A DNA stretch of 64,000 bases from Cystobasidiomycetes sp. EMM_F5. Taxonomy: Eukaryota. The position numbers and the translations under genes were made by a program. Shown one piece after another: positions 1 to 64,000 of this stretch (its first letter is position 1; every line of letters starts with the position of its first letter). Location: contig JBPGPT010000002.1 in the NCBI GenBank assembly GCA_051047955.1, positions 496,001 through 560,000 of the forward strand, given 5' to 3'. The notes under the pieces were generated by a model. The model saw only the letters and a list, made by a program, of their open reading frames with translations. It was not told the DNA's origin and did no database searches.

Positions 1-783
1 AAGCCGTTCATCATGATTGCTCAAGAACCGATGCTACTCGCACTCACGCTGTACCTTTCGTTCGTCTACGGTATCGTCTACCTGCTCTTCGAGGCTGTTC
101 CTCTGGTATTCCAAGACAACCACGGCTGGAACTCGCTTCAAGGCGGATTGGCCTTCCTCGGCTTACCCTTGGGCGGAACGATTGCGACTGTCATTTACGC
201 GCTATATTTCAACAAGATCTACATGGCGAAGCATCAGGCTCGCAAAGGAAAGATGGTACCACCTGAGGAACGTCTGAAGCCACTCATGGTGGCTGCACCG
301 TTGTTTGCCATTGCATTCTTCTGGATCGGCTGGACGGCATATCCCAGCATCAACCCGGTCTCTCCTCTATTGGCAATCTGCTTGCTTGGACTGACCATCC
401 TTTGGATGTTCTTGTCCATTTTTAATTACCTTATCGATGCTTGTGAGTCTATTGCATGATCACACGCTGAGAAGGCCGGTGTTAAGATCGTGAATGCAGA
501 CCTCGTGAACGCAGCCTCCGCATTGGCTATCAATACTGTAGTCCGATCTGGTGAGTGGCGTTACCGTGGCAGTTGTCCAAGACAACGAATCTAACAATCT
601 TCCGCAGCTTTCGGCGCTGGCTTCCCGCTCTTCGCTGGCCAGATGTACTCGAAGCTGACTATTCCAGGCGCTAGTAGTCTTCTTGGAGGCCTAGCTCTGG
701 TCTTTACGCCAATTCCCTTCGTTCTTTACAAGTACGGCAAGGCAATCCGTGGACATTCAAAGAACGCACTGGTCTTGGACTAA
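1..783 (+). CDS. MFS drug:H+ antiporter (DHA1-like), 3' part truncated by window edge
   Basis: EPMLL..YLSFVYGIVYLLF and PPEERL motifs, NYLIDA, then spliced exons ASALAINTVVRS..FGAGFPLF; stop TAA at 781-783; two introns. Confidence 0.9.
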
Positions 784-1103
784 AGACGAGCTTATCTTAC
801 AAAAGTCAAGCTGAATGGTTACGGAGCTTTTACGTCGGTCGACATGTTGGCATACAGTATATCAGCATGAGCCGGATGGTCTCAATTTTAGAGTTTTAAC
901 ATAGAACGCCCAGCGAAGGCCTAATTGTCAATGTCAAGCAATATGTGTAGCGCTCTGTTAGAAACCGAAGCTTGTTGAATTAGCTGGCTCGCCGTAGACT
1001 GCAAGAAGCGCGTCCTTGCTGTGATCACGTGCGAAAATCGCAAGCCTACCCAGCTGCGAATGGTTCCCTTCTCAGCCAAACCACTACTCTAATACTGTTG
1101 ACA

Positions 1104-2578
1104 ATGCCGGACACGTATGCCGTTGTTGGCGGAGAAGGGTTCCTCGGTCATGCCTTAGTCTTAGCGCTGCGGCAGCGGTATCCCTCCGCCAAAGTCGTAT
1201 CGCTCGATATCGTGCAGCGCCACTTTCCCGAGAAGGATCAATGGGCGTTCGCCAATTGTGACCTGACAATCCTGGAAGACGTCACGAGGGTATTCAACGA
1301 ACACAAAGTCTCCACCGTCCTCCATACAGCATCGCCGTGGATAGGAGCCAGCAAGGCTGTTTGCGAAAAGGTCAATGTTGGCGGAACTACAAACGTTGTA
1401 GAGGCTTGCAAAGCGACTGGCGTTCGAAAGCTTGTATACACCAGCTCCGGCGGAGTCGTCTTTGATGGACGCGATGTGATCAACGTCGACGAACGGTGTA
1501 CCGCGCCCGAAAGCTCAGGGCAAGACGATGTATATGCATACAATATAAGCAAGGTAGGCCGCACTGGTATTAGTGCGCGGATCTCTACACTCTAACAAGT
1601 ATCTACAGGCTCGTGCCGAGGCTGTGGTGCTGGCAGCCAACGATAAAGACGGATTGTTGACGTGTGCACTGCGAGCTGCTGGTATCTTCGGGTACGCTAG
1701 GCTCTACGCGTCAAATTCGGACATGAACTAATGTTGTACGACTGTGCGTCCGTCACCACCTTCGCAATCCTGTGTTATCCTCTAGTATTGGAGACCGCCA
1801 AAACGTTCCCGGCTGGCTGGCAGCATATAAGGCTGGAAAGACAAAGTTTCAGATGGGCGACAATACGAACCTTTGCGATTGGACATACATTGACAACATT
1901 GTTTATGCTCATCTTTTGGCTGCGGAGAAGCTGGGAACGAGTGTCCCCGTAACTGTCTTTGCAGAGCGGATAGCACCCGTCAGTGCGAGCTTGCCCAGGA
2001 GGTCTATTCCGTCAACTGTGACAGCGCCTTTGTCGCGGGACGATTCTGAAAAGCACACGCATGACATCAATCCACCCATACCAGCAAAGCGCAACCGATA
2101 CGATCAATGGTTTGGCTTCGTGGCTGACCCATCAAGCGGCGAAACGGACCAGCTGCCAATAGCCGGAGAAGCGTACTACATTGCACAGGGTGAACCGGTG
2201 CCTTTCTGGAGCTGGGGTACAAGCATATGGTATGCCTACTCTGGCTGGGATAGACCAATGCGGACATTGGCGCCGTCCATCGGATTAGCATACGCAACTG
2301 TCGAGAATCTCGTCTGCAAGTTGCTCGGCCGACCGTCGTCCATCCCAAAGTCCGCTATCAGACTGTCATTCATATCGAGATATTACAATATCGAAAAAGC
2401 ACGGCGTATGTTGGGTTATGAGCCGCAAGTTGGCCTAGTGGAAGGCTTGAACCGAACAATGAAGGTGTGTATTAGTTGAGTAGTTAGCAGTGTACTCCAT
2501 TTCTGACGATGGCAATATGTGCCGCAGTGGTACAAGGAGAATGAAGCTAGCATTTCTGCGCCGGAATACAAGTCGTGA
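1104..2578 (+). CDS. ERG26: 3-beta-hydroxysteroid dehydrogenase/decarboxylase (ERG26/NSDHL-like extended SDR)
   Basis: VVGGEGFLG Rossmann motif, HTASP, VNVGGT, LVYTSS, YNISK catalytic motif, FQMGDNTNLCDWTYIDN, RYYNIEKARRMLGYEP; three introns. Confidence 0.8.
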
Positions 2579-2786
2579 CTGAACAAGCGTAGGCTCTGTA
2601 GTACTACGGTCCTGAATCCAGGTGTCCTCGTTGTTGTAGCTATATTCGCTCTTTCCTTCTGGCAGTCTCTCCTTTTCTTCCAAGAAGCCTCCTCTTCAAA
2701 TTTTGCCGGCCGATCACAGCCACGCCGGACTCCCTAAAGAGACCTAGCCCTAGCTCACTATTGAGGGAGCACGCAACACAGCAACC

Positions 2787-3472
2787 ATGGCAGTCAAGAA
2801 GGTCAAGAAGTCGGCAGAGAACAGTCAGTTTATGCAGAAAATATGCCCAAATCATGCAGCGAGGTCGATGCGATTGGGGAATGGATGCAGCACGGCCAGT
2901 TGAAGTTGGAGGATATCTGACACAGGCGTGCATTGGGCAATCTGTATCGGATGTTTCCTTGGACATTATGCCGATACACGACTCCGTTCCCCGATGCGCT
3001 CGAAGGCTGCAGCTTCGACAGTATGCTGATATGTCGGATAATTGCAGTCAACTCGCGCCTGGCGCTTGTGATGAAGTCTGGAAAGTACTCTTTGGGATAC
3101 AAGAGCACATTAAAAGCTATGCGAAGCGGAAAGGGTCAGTCAGGGCTCGCCACTTACATTTGCGATGGCAAAGCGCTGAGACTGGAAATCTGCGCAATCT
3201 TCCATTCTACAGCCAAGCTCATTCTCGTTGCCGGCAATACACCACCTCTGAGGCGGTCAGAACTCGAATACTACGCCATGCTGTCCAAAACACCCGTGCA
3301 TCATTATTCCGGATCGAATGTTGTTCTCGGAACGGCGGCAGGCAAATTGTTCCGTGTTGGGTAGGCTGCCATGCGTGACCTGTATATCCGCGCACGGCTG
3401 ATGAGCGTATTTCTCAGTGTCATGACCGTCGTTGATGCTGGTGACTCCGATATCCTGACAACAACTGCGTGA
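2787..3472 (+). CDS. RPL30: 60S ribosomal protein eL30
   Basis: [78 protein letters not shown]; intron 1 at 2824-3047. Confidence 0.97.
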
Positions 3473-3949
3473 ACGACTGGTTGAGCCCGGTCGCCCTGCA
3501 ATTAGCCAGCAGTGTCTTCGTAGTTCATCCGCCTCAAGAGCTGGGACCGGAGATTACATGCACTATGGCATGCACTACATATAGCATGGTGTAGTCGATG
3601 CTACTTGGCCCGGTCATTGTCGATTTCTCGAGCATGTTTGTGTAATGCAGTCAAAACGAGCAGACGTCTGGTTGGGAGTCCTCGTGGTCGGCTGCGCAAA
3701 TTGACAGGGTCGCCATCCATCCATAGTTTTAGCTAATGCTTTTCCATCGTCGCAACCTGCTGACATGGAGATCCGCAAGCTGTTCTGGTCGAGACAACGC
3801 AAGTTTGATACGTGGTAGTTTCAAAGCAGTCTAACGATGAATCTCAAATTGACAACTGATTGTACTTCGCTATGCTAGTGAGATAGCACTATCATATCCT
3901 AGGCTTACGAGGGAAACCAGGCCATGCCAAGGCAGCTTTCGAAACTGAT

Positions 3950-5184
3950 TCACTTGGAAAGAAACAGCTCGGTGACCTGCTTGAGAGTATCTTCTGGGCC
4001 ATGTACGGCATGTCCAATTGTTCTCGGGTCGACGTAAATTTCATAATCGTTTCCTCCTTCGTGCGTCTTGTCTCCAAAGAAATGAATCTCACGGTAGCCT
4101 TCGTGCTCAACATGTCGGAGCGCATAAGTCTTGTTCCATCCGGTCGGGAAGACGTCAAACGATATCTGGCCGCCGATGGAATACGTCAAGCCGTACGAGC
4201 TGAACTTTTCCCTGAGGGCGGCGATGAAGGTTTTGCGGATGTTGTGGACGTTATCGTAAGCCTCAAAGTCTAGTCGTTCTTGGATGCTAGACAAAGACAG
4301 TGGTCAAATCTTTCCTATGCCTGACAGCGGGATACGGGCACCCACGTTGCATTTCTGCCAATTGGCGAAACATTGATCATACCGCGACGGAACTCGATGA
4401 ACGTCCCACTAGAAACACGACCATTGCGAGTGAGAGGGATATGTTCAAGCAGGTTATATAGGTTATACGCACCGCTTGATGGGAATATCCAGGTCCGCAA
4501 TGTAGTGCAGAATGAATTTGACCATCTCCTTGTACTTCTCCTCGCCGATATGGCCAATCCACGATTGCGAGGCGAGCGGTTGACCGAGTTTGTATGCAGT
4601 CAATCCATTCTCCGAGAAGCAGTAGTCAAACTCCTCCAGTACTGTTTTCAAAGGTCAATGAACGTGTCAATAAGCGATCAATGAACGATTTGCAAGAAAC
4701 ACTGTGTACAGACCATTTCTCCCATCGACACCGAGCTGCTCGACTTGTTTAGTCAGATCAGACCCACCGACGAAGCCGACAACGTAGTCTTTGCGGAGTT
4801 GCTTTAGCATTTCCAGAATTTGTGGTGTGGCAGCCTAGATGCGTTTACGAGTACCAGCGGATGGCGAATTTTGCGCGAATGCATGGACCAAACGTAATAG
4901 ACGCTTTCCACAGTCAGTTCTTGCATTGTTGCTCGGACGCGTTGGCGCTGCAAATGCAGGCACTTTCGCGTCTGCAAATGGCAGACTCACGCGTCTCGCT
5001 GGTGTGAGCGTTTCATCGACTGTGCAGACACATGACAGAACATTCAGTGGCTGCACGTCAACAGCACTTTTGGCTACCAGTTGCTGTTGATATTCTACAG
5101 GCAACTCGCATCTGAAACCAGACACTCACCATCAAACAGGACGAGGACGTCGCCATGTTTGCGTCCTTTGAACTCGGTAGCCAT
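3950..5184 (-). CDS. SEC53: Phosphomannomutase (HAD superfamily)
   Basis: Spliced motifs [90 protein letters not shown]. Confidence 0.95.
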
Positions 5185-5539
5185 GGTTGCTAAATCTCGC
5201 ACAGAAATGCAGGTAGATGTACGGAAAGAAAGCACCAAAGTGTCGAAATTGCAAGCACGCGTTCAGGCACGACATCGAAACCGATAAATATACATTGCGA
5301 GCAAACAAAGACAGTATATTGAGTCCTTATTCAATCGCTGCATTGCATCATTTGACATGGCCGATGTTCAGATCTTTCTAGGCCGAGTTGGTTTTCACGC
5401 GCGTGTTTGCTACAATCAGGTCCAGCGCTGTCTCGTACAAATACAGTGTCCACAGGCTCCACATGTTTGATAAGCGCTGGCATCATGTGTCAGGACAATC
5501 ACAATAATTATGATTGACCGAAAGCTAGAGCGTCGAAAT

Positions 5540-7961
5540 TCAAACGGCCGCATTGCCCACGGAAGCCATTTTGCTCATGGAAGAATGGAATGGTAGAATG
5601 GTCGCCCAAAGACCTGATGCTTGCCCTCCATTGTGAGGCACGGCTCTTACAGTGGGCCATCTGCACACAGGAGCCCGGTCAGCGGTACCGCGAGTACCCC
5701 GCCCTCAGATGAAACGCTTACATTGTAACGATGAAAGGGCTGAATACAGGCAAAATGGGAAGATACGTGTGAGCTTGATTTTACCAAAACCTGTAAAGAC
5801 TTACATCGCGTTGTTCCTACTCGTCCTCAGTCGGATGACTTCGGCTAACGCAGTTTAGTAATCATCAGTGTATCATGCAAGTATGCGAAGCAGTTTTGCA
5901 CATACCGACCGGCACATCCGAATTGGCCTCGTCAACGACTGGAGTACCCACCGTCTGACCTCTGGTAGCAACGAGTCGTGCCAAGTGGCGAAGCTTATCC
6001 TTGTCTACATCGGCAACGAGTGTCAATAGGTTGACATTCATAAGCTGCGAAGTCTCAAAGCTCAACCATTCGGCACATTCACTCTAGACGACAGAATCCG
6101 AAAGCGCTATCAGCAGACTCGCGCATGAAGGCTTCCACGTTGGCCTACTTACGGATAGTTGTATGAGATGGTAGTCCGGACTGAGAATGACTGTACCAAG
6201 ACGATTGTTGATACTGGTTGCAGAATAACCCTGCCCAATCATGGACAATGGGACAGACTGCTCAGGAAGGGACGCTGTCGGAACTCGAGATGCAAGGTGG
6301 GGACGAGACTCGTATGAAGCGTCGGTTGAATGAGGTGGAATTGGGCGTAGGTTTCGGGAATCCTGCAGAAGTTGCGTGGGTGAATCGCATCGTTGCCGAT
6401 GGTCTGATAGCAATGTTAAGTGATTACTGCGAGACGAGACTTGGGATGCGGCAGATGCCGACCGCCTTGTATCGTGCGTTACGGCTGTGGTATGACCAGC
6501 CTGCGCACTACTGTACGGCATACCGTGTGGCTGTTCTTGAGACAGATTGTGCTGCAAATCTGGAAGCGACGGCTTCCTGGGAAATGCGTGCGGCATTTGC
6601 GAGTTTGGCTGTACGCCCTGCGTGTGTTTGTACGGGTCGACCAGGTTGCGCGTCTCCGTATGAGATCTGAGGGGCTCTGCAGATTGACTTAATCCCACTG
6701 TTTTGTTGGAAGCGGGTACAATACTAGACGGCCGTGCGTCCGCCGCATCATTGCGGATTGCGGTGCCTTTGGCGTTATGAGAGGTAGCAGAGGCTCGTCG
6801 AATATCCTCCACCTGGGTATTCGAACCGTGTATAGCTGTGGCTGTACTGACATTTGCCGGCTGCCAGCGCGCTCGCAGCTTCATTGCTTCTGCATAATGT
6901 CTTGCTGCTTCTGCAAGCATGACCGAGCCATGATGATCTTCCGGCTGATTACCAAAGTCACTCTTGTCCAAAGGCAGTTGTGTGGACGGATTGGTTTGCG
7001 TATCGCTGTGCCGGTGCATGGCAAAAGACATCGCGCCAGACTCTTCTCTTGTTCGCTTCTCTCGCCGCGCAAGCTGAACGGTACTCGGCTGCGGTGCTAG
7101 GCCTACTCTCCCCGAAGTATCAGCTGCAAGGGTATGCGCCCGATGTTGTTCAGGCATCAAGCAGGGCTGGACGGGCGCTCGAGTCGCCGCATATGGAGGT
7201 CGCGAGATATCGGCCGGCGCAGGAACACTCGGTCCGACATTGAAGCTCACAGAAGGCTCAAGGCGAGCGGCCAAATCCTGGCTAAGAGCGTCCGGCTCGA
7301 TACTGCGGAGCAGCACGCTCGAGCTCCGCCCTGACATTGCAAGCTGTGTGAGTGACCCGAAATCATTCGCCTTAGGATTGACCCTCACGCCAGCCAGCCA
7401 CTGTCTGAGTACTGTATCTGCTGCAAGCCCAACGATAGACCGCCGGCGAATTGGAGCATCTTTCGCTGCAATATCCATACCGTATACGCGAGGAAGCAGA
7501 AAATCACTCGATTGAAATGGGAGTTTATCGTATCTGTATCGATTATAATCCGGAGGTAGCGCGCCAGAGGCTACCATGTATGCCGTCCAGGCGTCCGGTA
7601 CCGCAGGACTCAAGTCAAATGACATAATTTGACTCCCGGCTACTTCGACCAGAGAAGGTAGCTTCAAGACCGGCTTGCCAACATTGCTGTCAGACGGAAG
7701 AGATGTAGCAGAAATCGAAGTTGAAGCCGAAGCTTGCGCATTCTGTGTATGCTTGTTGACTGGTTGCTCAGCTTCGGCAGCTCGAGCAGTCTGTGTTCTC
7801 TTCCGCCGCTGTCGTTTCGGTGGCCTGGCTGCAGTATCTTCTGCGGCTACAGGATGCGTCGCTTGTGATCGTATCGAATTGCTGGTTCCTGCCGCATTTT
7901 GTGGCGGCTGTACACGATGTCCCGCAGTTTGTGCAGGTGCAGTAATAACCATGGTTGCCAT
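5540..7961 (-). CDS. Hypothetical protein: basic NLS-like N-terminus, long low-complexity region, C-terminal PAS-like domain
   Basis: 625-codon ORF plus four small downstream exons joined through canonical GT..AG introns: LGTVILSPDYHLIQLS|SECAEWLSFETSQLMNVNLLTLVADVDKDKL...VIRLRTSRNNAIPFIVTIWPTV..GGQASGLWATILP; stop at 5540-5542. Confidence 0.6.
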
Positions 7962-8636
7962 TGATGTCGGTGAGATTGAAGGAGCGACAATGAGCGGGTC
8001 GAGACTTTGACTTCAGCTTTGAATTGCTTTGCATCGGTAGAGACTGTGGGGATGTTGAATGTAGCAGATTCTAAACCAAAGACGAGACCTGCTGGAGACT
8101 GAGTGCGCAAGGTGACGGACAGCGCTAATCGTGCCCTTCTTTGTTTCAACCGAGAGGGTTGCCCGCTACTAAATGACAGTGTCCAACGTTGAACGCAAAA
8201 GTACGGCGTTTTACTCTGCCGAAGCGACAGCCAACAGCGTGTCGATCAAATTCTGAAGACTGTCAGCATGGGAAGTATGATTGCAGTGTTCACAGAGGGA
8301 CGGGACAGGTATCAGTAAGGTGGAGCAGGCTTGCTAGCAGTAGAAAGAAGACCAAAGCCCTGAAACAAAACATGACCGCTGAGAACTGGCGCACGCAGCA
8401 CAACCGAAGGATTACGTAAGACCGCGTTTGACGGTTCTGCATAGCCTAGCGCGTCAACGTTGAACCCAAACTGAAAGCGCACCAGCCAGCGTTAGACCGT
8501 TCAGCGGACCAGAACTTAGCCGTTAACGGCGGCTCAGTTACGGCATGCGATGGTCAAGGACGCATTGACCGCGTCATGCCTCGACTATGATCTCGCTTGG
8601 CTTGCTCTGCCCCCCGTACGCTTAGCTTTAATGACG

Positions 8637-10550
8637 CTACACTGCAATAAGCCGGGCAATACTAGGGCCATATTGCTGTGGAGGTTGTTGTCAGGTCACT
8701 TAGCATCGTCTGGCTTGAATCACACTCACATTATACGCCTGCTTGGTCATCCATTCTCCACCTTGCGATTCCATAAAGCCCATCTTTGCGTATATACATC
8801 CTCCGAGGAAACCAGTCAAGTCAGGGCGATCCCTATACTCGCTAAAGTATTCGGGCGTCTTTTGATGCTTTGCACGTACGCGAAGGCTGCCAGAGTGCAC
8901 AGGCTGGGCGTTGTCCTGCTCGGAATGCGCTTTGGCCAGCGCAGCCTGCACGACTGGAGAATACGAGCAATCTGCTGCGTAACGGTGGAGTGATGAGACT
9001 AGACATTGCGCAAGTCCTGTCGGTTTTGTCAGTATCATCAATCTCATATCACAACAGGTGCTCACATACCTTTCACGCCCGCCATGCCTCCGGTCAAAAC
9101 AATACTCTCCCAAACGTTGTAACGGTCCTCCATCTTGGCAAGTCTGCCGATGGACGCCGCTACGACTTCTTGTAGAGAAGGCACACTGGCTTTGCTTCGC
9201 GCGTTCCCAAATGGCACTTTGGCCAGCACAGATGGATCAAACAGCGGATCAGCAAAGCGATGTCTTTCTGGTCCAATATTGATTGGCTCGGCCGAGGGAT
9301 CACTTGGGTGTGGCAGTAGTAACCTGTCACCTTCCGTAATGACGGTCACTCCCGAATCGTGAACATGTCCCTTCATGAGCTTGGCAATTTTTCCAGAGGC
9401 CAGCGCTTTCGCCACATCTGTGATGCCCTCCTCCTCCTCTGCGGCTTCTCCCGCGAGTGGCCCGTTACTCCCGTCGACGAGGGCATGCAGTGCTGATCCG
9501 GGGGCAAATGTGAACTTGAGATACTCTCCGTCTTTGAGCACCTGTATGATTGGTCGCAATGCGTCGAACAACGCTTCGCCGGCCAAGCCCCCTGACCCAG
9601 ACGGGGTTCCATGATCTGAGTGCAAATGAGTCGAGGATTGTAGGAGTTTCGGCAGGTCCGGATTTGCTTGAACCAAGATGTACGCCAGATATGCGTCACA
9701 ATCGTCTTCGCCTACGTCGCAGATTAAAGAGCTCGGTGCATGAAGTGTTGTATCGTTGATCACAGATATATGAGTATATCTCGGACCGACGTCAACGACA
9801 GCTCCCATCAAGGAAGCGCACGAGTAGAGCTGGGTGACGGCTCGGTCAATAAAAAGTAGATTTGACACGCCTAGTCGCTCAAAGAAGACTCGTGCCAGAG
9901 TCTCGTGAGATGAGATTGAAAATGTTGGGGGGAGGGCAACGAGAAACATATAGTTGACAGGCTTGGCGGAGAGGCCGAGTCGAGTGACGATAATGTGCCG
10001 TCTGTTTGATTATCGCCTCAGCCCAAGTTTGAGTAGACTGAGTGCAGTGAGCAGCTGTCCACCCACAGTATAACTTCCAGGGCAATCCAATCTCGTACTC
10101 CATCGTTTTGTCGACCTTTGCCTTTATTGTCTTTGCCAACGGTGCTAACCATGCTCCCTGTCCCTGTGTCCATTATCGCATCCTCACTCTGCGCTTGTAG
10201 CGAAGGGTCGGAAGGAGCAGTAACGTCTCGCTCGTCTGCGTATACGAGCGGCCATATTATATCCAATTGCTCGCCGGAGCGTTCTGCTTCCTGTAACGCT
10301 TGACCGACGAGGTATTCGCTGGCCGGGGTTGCACTTCCTGAAGGGCGCCCTTGTCGCAAAGCTACTCTTGGTACGATTTCCTGCAACCGCAAGGATGAGC
10401 GGTGTTGAACATTGCGTTCAGTTGCAATAGTCTGTGCCCAAGTCTGCAATCACTCACGACTGCCGGTCTTGCGATAACTTCCCCAACTCCCACGCCCGCC
10501 AGTATCAGGTGCGGCTGAATATCGAGGACGCACAAGAAGTCGTCCCTCAT
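8637..10550 (-). CDS. Nuclear actin-related protein (Arp9-like, SWI/SNF-RSC)
   Basis: Actin-fold motifs LARVFFERLGV, GAVVDVG, IGPERHRFADPLFDP, WESIVLTGGMAGVKG, PEYFSEY..LTGFLGGCIYAK, WMTKQAYN|QYGP. Confidence 0.8.
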
Positions 10551-10712
10551 GGTCAACAGTTACCAGCTTGGTTTCAAGTGAAAGTCAAAGACGACGCGCC
10601 GGTCACTTCGGCGTTGTCAGATTATTGATCGATGAATATATTGACCGCTTTGGATGCATGGCTTGCTTTATATCTGACCCTTTGAAGGGCGAGCCTCAAC
10701 AAGCAACCCACC

Positions 10713-13020
10713 ATGTCGGCCAGCGTCAAGCGGAAACCCGTCTACTGCGGCGCCTGCAGCATGGACATCAGCAACGCTGTTCGGATACGGTGTGCCCAGT
10801 TGGCGCCCCCGCCCGCTGCGACAAGGCAGGACGATGCAGGAAATACGATATTACTCTCGTCGTCTGCGACAAAGAAGCACGACCCGGTAGACTCCATTTC
10901 TACAGGCCCGAGAAGCGATGGCCTGGTGCCGACGTGCGAGGAGTTCGACTTGTGCGGTTCGTGCTTTTGCGAGGGCAAAGAGATTGGGAGGCACAAGCGA
11001 TGGCACGACTACCGCGTAGTGGTGCGGCTCTCCCACTTCTCAGCCTCGTTGATGTATCGTCTGACTCTGCCTGACATCAGACGCAACATGCATACCCGAT
11101 ATTCACGGACGATTGGGGCGCTGATGAGCGAGTTAAATATCACAATCATCACACAAAGTCATAACCTAATGCATTCCTGCATCACAGGGAGCTTCTGCTA
11201 ATCTCGGCTTGCCAAACTTTCGGACTTGGTAATTGGCAGGACATTGCCGAGCATATTGGGTCTTACCGGACGCGAGAGGAAGTGGAAGAGCACTACATTT
11301 CCACTTACATTAATATTCCGAGCTTTCCAGAGCCAGTGCGTTGGAGAAATTCTGCAGGAAATCCTTGTATGCGCGATTGAATCCACCTACAGATAGCGGA
11401 CGTCAAGCTCATTGATCAAGATACATTTCAAGCGAGGAAGAAGCAGCGACTAGAAGAGGCGCAGTTGCGTCCAGTTCGTAAGTAATGCAAAGCGCGATAA
11501 ATCCGTCCTGGCTGACAGCTTTGCCTCAGCTATCCCTCCGCCAAAACCGCTGGCATCTGCCCCGACGTGTCACGAGCTGGCGGGATATATGCCTGGCCGT
11601 CTGGAATTCGAGACGGAGTGGGAGAACGATGCCGAGATCCTGATCAAGGACATGGAATTTGGCAATGTACACCGCTACGGCGGAGACGAGCAGCCTTCGA
11701 GAGAGGATGCAATGGCAGCTCACGCAGCCCGCGAAGGACTGCCGATTCAGGTTGATACCGTTGTAGAGCCCGGGACAACTCGAAATCCTCAAGCTTCAGC
11801 ACCGTCTAATCGCGGTCTAGGTGCCGGCGCTTCCGGTGCAGAAGGGGGCGCATCGCTGGCATCAGAGATGAAGGCAGATCAGAATCAGACTGGTGACAAA
11901 GGCAGAGAAGGCAAGGAGGGCAAGGAGGAAGACAAAGCCGAAGAAGTCATTCAAATCTGGGACGAGGCCGACGATGATCTCGAACTCAAGCTCACCATCA
12001 TGGAAATATACAACGAACGGATAGAAAGACGCTTCGACGCAAAGAACTTCATATTTGACCGGGGCTTACTCGAGTACAAGAAGATTGCGCTCGTTGAAAA
12101 GAAGAGAGCGAGGGAAGAGAGGGATCTGCTGAATCGTGTCAAAGTGTTTGCACGACTACAGACATCGCACGATCACGAAGAGTTCTCCAACGGTTTGCTC
12201 TGTGAGCTTCCCACAGAGCATTTTGGACATTTCTGACTAGAAACTTCCGACAGACGAACAGATGTTGCGGAAACAAATCGCCGATCTACAGGAATATCGA
12301 CAGGCAGGCGTGACGACGTTTCCAGAAGCGGAAAAGTATGAGAAGGACAAGGCTGCACGGGTAAGCCACATAGCGCATAGCGCAGCAGCATTGCCGGAGA
12401 CGACCTGATTTGTTTCGCTTGTATAGGTTGCTGCGCGAGGTGGAGACCGCTTTCGAGACGCGCTACTGTTGTCAAGGAGCGGACTTGGACGTGGTGCCTC
12501 GAGTGGCCCTAGCAGGGAAGCCACACCTAAACCTTCATCAACGACCAATGGGTTCGCGACCGGATCCTCCGCCCGACGACTACCTTCTCAACAGCTCAAT
12601 CTTTCCAACTCGGCTTCCCTTCAGCTACTCTCTGCCGAAGAGACAAAGCTTTGCTCAGATTTGCGCATACTCCCGAAGCCCTTCATCTTCATCAAGCAAA
12701 CGCTACTGCGCGAGTTTGCTAGACGTGGTGGGCAGCTAGACAACGAAAGAGCAATCGAGATGCTGAGCAGAGTCGAGCCTCGCATCGTCACTCGTATTTG
12801 GGAGGAGCTGATACTGGGCCCGAATCGTGCAGTGGCAACCCAGCAAGAAGAGGACGCAATTGGAGAATCAGACGATGAGAGCAGTTCATCTGAAGACACA
12901 GGATCTCTAATGGGCGAACTCCAAGAATTGATACAGCAGCAGCAATCGTCTCAGACGCAGCCGCAAGTCTTACTGAACGGGCATGCGCCAATAGGCCTCG
13001 AGGATCTCTTTGAAGTATAA
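10713..13020 (+). CDS. ADA2: Transcriptional adaptor Ada2 (SAGA): ZZ, SANT and SWIRM domains
   Basis: CGACSMDIS..CEEFDLCGSCF..HKRWHDYRVV, PIFTDDWGADE, GLGNWQDIAEHIG, GYMPGRLEFETEWENDAE, LLSAEETKLCSDLRILPKPF. Confidence 0.95.
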
Positions 13021-13135
13021 CGTTCAGTTCAGTATATTTAGTCACCGCGTAAGTAGTTCCAAAATGTCATTGTACTACTACTCGCATATCACTCGTTACT
13101 GCATCTATGCTGCGTTGAATTCCAATCACAAAGCT

Positions 13136-14142
13136 TTACAAAGCATGCAACTCCGCCAGTCTCCCTTCCAGCAATCGGATCACCGTCGCGAACCCTTTCA
13201 GCATTCCGGCATCGCTGCCCTGGCCTGGTAGATGTCGAGCGTGCGCAAAGTCTATGAGTTTGACCTTGTGATTGAACGAGCTGTTGCTGTTGCTGTTGCT
13301 GTCGCCTTCGTACACGACCAGCAAGCTGGAGCCGTATATTCTCCACTCGTATGCCTTGACGATATCTTGTAGAGTGACGACGTCTCGCAGAATAGATGTG
13401 ATAAGGAGAATGAGGACGCAGGCGGGTAACCCCGCTGGCGGCTTCGGTGATTGTTCGTGAGCCTGATGGATATCGGCATCTTCGTCTGAACAGGGAAAGA
13501 AGCGGCGAATGCCATTGGCAAGTTCAGAAGACGGAATAGCCTTGCCGTACAGCTTTCCAGTGGCTACATGAGCGCCTGTTGCGTTGTCATAGACCTGAAT
13601 GATACTTTGCGGTGAGTTGCATACCGCTCTGATCGCGACAGTGTACCAATTCTTACTGTGAATCCAGTCAGGCGTAAGCCATCACTGCCAGTTGTCGTTC
13701 TCGCTGCTTCGGCTTCCATGCGAGCTTGCTTGTCCGCTGTCAATTTGGGATCGAGCGGATCAAACAGCTGAGTACCAAGTTTCAGATCGATGACATTAGG
13801 CTGATTAAAGCCATGAGTAATATTTTCCACTCTTATAGACTACCCACACCTGTCAATGTAAACTGTGCGCCTCTTCTGTGAAGTAAGCGAACCCACTTGT
13901 TCAATCTTAGCTTTGCCATCCGCAGAGGGGAACTCATTCGGCTGTACACCATAGAATACGGGTATGAACGCCTTGTCTACTAGTTGCGGAAAGTGTTTGG
14001 GAGCGGTTTCTGTGTAGAACTCCACTTCGAGCGGGAGACTCGGTTTTACGATGTATGTACCGTCTGCGGCTGTCCGGACTGAGGATGGATGGCCTGCAAC
14101 TTGATGTTTGAGAGGAGCGAGTTCTGCGGGCAGACTGTCCAT
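13136..14142 (-). CDS. IPK2: Inositol polyphosphate multikinase (Ipk2/Arg82 family)
   Basis: HQVAGH, PNVIDLKLGT, GLRLTGF, GSSLLVVYEGD, KLIDFAH; two introns. Confidence 0.88.
13280..13302. repeat. Short hexamer repeat (GCTGTT)n encoding SNSNSNS in IPK2
   Basis: gctgttgctgttgctgttgctgt read directly. Confidence 0.7.
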
Positions 14143-14300
14143 GGTAAGATAGTGTCAATCAATCAGTTAGTAGTTACCAAGGGCGGTCTCCGTATTTATT
14201 CCCATGGCCTGTTTGACTGTTGCTAATACGGCTTCAGATCGATATCAACCGCTTGGCATCAGTTCGAGCTTGTTGTTTCGTAGCTTGATAGAACAAGCAG

Positions 14301-14841
14301 TTCAAGCTGGCGAACCATGACACTTCGACACATTATGACCTGCTGCAAGTAGCGAGAAGCGCAAGTCGCGAACAAATCAGGCAGAATTACCGACGCCTTA
14401 TCCTACAACATCATCCCGACAAGGCTGTAGTTTCCAAAGTCAATGACGGCCTTGCAGAAGCGCTCAATGCAGCTTTCGAGACGCTGCATGATCCGACGCG
14501 ACGCGCAGAATACGATGCAGCGCTAAGAGCCGCAATGGGTTGGCGACTGGTTCCAGCTTCACTGACGCTTGCTGATGAGCTTCTCTTCGGCAGCAAAAGC
14601 ATCGACCAAGCATAATCAAGGCGCAGTATCTCAGACAATCTCGCTCTCAGACTGTTTTGCTAGAGATACGGACACAACCGAACGATACTACTTTCTGTCT
14701 CGTTGCGGATCCGAATTCGCCATTGACGCACAACAGCTGGAGACTGGTGACGGAGAGGTTTTCCTGCAATGTGTAGATTGCACAGAACGAATCTGTGTCC
14801 AGTACGAAGCAGTCGAGGACATTGGTGGACAAACCGCGTAG
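14301..14841 (+). CDS. DPH4: Diphthamide biosynthesis J-protein (J-domain plus CSL finger); true start uncertain and upstream of 14301
   Basis: HYDLLQV..QIRQNYRRLILQHHPDK..LNAAFETLHDPTRRAEYD; after an intron SRCGSEFAI..QCVDCTERICVQYEAVE; stop TAG at 14839-14841. Confidence 0.85.
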
Positions 14842-14851
14842 GCGTGAAGCC

Positions 14852-16175
14852 TTACGAGCGGATACTAAAGTCAAACCGCTCGCCTCTGTCGAGGTACACG
14901 ACTTTGTCTGCCAATCCAGCAGCATGCATCTCCTTCTTGAAGTCGTCTAGGCTCGACAAGAAGACATCGTAATCTAGCAAATGAAGGCACACATTCAGCC
15001 GGCAACTACACTTCCTGGTGTATCGTACCACTCACCGTCATAATGAACTGGGAGCGTCACTTTCGGCTTGATTAGCTGTACGAGCTGGATACCCTGCTTT
15101 GCGTCCATTGTGACCATAAGCAGTGGTAAATGCGGCCCGGGAATAGTTGTTCCTCCTAAATGGATAATCAGAAGATCGATGTCTGGGTATCTCTGGGGAA
15201 TTGCTTCCAATTCTTTCACGAAGAGGGTGTCGCCGGAGATGTAAACCCGGAATGCTACATCTGTTTCTGGTCGCCCCTGCCATGCAAATTCCAGCATGGA
15301 ACCCATGGTAGGGGGCACTGCCGACATGAATGCGTTGAGCTGCTCTATGATGGGTCCAGCAACATGTTTTCCAGGAGTCGAAATGACGCGTAACTGCAAC
15401 GCTGGCGACAGATCCGTCTTAGGCACGAGCAAAGCGTTCTCCCAGGTTTGCAACCCGAATACTTGGCTAAATCCTAGGGCCTCCAACGGTTTGGCTGCTT
15501 CCTTGGTCGTTACGATGGGCAGGCTTTTTCGTAGTCGTTCCTGCACTTGCTTGTCAAAGTGATCTGTACGATAGAAATAAATGCCATATGCATAAGCAAA
15601 GATTGTTTGCTCTAAACGATGCAGTTGAAAATTACCTTCGTGAAAATGCGACAACAAGATAGCATCGATCGAAGGCAGCTCGTCCAGTGATATTGCCGGG
15701 TTCGTCTTGCGTTGCGCTGTTACTCCTGGCCCCAAGTGGACGTGATCGCCTGCAACCAAGTTGAACTTAGCGGCAGAATCTCAGGCACAATGACCGGGGG
15801 TTCTTCAAGCGAACCTGCGTGCAAAAAATTCGGATCGGTCATGATTCGCTAGATTTTCATCCGCATGCTTCAGTGGTGGCTTTCCAAAGGTTGTCCTTTA
15901 CTCTCACAAAGAAACGGCTTTCGAAGATGGTAGTTGCCTAAATATCACGCATCAATTGGAAACTGCTCCACGCTTATGCCAAATAAACCTACTGTGCCAA
16001 CAAAGTAGATGGAAAGCTTTCTAGAATCATGTATATCGTGCGTATCTACCGGAAAGCTATCGTGGGTATGATTATTCTTGGCCTCCGGCAATGCGGTAGG
16101 GACATTGCTGCGTGGATACTGCAGGGGCGGCAATTGCTGAGAAGGATCTAGCGAGACGGTAAACGTTGACGGCAT
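14852..16175 (-). CDS. Metallo-beta-lactamase-fold hydrolase
   Basis: IYFVGT, IMTDPNFLHAGDHVHLGPG, LLSHFHE|DHFD (HxHxDH), YISGDT, IHLGGT, PVHYD|YDVFLSSL. Confidence 0.88.
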
Positions 16176-16602
16176 GGCTTGCTGCAGTGTATGTCAAGCG
16201 AGAACCCGGAAAGCGAACGATCTTCGTCATGTCGATCCCGGCACGACGCCCAGACCCTCCAAAAAGGTAATGAGAGGAACGGGACTCGAACTGCATAACG
16301 GCGGTCAGGACGATGTCTTGATGGACTCGTTTTACACTGTGTCAACCTACCCCGCGCAGGTCGCCCTACTAGAGCCTAAATCTAGCGCCTTAACCACTCC
16401 TATGTCGATTGTCAGGATATCGCGATCGACTCCTAGCAACTCAAAGAGCAACTCACGGCCATCCTCCCTTTAAGCTTGTGAAGCCATAAGGAGATTTGCC
16501 ACCGCTTGTACGTATATATAGTGTTAACTTGTATTCGAAAGACGGCCCTTCGTGAGCCACCTTTTCTCTTGATTGTCCTCGACCCAAGTATGGTCCTCAT
16601 CC

Positions 16603-17716
16603 TCACCATCGCACGTTGGAATACCCCTTCGCCTGCCTTGTTGCCGACTTGTTGTACATTCCCGTCTGATACCCAAATTCGGTTCCCGGTGTGGAGTTGC
16701 CTGATTTAGCAGCTTTTGCGGCTCGTAGGGCTCTTGCACGCTCTCTTTCGCTAGCTTCCCTTGATACAGCTGCGGCATGCAGATCATTGTCGTGCGATTG
16801 CTGCTTTGGAGGTCTCTCCGGTCCAGCTGTGGGACCGGCTGGAGAGGGTGAGCGCCGCCTCGAGCGAAGGCGAGAAGCTTGTACGGGCGTTCTGTCAGAC
16901 TTGAGCGTGCGAGGTGTATCTGCCCACGGATCCGCACGCTGACGCTCTTGCGCCGCCTTGACCTCGTCACGCCGCTTGAGGTACGCTTGCATAGTCGCCA
17001 GTGGATCTTCAACGCGCTTGAGCTGATTGTCCTTGTAAGTATGCTCCAAACGCTGGTCTTGCGTCATCCGTCTCTCCGAGTTGGTCAGCCGGTCTTGCGA
17101 GTCGTACCAAGACTTGGGTGGAGCTTTCAGATACATTGTTATCTGATCTTCCCATTTCTGATCAGCGGCCTTTTTCTCTGCCTCGTATTCTGCGTTTCCT
17201 CGAGTTTTGGTGCTTGCTCCAGGCTTTCCCCGCTCCAGATCCGCCCAAAAGTTGACTGGAAATTGCAAATGTCAGCACAAGTTTGGCATGCCGATACAGT
17301 CGGTCAAGTCTCACAATGTCCGCGGTCTGTCGTGATTGTGCTGTGGTCATCGGTCTGACCATTCCGGAGGGATTGTGAGGATGAGCCTTGATTGTCGTCA
17401 TCCTCGTTGACCCGGCCTTTGCCTTTCAACTGCCTATCCAAAGCCATCATAGCTTCATCTTCCTCCTTTGATTTGCCTTTACGGCTCTTTTTACGTAGCA
17501 TGGCAATCCTGGCCTCGGCATCGGCTTGCATGACTCTCGCCTTGTCTCCAGCTTCTTCCGCAGCCGCCCTTTCCTCATCTCGTCGCACTCGCTCAATGTT
17601 ATCGGCTCTGTACGGATGGTAGCTCTTGTGGTGGGCAATGCTGCAAGGGGGTCGTTAGTCATCTTCCGCACAACCCATTTGCCGGGTCTGGGTCAAGCTC
17701 ACTTCAGTTTAGGCAT
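16603..17716 (-). CDS. CIR/Cwf N-terminal domain protein (LENG1-like, splicing-associated)
   Basis: Spliced N-terminus MPKLN|IAHHKSYHPYRADNIERVRRDEE; GH|VNFWADLE; EDPLATMQAYL; RE..ERERARAL; Y..MYN. Confidence 0.8.
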
Positions 17717-17888
17717 GTTTGATTAGTAGTGTCCGAGACAGAGAATGTCTTGTGAGTGTGTTGTTGGATGTCAGTCAATCAGTCGGTTGACCAGCAAGCC
17801 GCGACCAAATGACGCGTGCTCCAGGTTGACTCTGCACTTTCAAAACCACAACACCTTCCCGTCGAATGCTGCTGCACACTCGTACCAG

Positions 17889-20800
17889 ATGACGCCCCAT
17901 GCGTTTGTAAAGCGTCAACGGAGTGCCAGCGTAGAGTCGGCAGCCTCGTCGACTTCAAACAAACGGACAGGCTCGTCATCCTCGTCGGCGACGACCCACC
18001 TCGCTGCAATGGATCTCAACGCCAGCAGCGACTCGTCCGCTACGAGCAGCAGTGCCTCTACGGAACCGCTGGCCATGGACGACGAGGCGAGTACTGATGC
18101 CCGGACAGCAAAGTCTCCCCGCCAGACTCCCCCCGCGCCAAACGAGCAGCTCAATATCGTAGTCGCTGCAGCAAAACAGCCTATGCAGGCCGGGGACAAC
18201 TGGTTCCTTATCGACAGAAGATGGTACAGGAGATGGCAGGCAGCCTGCGGTGATCCCGAAGCTGGCAAGGAGGCAATGGATTCAGCGAGCCTCGGTCCTA
18301 TCGACAATTCCAGCTTTGCGGATCCGATGACCGGAGCAATCACCAAGGCTCCAGTCGAAGGCCAGGATGTCGAGTATCTGCCAACCGACGCCTGGTTTTT
18401 CCTCGAAGCATGGTTAGTATAGCACCTCACGCCCCTTTTTTCTGGTATGTTGATATGGGTCTTTCAACAGGTATGGGTGCGCTGGCAAGCCTGTTCAGCG
18501 TCAAGTGATACAGGCGCCAGACGGGCCAGTGCTAGATCTTTTCCCTCCTCTGCTTACGGTACATCACATCATTCCTGCCAATTCACCAATTATGCCCAAA
18601 CCGGCCCTCACCCTACAAGCGTCGTCTGGGTGGACCGTCAAACACTTGAAGAGCGAAATGGCTCGTCTGTATCAGCTCGAACCGTCTGCAACGTCGCGAA
18701 TATGGCACCTGTCAGGTCCTCACGAGCAAGCTTCGATTGCGGCCGACCGACTCGGCAGTGCAGAGCTAGAAGCCGCCCAAGACGATGATATCGTTCGCAT
18801 TTCCGGAATACGGGATGGGCAGAATGTTGCTCTCGAGCAAGCCAACGAGGATGGTACATGGCCTTCGCCCTCCGCTCCAGATAGCGGGGTCATCACTACC
18901 CCTGCAGGGGGCTTGTTTAGCGGGCCCAGCTTTCTAGACCAGAAAGAAAGCCAACACCAGGCCGCACGGAAGACTGCTGCATTAGCTTCCCAATCCAGTG
19001 CTTTTGCAGCATCGACATCAAGCAAGCCGTTAGCTGCATCAGACATGCGTGTAACGCGAAGTCAAACTGGAGCAAACAGTGGCCGACGTGGTTTGGTTGG
19101 TCTCGGTAATCTAGGAAATACGTGCTTTATGAATAGCGCTCTTCAATGCCTTAGCAACACTCCGTCCTTGCAGCATTATTTCCATTGTAAGAATATACTT
19201 TTGCTTTCTGCAACAGATGATACTGATGTGCCCACCTCCTCACAGCCGGATTCTACAAGACTGAACTCAATCCCGACAATCCTCTCGGTATGCACGGTGA
19301 AGTCGCTATGGCATTCGGGGCTCTCATTGAACAGCTGTGGAATGGTACAAGCTCTTCTTATTCACCACGCCAATTTAAACAGACTCTAGCCCGCTTTGCC
19401 CCTGCGTTTTCGGGCTGGCAGCAGCACGACAGTCAAGAGTTGATTGCGTTTCTACTCGACGGCTTACATGAGGATCTGAACAGAATCAAAAAGAAGCCTT
19501 ATGACGACATACCAGATTGGAATGGTGGAGGCGACAAGGAGGAGATGGAGCTCGCTAATATCAGTTGGGATCTGTACAAGCGAAGAAACGATTCTGTCAT
19601 TGTCGATCTGTTCCAAGGGCAGTACCGCAGCAGGCTCGTCTGTCCCGAGTGCGGCAAGGTATGTCGAGCAGCTCCATACAAGCGTGATCGGGCTGACTTG
19701 TCTATTTGCCAGGTCGCGATCAAGTTTGACCCTTTCATGTATCTAAGTTTAGCCATTCCCCAATATCGTACCTGGACGAGCGATGTTTTCCTTACTCCCG
19801 CTGATCCTAAACGGCCGCGTATAAAGGTAGATTTGTGTACCGTTAGTAACCAGCATCGTCACTTACCTGAAGCACTGCAATAGGTCACCGTTGAATTATC
19901 CTACAACGCGACGTTCAAGATGGTCAAGGAGAAAGTCGGCGATCTGACTGGGTATGATCCGCATAAGGTTTGTGTTTCACTTTCCGACAAGCCTACTCGG
20001 CTTACCTATACATTCACAGCTCTTCTTACTGGAGGAGTTTAGCCACAAATACTTCAAAGCGTGGTCTGACAATGACAGCGTTTCTCAATTGACGAAGACT
20101 GATATTATTACGCTATCTGAGGTTCCGTTCGTCATAGCGCAACCCAGATACCGTCCTTCGAATAGTAAAACGTTTGAAGAGGAAGGAAAATTCTTCGTAA
20201 CTGTATTGAGCGTCAGAGCCGCAGGCTCAGCTGGGCTGGGTAGCAGGAACGATAGGCCCTTTGGCGAGCCTTTCATTCTCTCATTTACTGAAGACGAGGT
20301 ATGCGATGTGGAAGCGATCGAGCAAAGAGTTGCTGAACGACTAGAAGCTTGGTCCGCCGTTGGTAACAAAATATGGGCGACGTCAATAGCCAACGGTGAA
20401 GCAGAAGGGTCGAGCACCGTGACGAATGGTATCGCAGCTCCCACGTCGAAACCGTCCTCGTCGTCCAGTCGGATCGTTGTGGATGATGAAGACGATATCA
20501 TGGATACTGATGCGCCAGCAATTGTCCCTGCTGCGTTGCGCAAACTTCCGAATCCAAATTTGATTACGATTACGGTCGCCCGACAGACGGCCCCGACCGC
20601 TCAGCTATTCGTGTCTGATCCGCCTCATGATCGCATAACCCTTACCGAGCGTTACAACCAGGTACATGCCATGCACGATGCTCAGGATAGACGTTTGAAA
20701 AACACCAGTATTCCGGGAGCTTTTCAGACAGACGCCGATGGCGATGACTTATATGCGGAAGACAACGAGAAGGCCAACAGCACGCAACGCAACGATGTTC

Positions 20801-22307
20801 CTGCGGTTGCGTCTCCCGTCTCCACACGGACTCAGCTGCCCATCCTGCATTCCGGAGAAATATTGGCAGTCGAATGGCATCCCCGCTTTGCGATGGACTG
20901 CTTCGGCGGCGACATAGACGCTAAAGCTATGGATACAACGAGCTTTTCAGTCACCGAACGAATCATTGACCCAGTAATTCTACGCAAGCGGAAAGCTGGA
21001 AACACGGACGGCAAGTTGCCCGTGACGTCTGTGGAAGACTTGCTTGATGAGTTTGTCAAGGAGGAGAAGCTATCTGAAGACAATATGTGGTACTGCCCCG
21101 AGTGCAAGAAACATCAACAAGCGCAGAAGAAGTTTGATTTGTGGAAGATGCCGGACGTACTAGTCATTCATCTGAAGCGTTTCAGCAATGAACGAGCATT
21201 CCGCGACAAGATTGATACCTTTATCGACTTTCCTATCGATGGATTGAATATTAGCGAACGAGTGGAGGGCAGGAAGGTCGCAGAACGTCTGAAGATGACC
21301 GACAGTCTTCAGACATTGAGTGCGACAGTCGACACCGATGAGAGTTTGATTTACGACCTATATGCTGTCGATAACCATTTTGGCGGTCGTAAGTCATAAT
21401 TCCTTAGTGGCTGCTAAAAGATGGACTGACACGACTGACCCTGCAGTCGGTGGTGGACACTATACCGCATTTGCCAAGAATATACAGGATAGCAAGTGGT
21501 ACAACTTTGACGATGTGCGTATAGCTTACGAAATCACAGGGAGCACCCAAGTTGACGTTCGAAATACTACAGTCGCGAGTGTCTCCTGTCTCGAGGCCGG
21601 ATGATGTCAAGGTAAGTTTACCACATCTACCCACAACGGCATGAGACTAAATTCGAATGCAGACCTCGGCTGCATATCTCCTTTTCTATCGGAGACGTAC
21701 AGACAAGCCGATTGGGGGCAAGACGCATGAAATACTGTCTTCACGAGCAGCATCACCCATGCCTTCAGTTTCTGCGCTAGGCGAATCTACCGGGGAGCAG
21801 TCCTTTCGGACCGATGGGGCGGGGAGTAGTTCGAAATACTTCGAACAACAGTCTGAGCACGCTAGTGGAAGCGGCATTCGACAATTCGGTCGACTTTCTC
21901 ACTCGGGTTATGCGTCACCTGAATTAGGGGACGATACGGACGTCGACGTCTATTCTAGTGCACCTCTTTCGCGCAACGATCCGTCACCTCAGGTATCTGA
22001 TGACGAGGATGAGGGGACTGCTGGCATGAGAGACTATCCTCGAGACTCTGTGACCAACTTTGGCGGTCAATTCAGGCCAGGAGGATTCATCCGCCCATCT
22101 GTGTCGACCGGATGGGCCTTTGGCACACAATCACGGGACGATGATCTACCAGACTATACGAATGTCATGGACATTTCCGTACCTGCTTCGCCGGTGCAAT
22201 CTGCGCCAATTGAGATCAAGATTGATCCGAGCGAGATGGCACGAGCTGCGCAGGCTGTTGTGGAGTCCACGCCTGCCGAGCCGAGCAGTATGGACGACGT
22301 GGAGTAG
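17889..22307 (+). CDS. UBP12: Ubiquitin-specific protease, Ubp12/USP4-USP15 family (DUSP plus catalytic domain)
   Basis: DUSP motifs [16 protein letters not shown]; Cys box [51 protein letters not shown]; His box [21 protein letters not shown]. Confidence 0.95.
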
Positions 22308-22594
22308 CTATACCCATCTGTACGGTAGTCGTGCGCAGAGAAGTCAATCTTGCGAGCGCGTTTGCGTTGGTGGTCTCCATAAATACCACTTCGCATCTAC
22401 CGATTAGCCGACTCGCCAAAAGACTTTGAAATTTTTCGCGACCTTGTATGGCGAGATGGCGTTTGCGAGTCCATTAATATTGACTGGGCGAGCAACGGGG
22501 CACTGTAAGCAGCTTGAGAAGCCGTTTAAAAGGCCTCTCGCTTAGACGCTTTCGCCCAAAAGCTCGACACTTCTTTTGCCGAACTCGCCCGCGC

Positions 22595-24285
22595 ATGACC
22601 TACGGAGCAGCAGTCCGGCTGCAAGCGATAGCAGGACAACTGGCTTGTGCAGCACCAACCAGGACAGCCTCAGCAAGTGCACGCCAATCTCCAGCGAGCG
22701 AGCCAGCTGCAATGACTTTCACTCAGGAACCCCACAAGCTGCTTGGTAAGGCTTGCAAACGACTTCTTTGATTGACAGGTTCTTGGGACTGACTTTTGGA
22801 TTGCAATGTTGATTACACACAGTCATCCCCGGACCGAGTGAGCTGACTTGCAGATACGACTGCGCGAGCTTTGCCTGCCATCATGTACTCGGGAGCTGAA
22901 CTGCTGTTGTGTCCGGTTGCCCATCAGTCGAGGTTGCCGATGATGGTGAGTGTAAAAAGTTGGGGACTACTACGGGGAGCTCACTGAACTATACGCAACA
23001 GTCCTCTACGCAAATGCCCACCCCTCCATGTCCCACATGTCTCCCGAGTTTGCCGCCGTCTTCCAGGTTCGTCGGCTCGTTCGAACAGACCGGCTCTCTG
23101 CGCAACACTGAATTGGTGCACTATCAATACACAGGACTGCCTAACAAAGATGAAGCAAGTACTCTTTACCGAGACCGGTCAGCCGTTCCTCGTCGCAGGA
23201 AGCGGCACCCTCGGCTGGTGAGCGATACGTAAAGACTTAGCCAACAGCGCTGACATTGATGCTTCCATCAGGGACATGGCTGCTTCCAATTTGGTAGAGC
23301 CAGGTGAAGATGTGCTCGTCTTGAATTCCGGATACTTTGGCGATTCGTTCGCAGAATGCCTGGAGGTCTACGGTGCCAAAGTAGATCAATTGGGAGCACC
23401 CGTCGGGGACAAGCCGACAATTGCGCAAATCGAAGAAGCCCTCAAGAAGAAAAAGTACAAGATGTTGACCTTTACTCATGTCGATACCTCCACTGCAGTC
23501 CTCTCGGATGCAAAGGAGATCTGTGCAGCAGTCAAGCGCGTCTCGCCTGATACGCTCACTGTTCTGGACGGCGTGTGCGCTGTAGGGTCCGAGGAGATTC
23601 GAATGGAAGAGTGGGGTGTAGATGTCGTGCTCGCGGCATCTCAAAAGGGTCTCGGCGTACCACCTGGATTATGTGTAGTCTGCGCTTCGCAAAAAGCCAT
23701 CTCTGTGTTCAAAGCGCGCAAAGCTCCGCCAACATCGTATTTCGCCTCGTGGAGCAAGTGGCTGCCTGTAATGGAGGCGTACGGCAAGGGTTCCGCTGCG
23801 TACTTTGCCACGCCAGCAGTCGTAAGTTCTGGCTTTCACAAAGCTTACCACAGCTCCCCTTACTGAATGTCTGTTCTTCACAGCAACTCATCTACGCTCT
23901 TCAAGCTTCGCTGACAACCATGACTACAAAGTCGCCGTCATTGGAAGAGCGCTTCGCCCTTCACCGCGAGGCTTCGCAAAAGATAAAGTCGACCGTACAA
24001 GGCTGGGGACTGTCTCTTGTGACTCTAAGCAATGATGCGGCTGCAAATGGAATGACTGCAGTCTACGCTCCGGAAGGCCTAACACCAGGCGATATTGTTC
24101 CCAAGATGCTGCAGCGTGGTGTCGTCATCGCAGCCGGTCTGCACAAGGACATCAAGACGAAATACTTTAGAATCGGTCACCTCGGTATCACTGCAGTCGA
24201 CAAGTCGCGAGGCGATATTGATGCCATCTTAAAAGCTCTGAAGGAGTCACTCATCGAGTCAGGGTTCACTCTGAAAAGCAGCTAA
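22595..24285 (+). CDS. AGX1: Alanine:glyoxylate aminotransferase (class V PLP enzyme); second in-frame ATG at 22712
   Basis: HKLL|VIPGP|IEVADD, AGSGTLGWD, THVDTST, LDGVCA, ASQKGLGVPPGL, YFATP, YFRIGHLG. Confidence 0.92.
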
Positions 24286-24433
24286 TTCAAAGTGTAGCTG
24301 TAGGATCAGACGAGCATTCTAGGCACGGAGCGTTGAGGGCATAGCCCACGAAAAGTACCACATGGCGGCCGAAATGAAAGACTCTGTCGACCTTTATTGT
24401 ATTGTCAACTGTATCTACTGCACAAACGCGTCT

Positions 24434-27400
24434 CTATACAATGCGTTTTCCCTCGCGAGAGACTTCCGATCGCATACCGATACTGCTACCCAGTGACCAT
24501 ATTCCGCCTCCTCCAGTACCGGGTGCATCGACACCCTCTCTGCGAATAGGTTGACCGCTCGAGCCTGTCGTCCGGCTTGTAATGTTCTTGCCCAACTCGC
24601 GCGCCTGGTCATACAGGGGATCGTCGCGAATCTCACGTCCTAGTAGAGCGAAATTGCGAGCCGCTTCTGCAGCAGCTTTCGAGAAGGTGTCCTTGACCTG
24701 TTCCAAGAAATCGTCGTCCTTGATGTCTTTACCGAGTTTCCTAAATTTTCCAGCTGATTCAGCTGCAGCATTCTTTGCTGTTTCCGCAGCCTCGCGCGCA
24801 AAATCGTCGTCACGGATATCGCGACCCAATTTTCGGAAATTGGCGGCAGTCTGATGTATTGCGTCTCTAGTGACACGGTCGGCTTCATCGTAGAACTGAT
24901 CATCGGAGATGTCTTTGAAGATCTTTTTAAAGTTGCGAACCGCATCGCGGGCCGCCGCAACTGTTACGTTCTTAATCTGAGCGGCAAAATCATCGTCACT
25001 GATGTCTTTGCCAATAGCTTTGAAGTTTTCGTAAGTCTGTCGAGCTGCTGCAGCAGTGACGTCTGCACCATCTCGTGCTGCAGCCATTGTGGCCTCTTTG
25101 GCTTGGTGTGGGAAAGGATCATTCGCGATATCATCACCAACGCGGCGGAATGCTTGTCCCGCATCTCTGGCCGAGGCTTTTGTGACATCGGCTACTTCTC
25201 GCGGTAGAGGATCGTTTGCGATATCTTCACCGACTCGTCGGAACGCTTGGCCAGCTTCTTTGGCTGAAGTCCTGGTGGTGTCGGCTATTTCCCTCGCGAA
25301 AGCGTCGTTTTTTATATCTTGTCCCAACTGCTGGAAGTTTCTGCCAGCATCGACCGCGGCAGCTTTCGTAGTCTCTTTGACTTCATGAGCGAGCGGATCA
25401 TGGCGGACCTCATGAGCGAGCGCACTGAAATTCTCGCCAGTCTGCTTGCCTGCTTCCTTGATTACGTCAACTAGCGGATCGTCTCTTGCAGCTTGTCCGA
25501 GAGCTTTGAAGTTATCTGCAGTTTTCGCAGCGGCTTCCTTGACTTCATGAGCAGCAATCTCTAGCTTATCTTGCACATCAGACGCAATCGATTTAGCTTC
25601 CTTTACCTTCTCACGAACATCCTTTGCTGTCCATTGTCGAGCTGGCGTGTAGGCAGGCACGCGGTCCTCGATAATAATCTGTGGGTATCCGGCGGGAACA
25701 TAGCCAGATTCCGCATCGACAGTAGCCGTAGCGGTCGCCGAGGGAATTGTCGCTTTACTTGACTGCGCCGGACTTTCGTCCCAATCCGGTACAGACTGAG
25801 TCGCCAGTGACGGTTGTGCGATGACAGTCTTCGCTTGCTGCGCTTTGCCGTAGATGGCAGACTCGATCTGCTCACGAAGCTGCTGCAAGCCGTCCTTTGC
25901 ATCTTCCTCCAAGCCCAACAGTGCAGCGGGATTGCTGTCTCTGCCAAGTGCTTGTATACTCGCAAGATCAATGCCAGACCCGACAATGTCTTTCCAAGTC
26001 TTGTTTTCTGCTTTCAACGTATCGACAATTTCGTTCTTGATCATTCTTGGCAGCCCGACGCCTTGATACCCTAGAGCAGTATAAAATTGCACAAAAGACG
26101 CGCCAGCCCGGGCGTAGTCTAGCGCGTCTTGGCCAGTCGAGATGCCACCGCATCCAATCAGCGGTATGGAGCCAGACGTCAACGCGTACAAGTATTTCAG
26201 GGTCCGCAACGAGAGTGGCTTGAGTGGTGGACCTGACAGTCCGCCAGACTCCTTCAGTGCAGGATCTAGTATAAGCACGGCGAAATTAGCAAAACGAAAT
26301 ATGTGCTTAGGTATAAGCGTACCATTGCCGGCAGAATCGGGACGAGATATAGTCGTGTTCGAAACGATGATACCGTCTATCTTTGTTGCCGTAGCAGCTG
26401 CAGCAATGTCGGCTACTTCCTGGCGGGTGAGATCTGGCGCAATTTTGACCAATACCGCTGGTTTTTTCGCGAATGTGAGTCCGTTTCTGGCATTGACTAC
26501 TTCAGTTAGCAACTTCTGCAGCGCATCCTTATTCTGCAGCGAGCGTAGACCGGGTGTATTTGGCGATGATACATTGACGACTAGCACATCGGCGTACGGT
26601 CCGAGGCGCTCGACCCCTTCAACGTAGTCTTGTACCGAGTCGGGTAATGAAGCCTTGTTCTTGCCGAGATTGATGGCCAATACGCGCCCATCTTTCAGAG
26701 ACCGGGGCAGTGCGAGACCATCGATGACATCTGCGTCTGTTCGACCTGTGAGAATGGCATCTATAGGATCTGGATCTGGTAACGCTGAGACTTTGGCTTC
26801 GGGAAAAGTGTCGGACGGGAGTAGGAGAGCGTTGTTGACGAGAAAAGTGTGTATGCGCTCCCTTAGGCGTGCCAGGACTACAACATGGCCCTCAGAGTTA
26901 AAGCCATAGCGGTTGATAACGGATTGTGTAGAAGGTAAGCGGAAGAGGCGCGGTTGTGGATTGCCATCCTGCGGCTGAGGAGTGATGGAACCGATTTCAA
27001 CGTATGAAAAGCCAAGGTTGAACAGAGCATCGATGGCTTCGCCATGCTTGTCAAAGCCAGCAGCGAGACCGACTGGATTGGAGAAGTGTCGACCAAAGAG
27101 CTATGAGATGCAGTCGCTACGTCAGACTGACGAAATACGAAATACAGCTACGCTTGCGAGATACGCACCTCAAAGCCCAATATGTCTTCCTGATCTGGTG
27201 TAGTATCAACTGGAGCAACACCGCTCGCAAGGACTTTGATTGCTATTTCATGAGACTTTTCCGGGTCATTCTTGGTGAAAGCGTGGAGAAGGGGAATGAC
27301 CAGCCAGCTGTTGCAGGGGGTAAGTTAGAGGGAGAGAAGAGATCACACGAACGATACTCATACCGATGCACTCCGGCACTGCTATCGTACGCATACACTG

Positions 27401-27614
27401 CAAAGAGCCCGCCAGCGACCAAGCCGGTCAGAGTCCACAAACGGTTCTTGAGCTTCTGCGCCGGCGTCTTCCGAGTGAAGAGTGTCCTTGACTGCCCGAG
27501 TGAGTACCGCCTGGCTGTCAAAGTCGCGGAATCCAGCAATATCCGCTGCCATTGAGTTGGCCTTGGACCCGCCTGACGCCGAAGCAGCGAAAGTGGCAGC
27601 GGTGACGGCCTCAT
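24434..27614 (-). CDS. URA9: Class 2 mitochondrial dihydroorotate dehydrogenase with ~510-aa C-terminal repeat extension
   Basis: Arg-rich presequence and TM segment; NPVGLAAGFDK, EIGSITP, INRYGFNS, INLGKNK, NVSSPNTPGLR, VKIAPDL, SNTT, GGLSGPPL, IGCGGI, QFYTAL. Confidence 0.95.
24585..25560 (-). repeat. Ten tandem ~31-aa (93-nt) coding repeats in the DHODH tail
   Basis: Consensus AAAxxAxxNF(R/K)xLGxDIxDDxFxxExxxxTx, aligned by hand from the translation. Confidence 0.85.
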
Positions 27615-27814
27615 GGAAGGATTAGTACTGCGCAGACTACGCTATGCAGATGTCCTGGCTGCCATGGGTGGTGAAAAGCAGAGGCAGACTTGAAATATTG
27701 CACGCTCGACGTCAGGACAGGGTTGATATAGATCTAATTGAAGTGCTGGAAATGAATACATTCTGAGTCTACGCTGCAGCAAGGTCATTATAGTTCAAGT
27801 GTGACACCGCAGCC

Positions 27815-29524
27815 ATGTCGGGCGCAGCATCCACGTCGAATGGCCCGACCGTCGGCATCATTGGCATGGGCGAAATGGGCAGAATGTATGCAAACTACCT
27901 GTGTGACGGCGGCCGACGAAGGCGAGTAGGAGGTGATTAGACGGCTCGCAAGTGAGCGCGTTATTGATTAAAGGTTGCGCAGAGTCTACGTTTGCGACCG
28001 AGAAGAGCAGTTCGACAAGCTGCAGTCGGAATACAAGGGTTGGTTATGGAAAACAGGCAATGAACTCAACGCAAACGCAAATCTAACGAAATTCTGTGTG
28101 TCGCATCTGATGTCAGACCACCCCTCCGTCAAAGTTCTGCCAGACGGCCACCATGTCTCGCGCATATCCGACTTTATCGTCTACTCTGTCGAAGCAGAGT
28201 ACATCGACCACGTAGTCAAAGAGTATGGACCATGTAAGTTTGGTCGCTATGCATAAGGTATTGTACGTTTTTGCATGCTCAGTTATTCTCCATCACAGCT
28301 ACAAAGCTGGGAGCAATAGTTGCGGGGCAGACATCTGTAAAGGCGCCAGAGAAGGAGGCATTCGAACGTTATCTGCCTCCAGATGTCAACATCATCTCTC
28401 TCCACTCGTTACATGGTCCAAGTGTGAACCCTTCTGGTCAGGCACTAGTGAGCACAATTCCCTACCCACACGAAACTTGTCCCACAACATTCTTCTGCGT
28501 AGATCCTCATTCACCATCGCGGTTCACCTGAAGCAGTGAGAGTCGTGGAAGACATTGTAAAGCCTCTTCAAAGCAGGGTTGTGCGAATGACTTATGAAGA
28601 ACACGATGACATTACCGCGAATACGCAAGCGGTCACTCATGCAGCCTTCTTGAGGTGAGTAATAGAACAATATTGCGGAGCAGTGAAATTTAGGCTGAAC
28701 TTGTGTTGTCTTATTGCAGCATGGGAACAGCTTGGCATTCGGTCGGCACTTTTCCCTGGGAGACTGGTCGCTACGTACGAGGAATCGAAGTCGCCAAGAT
28801 CAACATTACTCTACGGATATACGCCTCAAAATGGCATGTATACGCTGGTCTGGCGATTCTCAACCCGGTCGCAAAGACTCAGATTGACCAGTTTGCCAAG
28901 AGCGTCACGGAGATTTACAAGCTCATGGTACAAGAGAAGGAGAAGGAGCTGAAAGAGAGAATGTACGCTGCGAGAGAATTTGTCTTTCCCAACGTCGCCA
29001 AGGATGGAGAGCAGGGAAAGCCAGTATTCCTGGATGACGATGTCTTTGACAATTTCGCTATAGGGCCAGCGGATGCTTCGTCTCAAGCGACGACAATCAG
29101 TAGCAATGGAGTGCACGTCAACGGAGATGCTGAAGTCAAATCCGCGCAGTTACCTCCCCCAAACTCCCATCTATCTCTTCTCGCTATAGTGGACTCGTGG
29201 CACCAACTCCAGCTGTCCCCCTTTCAGCATCTAGCACTGGCCTCCACTCCCATCTTCCGATTGTGGTTCGGCGTAGCAGAATACCTGTTTCGTTCTCCAG
29301 AAAGGCTGGACGCTGCTGTTCGTGCAGCGATATGGGACAAGTCACATCGATCTGATGATTTAGAATTCACCATCGCTGCAAGGGGATGGTCACAGTCGGT
29401 CAGGTTTGGAGACTTTGAGGCATACAGACGGAGATTCGAGGATACGGCAGACTGGTTCCGCCCGAGATTCGAAGAAAGTACAAAGCGCGGTGCGCAGATG
29501 CTCAAAGAAGTGCTCAAGCCTTGA
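27815..29524 (+). CDS. TYR1: Prephenate dehydrogenase
   Basis: GIIGMGEMGRMYA, SDFIVYSVEAE, GQTSVKAPE, HSLHGP, EEHDDITANTQAVTH, KWHVYAGLAILNP, PNSHLSLLAIVDSW. Confidence 0.95.
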
Positions 29525-29802
29525 CGTCTGCAGTCGAGTGGTATTGTAGTCGGTCAATGAGAGGCAAGTTGCAACGGGTTACAGAAGACATAAGTGTGCG
29601 TCGGGCCTCCTTGCGCATGCATTTAATGTTATGCACCGGTACAACGACGACACGGAATCTGGTAATGCCCCCTTGAGGACTCCAGTCCCGTCTCACAGCG
29701 AGGACTAGAACATTGACGCCAATCTACCTGACAGCAATAAGCAAGTAAAGTCAGCTTCTTCGCCGAGGACTGTTGCAGCACGGATTGGGGTTGGGTGATG
29801 GA

Positions 29803-29917
29803 AATCTCAGACGAATGTAAAATTAAGGTAGCGAGTGTATTTCTTCACGACGCTTGTCCGCACACGAATGTACAGAGGCGTCACTTTGGCCAAATGCCTA
29901 CTCAAGCATCATTGCGG
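29803..29917 (-). ncRNA. Box C/D snoRNA, snR13-like (targets 25S rRNA), intronic
   Basis: Minus strand: box C-like ATGATG, TGAGTAGGCATTTGGC, ...CTCGCTACCTTAATTTTACATTCG, box D CTGA. The two antisense elements are complementary to adjacent parts of conserved LSU rRNA TTAAGGTAGCCAAATGCCT. It lies inside a GTGAGC..GCTGAC..CAG intron at 29728-29953. Confidence 0.8.
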
Positions 29918-30249
29918 GGAGTGTTGGTTGTCTATGATGAAATTTTGGCTCACCTTTTTCCAAGGGCGACACTGCGCCAGCATGCTCGCGGTAAGTCGCT
30001 AAGAAGACCAACGACACCTCAACGATACGGTCCCATGCATAGCTCAAATAGCAGGCAGTCTTGACGATGTTGGTGGAAGGACAGCCACGGCCAGCTGCTG
30101 CGAAGGATGCGATTTAGAATGATCGAGTATCGTCAAAGACTGCTGGTTGCTGCTGTAGCGCTTCTGCGCTTGCAAGTTTCAGTAGTTATGCATGTAGCGT
30201 ACCATCCATCCGCCATCTTCAACTATTCCCAATATCCTCTGATGCCTTT

Positions 30250-30785
30250 CTATGCTGACGCCAATTCCGCTGGCAGCTTGTATACGACTGACCCATCTTC
30301 GCCATACCTCTCCGCAAAGCCGTTGATTCCTCCGTCCAGTATACAGACTTTCACGCTGTCTGCTCCAGGCTGCTGAGCGAGTGCCTGTAGCAGCCATGCC
30401 GCACATCGCCTATCCCGCTTGGATCGACCAGACCGGCAGTGCACCACGACGTACAGAGGTTGCCGAATAGGCGATACATCCTGCGCTGGCATGCTCCGAC
30501 GTAGCAAGTTTGCTAACGCAAGCCGCGAATAGTAAAACGTCTGGGCTGGCATGTTGACAGCGTTGACGATGTGGTAATTCTGTAAGAAGACTGCCAGGTC
30601 ACTCGATGGTCCATCGGCAATGTGCAATGGAGTAAACACACAATGGCATCCGTTTGCCTGACGTCCAGCACCAAAAGCCTGTCATGCGCGTCTTGCTTTT
30701 TGAGCAGCGCGTACAGCTCTTCCGGTTGTATGCTCGCAACGTCATCCATGCCGTCGGGCTCGTCGAAACCCAACCAAGTTGACAT
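30250..30785 (-). CDS. Small rhodanese/Cdc25-like protein (Ibp1/Ych1/Acr2-type)
   Basis: IQPEEL..LLVLDVRQTD|..YHIVNAVNMPA, VVHC, ILDGGINGF; one intron. Confidence 0.8.
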
Positions 30786-31029
30786 TGTGCAGATATGTTC
30801 ATATAATTGCTGCGAAGTAGGAAATGGTCAGCGAGGCAGTCTACATTCGACGGTCTCATCGATCAGCCTTCGCTTAGCGTGACGGATGTAGCCAACATTT
30901 TTTGCTCTATATCTTTTGCCCAACCTGCTTGCAACATTTTCTGCCCAACATATACGCGCTGCATGTCCAATCTGCCTGGAGTAATCCAATAAAGCAGAAG
31001 CCGCCATTGCAGCCGATAAAGCCAGCAAT

Positions 31030-33502
31030 ATGGCTGCTCCGGGCACGCACGGTTATGGAGAACACGCGGCAGCCGCAACTCCAACGAGCGCGTCAACTAC
31101 TGCTATGCACATCTTGAATGCCGCTCCGCCCATCATGAAGTTCACATCAATGGTCGGCGTGAGCGGAGCCATACAGACCAAAAACATGAGTTCGAGCTTC
31201 ATGAAGGAGGACGGCAACAGCTGGTGGTCGCGTCGACTCATGAATGCAGACGCTGCCATTGAGGACCTGCACAGTCGGAAGCGGAAGCGTGTAGACAGGT
31301 CATTGGACGAGTATGCGAATGGTCACACTAGAAGCGACGAAGACATGGGGGGCCAAGCATACGATGAAACAGACATTCTTCCTTCTTTTCCATTAGCAAA
31401 AGGCAAAGGCAAAGAAGTTGTGAGTTTTGTTAAGCATCGCTTTCGTGATCTCATTCCGATGTCTGTCCATGTCAGCCCGAACAAGCTGCTCCTGACCCAT
31501 CAAAGGTCATCGTTATCCACCCTGGTTCGCGAACGCTTCGGATAGGCAAGGCGTCGGATAGCTATCCTTGGGAGATACCAAATGTCATTGCTCGGAGGCG
31601 GCGTACTTTACAACAAGCGAATGGGTCTGATTCTGTGCAGAGCGCATCGAGGACGTTCAAGCAGCATCTCGACGAGGATAAGCTGGACATTATACGACTC
31701 CATATGCGAGAGCGTATGCGAATCTTGAACTTAAGAGGGACAACCAACGGCAGCGGAATTGCAGCAGACTTCAACGCAACAGTTGAATCACAACGTGTGC
31801 CGGAAGATGAAGATCCAGAACTGGTTACGTGGACGAACGTAGGAGACAACAGCAACAATGTTCTCTTCGCAGAAGAGGCTCTACGGATAGCGGATGCTGA
31901 TCTAGAAAACTGGTCAGTTCGATGGCCCTTCCATAAAGGATCCTTCAACACCAGCGGTTACGCTTCCGCTCAAGAACTTCTGGCGGACATCGCAGACATC
32001 TGGTGTAACGCTTTACGAGATACATGTGAGGTGGATACCGCCGCCCTTCACGAGTATTCCGTTATACTTCTCATATCAGACTTATACGAGCATGTTTACC
32101 TGCGCGAGATGTGCGACTTGATTCTGCGTGTCATGGGCTTCCGTCAGCTCATCGTGCAGCAAGAAAGCTTGGCCGCCTCCTTTGCAGCTGGGCTTCCGTC
32201 AGCCTGCGTGGTAGATCTTGGAGCCAGCAAAGTGTCCGTCTCCTGCATAGACGAAGGTTTCGTCATCAATGACACGCGAATGCTGCAGAGTTTTGGCGGA
32301 GATGATATCACGGAAACGTTTTTGCAAGTTCTCGGCACCATCAATTTCCCCTTCAAGGACGTTGACCTCGCCCGACAATACGATTGGTCAACAATTCAGG
32401 CTCTCATGCAGCAGTGCTGTGCATTCAATGAGGTGAGCTTGGATTGACAATGTGCAGAGGCTGATCACTAAGTCTGACTCTACTTAGATCAATTTCAACG
32501 TGACCCTTTACGACTTTTTGGTACGAAGGCCAGCAAAGCCGACGTTGAGATACACCATGAAGCTGTATGACGAAGGGACGCTGCCAACGTTCTGTCTCTG
32601 GACTCCTCGGATCCTGGATTGGGATCGCAAGCTGCTAGCCAAACCAGCCTTGTGGGCCAGCAGAGAAGGAGCTGATGATGTGGTAGAGATCGGTGGCGAT
32701 GTTGTGACTGCCGCTATGAAGCGTTCAGTGCAGCATCTGACTCTACCACGGTCTGTCGGAGTGCACAATTTACAAGTCCCTGGTATCCTTCCTTCAGAAA
32801 GCGTACCGATGAGCAATGGTCACGCCGCGATAGAGAATGGCGACATCGGCTCTCCAAGCACCCTGGATAATTCGGGACAAATCGATGTGAAACCAGTAAT
32901 CGAGCCTTTGGCGAGTCCAAATCCATTCGTCAATAGTGGACAAAGGCCAGCAAAATCAGCTACGCCAGATGCCTCGGCTGTGGCTCAAGCAGCTAGTGCA
33001 ACAGCTTCCGTGGACTGCGCTGTCGAAAGTTCAAAGCTACCTCTGGACGTTGCAGTCTGCGAGAGTATCGCTCAAACGGGAAGTGACGACAAAGTCAAGA
33101 GAGTGATTACGAACATCCTGATAGTCGGGGGACTAGCCAATCTCCAAGGTGCTGGGAGTGCACTGCAACAGCGGTGAGCCAGAACCTTTTTTTTAATTTC
33201 GACAGAATATAGTTGACTCCGTCCCTTTTCTTTAGCTTGATCCCTCTCTTAAGACAGCGCTTTCCAACAGCTCCAGCTCCCTTAGTTATACCTACGAGCA
33301 AATATGCTGATCCTGGCCATATGGCATGGAAGGGTATTTCTTCGCTTTGCAAGCTCGACGTGGCAAATGACTTATGGATCCGCCAAGACGATTGGGAACT
33401 GTAGGCAACTAGCACCGAGACGCTGAGTTACACGTGCTAATATAGATCCACAGTATGAATCTGCGCGCTCTACGGGACCGGGCCTACTTCAGCATGCCGT
33501 AG
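31030..33502 (+). CDS. ARP8: Actin-related protein 8 (INO80 complex)
   Basis: VIVIHPGSRTLRIGKASD..P, RWPFHKGSFN, QQESLAASFAAG..ACVVDLGA, FGGDDIT, LPLDVAVCESI, DPGHMAWKG, DLWI..DWE. Confidence 0.9.
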
Positions 33503-33632
33503 AAAAGCGTTGTATGTTGGCTAACTCAAGTACTCCGCTCAGCTAAATCAAAACATGGAATTGTACATGTGGAGCTCATTGCAACTGCTGGTACTGATGC
33601 ACGTTACACAATTTTGTTATAACAATCACAGA

Positions 33633-35601
33633 TCAAGCCGTCGGCGGCTCGACTGTCTTACTTGCTTTCTTCACCCCTACTTTGCCAACACCCCGCAATC
33701 CGACGACTGTCAATACAGCTGCACTACACATGAAAGCAAAGGCAGTCCACTGCGCATCTCGATACCCTGCCAGCAAGGCTTCCTTCGGAATCTGAAAGGC
33801 AGTTGTATTGCGGAAATCGACGATAGGAAAGCCCAGCCTGGCGCTTTCTCGCTTCTGAACACGGTTAGACACGATCGTCGTGATTGCCAGCCCAAATATG
33901 CCGCCAAGCTGGGTCATGACATTTGTCGTCGAGCCGGCTTGGCCTTGTTCTTTAGGCGAAGCCGCCTTCGACACGTACAGCATACACGACAGCATGAAGA
34001 TGTCGGCAGCCGTGACCAATAACACGCTAGCAATGAACTGATTTGCCCAGACTGACGTGAAGGCAGGCGGAGAGCGTCAGATTCGGCAGCGATGAAGCTT
34101 TAATCGGACTTACAAGTGTGTGAAGGGTTTACTATTGCCATGAGCATGCTAGACATGGAGCTCGTGACTGTGCCAAAAAATAGGAACCATTGAGCTGGCT
34201 AGGTACGCAACGGTCGACAGTCAGGTAGGCCTAAGCAGGCGCGAGGAATTCAGGACAGTGACCTACGATGTATGCAACGACAAGAGCACCTATCACATTC
34301 CAGGAAATACCCATGACAGAGAACGGCAGGAAGCGAAGAGTCGCTTCACCTATACCGCGAACCTCGTAATTCTCCCAATATTGTGTAAGAAAAAAGATTA
34401 CTCTGCAATCGATTTCGCGCTCAGGGAGGCGAATGAAATTCGCAGGACTATGTCAAACTCACGGTTGGAATCCGCCAAAGATAAGAAACCCAATGCATTG
34501 GAAAACTGCAAACCGTCCTTTTCTCCACAAGCTAAGCCGGAACAAGGGCGGACGCGTCGTCTTGTCTTCCACATGTCGCTCCCAAGCCAGTGTTGCAAGG
34601 ATAAAGAAGAACCCGATAATGAGTAAAGCTATAATGTACGACGTTGCCCAGCCGTTCTCTGCTCCTTCGCCATCGGCCAACGCGAATGTGAAGCAGACCA
34701 AGCCGACTGTAGCGAGTAAGCCTCCCAAATAATCTACCGTAGCGTCCGGTGAATTCCGCTTTGGCAACAATGGTCCTGGTACGATGAAGCACGCGGATAT
34801 TGCCAGTAGTACGGTGATGCCCATCAAGACATAGAAGAACGTACGCCAGCCAAGCGGAGTGTACTGTGTCGCCAGTCCGGCTATGAGAAGTCCTCTAAGG
34901 AAACAGAAGGTGTCACCCTAGGCCCATTATTGCGCGTGCAAAGACAGATGCTCACACTGCATTTCCTGTAGGAGCACCGGCACCGAAAGCGGCGAAAGCG
35001 CGCGACTTTGCAGGACCAGGCGGGAAGTTTTTGGCGAGAATACCGATTGACGATGGTATCGCGCTACAGGTGATCTATGTGAATAATGATTTCGATATGG
35101 TAAGATGAATGCTACTGACCACGCAAAGCCGAGGCCTGTCATAGAGCGGAATATGAAGAATTGGACCGATGTCTGTGCAAGTGCGCAAGCCAGATTGAAT
35201 AGGGCCGCCCACGATAATCCAATGATGAAGAAGGCTTTGTGTCCGTAGATGTCAGATATTCTGCCAAAGAACAGCAACGTGCATACGAAAGCCAGCGATG
35301 CACTGGTCAATAGCCATTGCAGTGCATAGGTTGGAATACTGAGCTCTTGGCTCATTGGACGTAAGCAGAGCGATACGCCTATGATGGAAGATGTCTGCGC
35401 AATCATTCCTAGCATAGCTATGCCTGGAAGTGCCACTAAACGCCATGTTGCAAGCTTGGGTTGATCAATTGTAATGGCTATCGAAGGAATCTCTTTGAAG
35501 TCGCCGTCGACTCTGGACAGCTCGTGTTCTTCCTCCTTGACATGTTCATCGCCAGCCTCTTGACCTTCTGCACCGTGGTGATTGATCTGATTCACAGACA
35601 T
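33633..35601 (-). CDS. MFS transporter, 14-TM DHA2/aminotriazole-resistance type
   Basis: LQWLLTSASLAF..LLFFGRISDIYGHK, GWRTFFY, VDYLGGLL, WER..PPL, EQGQAGS..QLGGIFGLAI, GYRDAQW. Confidence 0.88.
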
Positions 35602-36018
35602 GCTTGCCGGCGGTTTATCGGATTGTCCGTCCGCAGTTCATATAGGCAGAGATTGATGAAGGATACGACAAGGAATTTGTGTGTAGTGAGAGCAGCCTAC
35701 AGAGTCATGATATCAGTCCATATTGGTCTCAAGGCAAGCTTGTTGGGTTCTTTGCGGTTAAATAGTCAACCTTTCTGCCGCCGTCCGGCTTGCGCCACCG
35801 TAGCACCTCTAATCTGATAAAGAGGTTGGAAAGCTTCGAGTGGGACGTTGCTTTGGAAGCTGTTGGCAAAGCATACGTCAAATAGAGCATGCTCGAGGTC
35901 TTTCGTATTGGGCGATCGTTACATCAGGACAGCAGTATGGTCAGAAGAGTGTCAGCTTCTTCAGGCCAACCCATCAGTGTACTCCTGTGTTATCCGTATT
36001 CGCACTTCGCCTATCGTT

Positions 36019-36674
36019 ATGGCACTCGCATACAGCAGTCGCAACCCAGGCGTGCCTTTCAGTCAAGAAATCAAGGATAGGCTCGCGGCGTCTGCAGGCC
36101 AGACAAACGAGTACGACATCTACTGCCCTCTGGCTGGCTGCAGGTGTCTCATACTTCGCAAAGGGCATGCTCAGCTAGTGAATAGGAAGGCAGACGTCGT
36201 GAGTGCATACCTGTATTGAATCGACAATGGTCAGGCCGCAATGCTAAGCTGACGTCAAATCTTCGACTGCAGCTACAACATCCGTCTGCTCGACCAGCGG
36301 CGCATCAGAAAGAAGACTTCAAGACAGTCGAAAGCATCCAAGGCACTACTCCATGCTGGCTTGTCACATCCCCGATGAGCTTTGAGAACATCGGCTTTAC
36401 AAAAGGCGTTTTATCCAGTACGGCGGCGGAGGACGACTCGGAGAAAGCAAGCTACATCATACCGGAAGGCTCCTCTGTACGTTTTCTATCTTGTGCCGAC
36501 TGCGACTGTGGACCGCTGGGATGGCATATCGAGAGTAAAGGTAGCGACCTTGGGAGGGACGTGGAAGAGCAGGTCAATACGCAGCTCGCAGGATATCAGA
36601 CAACGAAGGGCAATGCACCTGTTCGGGAATTCCTCATCCCGATAGAGCGGTGTAGATACAAGCTGGATGCGTAG
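36019..36674 (+). CDS. DSS4: Mss4/Dss4 (RABIF) Rab chaperone/GEF
   Basis: IYCPLAGCRCLILRKG, WLVTSPMSFENIGFTK, FLSCADCDCGPLGW; one intron. Confidence 0.88.
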
Positions 36675-36962
36675 AAAAGCACAGAAAGCCGGGCATACGT
36701 GGATATGTCTCATAGGAAACGAGCCTGCGAAACCGTTGCGCATTCCTAGGGGATTACACACATAGACCGCCACAGACCTTGCATCTACGCACCGGTATCG
36801 TCGTCCTCTGCACGCTACAGCCAAACGCGACTATCGACAAACTTCGAATTCTACCCGTAGGCCTGGGCGCCGTCACTCAAATCGGCTTCCGACTTCGCCA
36901 ATTCCGCGCTCGGTCTGACGCGACATTTCCTTTCGGTAGACTGCATCAGCGCACACCTTGTC

Positions 36963-38195
36963 ATGGATCCGGTAGCCAGTACCTCTGCTGTGCCGTACAC
37001 TGTGCAGCAGGACGATCGAGCAGACCAGGCGACCCGGACGTCAGATGACCTGGCCGATGAGTCTGAGCAAGGGTGGGCGCCGACATTCCCACAGAGAAAA
37101 AAATACAACTTGGCTCATGTTATGCTGTCTATCCTGGGCTTTCAGCGTCGTGGTCAAGGTAGGCTTCACGCGCTTCCGCTGTTGACATCGCCTTCGCGTG
37201 GCTTTCGTTGACCTGACTCTCGCGGCGTAATTTGGAATGCCCGTATAGGTCGGAATGGTTGGGGACGCGCAGATTGGCAAGACAAGCCTTATGGTCAAGT
37301 ATGTTGAAGGTAAGCTCCCGGTTTCGAAAGAATTCACCCAGGATACACACTCCAAATTGATGCATTTTGCTCCGTCAGGCTCATTCGATGAAGATTACAT
37401 TCAAACGCTTGGGGTAAAGTAAGCCTCTTCGATAAACATGTCTTTGATCTTCGACATGCTGACACTCATGGGTTCCATTGACAGTTTCATGGAAAAATGC
37501 GTAAGCTGCGACCCGAATCCAATGCCGCTCCGCGACTCAGCCTTCGCACTCCTGCTGCTCAGGTCTCCATTAGGAACACGCAAATCATTTTTTCAATATG
37601 GGATCTTGGTGGACAGCGGGAGTTTGTCAATATGCTTCCGCTAGTATGCAACGACGCAATTGCCATTCTCTTCATGTTTGATCTGTCACGCAAGAGTACA
37701 CTCAATTCGGTCAAAGAGTGGTATCGACAATCCAGAGGTTTCAACAAGACTGCCATCCCGCTGCTGGTGCATAGAGAAGCACAATTCGCGCCGACTCCGC
37801 TGTTCTGACTAGATTAGTATGCAGGTGGGGACAAAGTACGACCAATTTACGGCATTCACCCGAGACGAGCAAGAAGAGGTGACGAGACAGGTAACTCAAG
37901 TATCCGTACATTGTACCGAAGAGCTAATTTGCCTGAGTCTGTTGATCCATACAGTCACGAAGATTCGCCAAGGCAATGAAAGCTCCGCTCATCTACTGCT
38001 CCACTTCGCACTCCATCAATGTGCAAAAGATATTCAAGATTGTTCTAGCCAAAGTATGAATAATAGTTCTTGCCTACCGTCTGAATGTTTCTGATGAGTC
38101 TGATGAATATGTTTTCCTGCCAGGCATTCGATCTAAAATGCACGATCCCGGAGGTATCGGACTCAGGCGAACCTTTGCTTCTGTATTTGGATTGA
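36963..38195 (+). CDS. SPG1: Septation/mitotic-exit GTPase Spg1/Tem1
   Basis: [81 protein letters not shown]. Confidence 0.95.
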
Positions 38196-38806
38196 ACTTC
38201 TGCACAATCAGCACTTGGCGCATCGCGAGAATTTGGCCGTAGCTGGACATACGAATCTGCGGAGTGCTGGTGTCGTGACGCGGATCCGTACCTAGGATCT
38301 CTGCTTTGTAACATAATGTAGTTTGATTAGTTGCTCAATCCCGCTCGCTAAGGACGTCCGCCTCCAAAAATCAGTCCGGCGAATGGCACGGCCCTTGCTA
38401 CCCGTTCCGCTTGTCCTTAGTACAACTGCCTCGGAAGACGCGATCACTGACTTTGTCTTTCAGACGCCCTCCGAATCCATGCAAATGATGTAAGACGATG
38501 GTTCTTCCGCGACTATGCTCTTGAACCTTCGAAACGCCGTCCTCTCTGTTAGACACTAATTTACTGACAACGGAACGATTCCCATGCTAATGCTACTGCA
38601 GCATTGGCCTCCCGCAGCAGATTCATCATCCACGCAGACCAAAGACTCGCAATACTAGGTGGCATACATTTTCTCTGTTCGTAGTGCAACCGCACTATGC
38701 TAGTGCCTGGTGTTCGGCTAGAAGTCTTACGCAATTCGACGGGTCTACCCTGTCTTAGTGCCTTCGCTAGCCTGAATCTGATGAAACGTTCACGTACCAT
38801 CCAAAG

Positions 38807-38815
38807 TATTTAAAA
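38807..38815 (+). promoter_or_regulatory. Candidate TATA box (TATTTAAAA) for the secreted-protein gene
   Basis: AT-rich box followed by a CT-rich and CAA-rich leader, about 140 nt upstream of the ATG at 38951. Confidence 0.5.
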
Positions 38816-38950
38816 ATTTCCTTTGCCTGCCTCTCGCTCAACTTTCCATCCATTCCACAACCACCAACAATCAATCCATCAACCCCCTAAGTCACACTCT
38901 TTCAACCTACACAATACCGTACACATCTTCGACATTCTCTTCCGACAAAC

Positions 38951-40008
38951 ATGCTTTACTCCTATCTCATCTCTGCAGCCTTCTCGCTCTCCGCCGTTGT
39001 CGCGCACCAACCACGTCAAATCAACGATGTGACCAATGTCATTGGTGCCGTTGGTGCCAAAGTCGGAGTCTTGTCAAACACCGGACATGATAATGTCGTA
39101 AGCACATGACTGCTCAGGTGCTTGGTATGTACAGCTAAAACAGAAGACGCAGTTCGGCCGATCCAAGAAAATGCTCAAAGCAAAGCGGGACTTGTATTCC
39201 ACTGGTGCGACAGCTTTGTACAGATGAATACGTAATACAGCTGAGGGTGAATGTGCAGTCAAGCTGGGCGAGCTTTCGGTCTCTGTGAATGCACTCGTGT
39301 CTGAAGCGATCGATGCTCTCAACCCTGTTCTCGCGGACATCGACGCGACACTAGTCGATATTGTTGGCAAGACTGAAGATGATGTTTTCGGAGCCCTCAT
39401 CGGTCCCTTCACCGTCGTAGAAGACATCCTTGCTGGATTGAGTGGTAACCTAGCCGGTCTCGGCGGAGTAGCGCTCAAGGAGAAGCGTGACGTGGTCAGC
39501 AGCCAGCAAGTAGCTACCACGCTCGCGTCCCTTCTGCAGAGCGTTGCGAATGGTGGGTTCATTAGACGTATAGACCTTTCATAGTAATTGATGACCCATT
39601 ATCATTCAGCTGTCAACCTTGTCGAAAGCACTACTGGAAGTCTTGTGAGGAACATACTTCATTTTGTATGCCCGCATATCTGACATCACTCGTTGGACAG
39701 AAACTGCAACCCATTTTCTTCCTCATCAATGGTAAGCGGTCGTCCTGCATATGCATAACCTCTCCCGACTGACTTGTATTCACCAGGCGACCTGTCCAAC
39801 ATCCTCAGCACTGTTGGAAACCTGCTCATCGGCGTGCTTTCCCTCGTACAAGATCTGGCGAGTCCAAAATTGAGACGCTACGTGTATCAAAAGGCTGACA
39901 GGTTGACTATGCTAACAGCTTGCTGGGGTACTCGGAACGGTCGTCGGTCTTCCAATCATTGGACAGCTGCTTGGTGGCCTTCTTGGAGGTGTTTTGGGCG
40001 GACTTTGA
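38951..40008 (+). CDS. Small secreted, Cys-free, Leu/Val/Gly-rich protein (Sc15/repellent-like)
   Basis: Signal peptide MLYSYLISAAFSLSAVVA, PR and EKR cleavage-like sites, amphipathic segments, C-terminus IGQLLGGLLGGVLGGL; five introns, the last one GC-AG. Confidence 0.75.
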
Positions 40009-40291
40009 CATAGATCACTGCCACAACTCGTCTAGCGCCAGCTGCAAGCATTATCATCAATTTCCCTCCTGTTTGCCCAATAGTATCGTTTCGTAGTGCA
40101 GAGAATACCGAAGCTATGCTTTTAGTAACATCCGAGATATGGACATGCCGCCAATGCCATAAAGCCATACCATCTCGATTGCGCTGCCACCCCTTTGCTA
40201 CAAACATTGCGTAGTAACTACGTCCGAGTACTGCTTCGTAGAGAAGTCGCGTCGTTGGACACCGGTCCCCTCCGTCTTTAGATTGAAGTCT

Positions 40292-41826
40292 TTACCAGCC
40301 AGTACCCCACCCTCCATTCGCCTCTTCCGCCTTCTTCTTAGCTTTCTCTGCTGCTACTCGCGGAGCTTCTTTTGCCTGCAGATCTGCGCGGAGGACGCCT
40401 TCTCCTACGAGTGCTTCGTAAACCGCAAGCGTGACTACCATACCATTTCAGCTAATCAATTAGTCGGACATCAGTACTACCCACAGTAAGCATCGTTGCC
40501 CGCGTTATGCAACCGCCTCGCAGGGATCTGCAGTAACTGTAGCGCTTTGGAAAGACCAATCTGACTGATTGAGCCGGGTATTCCACTCGCCGCAAACAGC
40601 TTTTGCGTATCTTGGATATAGACGGTACCAGCTTGTAAGACGATATCGTTGGCTTCGCCCACAGGTCGGTCTGCATCGATTTTAGGGAGATCCATCTGCC
40701 AATTTGATGTGTCCATGCCTAGCGTCTTGAAGTATGAAATTTCGGATGACGCACTGTGCGTGACGAGCAGGACTGGGACCCGTTTAGACAGGTGATTCAC
40801 CTTTTGCGCAAACATGTTGACAGTGTCGGCTTCACTGATAGTCATTGATTTGCCGAATATAAAATGCTGTAAATTAAGGTTCTGTCAAGCAGTGAAAGGA
40901 ATTACCTTCGCGTAGGGAAGCCTACATTTCGATTATCAGGCGTATATGTGCCATTTCTGTATCCTAGAGCATCACTGATGACTATATACATACTCAGTGA
41001 GTGATTAATCGGACGAACGCATATAGACTGACTTGCATGCTGGCATTCAACGCTCGTTTGCATAATCCCGTCCAATTCACCATGCCACTCGATGATTGCC
41101 CAACCGATTTCCCTGTTGGCAGGTATGCACATCAGATACCAGATCATGAAACTACGCGTCGCTTCGTTATTGTCAGTACTATGCGAAGACTCACAAGATT
41201 ACAGAATGTTCGTGTTCATAGCTTTCAACATCGACGGAGACGACTGCTCCATGCCCCGTCCTTGTAAAGTCATCATAGACCTTCTTGTTCTGTTGATATA
41301 GATCGGCATTGTGCGTCAGACGCAAGCCAGACCGAGTAGCTTGTAGGGCTTCTGTCGATGTAAATTTAACGGGTTCTATAGTCGAGAAGGCACTCGGCTC
41401 GACTCGTTTACCAGAAGCCACGTAGAGACCGTTCGGATCTAGTTCAGGATAGGCTGCCACCACAATCGCTCGGAGGGAGTTGGCGCTGCTAGAGTGGAAA
41501 TATACGCCAGTTGCCCCGCTTGAGGCCAACGTGCACTTGTAGAATTGATGCGGACCAGCCCACTCCTGTCAGAGACGATATGTCAGGTCACTAAGCGACT
41601 CTATGCCATGAATCACAGCCAACACTGCCTTGCGGGGCGTTGGGCGACCCCTTGATGAGCCACTCCTGTTTCAAAAAGCTATTCGCAAAAGGCTTCGGAC
41701 ACCCTCTGTAGATGAGATGACTGAGCCAGCTCCTTGCTGTTTCGCGTTATATAAGTCAGACCAGGGTTAGTACGCAGTGTGTCCTTGCCACGCACTGAGA
41801 GCTTCGTACGAATAGTAGCAGTCCAT
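40292..41826 (-). CDS. Gfd2/YDR514C-like protein (RNase H-like DEDDh exonuclease fold)
   Basis: VSVDVESYEHEHSVIL|EIGWA, NGTYTPDNR|HFIFG, LLVTHS..E, IQDTQKLFAA, LHNAGNDAY. Confidence 0.8.
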
Positions 41827-42440
41827 CAGACCGGCGATGGCACTTCGCCAGACTGTCTCGAAGAAAGATGAGGAATTATAGCCGCCAACTCGTGTCTGCC
41901 GGAACGCCAGTCGGGCTATTCTCGCGTTCGCCTGTCAGACTTCACGGACGAATCGTGCCGTCGAGTACTAGCAATGTCGCGACGGCGGGCAATGGTTTCA
42001 GCATACATGCAGAGCGGTCATTCATAAACAGCGTTATGAGGGCTGTACATGATGGTTTCGCATGTATGGGCACAATACAAGGTCATAAAGCCGTTCCAGC
42101 CGCTCCATACTCAGACGCGCAAACAAGAATGCAGCAAAATCCATAACTGCATTGCTCATTGCTGCCCGTACGGAGTCTGCACCTTGTGTCTCCAGCTGTA
42201 GCCGCCTACTTTGTATGCCCGCGTAGCCTCAGGTTTCTATGCAGCATATTCGAATAGCCTAACATTTTCGCATTTGGAAAGTCGCACTCCCAACGGGACT
42301 GCATTGTACGCGTATTGTCCTTGCTCAGCGTGATTGAGTGCGGCTATCGTGCAAGATATAGGCATATTCTTGCATTTGATCAGAAGTCAAGCTGCGTCGA
42401 CGCCGAAACACCGTAACAATACTCTTGCACCAATCTGGGC

Positions 42441-45347
42441 ATGGCCAACCAGGCCAGTCAAGGCTATGCAAAGGCGTACCCCCAAGACTACCGCCCGGAC
42501 GCCAGGCAGCGCGGCCGTGTCAGTATCGCCCACGTACTGCCGGCGTCAAAGGCCGGCGTACTTCGCGGCAAGACTCGCGGACTTCCAGCAGACCTCATAT
42601 TCAGCACCGTCCTCGCCCAATTCATCCTATGCCTGTCTTTGCATCTCGTCAAGGAATGGCTCCTCAGTTCTGGTGGACGCGCCCCGGTAGTCGCAGTAAA
42701 CGTGCGGCTGCTGGGTATCGCGACTGTGCTTCTGGGCGCTTGGTACAGACCGTGGAGATTATCCGGAATGCGTATAAAAGTGGGCTATACAGCGACTCTG
42801 CAGAAGGAAACGCTAGCTAAACAATGCTTTACAAAAAGTCGCCACTACTGCTCGTTTACGGCGCGCTCGTGTGCGCTGAAAGTCTGGCATTTCTGACTGC
42901 AGTGGACCAGCTTCCAGTGCTGAGGTTAGCACAATGTGGAATCAATGTGGCTTAGTCATTTTGCTAAAGCAATCTCCTTCTCATCCAGGGTCATCATGCT
43001 CACGCAGACGAGCGAATTGTGGACATACGGACTGCAAGCCATGCGCAGGCCGAATGCAGCAATCGCAGTGAATTCTTCCAGAGCGCAAGTTTGTTCCTCA
43101 TTTCTCGCTGACAGAACTTGACAGAGAAACGCCAATTTCGTCGCACTGGCTACAACCGGAGCAGCATACGTTGCTGAGATATACCTCAATCGCGGTGGGT
43201 GACCCTTCTTCGTGCAACATACAGTATCCCACTCACGTTTCGTTTTAACATCCAGAACTCACAAGAGCAGCCGTCAACACCGGCTATCTGGCTATTGCAG
43301 CCTTCCTTACTGTCAGCGCTACCAGACGAGATCTGTCGCTGAGCCTTGTCCCGCAAGAAGCATCGCCATCTCCGGACAAATCCGATGTATCTCAAATGCA
43401 CGGTCGTCTTCACGCTCTCGGCGTGGCAACGTCACTCCCATTCGCCTTTGCGACCACATTCCTTCAGCCATCAGCGATGCCATCAGACGAATTGCCTTCG
43501 ACCATGGTCTTACCAACACTAGCCTTCTTTGCTCTCGCTTTTCATCTAGTCATCCCGATACTAGAAGCATCGGCACGAAGTCGCGTCGTTACAATCAAGC
43601 TCTTTAAACTCGAATGGCCAACGGCAGTAGCTACTGCTGCTTTTGTAGGCACGACGGCATTCGAGCGAATGATGCACGTTACAGATTTCGTAGTCATGGC
43701 CATCGCATACTTTGGTAGGTCAACGTCTGATCGTTTTTACCGGTATAACATCTGATACCATAGCACATTGCGCATTTTAGGCATCACGCAAATTCTGTAT
43801 GCAGATCCTCGGCTACGAGCAGAAGCAAGCGGTGTCAATGACACTTCATCGGCTTCTGCCGGATACCAAACAAGCAAGAAAGAGAGTACTACCGCACTAG
43901 AAAGCCTGGAGAGCCAGTACCGGCACGTAAGGAGTACGATCAAGACTATCCTACTAAATCCAGACAGTCGCAAAATCTACTTTTTCTTGTGCCTTAACCT
44001 GGCATTCATGTTTGTGCAGATGATGTGGGTTCACTGCACGTACAAAAACTATTCTTTTTTAGCTTAGCTAAATATTGGCTTGAAATTGATAGGTATGGTA
44101 TCTGGACAAACAGTCTTGGCCTAATTTCAGATTGTGAGCAAGTTCTTATATTGGTTGTATCGGAGAACTGACATGTTCTGAAGCAATACACATGTTTTTT
44201 GACTGCTTGGCGCTTGGTATGGGCCTGTTTGCCAGTGTCATGGCTACATGGCCCCGTAACGAAACTTTCACTTACGGGTAAGCTTGCATTACAAGCGGTG
44301 TGAATGTCTTTCGGACTCACTGACGGTTCCGTCATTATAGCTACGCCCGCGTGGAGACGCTGTCTGGATTCGCAAACGGGATATTCCTCATTCTCATATC
44401 CATATTTATCGTCTTTGAAGCTATTCAGAGGCTGATAGATCCGCCAGAGATGAATACCAATCAGCTACTGCTCGTCTCCGTCGCTGGCCTAGGTATCAAC
44501 CTTGTCGGCATGTTTGCAACCGGTCACCATCATCATGGCCACTCGGTGAGCGTCTCGATTTCGCTCCCGGGTCCAGCTTGCTAACTTTGTTGACAGCACG
44601 GCGGGCACGACCACGACCATGGGCATGGGCATTCTCATGCCGACCACGGCCACAGTCATGGTCATTCGCACAATATGCACGGTGTCTTTTTGGTGAGGCC
44701 ACGACTTGAATCTTGGTTGAAAGCTCCTGACATCGTTGGAACCGTGATGGTTTTGCAGCACGTTATGGCAGACACCTTAGGATCAGTTGGCGTCATCATC
44801 TCCACCCTGCTCATCAACAGATACGGCTGGACAGGGTTCGATCCGATAGCTTCCATCTTCATTGCCGTTCTCATCTTTGCATCAGTCGTTCCGCTCGTCA
44901 CAGAGTCGGGTCGACTGCTGTGCTTGGATATTGGCGTAGATCATGAAAAAGACGTGAGAAGCGCGTTAGCGAAAGTACGTGTCACGAGCTATTGCGACTC
45001 TCTTCATAGGTACATCACTGATGACAAAGTGATTGCAGCTGAGCAACATAGAAGGATTGTCATCGTACGCCGCTGCGCGGTTCTGGCCCAAGGATCCATC
45101 TACGATGATTGGCTCGATACATGTTCAGCTCGCACCCTCTCCTTCGCACGATCGGGCACACCAGCATGGCCAAAGCCGAGCAAACGGCAATGTACATAAT
45201 CACGCAGCGCATCATGCGAATGTTGAGCGGGTCGTCAACAGAGTAGAGAGCATCCTCAAAAGCGGTATACAAGGGCTTGTGGACCTCACAATTCAGGTCG
45301 AACCGACCGAGGGTAGCGATATGTGTACTTGTATGGTGGTCATCTAG
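42441..45347 (+). CDS. MSC2: CDF zinc transporter, Msc2/Cis4/ZnT5-type
   Basis: DSRKIYFFLCLNLAFMFVQ, TNSLGLISD..HMFFDC, FTYG..RVETLSGFANG, His-rich loop, NMHGVFL|HVMADTLGSVGVI, GSIHVQ. Confidence 0.9.
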
Positions 45348-45904
45348 AATCGGAGGTTTTTCGTTGAGGGCAAACGTTGTATAATCTTTAGTATTCAAAG
45401 GCTCGATGGTGGAGTCAGCATACGGAAGTGGGCAGCAATGTACTCGTGCGAATGCATAGGTCAAATTTTGAGTATTCGAACAATTGCATTACTGTTGCAG
45501 GAATCACGAAAGATAATCTACGAGCCGACTTGAATTCTTGTGTTGCTCAACAGTACATGTGTAAGCAGCAGAAATGCAAACGGAAGGAAAAAGGGAGAGT
45601 GCACTTCTTCTGCAGAGGTGGGTCAGAATGGACGGAAGTTTGAACGTGTTGCGGAAAAAGCAGCTATGTAGCTTTGGTCCAGCCTGATTGGAAAGCATTC
45701 TGCTTTGTCTGGCAGTTAATCCTTTTGCTATCGTATTGTATCATTCTGGGCTACTGATGGCCTCTTTATAATTGTGTTTCCGGCGCAGCACAAGCGGAGT
45801 CTATCGGACATGGGAGCGTAAGCAGGTAGTCTAGATTGGTTACAATCTAATTACGCACGTGTTCCTTTGGACTGGATTTCGCTTCGTTTGACGGACCGTG
45901 GCCC

Positions 45905-46779
45905 TCAGGCACGGTAATAGCCTGAATCATCGGCTTCATTGTCGCCTCTCTTGTATTGCCTCTTGTCTCGTGCTCCAGGGAGAAGGCTTGGGTGAATGTT
46001 GGCTAAAGTTATAGCGAGAGTAGCACGGCGCCCACGGGCAATCGGAGACATCAGCTGAGAAAGCTTGCTCTCGACTTTGAAGCTGTGATATAAACGCACG
46101 CATGACACCACCTTCGGAGATCGTAACGTGCTTCAGCAAAAGGCGCAGCTCCTCGTCGTTGGATACGGCAAGCATAATGTGTCTGGACGGATTGGATGGG
46201 TTAAGACGTAATGATAGTAAGTGATCAAGTAAGTTGTAACCACAATTGCTTGCATCACTCACCGGCCCTTGATACGCTGCTTGTTATTGTCTGTTTAAGC
46301 AGAGGAGAAGCGGACTGGAGATGTGAGCCTGTACGTTAGTCCGCCGGAACCCTAAGTGCCACGTACCACGAGCAGCATTGCCTGCCAGCTCTACGACCTC
46401 CGCGATGAGGCTGTTGAGAATTTTGAGCCAAACAGCATCTATCAACAACGCACACGAACGTACTATTCAACGACAGCGGCCAGATAGACTGCAGACAAGA
46501 CAGAAAGATCAAGTTTCGCTCCGCTGGCAGTATAAGCATGACCTACTGGGAGTCGTTTCTCCAATCCTGTACTTTTTGCCGTGCATCTTGCGCAGGTATC
46601 TGTCCATCCTACTGACTGGGAAGATCAATCCAGCTAAAAGGAGATGCTGCAATGTCAGCAAATCATCAACGTTGATCAGTCATGAGGGCGTGCTCACCCT
46701 TTTCGGCTTTCGTGACACGCTTTGGCGCGTCCTTGTCGTAAATTTTGATGTGTTTTCCGCCATGTTTGCCTGCTGCCAT
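45905..46779 (-). CDS. Divergent histone H2A variant, copy 1 (~148 aa, 7 exons)
   Basis: Spliced: ..KAEK|AGLIFPVSRMDRYLRKMHGKKYRIGETTP|IYLAAVVEY|LIAEVVELAGNAAR|DNNKQRIKGR|HIMLAVSNDEELRLLLKHVTISEGGVM|PNIHPSLLP.. Confidence 0.9.
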
Positions 46780-47365
46780 GTCTGATGACGAGGGGTCTGT
46801 GGGTAGTAGGAGACGTGAAAGAGTAATGGGCAATGTAGAATGGCTACAAGGCTGATAGTGGTGTTTGAGAAGTTTGTCTGCAGGAGTGAAGAGGTCTGAG
46901 AAGAGGAGTAAAAGAGAGGAGGAAACGAGCCAAAACAAAACAAAAACGCGTCCTTCTCTTTTTGCCACTCTATCGTTTCCAAAGCCGTTGAACGCCTGTA
47001 TTTAGCACTTACAACAGGTCGTACAGACCGGATGTGTCGTTTGTTGTGCACCTATTGATGGTACATGAGCGGCAAGAACACTGAAAACTACAGGGCACGA
47101 TGGAGAAAGTGAGAAGACAGCCTACGGAGCGTCGAGGTGTTTGTTCTAGAACGTCTGCGACCCTCACGTCGAGTACCTGTTCGGCGGATACTCTTCTGCA
47201 TCGTTGGCAAGAAGTCTAATGTGCCGGCAACCTGGCTTTGCGAGTCTTGTTATGCGTTATTCGATTTCAGCGCTTTCGACCAGAGCTTCGTCCTGAGAAG
47301 GTCGGCAATCCCATCTAGAGGAATTTATGAGCTGAAAGAATGCAAGCTTGTAAGTGATGCAAGGC

Positions 47366-48307
47366 TCACTGGTCACAGACTTTCTTTGAGCGGACTTGGC
47401 GTAAAGCAAGCTGAGGAAGCCATAGCCAGCCGCTTTTCAAGCGCAGTGGTTACGCGAGCAACTGATTTCCTCCTCTTCTCCTTTGTCAACTTCCTGTTCC
47501 TATCTGTTAGCCTACACATTGGGTTGATATTCGCTTGTTATGAGGTAGGGAAATGAGGATCAGAATGAGATTCAACGAAACATGAGCTGGCTGGAGGCGA
47601 AAGGTATGTACCCTCGACAGACTTACGCATTGCACTAGCGGCAGAGATTGTGACATGTTTGAGCATGATGCTCAATTCCGCATCAAAGGCAGCGGCCAGT
47701 TTGGTGTGGCTGGAAGCGGTACCGGTTCGACACAAAGAAGCGGTGTCAGCAGAGAGATACACACATGTCAGCCAAGACGTCTCATTTACCGCTCTCCGAT
47801 TCGATGAGCTTTGTCACCTAATGACGGTAGGGGATCGAAAACGAAAATTGAGCGTTGTATCATCATCCTGACAGATATGGCAGGTCGCACGTTGAGCAGC
47901 AATCCCTGCGACCTCTAGAACTTCTGCAATGAGGCTGCAAGTGTGAGACAAGCACGGTGAGAGTCATTCACAATGTTTAACGACAAACATACTACTCGCC
48001 AACTGCAGCGAGATAGACTGTACTCATGAGCGTCAGATGGCTTAATTGCTGTACGGGGAATGATGCCTCGTCACCCACTCGGTGCCGCTTGTCCGATGCT
48101 GAATTTTCCAGTGTGCATCTTGCGTAGGTATCTGTCTACCTTCCCGACAGGAAAGGTCAGCCCGGCTGCAAGAACAATGTAATGTCAGATCATACAATGC
48201 GGATCAGTCGTGCAATTGTTCGCACCTTTTACAGTCCTCGAGTTGTTCTTTGGCGAGTGCTCGCGCGTATAGTCGATCTCTTGAGCGTGGTAGTCGCGAA
48301 CTGCCAT
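47366..48307 (-). CDS. Highly divergent histone H2A variant, copy 2 (~172 aa, 7 exons)
   Basis: Spliced: ..SRTVK|AGLTFPVGKVDRYLRKMHTGKFSIGQAAP|IYLAAVGEY|LIAEVLEVAGIAAQ|RDKAHRIGER|HTKLAAAFDAELSIMLKHVTISAASAM|PNINPM plus a basic tail. The last acceptor (AAG) is less certain. Confidence 0.8.
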
Positions 48308-48727
48308 GACTCTAACGGTGAAAGGGGTCAGTGCGTTGCGAGGTGGGATTGATCATTTAAGATGCAAGAGGACTCGGATTAAAAGTCAGACGTTGAATGT
48401 GTCGTTATGGAGTAAAAGTGAATGACAACAGCCTTGGACAGCGTCACAAATCTCGGCACCGCGACCTTCTCCTTTGCCACTCCTGCATTTGCAACTGGCA
48501 ATGCTGCGGTGCATCTTCACAGGACAAGACAGATTCAAGGAAGATAGCAGGAAATGCATCTATTGTATCGGTAGACTGGCAACTGAGTGTTGACGCGTGC
48601 TTCGGATTGACCAGCTCAATCGCCTAACGCAGGCAGAGTGTTACAGCGCGAGAGTGCTCTTTCAGGCTTCCCTTCGCTGAAAACGGCCATTACTGTCTTT
48701 TATCACTCTGCCGTCATGTGTATGCGC

Positions 48728-49591
48728 TCAGAAAGGTAAAGTTGCCTTGTCAGTCGTTTTGGCAGCTATGCGGGCCTGTAGAAAAGCAAATTGTGTCAGC
48801 GGGCGTCGACACAGTAGAGATACACAATTCACCTTGTTGTAGTCCTCAATCCGCTTTGGCATACTCTCCATTCTTGCTTTTCTGTCTGCTATCCTCGCCG
48901 GCTGCGTTCGTTCCCATTTGTGCAATTTGAATTCTCTACCTGGCCTGCCTTTATACGGACCCGCCGTAGGTTTTGTGAGATTCTGTCTGAGCTTGTTGAT
49001 AGCTTCTTCCTCCGTGGTTTCCGGTGCCTTCACTGGTACAAACGGTAATAGATTTTGCACGGGCTGTTGCCCCGGCGACACTCGCATAGCAGCGCGTATG
49101 AGCTTCTTCTGCTGTCGAGCCTTGTATAGTGGGGTGGAATAGACACGTCGACGACCATTCGTGCTAAGAAAGGACGGAGAAGCTTGACCTTGCGTATCAA
49201 TGCCAGTGGAGGCTGCTTCTGAGGAGCGGGGAAACGGCATGCTCTCTGAAATGAACGGACTGTTTGATTCCGTCCAAGGCAGAGATCTTGCTATCTTGCG
49301 GAATGATTTGAATTGTGACATTGGACTTTTCTTGTGAACGGACTTGAGCGTCAATCGGAACGGCGGCCTCGTTGAAGACGAGCTGGATGCAATAGAGGAT
49401 GATGGGGATGTCGAAGATGACGATGATTGTGTTTGCGCGGCGACATGCCTGCTGCTCCTCGGTTCACTCTTCTGTGCTGGACTGCCCGGTCGCAGCCCTA
49501 GTCGATGTTGCTCCCGCTCATAAAAGCGACCCAACAGCCGTACAGCATTAACAGCGCTTCGGCTTTGGATAACAGCTTGTTGCATAGACAT
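48728..49591 (-). CDS. Mitochondrial ribosomal protein mL59 (MrpL25)-like
   Basis: Presequence-like N-terminus; SPFL...PLYKARQQKKLIRAA; GPYKGR..FKLHKWER..RKARMESMPKRIEDY; ends LPF. Confidence 0.75.
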   Translation of the reverse strand: MSMQQAVIQSRSAVNAVRLLGRFYEREQHRLGLRPGSPAQKSEPRSSRHVAAQTQSSSSSTSPSSSIASSSSSTRPPFRLTLKSVHKKSPMSQFKSFRKIARSLPWTESNSPFISESMPFPRSSEAASTGIDTQGQASPSFLSTNGRRRVYSTPLYKARQQKKLIRAAMRVSPGQQPVQNLLPFVPVKAPETTEEEAINKLRQNLTKPTAGPYKGRPGREFKLHKWERTQPARIADRKARMESMPKRIEDYNKVNCVSLLCRRPLTQFAFLQARIAAKTTDKATLPF

Positions 49592-49879
49592 GTTGCTAGA
49601 TTGTTGGCAAGAAGCCGCATTACCGTATCTCGCATGTCCTGCTGCCAAATGATGATCGGGCGTCATGCAGAGCAAGCCATCAAGGACAGCCTTCGATACG
49701 ATAAGAGCATGGGTTGCATCGAGCATACATCAAATCTGGATTACTACTGCCTCCCAAAACGAAACACGAAAAATACTTAGTTTAGCCGATTCCTTGATTA
49801 ACCCATGCACTCTACCCGTGAGCGCTGCTCTAGCACTGCACAACGCCCAGCGGTTCTTCCCCTGTTTTCCATCCATCCA

Positions 49880-52800
49880 TCACATCAGATTGTTCAGTCC
49901 GTTGAAGCCATCTAGTCCTGCATTTGGTCCACCAGGGAGTCCTCCATTACCAGGCTGTGGCTGACGAGCGCCAGCCCCCACGTTAAAGACTGGAGTCGGC
50001 GCGTTTCCATTCCTGTCTAGGATTTGACCGTCGGCATTCATCCTCAAGCCAGCGGCAGCAAGTTCTCGTCGCCGCTCAGCTACGCGGTTGGGCAGAGTGG
50101 CTAGGCTTTGTACTTCCGGAATGCGAGCATTGTTGGTTGCTCGTGCAGCGCCGCCAAGTCCGAAGAGCATTCGAAGGTCATTGACAGTGAGGCGCCCGTT
50201 GTGCTGTGCTGCTTCACTGTTCATTGCCATCATTAAATTAGCATAATAACCAGGAAATTTGCGGCGAGACCCACTCTCCAATCGCAGCATCAATTAGGGC
50301 AGACTGTTACAACATCATGTAGGGCATCATCAGGATGCGCTCGTGTCATGGCACGTAGAACAGCTGTACCTTTCGTTGCTGTAATGCCAGGATACGCTCC
50401 TCCACGGAGTTCTTGACGACCATGCGATGAATAAAACAGGGTTTCTTCTGACCGATTCGATGTACTCTGTCGAAACCTTGCGATTCTACCGCAGTCTACA
50501 CGATACGACATCAATCTCGGTCAGATTACGATGTACGATGTGAACGTACATTGTAAGCCAGGTCGAGGTGAAAGACGTGATTTGCACAAGTCAGATTGCT
50601 GAAGCACGAAGTGAGTCAGCAAGGATGCTAGGAATTGACTACTCGTCCTTTACAGTCCAACACCGCCCGCTCGAAGCGACATGAGCATGATCTTGATTCT
50701 GCCCTTCTTGAAAGTCTTGATGGCATCATCCTTCTCCCCTCTGGAATTCCATATCATCAGCTCTGCGGTTGCCGCGAAAAAGTGAATTTGGCGTACAGAC
50801 TCATCCTGCCGTCATACGCGACGTGCGATATGTCATTATCGTTTAGATAATTAGCCACCAGGTCCAGCATAGATGTAAACTGCGAAAAGACGATAATCTT
50901 GTCCCTCTTCGTGGAGTCAACCTCCGCCAACGCCTTGATCTCGGTCATCATCTTCTTCATTTTGCTGCGGCAGGGGTGACACTCAATTTCGTATGAACAC
51001 GCGAGCGGATGCAATCATACCTGCTTGGGACAAATCGAGCCAATGTTTTGACGACAACCTTCTTTCTGCCTTTCGAATCTTCCTCGCTCTCGGTCCCATC
51101 AGAGAGGACCTCAGATCCAGACGCCGATGTGGATTCCCTTCTCGCTCGACGTTTCTTTGCACTGGATCGGCTCTTACGCGGATTCTCCGGGTCATCGTCA
51201 TCATCAACGATAAAATCGTCCATCGAGTCGTATGACTGGTAAGCCACGCGTAAGTACAAGAAGCGTGGTCATGACGAAATAAAAAACCATACATCATCGC
51301 TGTCCAGCTGGCGAGACTTGCCCTTCGCCTTCTTTGACTTTTTGGCCTTGTGCTGTTTCTCAGATACACCCTCATCACTCTTACGTTTCTTTGAAGGTTT
51401 CTTAGCGGGGGTTTTGCTGATCCTTCCGAAGCTGGGCAGATCGTCGTCTGATCCTGAATCGCGTTTAGAGGTAGCCTTTGATTTGCCCTTGCCTTTCACA
51501 TCGATTTTAGAGTCAACCTTCGGCTTAATCTCAATTTTTGGCTTGATGTCAAACTTTTCGCGCTTGACATCCGCCTCCTTCTTGACTTCCTTCTTGATCG
51601 GCAAGTCCGGCAAGTCATCATCATCGTCATCGTCTGTCAGGCTGATGTAGTTCTTGCGGGATGTTAATGCAGATGCGCTTTTTTCGACTTTGACCTCTTG
51701 TTTCGGCTTGAGGTCTTCGACATCAGAGTCATCACTGATTTCGATCTTGACAGCAGCAGCTGCTGCTTTCTCCTTTTCCGCTTGGACTTCCGCCGCCTTT
51801 ACTACCCTTTCAAGAGTAGCATCACTTGGCTCAAAGCAAGCTAGAGGAAAGAGCTTGCTCTGCTCACGTACAAACAATCAGGTGTTAGTCTGTGTACTGC
51901 TGAAATTGCACTTAAAGGGGGCGCACCTTTTGTATAGTTTGGCGGCAATAAGGGCAAGGCCGAGAGTGCTCGTCCTGATGATCGGCCTCATTCAGAAATA
52001 TGCCATCCCCGACTGGAGTACTGAAGACATTCTCCATGCATTCACCGCAATATCTGTGCGAGCACGGTGTTATCTTGCCTTCGCGGATTGGATCCCGGCA
52101 AATAGCTATATATGTATGGAAGCGTCAGAATCTACAGTCTCTGCATGTTGCCCAAATTGCTGGAGAGAAGCACTTACGGCACAAAGAATCTGGATCCGCT
52201 TCAGTATTTCCAGCCTTCTCGGCCTGTATGGCCTTCACAGCCCTTTCCAAGCAATCTTTTTCCAATGCTCTAACCCACTCGTCTCCCATTACATTGCGGG
52301 CTCTTCCGAGATCCAACAGCAATTTGCGTTTCTGCTCCTCTGGGTCCTCCCAGTAGGACAATTCGCCTCCTTCAGTCGGCAGGCATGGATGATCGCACGC
52401 CATGCGCAGATAGAGCAGCATGGTGAGAATAGTCGCGTAGTTTCGAAGGACCGTGCCAGCCTTCAGGAACCGGTTGAATTTAGCTTGTTGTTGCTGCTCG
52501 ATGCTAATGATTCTTGTCAGCAATGCGAATCTGCAAGCAATTTGATGAAGAAAGCTTACGCATCATACATGATTCGTTCATCCTCATCGAGCACGACCTC
52601 AATGTCATCCTGTGTTCGTGGGGTGAGCTCGAGAATCGGTTTACCAAACAATTTCGAGCCCTTGCAACGCCTAAGCATGACTGGCCTCAGAGCTATACTC
52701 AGCCTCTGCGCGGCCAATGCTGGCTGCTTCTTTTCAAGCTTAGTAATTTCCGGTCGAAACGCTGTAATTCCATCGGACTAAGCGTAACCGAGACCGTGAG

Positions 52801-54420
52801 TATGTACCTATACTTACCGCTCCAGTGGCAGAATGCAGTATCACGAATAAAGCGTAAATAGGGGAATGCATCCGTGACTGCGCAAAGCATTTTTCAGTCA
52901 TTACATGCATTGCAAAGATCTTCATGACCTACGCGTATTGCAGAGCGGTGTTCCTGTCAGACACCACCGATACTTGCCCTGAAGTTCGGCTACCGCTTTA
53001 GAAGCTCTTGTGAATGGGTTGCGGATAAGTTGCGCCTCATCGAGAATAATTCTATGGAAGTTTACTTCGAAGAGGGGACCTTCAACTTTTCTCTTATCGT
53101 CCTTGTCCTCATCGAACCATCTGCAGGACATGTACTTCTGTCAGCTACATCACCGAAGTCTGAGTGGCAAGCGCTAACTCTGCAGCCATGGTACCATAGG
53201 TTGTGATAACGACATCGTATTTTGAGATATCCTTCTTCTTCAAGCCCTTCTTGCTTTCGCGATGATAGATTAGTATATCATAAGTCCCCTCGTCTGTCTT
53301 TTCCTCAATCTCGTCTTTCCACTGGGTCAACAATGCCATCGGGCAGAGGACGAGCGTAGTCTTGCGTTTGCGGTCTTTCGGCGGCGACAGCGCCATGAGG
53401 GAGATCATGGTACACGTTTTACCGAGACCCATCTCGTCTGCGACAATACCGCCATTCTTCTCTTTCTCTCGGTGCAAACACCAGTTGATCCCGATGCACT
53501 GGTAAGGATACGGAACGCTATAACCACACATATCAGGATTGTATAGCACACATCTCGAGAGACCTACATGTTTGTGCCTTGAATGAAGGATTCAGGATGG
53601 GTGAGGCCGAGCGCTTCGCGTGCTTTGCCAATGTCCACGTCGCCTATCCGAGCATTGGTCAGTAAGATCCATACACTTTCAAACGACAATGCACAAACGT
53701 ACCTTCGTGTCCCGTGCCAGCATTCGTCTGCTTTGTAAATTCTTCAATCGTTGCTGCAATGTGCCTGCCATCACCATAGATCAAATCTGCTGCCGACATT
53801 TCGACCGCTGACATTGGACGTCTTCTCCGATTTGTCCCAAACAGTGGCATATCGTCATCGCTATCTGACATGCCTAGGTGCGTCTCCATACGATCATTGT
53901 ACAATCTCGCTCTGCGTGTGCGACGTCGGATTTCGCCTTCACTTGCGGAAGAGTATGCTCCTCCATCGTCTTCATCCTCATCGCTATAGCCCACGGTCGT
54001 TTGGTATGCCGATTGCGAAGTCGTCGGCCTCGCGGAGGATGATGAGGTGGAAGGAAGTGCGCGTCCAGCAGTTGCATCGAAATGACTGCTTTCGCGACTT
54101 GTGGTTCTTTCGTGATTTGCTGAAGCCAGGGCCGGTCTAGCTATACTCGGGTTGTTCCACGCAGACCATGCTCCAACGCCAGCAGGCTGACGCGGAATGC
54201 TACTCGATGTCGAAGGAGTACCTCCAACATGTCTGGGCGAGTAAGAGGAGGTTGGCATTGAGGAACGAAGAGGTCCTTCATTCGGCACAGGCCCGTCGAA
54301 AAGACTGCGATGAGCGTCTAGAGTGACACCTAGACGTGGCTGGAAGCCTTGCATGAAGAGCCTCCCAGGACTAGCCGACGGCGGAGCAGCTCTTGGTGAC
54401 CCAGAAGCGGCGGTGTCCAT
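49880..54420 (-). CDS. SNF2-family ATPase with RING finger (Rad5/Rad16/Uls1-like)
   Basis: [100 protein letters not shown]; many introns, start approximate. Confidence 0.9.
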
Positions 54421-56000
54421 GGCTGAAAGGCCGCTTCCGAGCGTCGTCACGGAAAGTCAATGTGGCCCCGAACCTCAAATTTCAGCCAAACGCAGTCTTC
54501 GCGTGTCCACTGTCGTTCGAGCGAGTCGTTTCTCTCGTGTAGACCGTCATTAAGAGCCTCAAGAAAGAACCCGCATACGTGTTGGCGTCAAAGAGACGCT
54601 TCCTGTCCGTGTTTATTGCCAGGCACGGAGTGATCGAGGGCTGAAACGCGGAAAGTGGAGCATCGAGTTAGACAGATGCGAGCAACGTCGGACGAAGAAT
54701 AACATCGTACAGGGCGCGGTTTATGGCAAGACGTTCGCCCTGCTGTCGGAGTCCGGCTGCTACGTGGAATGCAGCGCACGGACCCTCGGCGAAGATGAAC
54801 AAGCCCCGCATGCAATACATACACGGGGTTCTCTGTTCGCGATGATACAGCCTCGTCAATCTCCAAACTGATGCTGACTATATCGCCCGCCGGCATTGCT
54901 GAATCCCTATAAATTCCACGTTTTTGCATTCTCAATTAAATCTGCTACCAACGATATCGCCCATCTCCTGAACGTTTGCTTACGAAACGTACATGGTTAT
55001 GCGTAAAAGTTTCATTTCCGCAAGCTTCGTATCTTTCCAGTCGTCAATTTGGAATCTCGACTTCATCCTGTGGAGCAAACCTGCAGTCTTTGGTATGCCA
55101 TTGCAGGTTCAGCTATGTCTAAACGAGACGAGTGCGCTCAAAAGATAATATTTGGAACCATCTATCAGCAGAGCACGGAGCAGCTCTGCGGTATGTGCTC
55201 ATGCTTTCACACAATGTGGATTGGTAAGCGATATTAGCATCTCGGGCTGGAGAAACGGGGCTGCGGTGTGCTTTTCGAGCATCTGCTTGTCCATATAGCT
55301 TGGAAGGGATCTCACCGTCACTCATAGATACACAACGACTCGCTTGACTGCCTTTTGGCTGCAGACTTCCTGTTTTTAAACCTCTACAAAGCGCGCGTTC
55401 CAGGTACCGGACTTGTGCTTCGGCGTTTACGGCAGAGCATGCGTGCGTTCGCATTGTGTGTGTTGCAGTCTTGTCCAGCTCTGAATTGCTGTTTCGTTAT
55501 TCTGCTGGACTAGGCTGCTGCAAGGGAAACAACATTGGGAGTATCGTTCCCTTTGCTCGCCGTCCGCTGTGCATCTCGCTTGGCGGCCACCGGCCAGCAG
55601 GCGCACTGTGCTGTCAAAAGAAAGTCAGTCGCACGCAACTGCAACAGCGATAGCGAGACATACACGATACATTGAGCGACACGCTGGTTGAGCTGGACGA
55701 GTCCCCCCGTTGGACCGCGAGAGCATCGCCTGAACCGACTGTACGCGACACTGTCCGGCAAAGCGACGCTGGCTTGACCTTTTTTGGCGTTGAAGCTCCG
55801 CTGCCGTCCTCAGGCAAGGTTGAAACTGCTCTAGACTTTGCAAAGGCTGTCGCATGCCAGCCCGACACATCCATCACACTACACCCTAAACCACATTCGT
55901 TGATCCATCTATTGCAGGACTGAAGAGAGCCAAAGGCAGGAAGAGCACATCATTCATCTCCACGTCCACACATATTATATCTAAAACCCAATTACCCATC

Positions 56001-59000
56001 ATGCCCGTTCTCCGAGACCCGCCAAACGACGAACGGAGGAGGCGCAATATGCCGGCCCCCGATACCGACACAGATACCGACGGTATCTCCAGGCCATTAC
56101 GCGCACATTACCTGACAGTCGATGATGAAGACCATCGACTCCGGATAGTCCGAACACCGACAGAATCCCTTCATGAAATTGCCAGAGAGGATGAACGCAG
56201 AGGTGTCGGCAAGAGGAAGCGGAGGCACACATTCCGCGCCAGATCGTTCCTAAATAGGTCAAACACTACCGCTACTACTAGCTCAAAGGTTGGACGAGCT
56301 CCCAGCCAAGTAGGCAGCAGTAGTCACGGCCATTCGAGCTTTATTCGACCCTCCACCTCTAGTGGAGGCATAGCAGCAGCCCTAGCGAAAGCGTCGCATG
56401 GCCTTGGCAACGATTTCGTGCAGCAAGTTCGAGAGGATCAGCAACAGAAGGCCCTGACAACGCGGACGGCAAATCAGGAAGAGGAAGCCAAAGCAGAGCA
56501 ATTTCGTGCTCCTGCAGAAGAAGGACTCGATACAGGCACGACAGATGTCAAAGCTGCAGAAGGAAGGAGAAGGAGAAACGTCTACCTGAATGTACCGATA
56601 CCCTCACACGAGCTCGACAAGTACGGCGAACCGAGAATATATTCGAGGAACAAAGTTCGGACGTCGAAATATACCATATGGACATTTCTACCTAAAAACC
56701 TGACTGAACAATTCAGGCGTGTCGCGAATCTATACTTTCTAGGACTCGTGATTCTACAAAGTACGTACCAGCCACTGGGATCTCAAACTCAAGCATTGCT
56801 GACGTTGCGTACAGTATTTCCAATATTCGGAGGTGCATCGCCCGTCCTAGCGATGTTGCCGTTACTTGCTATTTTAACCATCACGGGAGTCAAAGATGCC
56901 ATAGAAGACTATAGGCGGCAACAGCTCGACGACGGAGTCAACAACAGCGCTGTAACGAGACTCGGTGACTGGCGGAATGTCAACGTGCCAAGGTACACGC
57001 GTAGCATAATTGCACGTATTTTCGGGTTAGGTGGCAAGCGCAACCCCGATGCGAACTCCTCTTCTGGCGCGCCAACACGGCAGAAGAAGGTCTCGAAGGG
57101 CGTGCGCAAGTTGAGAGAGAAGGAAGGAGAATTCAACGCCGACTTCCTATATGCCGGAGGAGCTGTTGCGCAAGACTCGACGGCTAGCTTCTTTGACCAG
57201 ACGATACACGACAATCGAAGTACGGATAGTCACGCTCGACCGACCGACTCTGTCAACCACTCTCACCTACTGGAGACGCTTGCTCGAGAGGAACGCATTG
57301 CTGCTGACGAGTCTTATGCTACAATTACCGGAAACGATAGCACAGTCATGCTTGACGCTCCTCCGGCCCTTTCGTCGTTACCCATGTCGGGATCAAATCG
57401 GTCGCGCTCAAAGAGCTTAGCAAGGAGCATGGCGACATCGGCCCGGACAATGCAGAAACAAGGTGTAGTTGATTACGATCGACAAGCGCCTGGCACAGCC
57501 AAGTGGGAAAGAACGCTCTGGAAGAAGCTCGAAGTCGGTGATGTTGTCTTACTGCGCGAAGACGACCAGGTTCCAGCGGATATGGTAGTATTGTCGACGA
57601 GTGATGCCGATGGACAATGCTTTGTTGAGACGAAGAACGTAAGTCGAGAAACAGTGGTGTACCCGCAAACCAATACTGAACGGCTTTCATATTCAGCTTG
57701 ATGGCGAAACAAACCTGAAGCCCAGGAGAGCCCTCAAAGGAACTATGGGCATCCAGCACGAGGAAGATGTCGAACATGCCGAATTTGTGGTCGACTCTGA
57801 GCCACCGCATGCGAATCTCTATAGCTATAATGGCGTCTTGCGCTATCAGATCCGTCAGAATATACCAAACAATGACGGCTTGCCGACATCTTCGGAAATC
57901 ATCGAGAAGAAGGAGGCAATCACAATAAATGAGCTACTGCTGAGAGGATGTGCCATACGAAACACTACCTGGATCATCGCCCTCGTTGTTTATACAGGCG
58001 AAGATACCAAAATCATGCTGAATCAGGGTGCAACACCGTCAAAGAGGAGCAAGATCGAGAAGGAGACCAACTTCAACGTCATTGCTAATTTTGTCATCCT
58101 TGTCGCAATGTGCGCAGCGGCAGCCATAGCAAACGGGCTCTATCTGGCACAAACTAATACATCTGCAAACTACTATGAGCCTGGTGTGCAGATCTCCGCC
58201 AGCGCGGTTTTAGACGCAGTCATTACTTTTGGGTATGTTGAATATCACACTTGCTTATTGCTTGCCTTGCTGACGTAGAAGCATGACCGGACCGTCATCT
58301 GAAGAGCTTGTCTCATCGCTTTTCAGAATATCGTGCCCATCTCGCTTGTCATTACGGTTGAGTTGGTCAAGACGATACAAGCCATCTTCATATACCAAGA
58401 TATCGAAATGTACTATGAACCCGTACGTAGATTACATTCACGAGCTGTTACAACGCACTCATCAACAGTCATCACCTCCCACAGCTCGACCACCCGTGTG
58501 TGCCGAAAACATGGAACATCTCAGATGATTTGGGCCAGATCGAATACATCTTCTCAGATAAGACCGGTACGCTTACCCAGAACATCATGGAATTCCAAAA
58601 GTGCAGCATCAACGGCGTACCATACGGAGAAGGCATCACCGAAGCGATGTTAGGACAAGCCAAACGCGAAGGACGCGATCTATCAGCTTTCGATCCTTTG
58701 CGAAACAAGGCACTCTTGCAGCAGTCCAAATCCGAGATGGTCCGCGATATGAACACATTGTTCCGGAATCGGTACCTTCGAGAAGACAAGCTTACATTCA
58801 TTGCGCCGAAGATGATCAACGAGATGGCGAATCCGTCAAGCCCGCACACGGAGCACATCATCAGATTTTTCCGGGCTCTAGCGGTCTGTCACACCGTCCT
58901 AGCGGATCGCTCCGATGCGGACAATCAGGACCTCATTGAGTATAAGGCCGAGTCGCCCGATGAGGCTGCGCTAGTTGCAGCTGCTCGCGACTGCGGCTTC

Positions 59001-61554
59001 GTATTCCTACACAAATCGAATAATGATATTGAGATCGAGGTCATGGGTCGAACAGAGCGCTATCAGCCACTCCGTATATTGGAATTCAATTCCTCTCGCA
59101 AGAGAATGAGCGTTCTGGTACGGCAGGCCGACGGACGTATCTTGATGATCTGCAAAGGCGCCGACAGCGTAATCTACCAAAGACTCCGCAAGGATCATGA
59201 CGAACAGCTGAAGGCGGCTACCACGAGAGATATGGAAGCCTTTGCAAATGCCGGCTTACGTACCTTGTGCATATCGTACAAATACGTCGCGGAAGAGGAA
59301 TTTGGAAGGTGGGCTGCCGCGTATGATGCGGCCTGTGCGGCAGTGGACGATCGGGAAGATGAAATCGAAAAAGCTTGCGAACTTATTGAAAATAATCTGA
59401 CTATTCTGGGCGCGACCGCGCTTGAAGACAAGCTGCAGGTTGGAGTACCTGACGCTATCGCTCAGCTGCATAAAGCAGGCATCAAGCTCTGGATCTTGAC
59501 GGGTAAGCACTGGCAGCACCTAGCGTCTTATCAGTCAACGGCTAAATGCCGTGCTTTTACAGGCGACAAGGTGCAAACAGCCATAGAGATCGGGTTTAGC
59601 TGCAACCTGCTGTCCTCAGATATGGATATCATGATTTTATCATCTGAGACTGAAGATGGTGCGCGCACGCAGATCGAGAGCGGCTTGGTCAAGATTGGCA
59701 AAGCTCGTAGCGGCGTTGTCGCGGGTCCCGCCGCTGGCTTCGCTGTGGTCATCGATGGAGAGACGCTCCGCTTTGCGCTTACGGCAGCTTTAAAACCGCT
59801 ATTCCTCGACTTGACCACTCAATGCGGTGCGGTAGTCTGCTGTCGCGTATCCCCATCACAAAAGGCCTTGACAGTCAAACTCGTCAAAGATGGCAAGAAG
59901 GCCATGACATTGGCAATCGGTGACGGCGCGAACGATGTTGCAATGATCCAGGAAGCACATATCGGTGTTGGAATTGCCGGTCTCGAAGGGGCACAAGCAT
60001 CGATGTCGGCAGACTACGCTATCGGACAATTCCGATACTTGAACAAGCTCTTGTTGGTGCATGGGCGCTGGTGCTACTTACGAGTGGCAGAGATGGTGCG
60101 AGGATTTGGAATGACGGCTTGCGGTATTCTGACTCATCTACAACTTTAGCATGCCAACTTTTTCTACAAAAATATCGTATGGGTTTTCGCGATGTTTTGG
60201 TACCAATGGTATTGCAACTTCGACGTCGGCTACATCTTCGACTATAGTCTAGTTCTATTGTGAGTTGGCGCAACTTGGCTCGAAGGCAAGCTCCTGATAC
60301 AATAACTATATAGATATAACTTGGCCTTCACAAGCTTGCCTGTCATAGTCATGGGCGCATTTGACCGCGATCTCGACGCCAAATTCTCTCTTGCATACCC
60401 TCAGCTGTACAGGCGAGGTATACAAGGGCTCGAGTACACGCGAACCATATTCTGGGCATATATGTTCGATGGGCTATATCAATCCGCAGCGGTCTTCTTC
60501 ATGCCCGTTATTATGTACTCGTATGGCACTACCTTGGTCGGTACCGGCTACGATATGAGCGCTCAAGTGGAACTCGGCACAACTATCGCCTCTGCTGCTG
60601 TTGTTTGCGTGACCCTCTTTGTTGGCCTGAACACCTATCTATGGACAGGTCTTGTCACTGTCGTACTCGTCGGCTCGGCACTCTCACTCTATGTATGTTT
60701 GGTAATACATCTTGCATTGCATAGCTAACTTTTTCGAAAAACAGATTTGGATCGCCATCTATTCTGCTTTCCCTTGGCAGTTTGATTATCTCGTAGTAAT
60801 ACTCTTCAGCTCAATCAACTACTGGCTCATCATCCTCGTTACGCAAATCGTAGCTCTCGGCCCACGATATGCCTACAAGTACATCCGCAGCAACTACTTT
60901 CCGATCGACAACGACATTATACGTGAGATGGCAATCAAAGGTCATTTCCGTGATGTGCCTGTCGACGTTGAAGGTGGTCAAAACGAGGAGAAGCATGGGA
61001 TTCCCCAAACTCCTTCCGCTCTAGATCTTCCCATAGTTACGAAGTACGAGAGTCGGACCCCGTCACCTGGACAGGTTCAGCTGCAGCCACGACAAGCCAG
61101 CCTTGAGCTCAACGACATATCCACGATTGACCAACGTGAGGCGGCATCTCGTCAAGCTAGCTCGGCGAGCGGTCATCGGAAATATCAGTCTGCTCAGCAA
61201 GAGCTGGAAGAGCTGAACGGAGAGGTTCTGGGCTCGCCGACATCCCCCAACTCTCAGACTTCGCAAAGCCATCTTTACCCTACCACCATGCAAATGCCGT
61301 ACCAGTTGCATACACCTCGTTCTTCGGGCGCCTACCATTCTCCAGCCCCGTCTCACGCGCAATCTTTCAGGACAATGACACCCTATTCATCGCCTTCGAG
61401 CTCACCTAACCCACAGCGGACGGATCATCGGAAAGTGGATTCTGCTGGCTCTGCTTTAGGCATGCGTCGAGATCCGTCAGTCACCAGTTTCGCGACTGCA
61501 GCCGATGAACCGTATCAAGAATTCGATGGCGAAAATGTAGGATGGGCGCGATAG
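56001..61554 (+). CDS. DNF1: P4-ATPase phospholipid flippase (Dnf1/Dnf2-type)
   Basis: NKVRTSKYT..FLPKNL, LDGETNLK, PISL, FSDKTGTLTQN, ESPDEAALV, FNSSRKRMS, KGADSVI, TGDK, CCRVSPSQKA, IGDGANDV. Confidence 0.95.
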
Positions 61555-61878
61555 TAAAATAGAAGAATATATAGATGTAGTACTTCGCCATTTCTCTTCT
61601 TCAGTCTTGAAATCAGCTGGCAGTAGCAGGTTCCCGTTGAACAGCTCTCATTATCGACAACCTTAGCAGTGTTTAGTAGAAGGTACAGCCTATAATGTTC
61701 TTGTAATACAAAATACCCTGCAGTATGGCTACATTCAATGTTTATGAAGGTTCGAGTCTCTGCAGTCCCCTATACAAGAACCACAAAGTCACAGCTTGTC
61801 TGCTTCCAGAAGCGGCGTTATGCTGTCGACTAGCTGCGAGACTGCCTCTGCGTCAATACCCGTCAGGTTCTTATTGGC

Positions 61879-62663
61879 CTATAGCGTTCGAGCACGCTTC
61901 TTCAGCTCAATAGTCTTGATTCTCACATACGAAACCTACCTCAGCTACAGATGCCAACATAGCTTTCGCATCAGCTTCCAAGACATCGTTCTCTGCTTGT
62001 AGTGTTCGTATCCGATGCATGCGGTCCTCGGATTGCGCGGCCAACTGGGGTTGTGTCAAGTCAGGCGCATTTCGAATCAAGGGGGTTATGTGGCTCACAT
62101 CAGCGCGAGTATCGCGCAGGCTATCCAGCCTTGCGAGGAGCTTCGGCATGACTGTCGCTCTTATAGCCAATACGGGATCGCGCCCTTGTCTAGAGAACGG
62201 TCTGTCAATATTGAGACGCGCAGCTGTGCACGCGTAAACAACGCACTTCCACGCATCTTGCGGTGCTTCACGCCGTGATAAACGTTGTGTAGCAGCAGCG
62301 TACACCCTGTCCACCTCGTTTGCTCGGGCGATAAAGTCTCTGAACTCGCTATCTTCAAAAAATGTCTGCCAGGCTTGCTGTGTTTACCGGTTCAGCTCAG
62401 CAATTCGTCCGAAACGTCGGTGAATACAAGCCTACATCGAACCCAGCCTGCAGGTCTGACCTTGTCTTGTCTGTCAGCGACTGTATAAACTCTGCGTCCG
62501 AGTCTGCAAAGTCTGGGAATGATTGCTGCATCGCGTCCAGAGTGACGCGCTCGATGACTTTCTGGCTGGCTTTTGTGATGATGGCTCGAGTCGCGGCTGC
62601 TCGGGAGCCTGGCGCTACCACTGCTGACGACGTGGAAGCTCCTGCATTCTGATAGTGCGACAT
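61879..62663 (-). CDS. Kinetochore MIND/Mis12 complex subunit Nnf1-like
   Basis: GSRAAA..TLDAMQQSFP..ANEVDRVYAAA..DAWK..DPVLAIRATVMP followed by coiled coil; pattern resembles fungal Nnf1. Confidence 0.65.
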
Positions 62664-62750
62664 TGCTATCGCCATAGTCTGGTTAGATTGAAGAAGTCCT
62701 GCTTTGAAACTGACCGACACGATGATGGCTCGGTGACAGGAGGAATCAAG

Positions 62751-63436
62751 ATGGTCCGCTTCAAGGCGAGCTCCCGAGCATTGACATGTATTATTGATAG
62801 GCGCTGACGTTTTTGTTGCAGAATCGCTATCTGCTCGTCGAGCTTATATTCCCTGATGATACTGACAGGCCAAATCTGAGCGAAGGGCTGATCCACTCGA
62901 TAATCCGCGAATCACTCGCAGCAAACTTTGGTGATGTCGGCTGGGCCCAGGTTGGCGGGACTCTGAACAGTCCGTGTTTTGCGTGTTGCCCATACCAGAA
63001 TCAGCCTGACATCCAATACCATCTATTCCAGTCAAATACCTGTCTCAGACAACAGGATTGATGATAATTAGAACTTCGAGGCAAACTCTATCTCTCGTCT
63101 GGGCAGCTTTGACGCTGTTACGGTCCATTAAAGGCGTGGAGTGCTGTACCCGCGTGGTGCACGTAGGCGGTACGTGGGACTTCTCAGGTTGTTATGCGTT
63201 GCTCAAAACCTCCGATAGGCACTATCCGCAAGACGCAGCAAGCGGCTATCAAGTACGATAGGGCTCTCATCATGTCGGCACATCCTGGAGCCCCTGGTAA
63301 GGTCTTCATGGGCATACAGGTCGAGGCCTCTGAGCAACAAGCTACCACTGACACGCACTCCATCAGTGACTCAACTGACACAAACCAAAATACTCCAATC
63401 CCAGCAGGCTCTATCCGCACTGGAAGCCTGATATGA
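62751..63436 (+). CDS. POP5: RNase P/MRP subunit Pop5 (Rpp14/Pop5 family)
   Basis: MVRFK|NRYLLVEL, IRESLAANFGDVGW, KYLS..TG.MIIR, LVWAALT, VVHVG|GTIRK.Q; first intron GC-AG. Confidence 0.92.
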
Positions 63437-63757
63437 CCACCAGAATCCCAGGCAATGTAGTGCATCCGCCAATATTAAGCAGAGTTTTGTTCTCCACGGG
63501 CAAAAAGGATGCTACAACAAGCATTATACGCGGTACCAAGGCACAATTGGATACTATCACCACGTTAATGAAAGTCTACCAAGACGATCCATGTCAGCCA
63601 ACGACGAGAAGCCGAAGACAGATTATGCTGCTATAAAGGCGCAAGAAGGAATTAATGAGCGAAGCACTTGTATGTTACATCTAAAGGGTCCATGTTGGCA
63701 TCGTGCACTTCCTTCGCCATCAAGCTTTCCCTTCACTACCATCCCGACTGATTGAAA

Positions 63758-64000
63758 TTAATGGATCTCCTGCTTATATTGCGCAACACGTGCAGCAACG
63801 GTTTTCCAATGGGGCGACCAATGGCCTGGACTTTTGGATAGGTCATCCAGGCTCGTCGGAGTATTCTTGTCTAGCATATCGTATGCGGACGAAAGAGAGT
63901 CTAGGCCGGAAGTCGAGCCAAAGGTGGAGGCACTGAAGCGGAAAGGCGAGGGAGCTGTAGAAGGTCTAGCTGCGACGAGTGCTTCGTTGGGCGAATCCAA
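63758..64000 (-). CDS. 3' end of an unidentified gene, truncated by window edge
   Basis: Open frame running off the window, Ser/Pro-rich, ending HWKTVAARVAQYKQEIH*; no family recognised. Confidence 0.45.
   Translation of the reverse strand: MDSPNEALVAARPSTAPSPFRFSASTFGSTSGLDSLSSAYDMLDKNTPTSLDDLSKSPGHWSPHWKTVAARVAQYKQEIH

Follow-up and report, generated by a model that had tools for sequence, protein, structure and literature searches.

To our knowledge, fungi are usually credited with only a bulk H2A, which is often of the H2A.X type, and H2A.Z. Several other H2A variants have been described. According to the accessible part of PMC8015243, the short H2As (H2A.B/L/P/Q) have a shortened docking domain and a reduced acidic patch, and H2A.W carries an extended C-terminal tail with a KSPKK minor-groove motif. 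Long H2A C-tails are described in the same part as protecting linker DNA, or are speculated to aid against desiccation damage.

The stretch of DNA analyzed here (64 kb, in the following the window) originates from Cystobasidiomycetes sp. EMM_F5, a leaf-surface (phyllosphere) yeast, and contains two neighbouring H2A-like genes, gene A and gene B. As judged from their sequences, it appears rather probable that they represent an old tandem pair of genuine, selectively maintained H2A genes, with B as a lineage-specific variant and A as its more strongly derived sister, and that they are neither canonical H2A nor H2A.Z nor a macro-domain macroH2A.

Gene structure, annotation and surroundings

Exons 1-6 of A and B have equal lengths (82/87/25/44/28/83 nt) and equal phases. 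All 12 introns are of the GT..AG type, 6 of 6 in A (60/61/58/73/80/93 nt) and 6 of 6 in B (64/58/53/76/80/97 nt), and the stop codon of A is separated from the ATG of B by 593 bp. The original prediction of two same-strand genes about 590 bp apart with six introns at equivalent positions was thereby reproduced, as were the equal N-tails of 27 aa encoded by the spliced first exons. The proposed tandem duplication is borne out by six introns that agree in position and phase, by the adjacency on one strand and by shared derived features in the L1 and L2 loops.

All sequence statements of the prediction were found again, but the last acceptor of A is likely shifted 30 nt upstream. Homology favours the AG at 47535-47534, which leads to a protein of 169 aa and gives an H2A-like exon start parallel to that of B. 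It is preceded by an A (AAG) and is a weak-looking site. The acceptor chosen originally (exon start 47503) yields 159 aa in the unchanged frame.

Table 1. Positions of the two H2A-like genes, their exons and the blocks upstream of them in the window.
Feature	Position	Strand	Remarks
Gene A	47373..48307	-	the upstream and more strongly derived of the two H2A-like genes; 7 exons; preferred model of 169 aa; open frame when spliced
A exon 1	48226..48307	-	N-tail, 27 aa + 1 nt; ATG at 48307, donor GT at 48225
A exon 2	48079..48165	-	alpha-1 and lengthened L1 loop; 87 nt; DNA identity to B exon 2 71%
A exon 3	47993..48017	-	25 nt, B-like phase
A exon 4	47891..47934	-	alpha-2; 44 nt; DNA identity to B exon 4 80%
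A exon 5	47790..47817	-	L2 loop, IGERH for IIPRH; 28 nt; conserved proline replaced by E
A exon 6	47627..47709	-	alpha-3, alpha-C; 83 nt
A exon 7	47373..47533	-	docking remnant NINPM, then basic tail of 47 aa; alternative start 47503
Gene B	45905..46779	-	downstream, better conserved H2A-like gene; 7 exons; 148 aa; spliced from coordinates
B exon 1	46698..46779	-	N-tail, 27 aa + 1 nt; ATG at 46779
B exon 2	46547..46633	-	alpha-1 and lengthened L1 loop; 87 nt
B exon 3	46464..46488	-	25 nt
B exon 4	46367..46410	-	alpha-2; 44 nt
B exon 5	46263..46290	-	L2 loop, IKGRH; 28 nt; proline replaced by G
B exon 6	46100..46182	-	alpha-3, alpha-C; 83 nt; its ORF matches Histone_H2A_C profile positions 1-18
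B exon 7	45905..46002	-	docking end NIHPSLLP, then acidic tail; unlike the GenBank model
Conserved block upstream of A	48460..48482	-	about 153-175 nt before the ATG
Matching block upstream of B	46947..46970	-	about 168-191 nt before the ATG; repeat D3

Residues 1-116 of B are identical to the protein P0001, listed by NCBI as 'Core histone macro-H2A.1 [Cystobasidiomycetes sp. EMM_F5]'. The macroH2A name comes from eggNOG/funannotate. The seventh exon of B can be aligned to the C-terminal end of canonical H2A, and when it takes the place of the GenBank end, the phmmer score against a vertebrate macroH2A fragment (P0046) rises from 119.1 (P0001) to 137.8 bits. The last intron of the GenBank model is probably wrong. 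In practical terms, one GenBank entry thus appears to carry both a faulty splice site and an unsuitable name, and no annotated protein of the second gene, A, was retrieved in a protein database search with 33 matches. The EMM_F5 genome was annotated by Funannotate with BUSCO training, and the genome note does not mention RNA data (PMC12697161). Among the sequencing runs listed for the sequence of the pair there was no RNA run; the two listed DNA runs contain one short genomic contig each (202 and 242 nt), at least 99% alike.

The pair is located between an mL59 gene, which lies upstream of A on the same strand, and a cation-efflux gene. Neither an H2B gene (tblastn with two H2B parts, best E 0.54) nor a further H2A (tblastn) was detected in the window, and Pfam revealed no H2B and no Macro domain in the 58 ORFs between 37.8 and 57.7 kb. 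The predicted absence of an H2B partner thus holds. The regions upstream of A and B (420 nt each) share a block whose best local alignment scores 31, barely above the shuffle maximum of 30 (0 of 500 shuffles reach 31). Its pattern occurs only at these two sites in the window, which is circular as the pattern was derived from both of them. This 24-nt block suggests that A and B may be co-regulated.

Family membership, divergence and selection

A and B are genuine H2A-family histones, and their histone fold is not in doubt. In the form of P0001, B reaches 46.7 bits for the Pfam domain Histone (PF00125, cut-off 26.4) and 25.2 bits for Histone_H2A_C (PF16211, cut-off 20). It matches 207 PDB chains at E<=1e-10 (best 6.1e-34), and all 60 of the chains listed are of H2A type. 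The single-exon pieces of A stay under the Pfam cut-off (12.2 bits). Spliced A, analyzed by local phmmer, scores 105.8 bits against B and 88.9-100.6 bits against the other 24 H2A proteins in its best 25. From 46 other H2A rows, 43 near-universal columns (at least 95% conserved) were defined, 41 of which are kept in B and 31 in A. A has lost, among others, the N of AGNAA and the docking motif GGV, which is replaced by ASA. The docking end of B is full-length and followed by 26 residues, and the acidic-patch positions E..E..E and DEE are kept. In A the docking length is kept and one acidic position is changed. The C-tail of A comprises 47 aa with 13 K+R versus 4 D+E and has a pI of 10.97.

The motifs LRKMHGKKYRIG / LRKMHTGKFSIG in L1 and IKGRH / IGERH in L2 are present as quoted in the original prediction. 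The L1 region of both proteins is indeed one residue longer. Of 279 other H2A-family proteins, 267 show the usual length and 7 likewise carry one additional residue. The replacement of IIPRH is confirmed by the spliced translations. The proline of RIIPRH, lost in A and B, is kept in 290 of 292 other pattern-matching proteins. Of the two proteins without it, one is a spurious match within an H2B part. Thus, in both A and B the loop governing H2A-H2A pairing is changed and a near-invariant proline is missing. The claimed lack of an SQ(E/D)-hydrophobic end applies to both C-ends, and the alignment agrees that the one-residue docking gap, the H2A.Z docking-domain deletion, is absent from both. The extra L1 residue had been called H2A.Z-like. 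It is shared with H2A.Z, but it also occurs in some protist macroH2As, and the solved structure with the best score is a macroH2A histone domain and not H2A.Z.

Both proteins had been described as far from canonical H2A, and this is what the alignment shows. The mean identity to 18 canonical fungal H2As is 57.5% (54.9-59.3) for B and 46.6% (44.5-49.1) for A, compared with 88.4% (79.6-98.1) for the 18 proteins among themselves. In the same alignment, H2A.Z is 63% and the two tested macroH2A rows are 64-67% identical to canonical fungal H2A. The distance of A and B from normal fungal H2A therefore exceeds even that of the universal variant H2A.Z. By their sequences, they appear to lie outside every named class that was checked (H2A.Z, macroH2A, H2A.X-type). 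The pair is less similar to canonical H2A than H2A.Z or macroH2A, and would be a natural experiment on how much change the H2A fold tolerates while still being retained.

Database searches gave a similar picture. The closest non-self match to the pair shows 66% identity, among 33 matches in the protein search. A search against 1.84 billion representatives gave 8544 matches, with at most 63% identity among the 150 listed, and the ORF of B exon 2 matched only P0001 in a search of 5.8 billion proteins. The Protein Atlas returned general H2A clusters only. Orthologous loci were searched in metagenomes, where none of 149 pattern matches to P0001 was confirmed as a relative, and the literature search revealed no description of such fungal H2A variants. 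The suggestion that the variants are undescribed is supported in that neither a close relative nor a description was found, but B is already present in GenBank under an automatic name. As far as these comparisons can tell, A and B probably form a pair of histone variants that is specific to their lineage and has not been described before.

Are A and B simply the bulk H2A of a lineage whose entire histone set has drifted? No sister taxon of the isolate has been sequenced, and a search with the Melampsora H2A (8000 candidates scored) contained no canonical H2A of EMM_F5 or of any named Cystobasidiomycete in the best 120 of 7975 matches. However, canonical H2A is 80-98% identical over three fungal phyla, including seven Pucciniomycotina genera, whereas A shares only 51% identity with B. 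Moreover, they lack the SQ end, with which the canonical H2A of Melampsora (SQEV) terminates, and there is no head-to-head H2B. Such wholesale drift is hardly credible. Genes for canonical basidiomycete-like H2A were also scanned with P0069. 80 of 502 confirmed loci were kept, and these loci hold no usable introns, since all 80 contain an uninterrupted match of at least 96 aa.

The identity of 51% between A and B extends over 116 aa. The introns are barely alignable (z 0.2-5.6) and dS is saturated, so the duplication is old. The histone fold is under purifying selection (pN 0.224, pS 0.725), with dN/dS between the copies of about 0.1 rather than about 1, an estimate from a single paralogue comparison with saturated dS. 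In the tails dN/dS is about 1. Accordingly, the term rapidly evolving, used in the original prediction, fits the tails and the long branch of A but not the fold. A RIP-like mutation process as the cause of the divergence of A was considered and rejected, as 35 C>T/G>A changes are faced by 33 in the reverse direction at equal GC content.

It might be argued that only B works as a variant histone and that A is a duplicate in decay, or one inactivated recently, the frame of which is still open by chance. A alters 12 of the 43 near-universal columns, including GGV and the N of AGNAA, and its terminal branches in the trees (2.2-3.3) are far longer than those of B (0.35-0.92). In addition, its pieces are under the Pfam cut-off, no annotated protein was retrieved for it and its last acceptor is uncertain. 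On the other hand, its frame of 169 codons is intact and 12 of 12 splice dinucleotides are kept despite near-random introns. In a simulation of neutral drift (JC distance 0.25-0.85), a frame of 116 codons was kept in only 1-10% of the copies, and the survival of all 12 splice dinucleotides had p = 3e-3 to 4e-8. The pN and pS values of the fold are also hard to reach if one lineage was neutral throughout, and its upstream region retains a conserved block. Decay of A thus seems rather unlikely.

Considerably less probable is the view that neither gene is expressed and that both frames are relics noticed by gene predictors and a reader's eye. It would agree with the lack of an RNA run among the runs listed for the sequence and with the difference in the last intron between the GenBank model and the homology-based model of B. 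At such an age, however, it is very unlikely that relics would comprise two independent intact seven-exon frames with a signature of purifying selection.

Phylogeny and the relation to macroH2A

Trees were calculated with FastTree (167 rows) and with a quick and a careful run of IQ-TREE (54 rows x 113 columns). P0001 and 14 fused predictions with several domains were excluded from the rows. The backbone was resolved neither by FastTree nor by either of the IQ-TREE runs. The careful tree does not unite A and B. A clade of the two is present in 17% of the bootstrap trees of the careful run and is not rejected by the AU test (p 0.41). The sister relationship that we propose for A and B rests on the gene structure, the shared rare characters and this non-rejecting test. 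In the quick tree, A and B were grouped with the Logan protein P0088 (SH-aLRT 87). This grouping is lost in the careful tree and was discarded; it possibly reflects long-branch attraction. Phylogeny had been proposed as a check of the divergence. The terminal branches of A and B are well above the median of 0.12-0.13, but the trees do not place the pair.

The pair could also originate from the macroH2A lineage, with the macro domain lost or never gained, and would then be a fungal remnant of a variant otherwise reported from holozoans and a few protists. The best solved structure for B is the histone domain of macroH2A.1 with 120.7 bits, compared with about 106.5 bits for canonical H2A type 1 and 110.8 bits for S. 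pombe H2A. The best single-stretch matches in the 1.84 billion representatives are macroH2As as well (P0043 from Pecten, 125.8 bits, 58% identity). The correction of exon 7 in B erases this lead (macroH2A 137.8, Zychaea H2A 137.2 and Diversispora H2A 136.1 bits), and the mean identity to the macroH2A rows (56.7%) is not above that to canonical fungal H2A (57.5%). At 11 columns which distinguish macroH2A from canonical fungal H2A, B resembles macroH2A at 6, canonical H2A at 3 and neither at 2, whereas the respective numbers for A are 3/3/5. Three of the seven other proteins with one additional L1 residue carry a macro domain and the automatic name of B is that of a macroH2A, but no Macro domain is encoded in the 58 ORFs around the locus and the interval between the two genes has no space for one. 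The AU test does not reject a clade that unites A and B with 10 macroH2As (p-AU 0.35), although neither tree puts the pair in or beside the macroH2A clade. According to the accessible part of Grau-Bove et al., the last eukaryotic common ancestor possessed macroH2A. The published macroH2As, however, come from holozoans and Meteora, or from animals only, and not from fungi, in the accessible parts of these reports. A descent from macroH2A is therefore regarded as improbable.

The same low probability is assigned to a macro-domain-less fungal survivor of the macroH2A lineage that acts as a two-member system, in which B would form the nucleosome core and A would contribute a basic tail binding linker DNA. 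If true, this would mean that a macroH2A-type fold exists in Fungi, and it would speak for a lineage older than the split of animals and fungi.

Possible function and comparison with known H2A variants

Assuming an old pair of maintained variant genes, some properties at the level of the nucleosome can be inferred. B is predicted to pair with H2B and to enter nucleosomes, possibly as a replacement variant, because 41 of the 43 near-universal positions, the acidic patch and the docking end are kept. The L1 loop is the sole H2A-H2A contact within a nucleosome. Since its altered form is common to A and B, nucleosomes with two variant copies (B-B, A-A or A-B) are predicted to be favoured over mixing with bulk H2A. 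The altered start of alpha-3 is predicted to change nucleosome stability. A combines a weakened docking segment with the 47-residue basic C-tail, which may bind linker DNA as in H2A.W or the macroH2A linker.

Compared with canonical fungal H2A (H2A.X-type, e.g., P0069 of Melampsora larici-populina), A and B belong to the same family and have the same layout, including the AGLxFPV start and the alpha-2 sequence EYLxAE..ELAG. B additionally shares NDEEL and the docking end NI.P..LLP. In contrast to canonical H2A, the N-tails of A and B are without similarity to canonical N-tails, L1 is longer, the proline of RIIPRH is lost and no H2B is located nearby. The SQEV end of the Melampsora protein has no counterpart in A or B.

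The histone domain of macroH2A (PDB 9pm0, 1u35) is the highest-scoring solved relative of B. The similarity comprises alpha-1 and L1 (RM.RY..K.H.KYRIG) as well as alpha-3 and alpha-C (HI.LAV.NDEEL..LLK.VTI), and the last exon of B has IHP in common with the vertebrate macroH2A row. However, B has neither a macro domain nor a basic linker of the macroH2A kind, and L1 of vertebrate and mollusc macroH2A is of usual length, unlike in A and B. A macro-like C-terminus was observed in 17 of 179 collected proteins.

With H2A.Z, the pair shares the extra L1 residue and the isolated gene position with no H2B partner in the window. It differs by the absence of the docking gap and of the AGNASKD-type alpha-2 end, and A and B are not found beside the H2A.Z row in the trees, which included a single H2A.Z sequence. 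Different from the short H2As, B has a full-length docking domain with kept acidic positions, and A has kept the length with one changed acidic position. The long basic C-terminal extension of A resembles H2A.W of plants and the long-tailed H2As of bdelloid rotifers, but its tail does not contain KSPKK/SPKK and shows no sequence relationship to them.

Other divergent H2A paralogues are present in Tilletia (P0027/P0031), Mycena (P0004), Tricholoma (P0010), Rhodotorula araucariae (P0015) and Zychaea (P0002/P0019). They are named only 'histone H2A', 'histone 2A', 'histone-fold-containing protein' or 'hypothetical protein'. Like A and B, they are extra non-canonical H2A-like proteins, each in a single fungal lineage. 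In P0027, P0004, P0010, P0015 and P0002, the proline is retained and L1 is of normal length. With 64.7-70.7% identity to canonical fungal H2A they are far less divergent than the EMM_F5 pair, and none of them joins A or B in the trees. These unnamed paralogues indicate that the diversity of fungal histone variants may be under-described.

Gene structures and annotation

The two divergent H2A-like genes A and B lie in tandem, with 593 bp between the stop of A and the start of B. Exons 1-6 agree in length and phase (82/87/25/44/28/83 nt), all 12 introns have GT..AG ends, and intron lengths are 53-97 nt in B and 58-93 nt in A. The L1 strings, the motifs IKGRH and IGERH and the 27-aa first exons of the original prediction, which had called the genes six-intron H2A variants, were all recovered from the spliced genes. 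For the last exon of A, the acceptor at 47535-47534 is preferred over the exon start at 47503 implied by that prediction. The preferred exon begins with a likeness to the H2A docking end (the C-terminal segment) and parallels B; the other start leaves the frame unchanged and gives 10 residues fewer. Neither H2B nor a further H2A was found in the window.

Features of the window around the H2A-like gene pair
Feature	Position	Strand	Remarks
Gene B	46779..45905	minus	seven exons, open frame, 148 aa; spliced by coordinates
Gene A	48307..47373	minus	seven exons, open frame, 169 aa in preferred model; spliced by coordinates
Discrepancy between P0001 and B model	45905-46182	minus	exon 46002-45905 brings back H2A C-terminal end
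Upstream block of A	48460-48482	minus	
Upstream block of B	46947-46970	minus	
Mitochondrial ribosomal protein mL59 gene	48728-49729	minus	ORF match; upstream of A, same strand
Cation-efflux family gene	44594-45199	plus	ORF match; downstream of B, convergent
SNF2-related ATPase domain	53145-53591	minus	ORF match
Phospholipid-translocating P-type ATPase N-terminus	55890-57701	plus	ORF match
DEDDh exonuclease C-terminal domain	40477-40884	minus	ORF match

Among 5.8 billion proteins, the ORF with exon 2 of B matched only P0001, the 184-aa GenBank protein of this gene, named 'Core histone macro-H2A.1 [Cystobasidiomycetes sp. EMM_F5]'. Its residues 1-116 are identical to the spliced B model. Beyond residue 116, the deposited model runs through the sixth donor into a 68-residue tail without H2A similarity. 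Inclusion of exon 7 aligns the C-terminal end of B to canonical H2A and lifts the local phmmer score against a vertebrate macroH2A fragment from 119.1 bits (P0001) to 137.8 bits, which suggests that the GenBank model is probably mis-spliced. The protein of gene A was not returned from the 5.8-billion-protein collection (proteins of 101-322 aa; 33 matches from 61 candidates), so that the deposited genome probably lacks an annotation of A. EMM_F5 is a phyllosphere yeast from Magnolia with no sequenced sister taxon, and its annotation came from Funannotate with BUSCO training, RNA data being unmentioned (PMC12697161). One short contig, at least 99% identical to window 46567-46808 or 47992-48193, was present in each of two public DNA runs (one of them labelled phyllosphere metagenome); other samples thus contain this strain or one very close to it.

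Divergence and history of the pair

By several measures of its sequence, B is an H2A. Pfam scores were 46.7 bits for Histone and 25.2 bits for Histone_H2A_C, and a PDB search returned 207 sequences at E<=1e-10, the 60 listed all being H2A-type. Single exons of A stay under the Pfam cut-off; after splicing, A matches B with 105.8 bits and the other 24 H2As of the top 25 with 88.9-100.6 bits. In one alignment, 18 named canonical fungal H2As of Basidiomycota, Ascomycota and Mucoromycota share 88.4% (79.6-98.1) mutual identity. Identity to these 18 is 83% for one animal H2A, 64-67% for two macroH2A rows, 63% for H2A.Z, 57.5% (54.9-59.3) for B and 46.6% (44.5-49.1) for A. Of 43 columns with at least 95% conservation across 46 other H2A rows, 2 are altered in B and 12 in A, among the latter the docking-segment GGV. 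Two changes are common to A and B and rare elsewhere: an L1 region longer by one residue (usual length in 267 of 279 other proteins, one more in 7) and replacement of the proline in the canonical L2 motif RIIPRH (present in 290 of 292 other pattern-matching proteins, one of the two exceptions being a false match). The predicted lack of an SQ motif was confirmed at both C-terminal ends, whereas Melampsora H2A ends in SQEV.

Extra H2A-like proteins were also observed in Tilletia (P0027, P0031), Mycena (P0004), Tricholoma (P0010), Rhodotorula araucariae (P0015) and Zychaea (P0002, P0019). All carry generic names only, and the five tested show 64.7-70.7% identity to canonical fungal H2A. The two Tilletia proteins pair with good support (99/98, careful tree) beside a normal Tilletia H2A. 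Literature searches brought up no description of lineage-specific fungal H2A variants.

Over 116 aa, A and B share 51% identity. Saturated dS, a dN/dS of about 0.1 in the fold (pN 0.224, pS 0.725) and introns near-random to each other (z 0.2-5.6) indicate an old duplication with a fold under constraint; the N-tails have a dN/dS of about 1. The differences between A and B have no RIP-like direction (35 vs 33). In a neutral simulation the frame was kept in 1-10% of copies, and the neutral survival probability of 12 splice dinucleotides is 3e-3 to 4e-8, which argues against A having been a pseudogene during most of its history. Both genes are real and apparently functional and probably form, judged from sequence, a highly divergent H2A variant pair restricted to this lineage.

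Relation to macroH2A

In the PDB search with B, the macroH2A.1 histone domain came first (120.7 bits, about 106.5 for H2A type 1), which accounts for the automatic name of P0001, behind which there is no macro domain. Among 1.84 billion representatives, an exhaustive HMMER search found 8544 matches at E<=0.001, and none of the 150 listed exceeds 63% identity. Among these, the top scores belong to 14 fused tandem predictions and the best single-domain matches are macroH2As, e.g., Pecten P0043 (125.8 bits). A kinship of A and B with macroH2A, to which both rankings point, nevertheless weakens on test. With the corrected C-terminal end of B, macroH2A (137.8 bits) ties with H2As of Zychaea (137.2) and Diversispora (136.1), the mean identity of B to macroH2A rows (56.7%) is not above that to canonical fungal H2A, and no Macro domain was found near A and B. 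At 11 diagnostic columns, macro, canonical and neither states number 6/3/2 in B and 3/3/5 in A. In the overall collection, 14 of 179 proteins are two tandem H2A genes fused in prediction (P0034-P0045, P0054, P0079, P0151); they head score-sorted lists and can misdirect automatic best-hit naming.

Trees were built from 54 rows and 113 columns with the backbone left open. The quick tree grouped A and B with P0088 (SH-aLRT 87), an unnamed, intronless, divergent H2A of 128 aa encoded on a 1063-nt contig of a public run. In the careful tree P0088 is not joined to A and B, which stand apart from each other and are joined in 17% of bootstrap trees. Neither an A+B clade (p 0.41) nor one uniting A and B with 10 macroH2As (p 0.35) was rejected by AU tests. 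P0088, in which several unusual B residues also occur, may be kin of A and B or reflect long-branch attraction. MacroH2A is reported from holozoans and Meteora and inferred in the last eukaryotic common ancestor (Grau-Bove preprint), and is termed animal-specific elsewhere (PMC3380720, PMC8015243).

Putative regulation and function

There is a hint in the upstream sequences of shared regulation of A and B. One 24-nt block is common to both at similar ATG distances, with an alignment score of 31 that was reached by 0 of 500 shuffles (best 30). The block of B extends into ACGCGT, which presumably resembles the core of the MluI cell-cycle box of yeasts. If this likeness is real, G1/S-linked and not replication-independent expression would be indicated.

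With its folding residues, acidic-patch and docking positions retained, B would be expected to dimerise with H2B and to serve in nucleosomes as a replacement variant. Within the nucleosome, the two H2A copies contact each other through the L1 loop, and the longer L1 of A and B would favour nucleosomes with two variant copies. The missing proline at the start of alpha-3 would be expected to alter stability. The product of gene A, with its degraded docking segment and basic tail of 47 residues (pI 10.97), may act on linker DNA. Such action is described for H2A.W and the macroH2A linker in PMC8015243, where a link to desiccation is speculated for the long-tailed H2As of rotifers.
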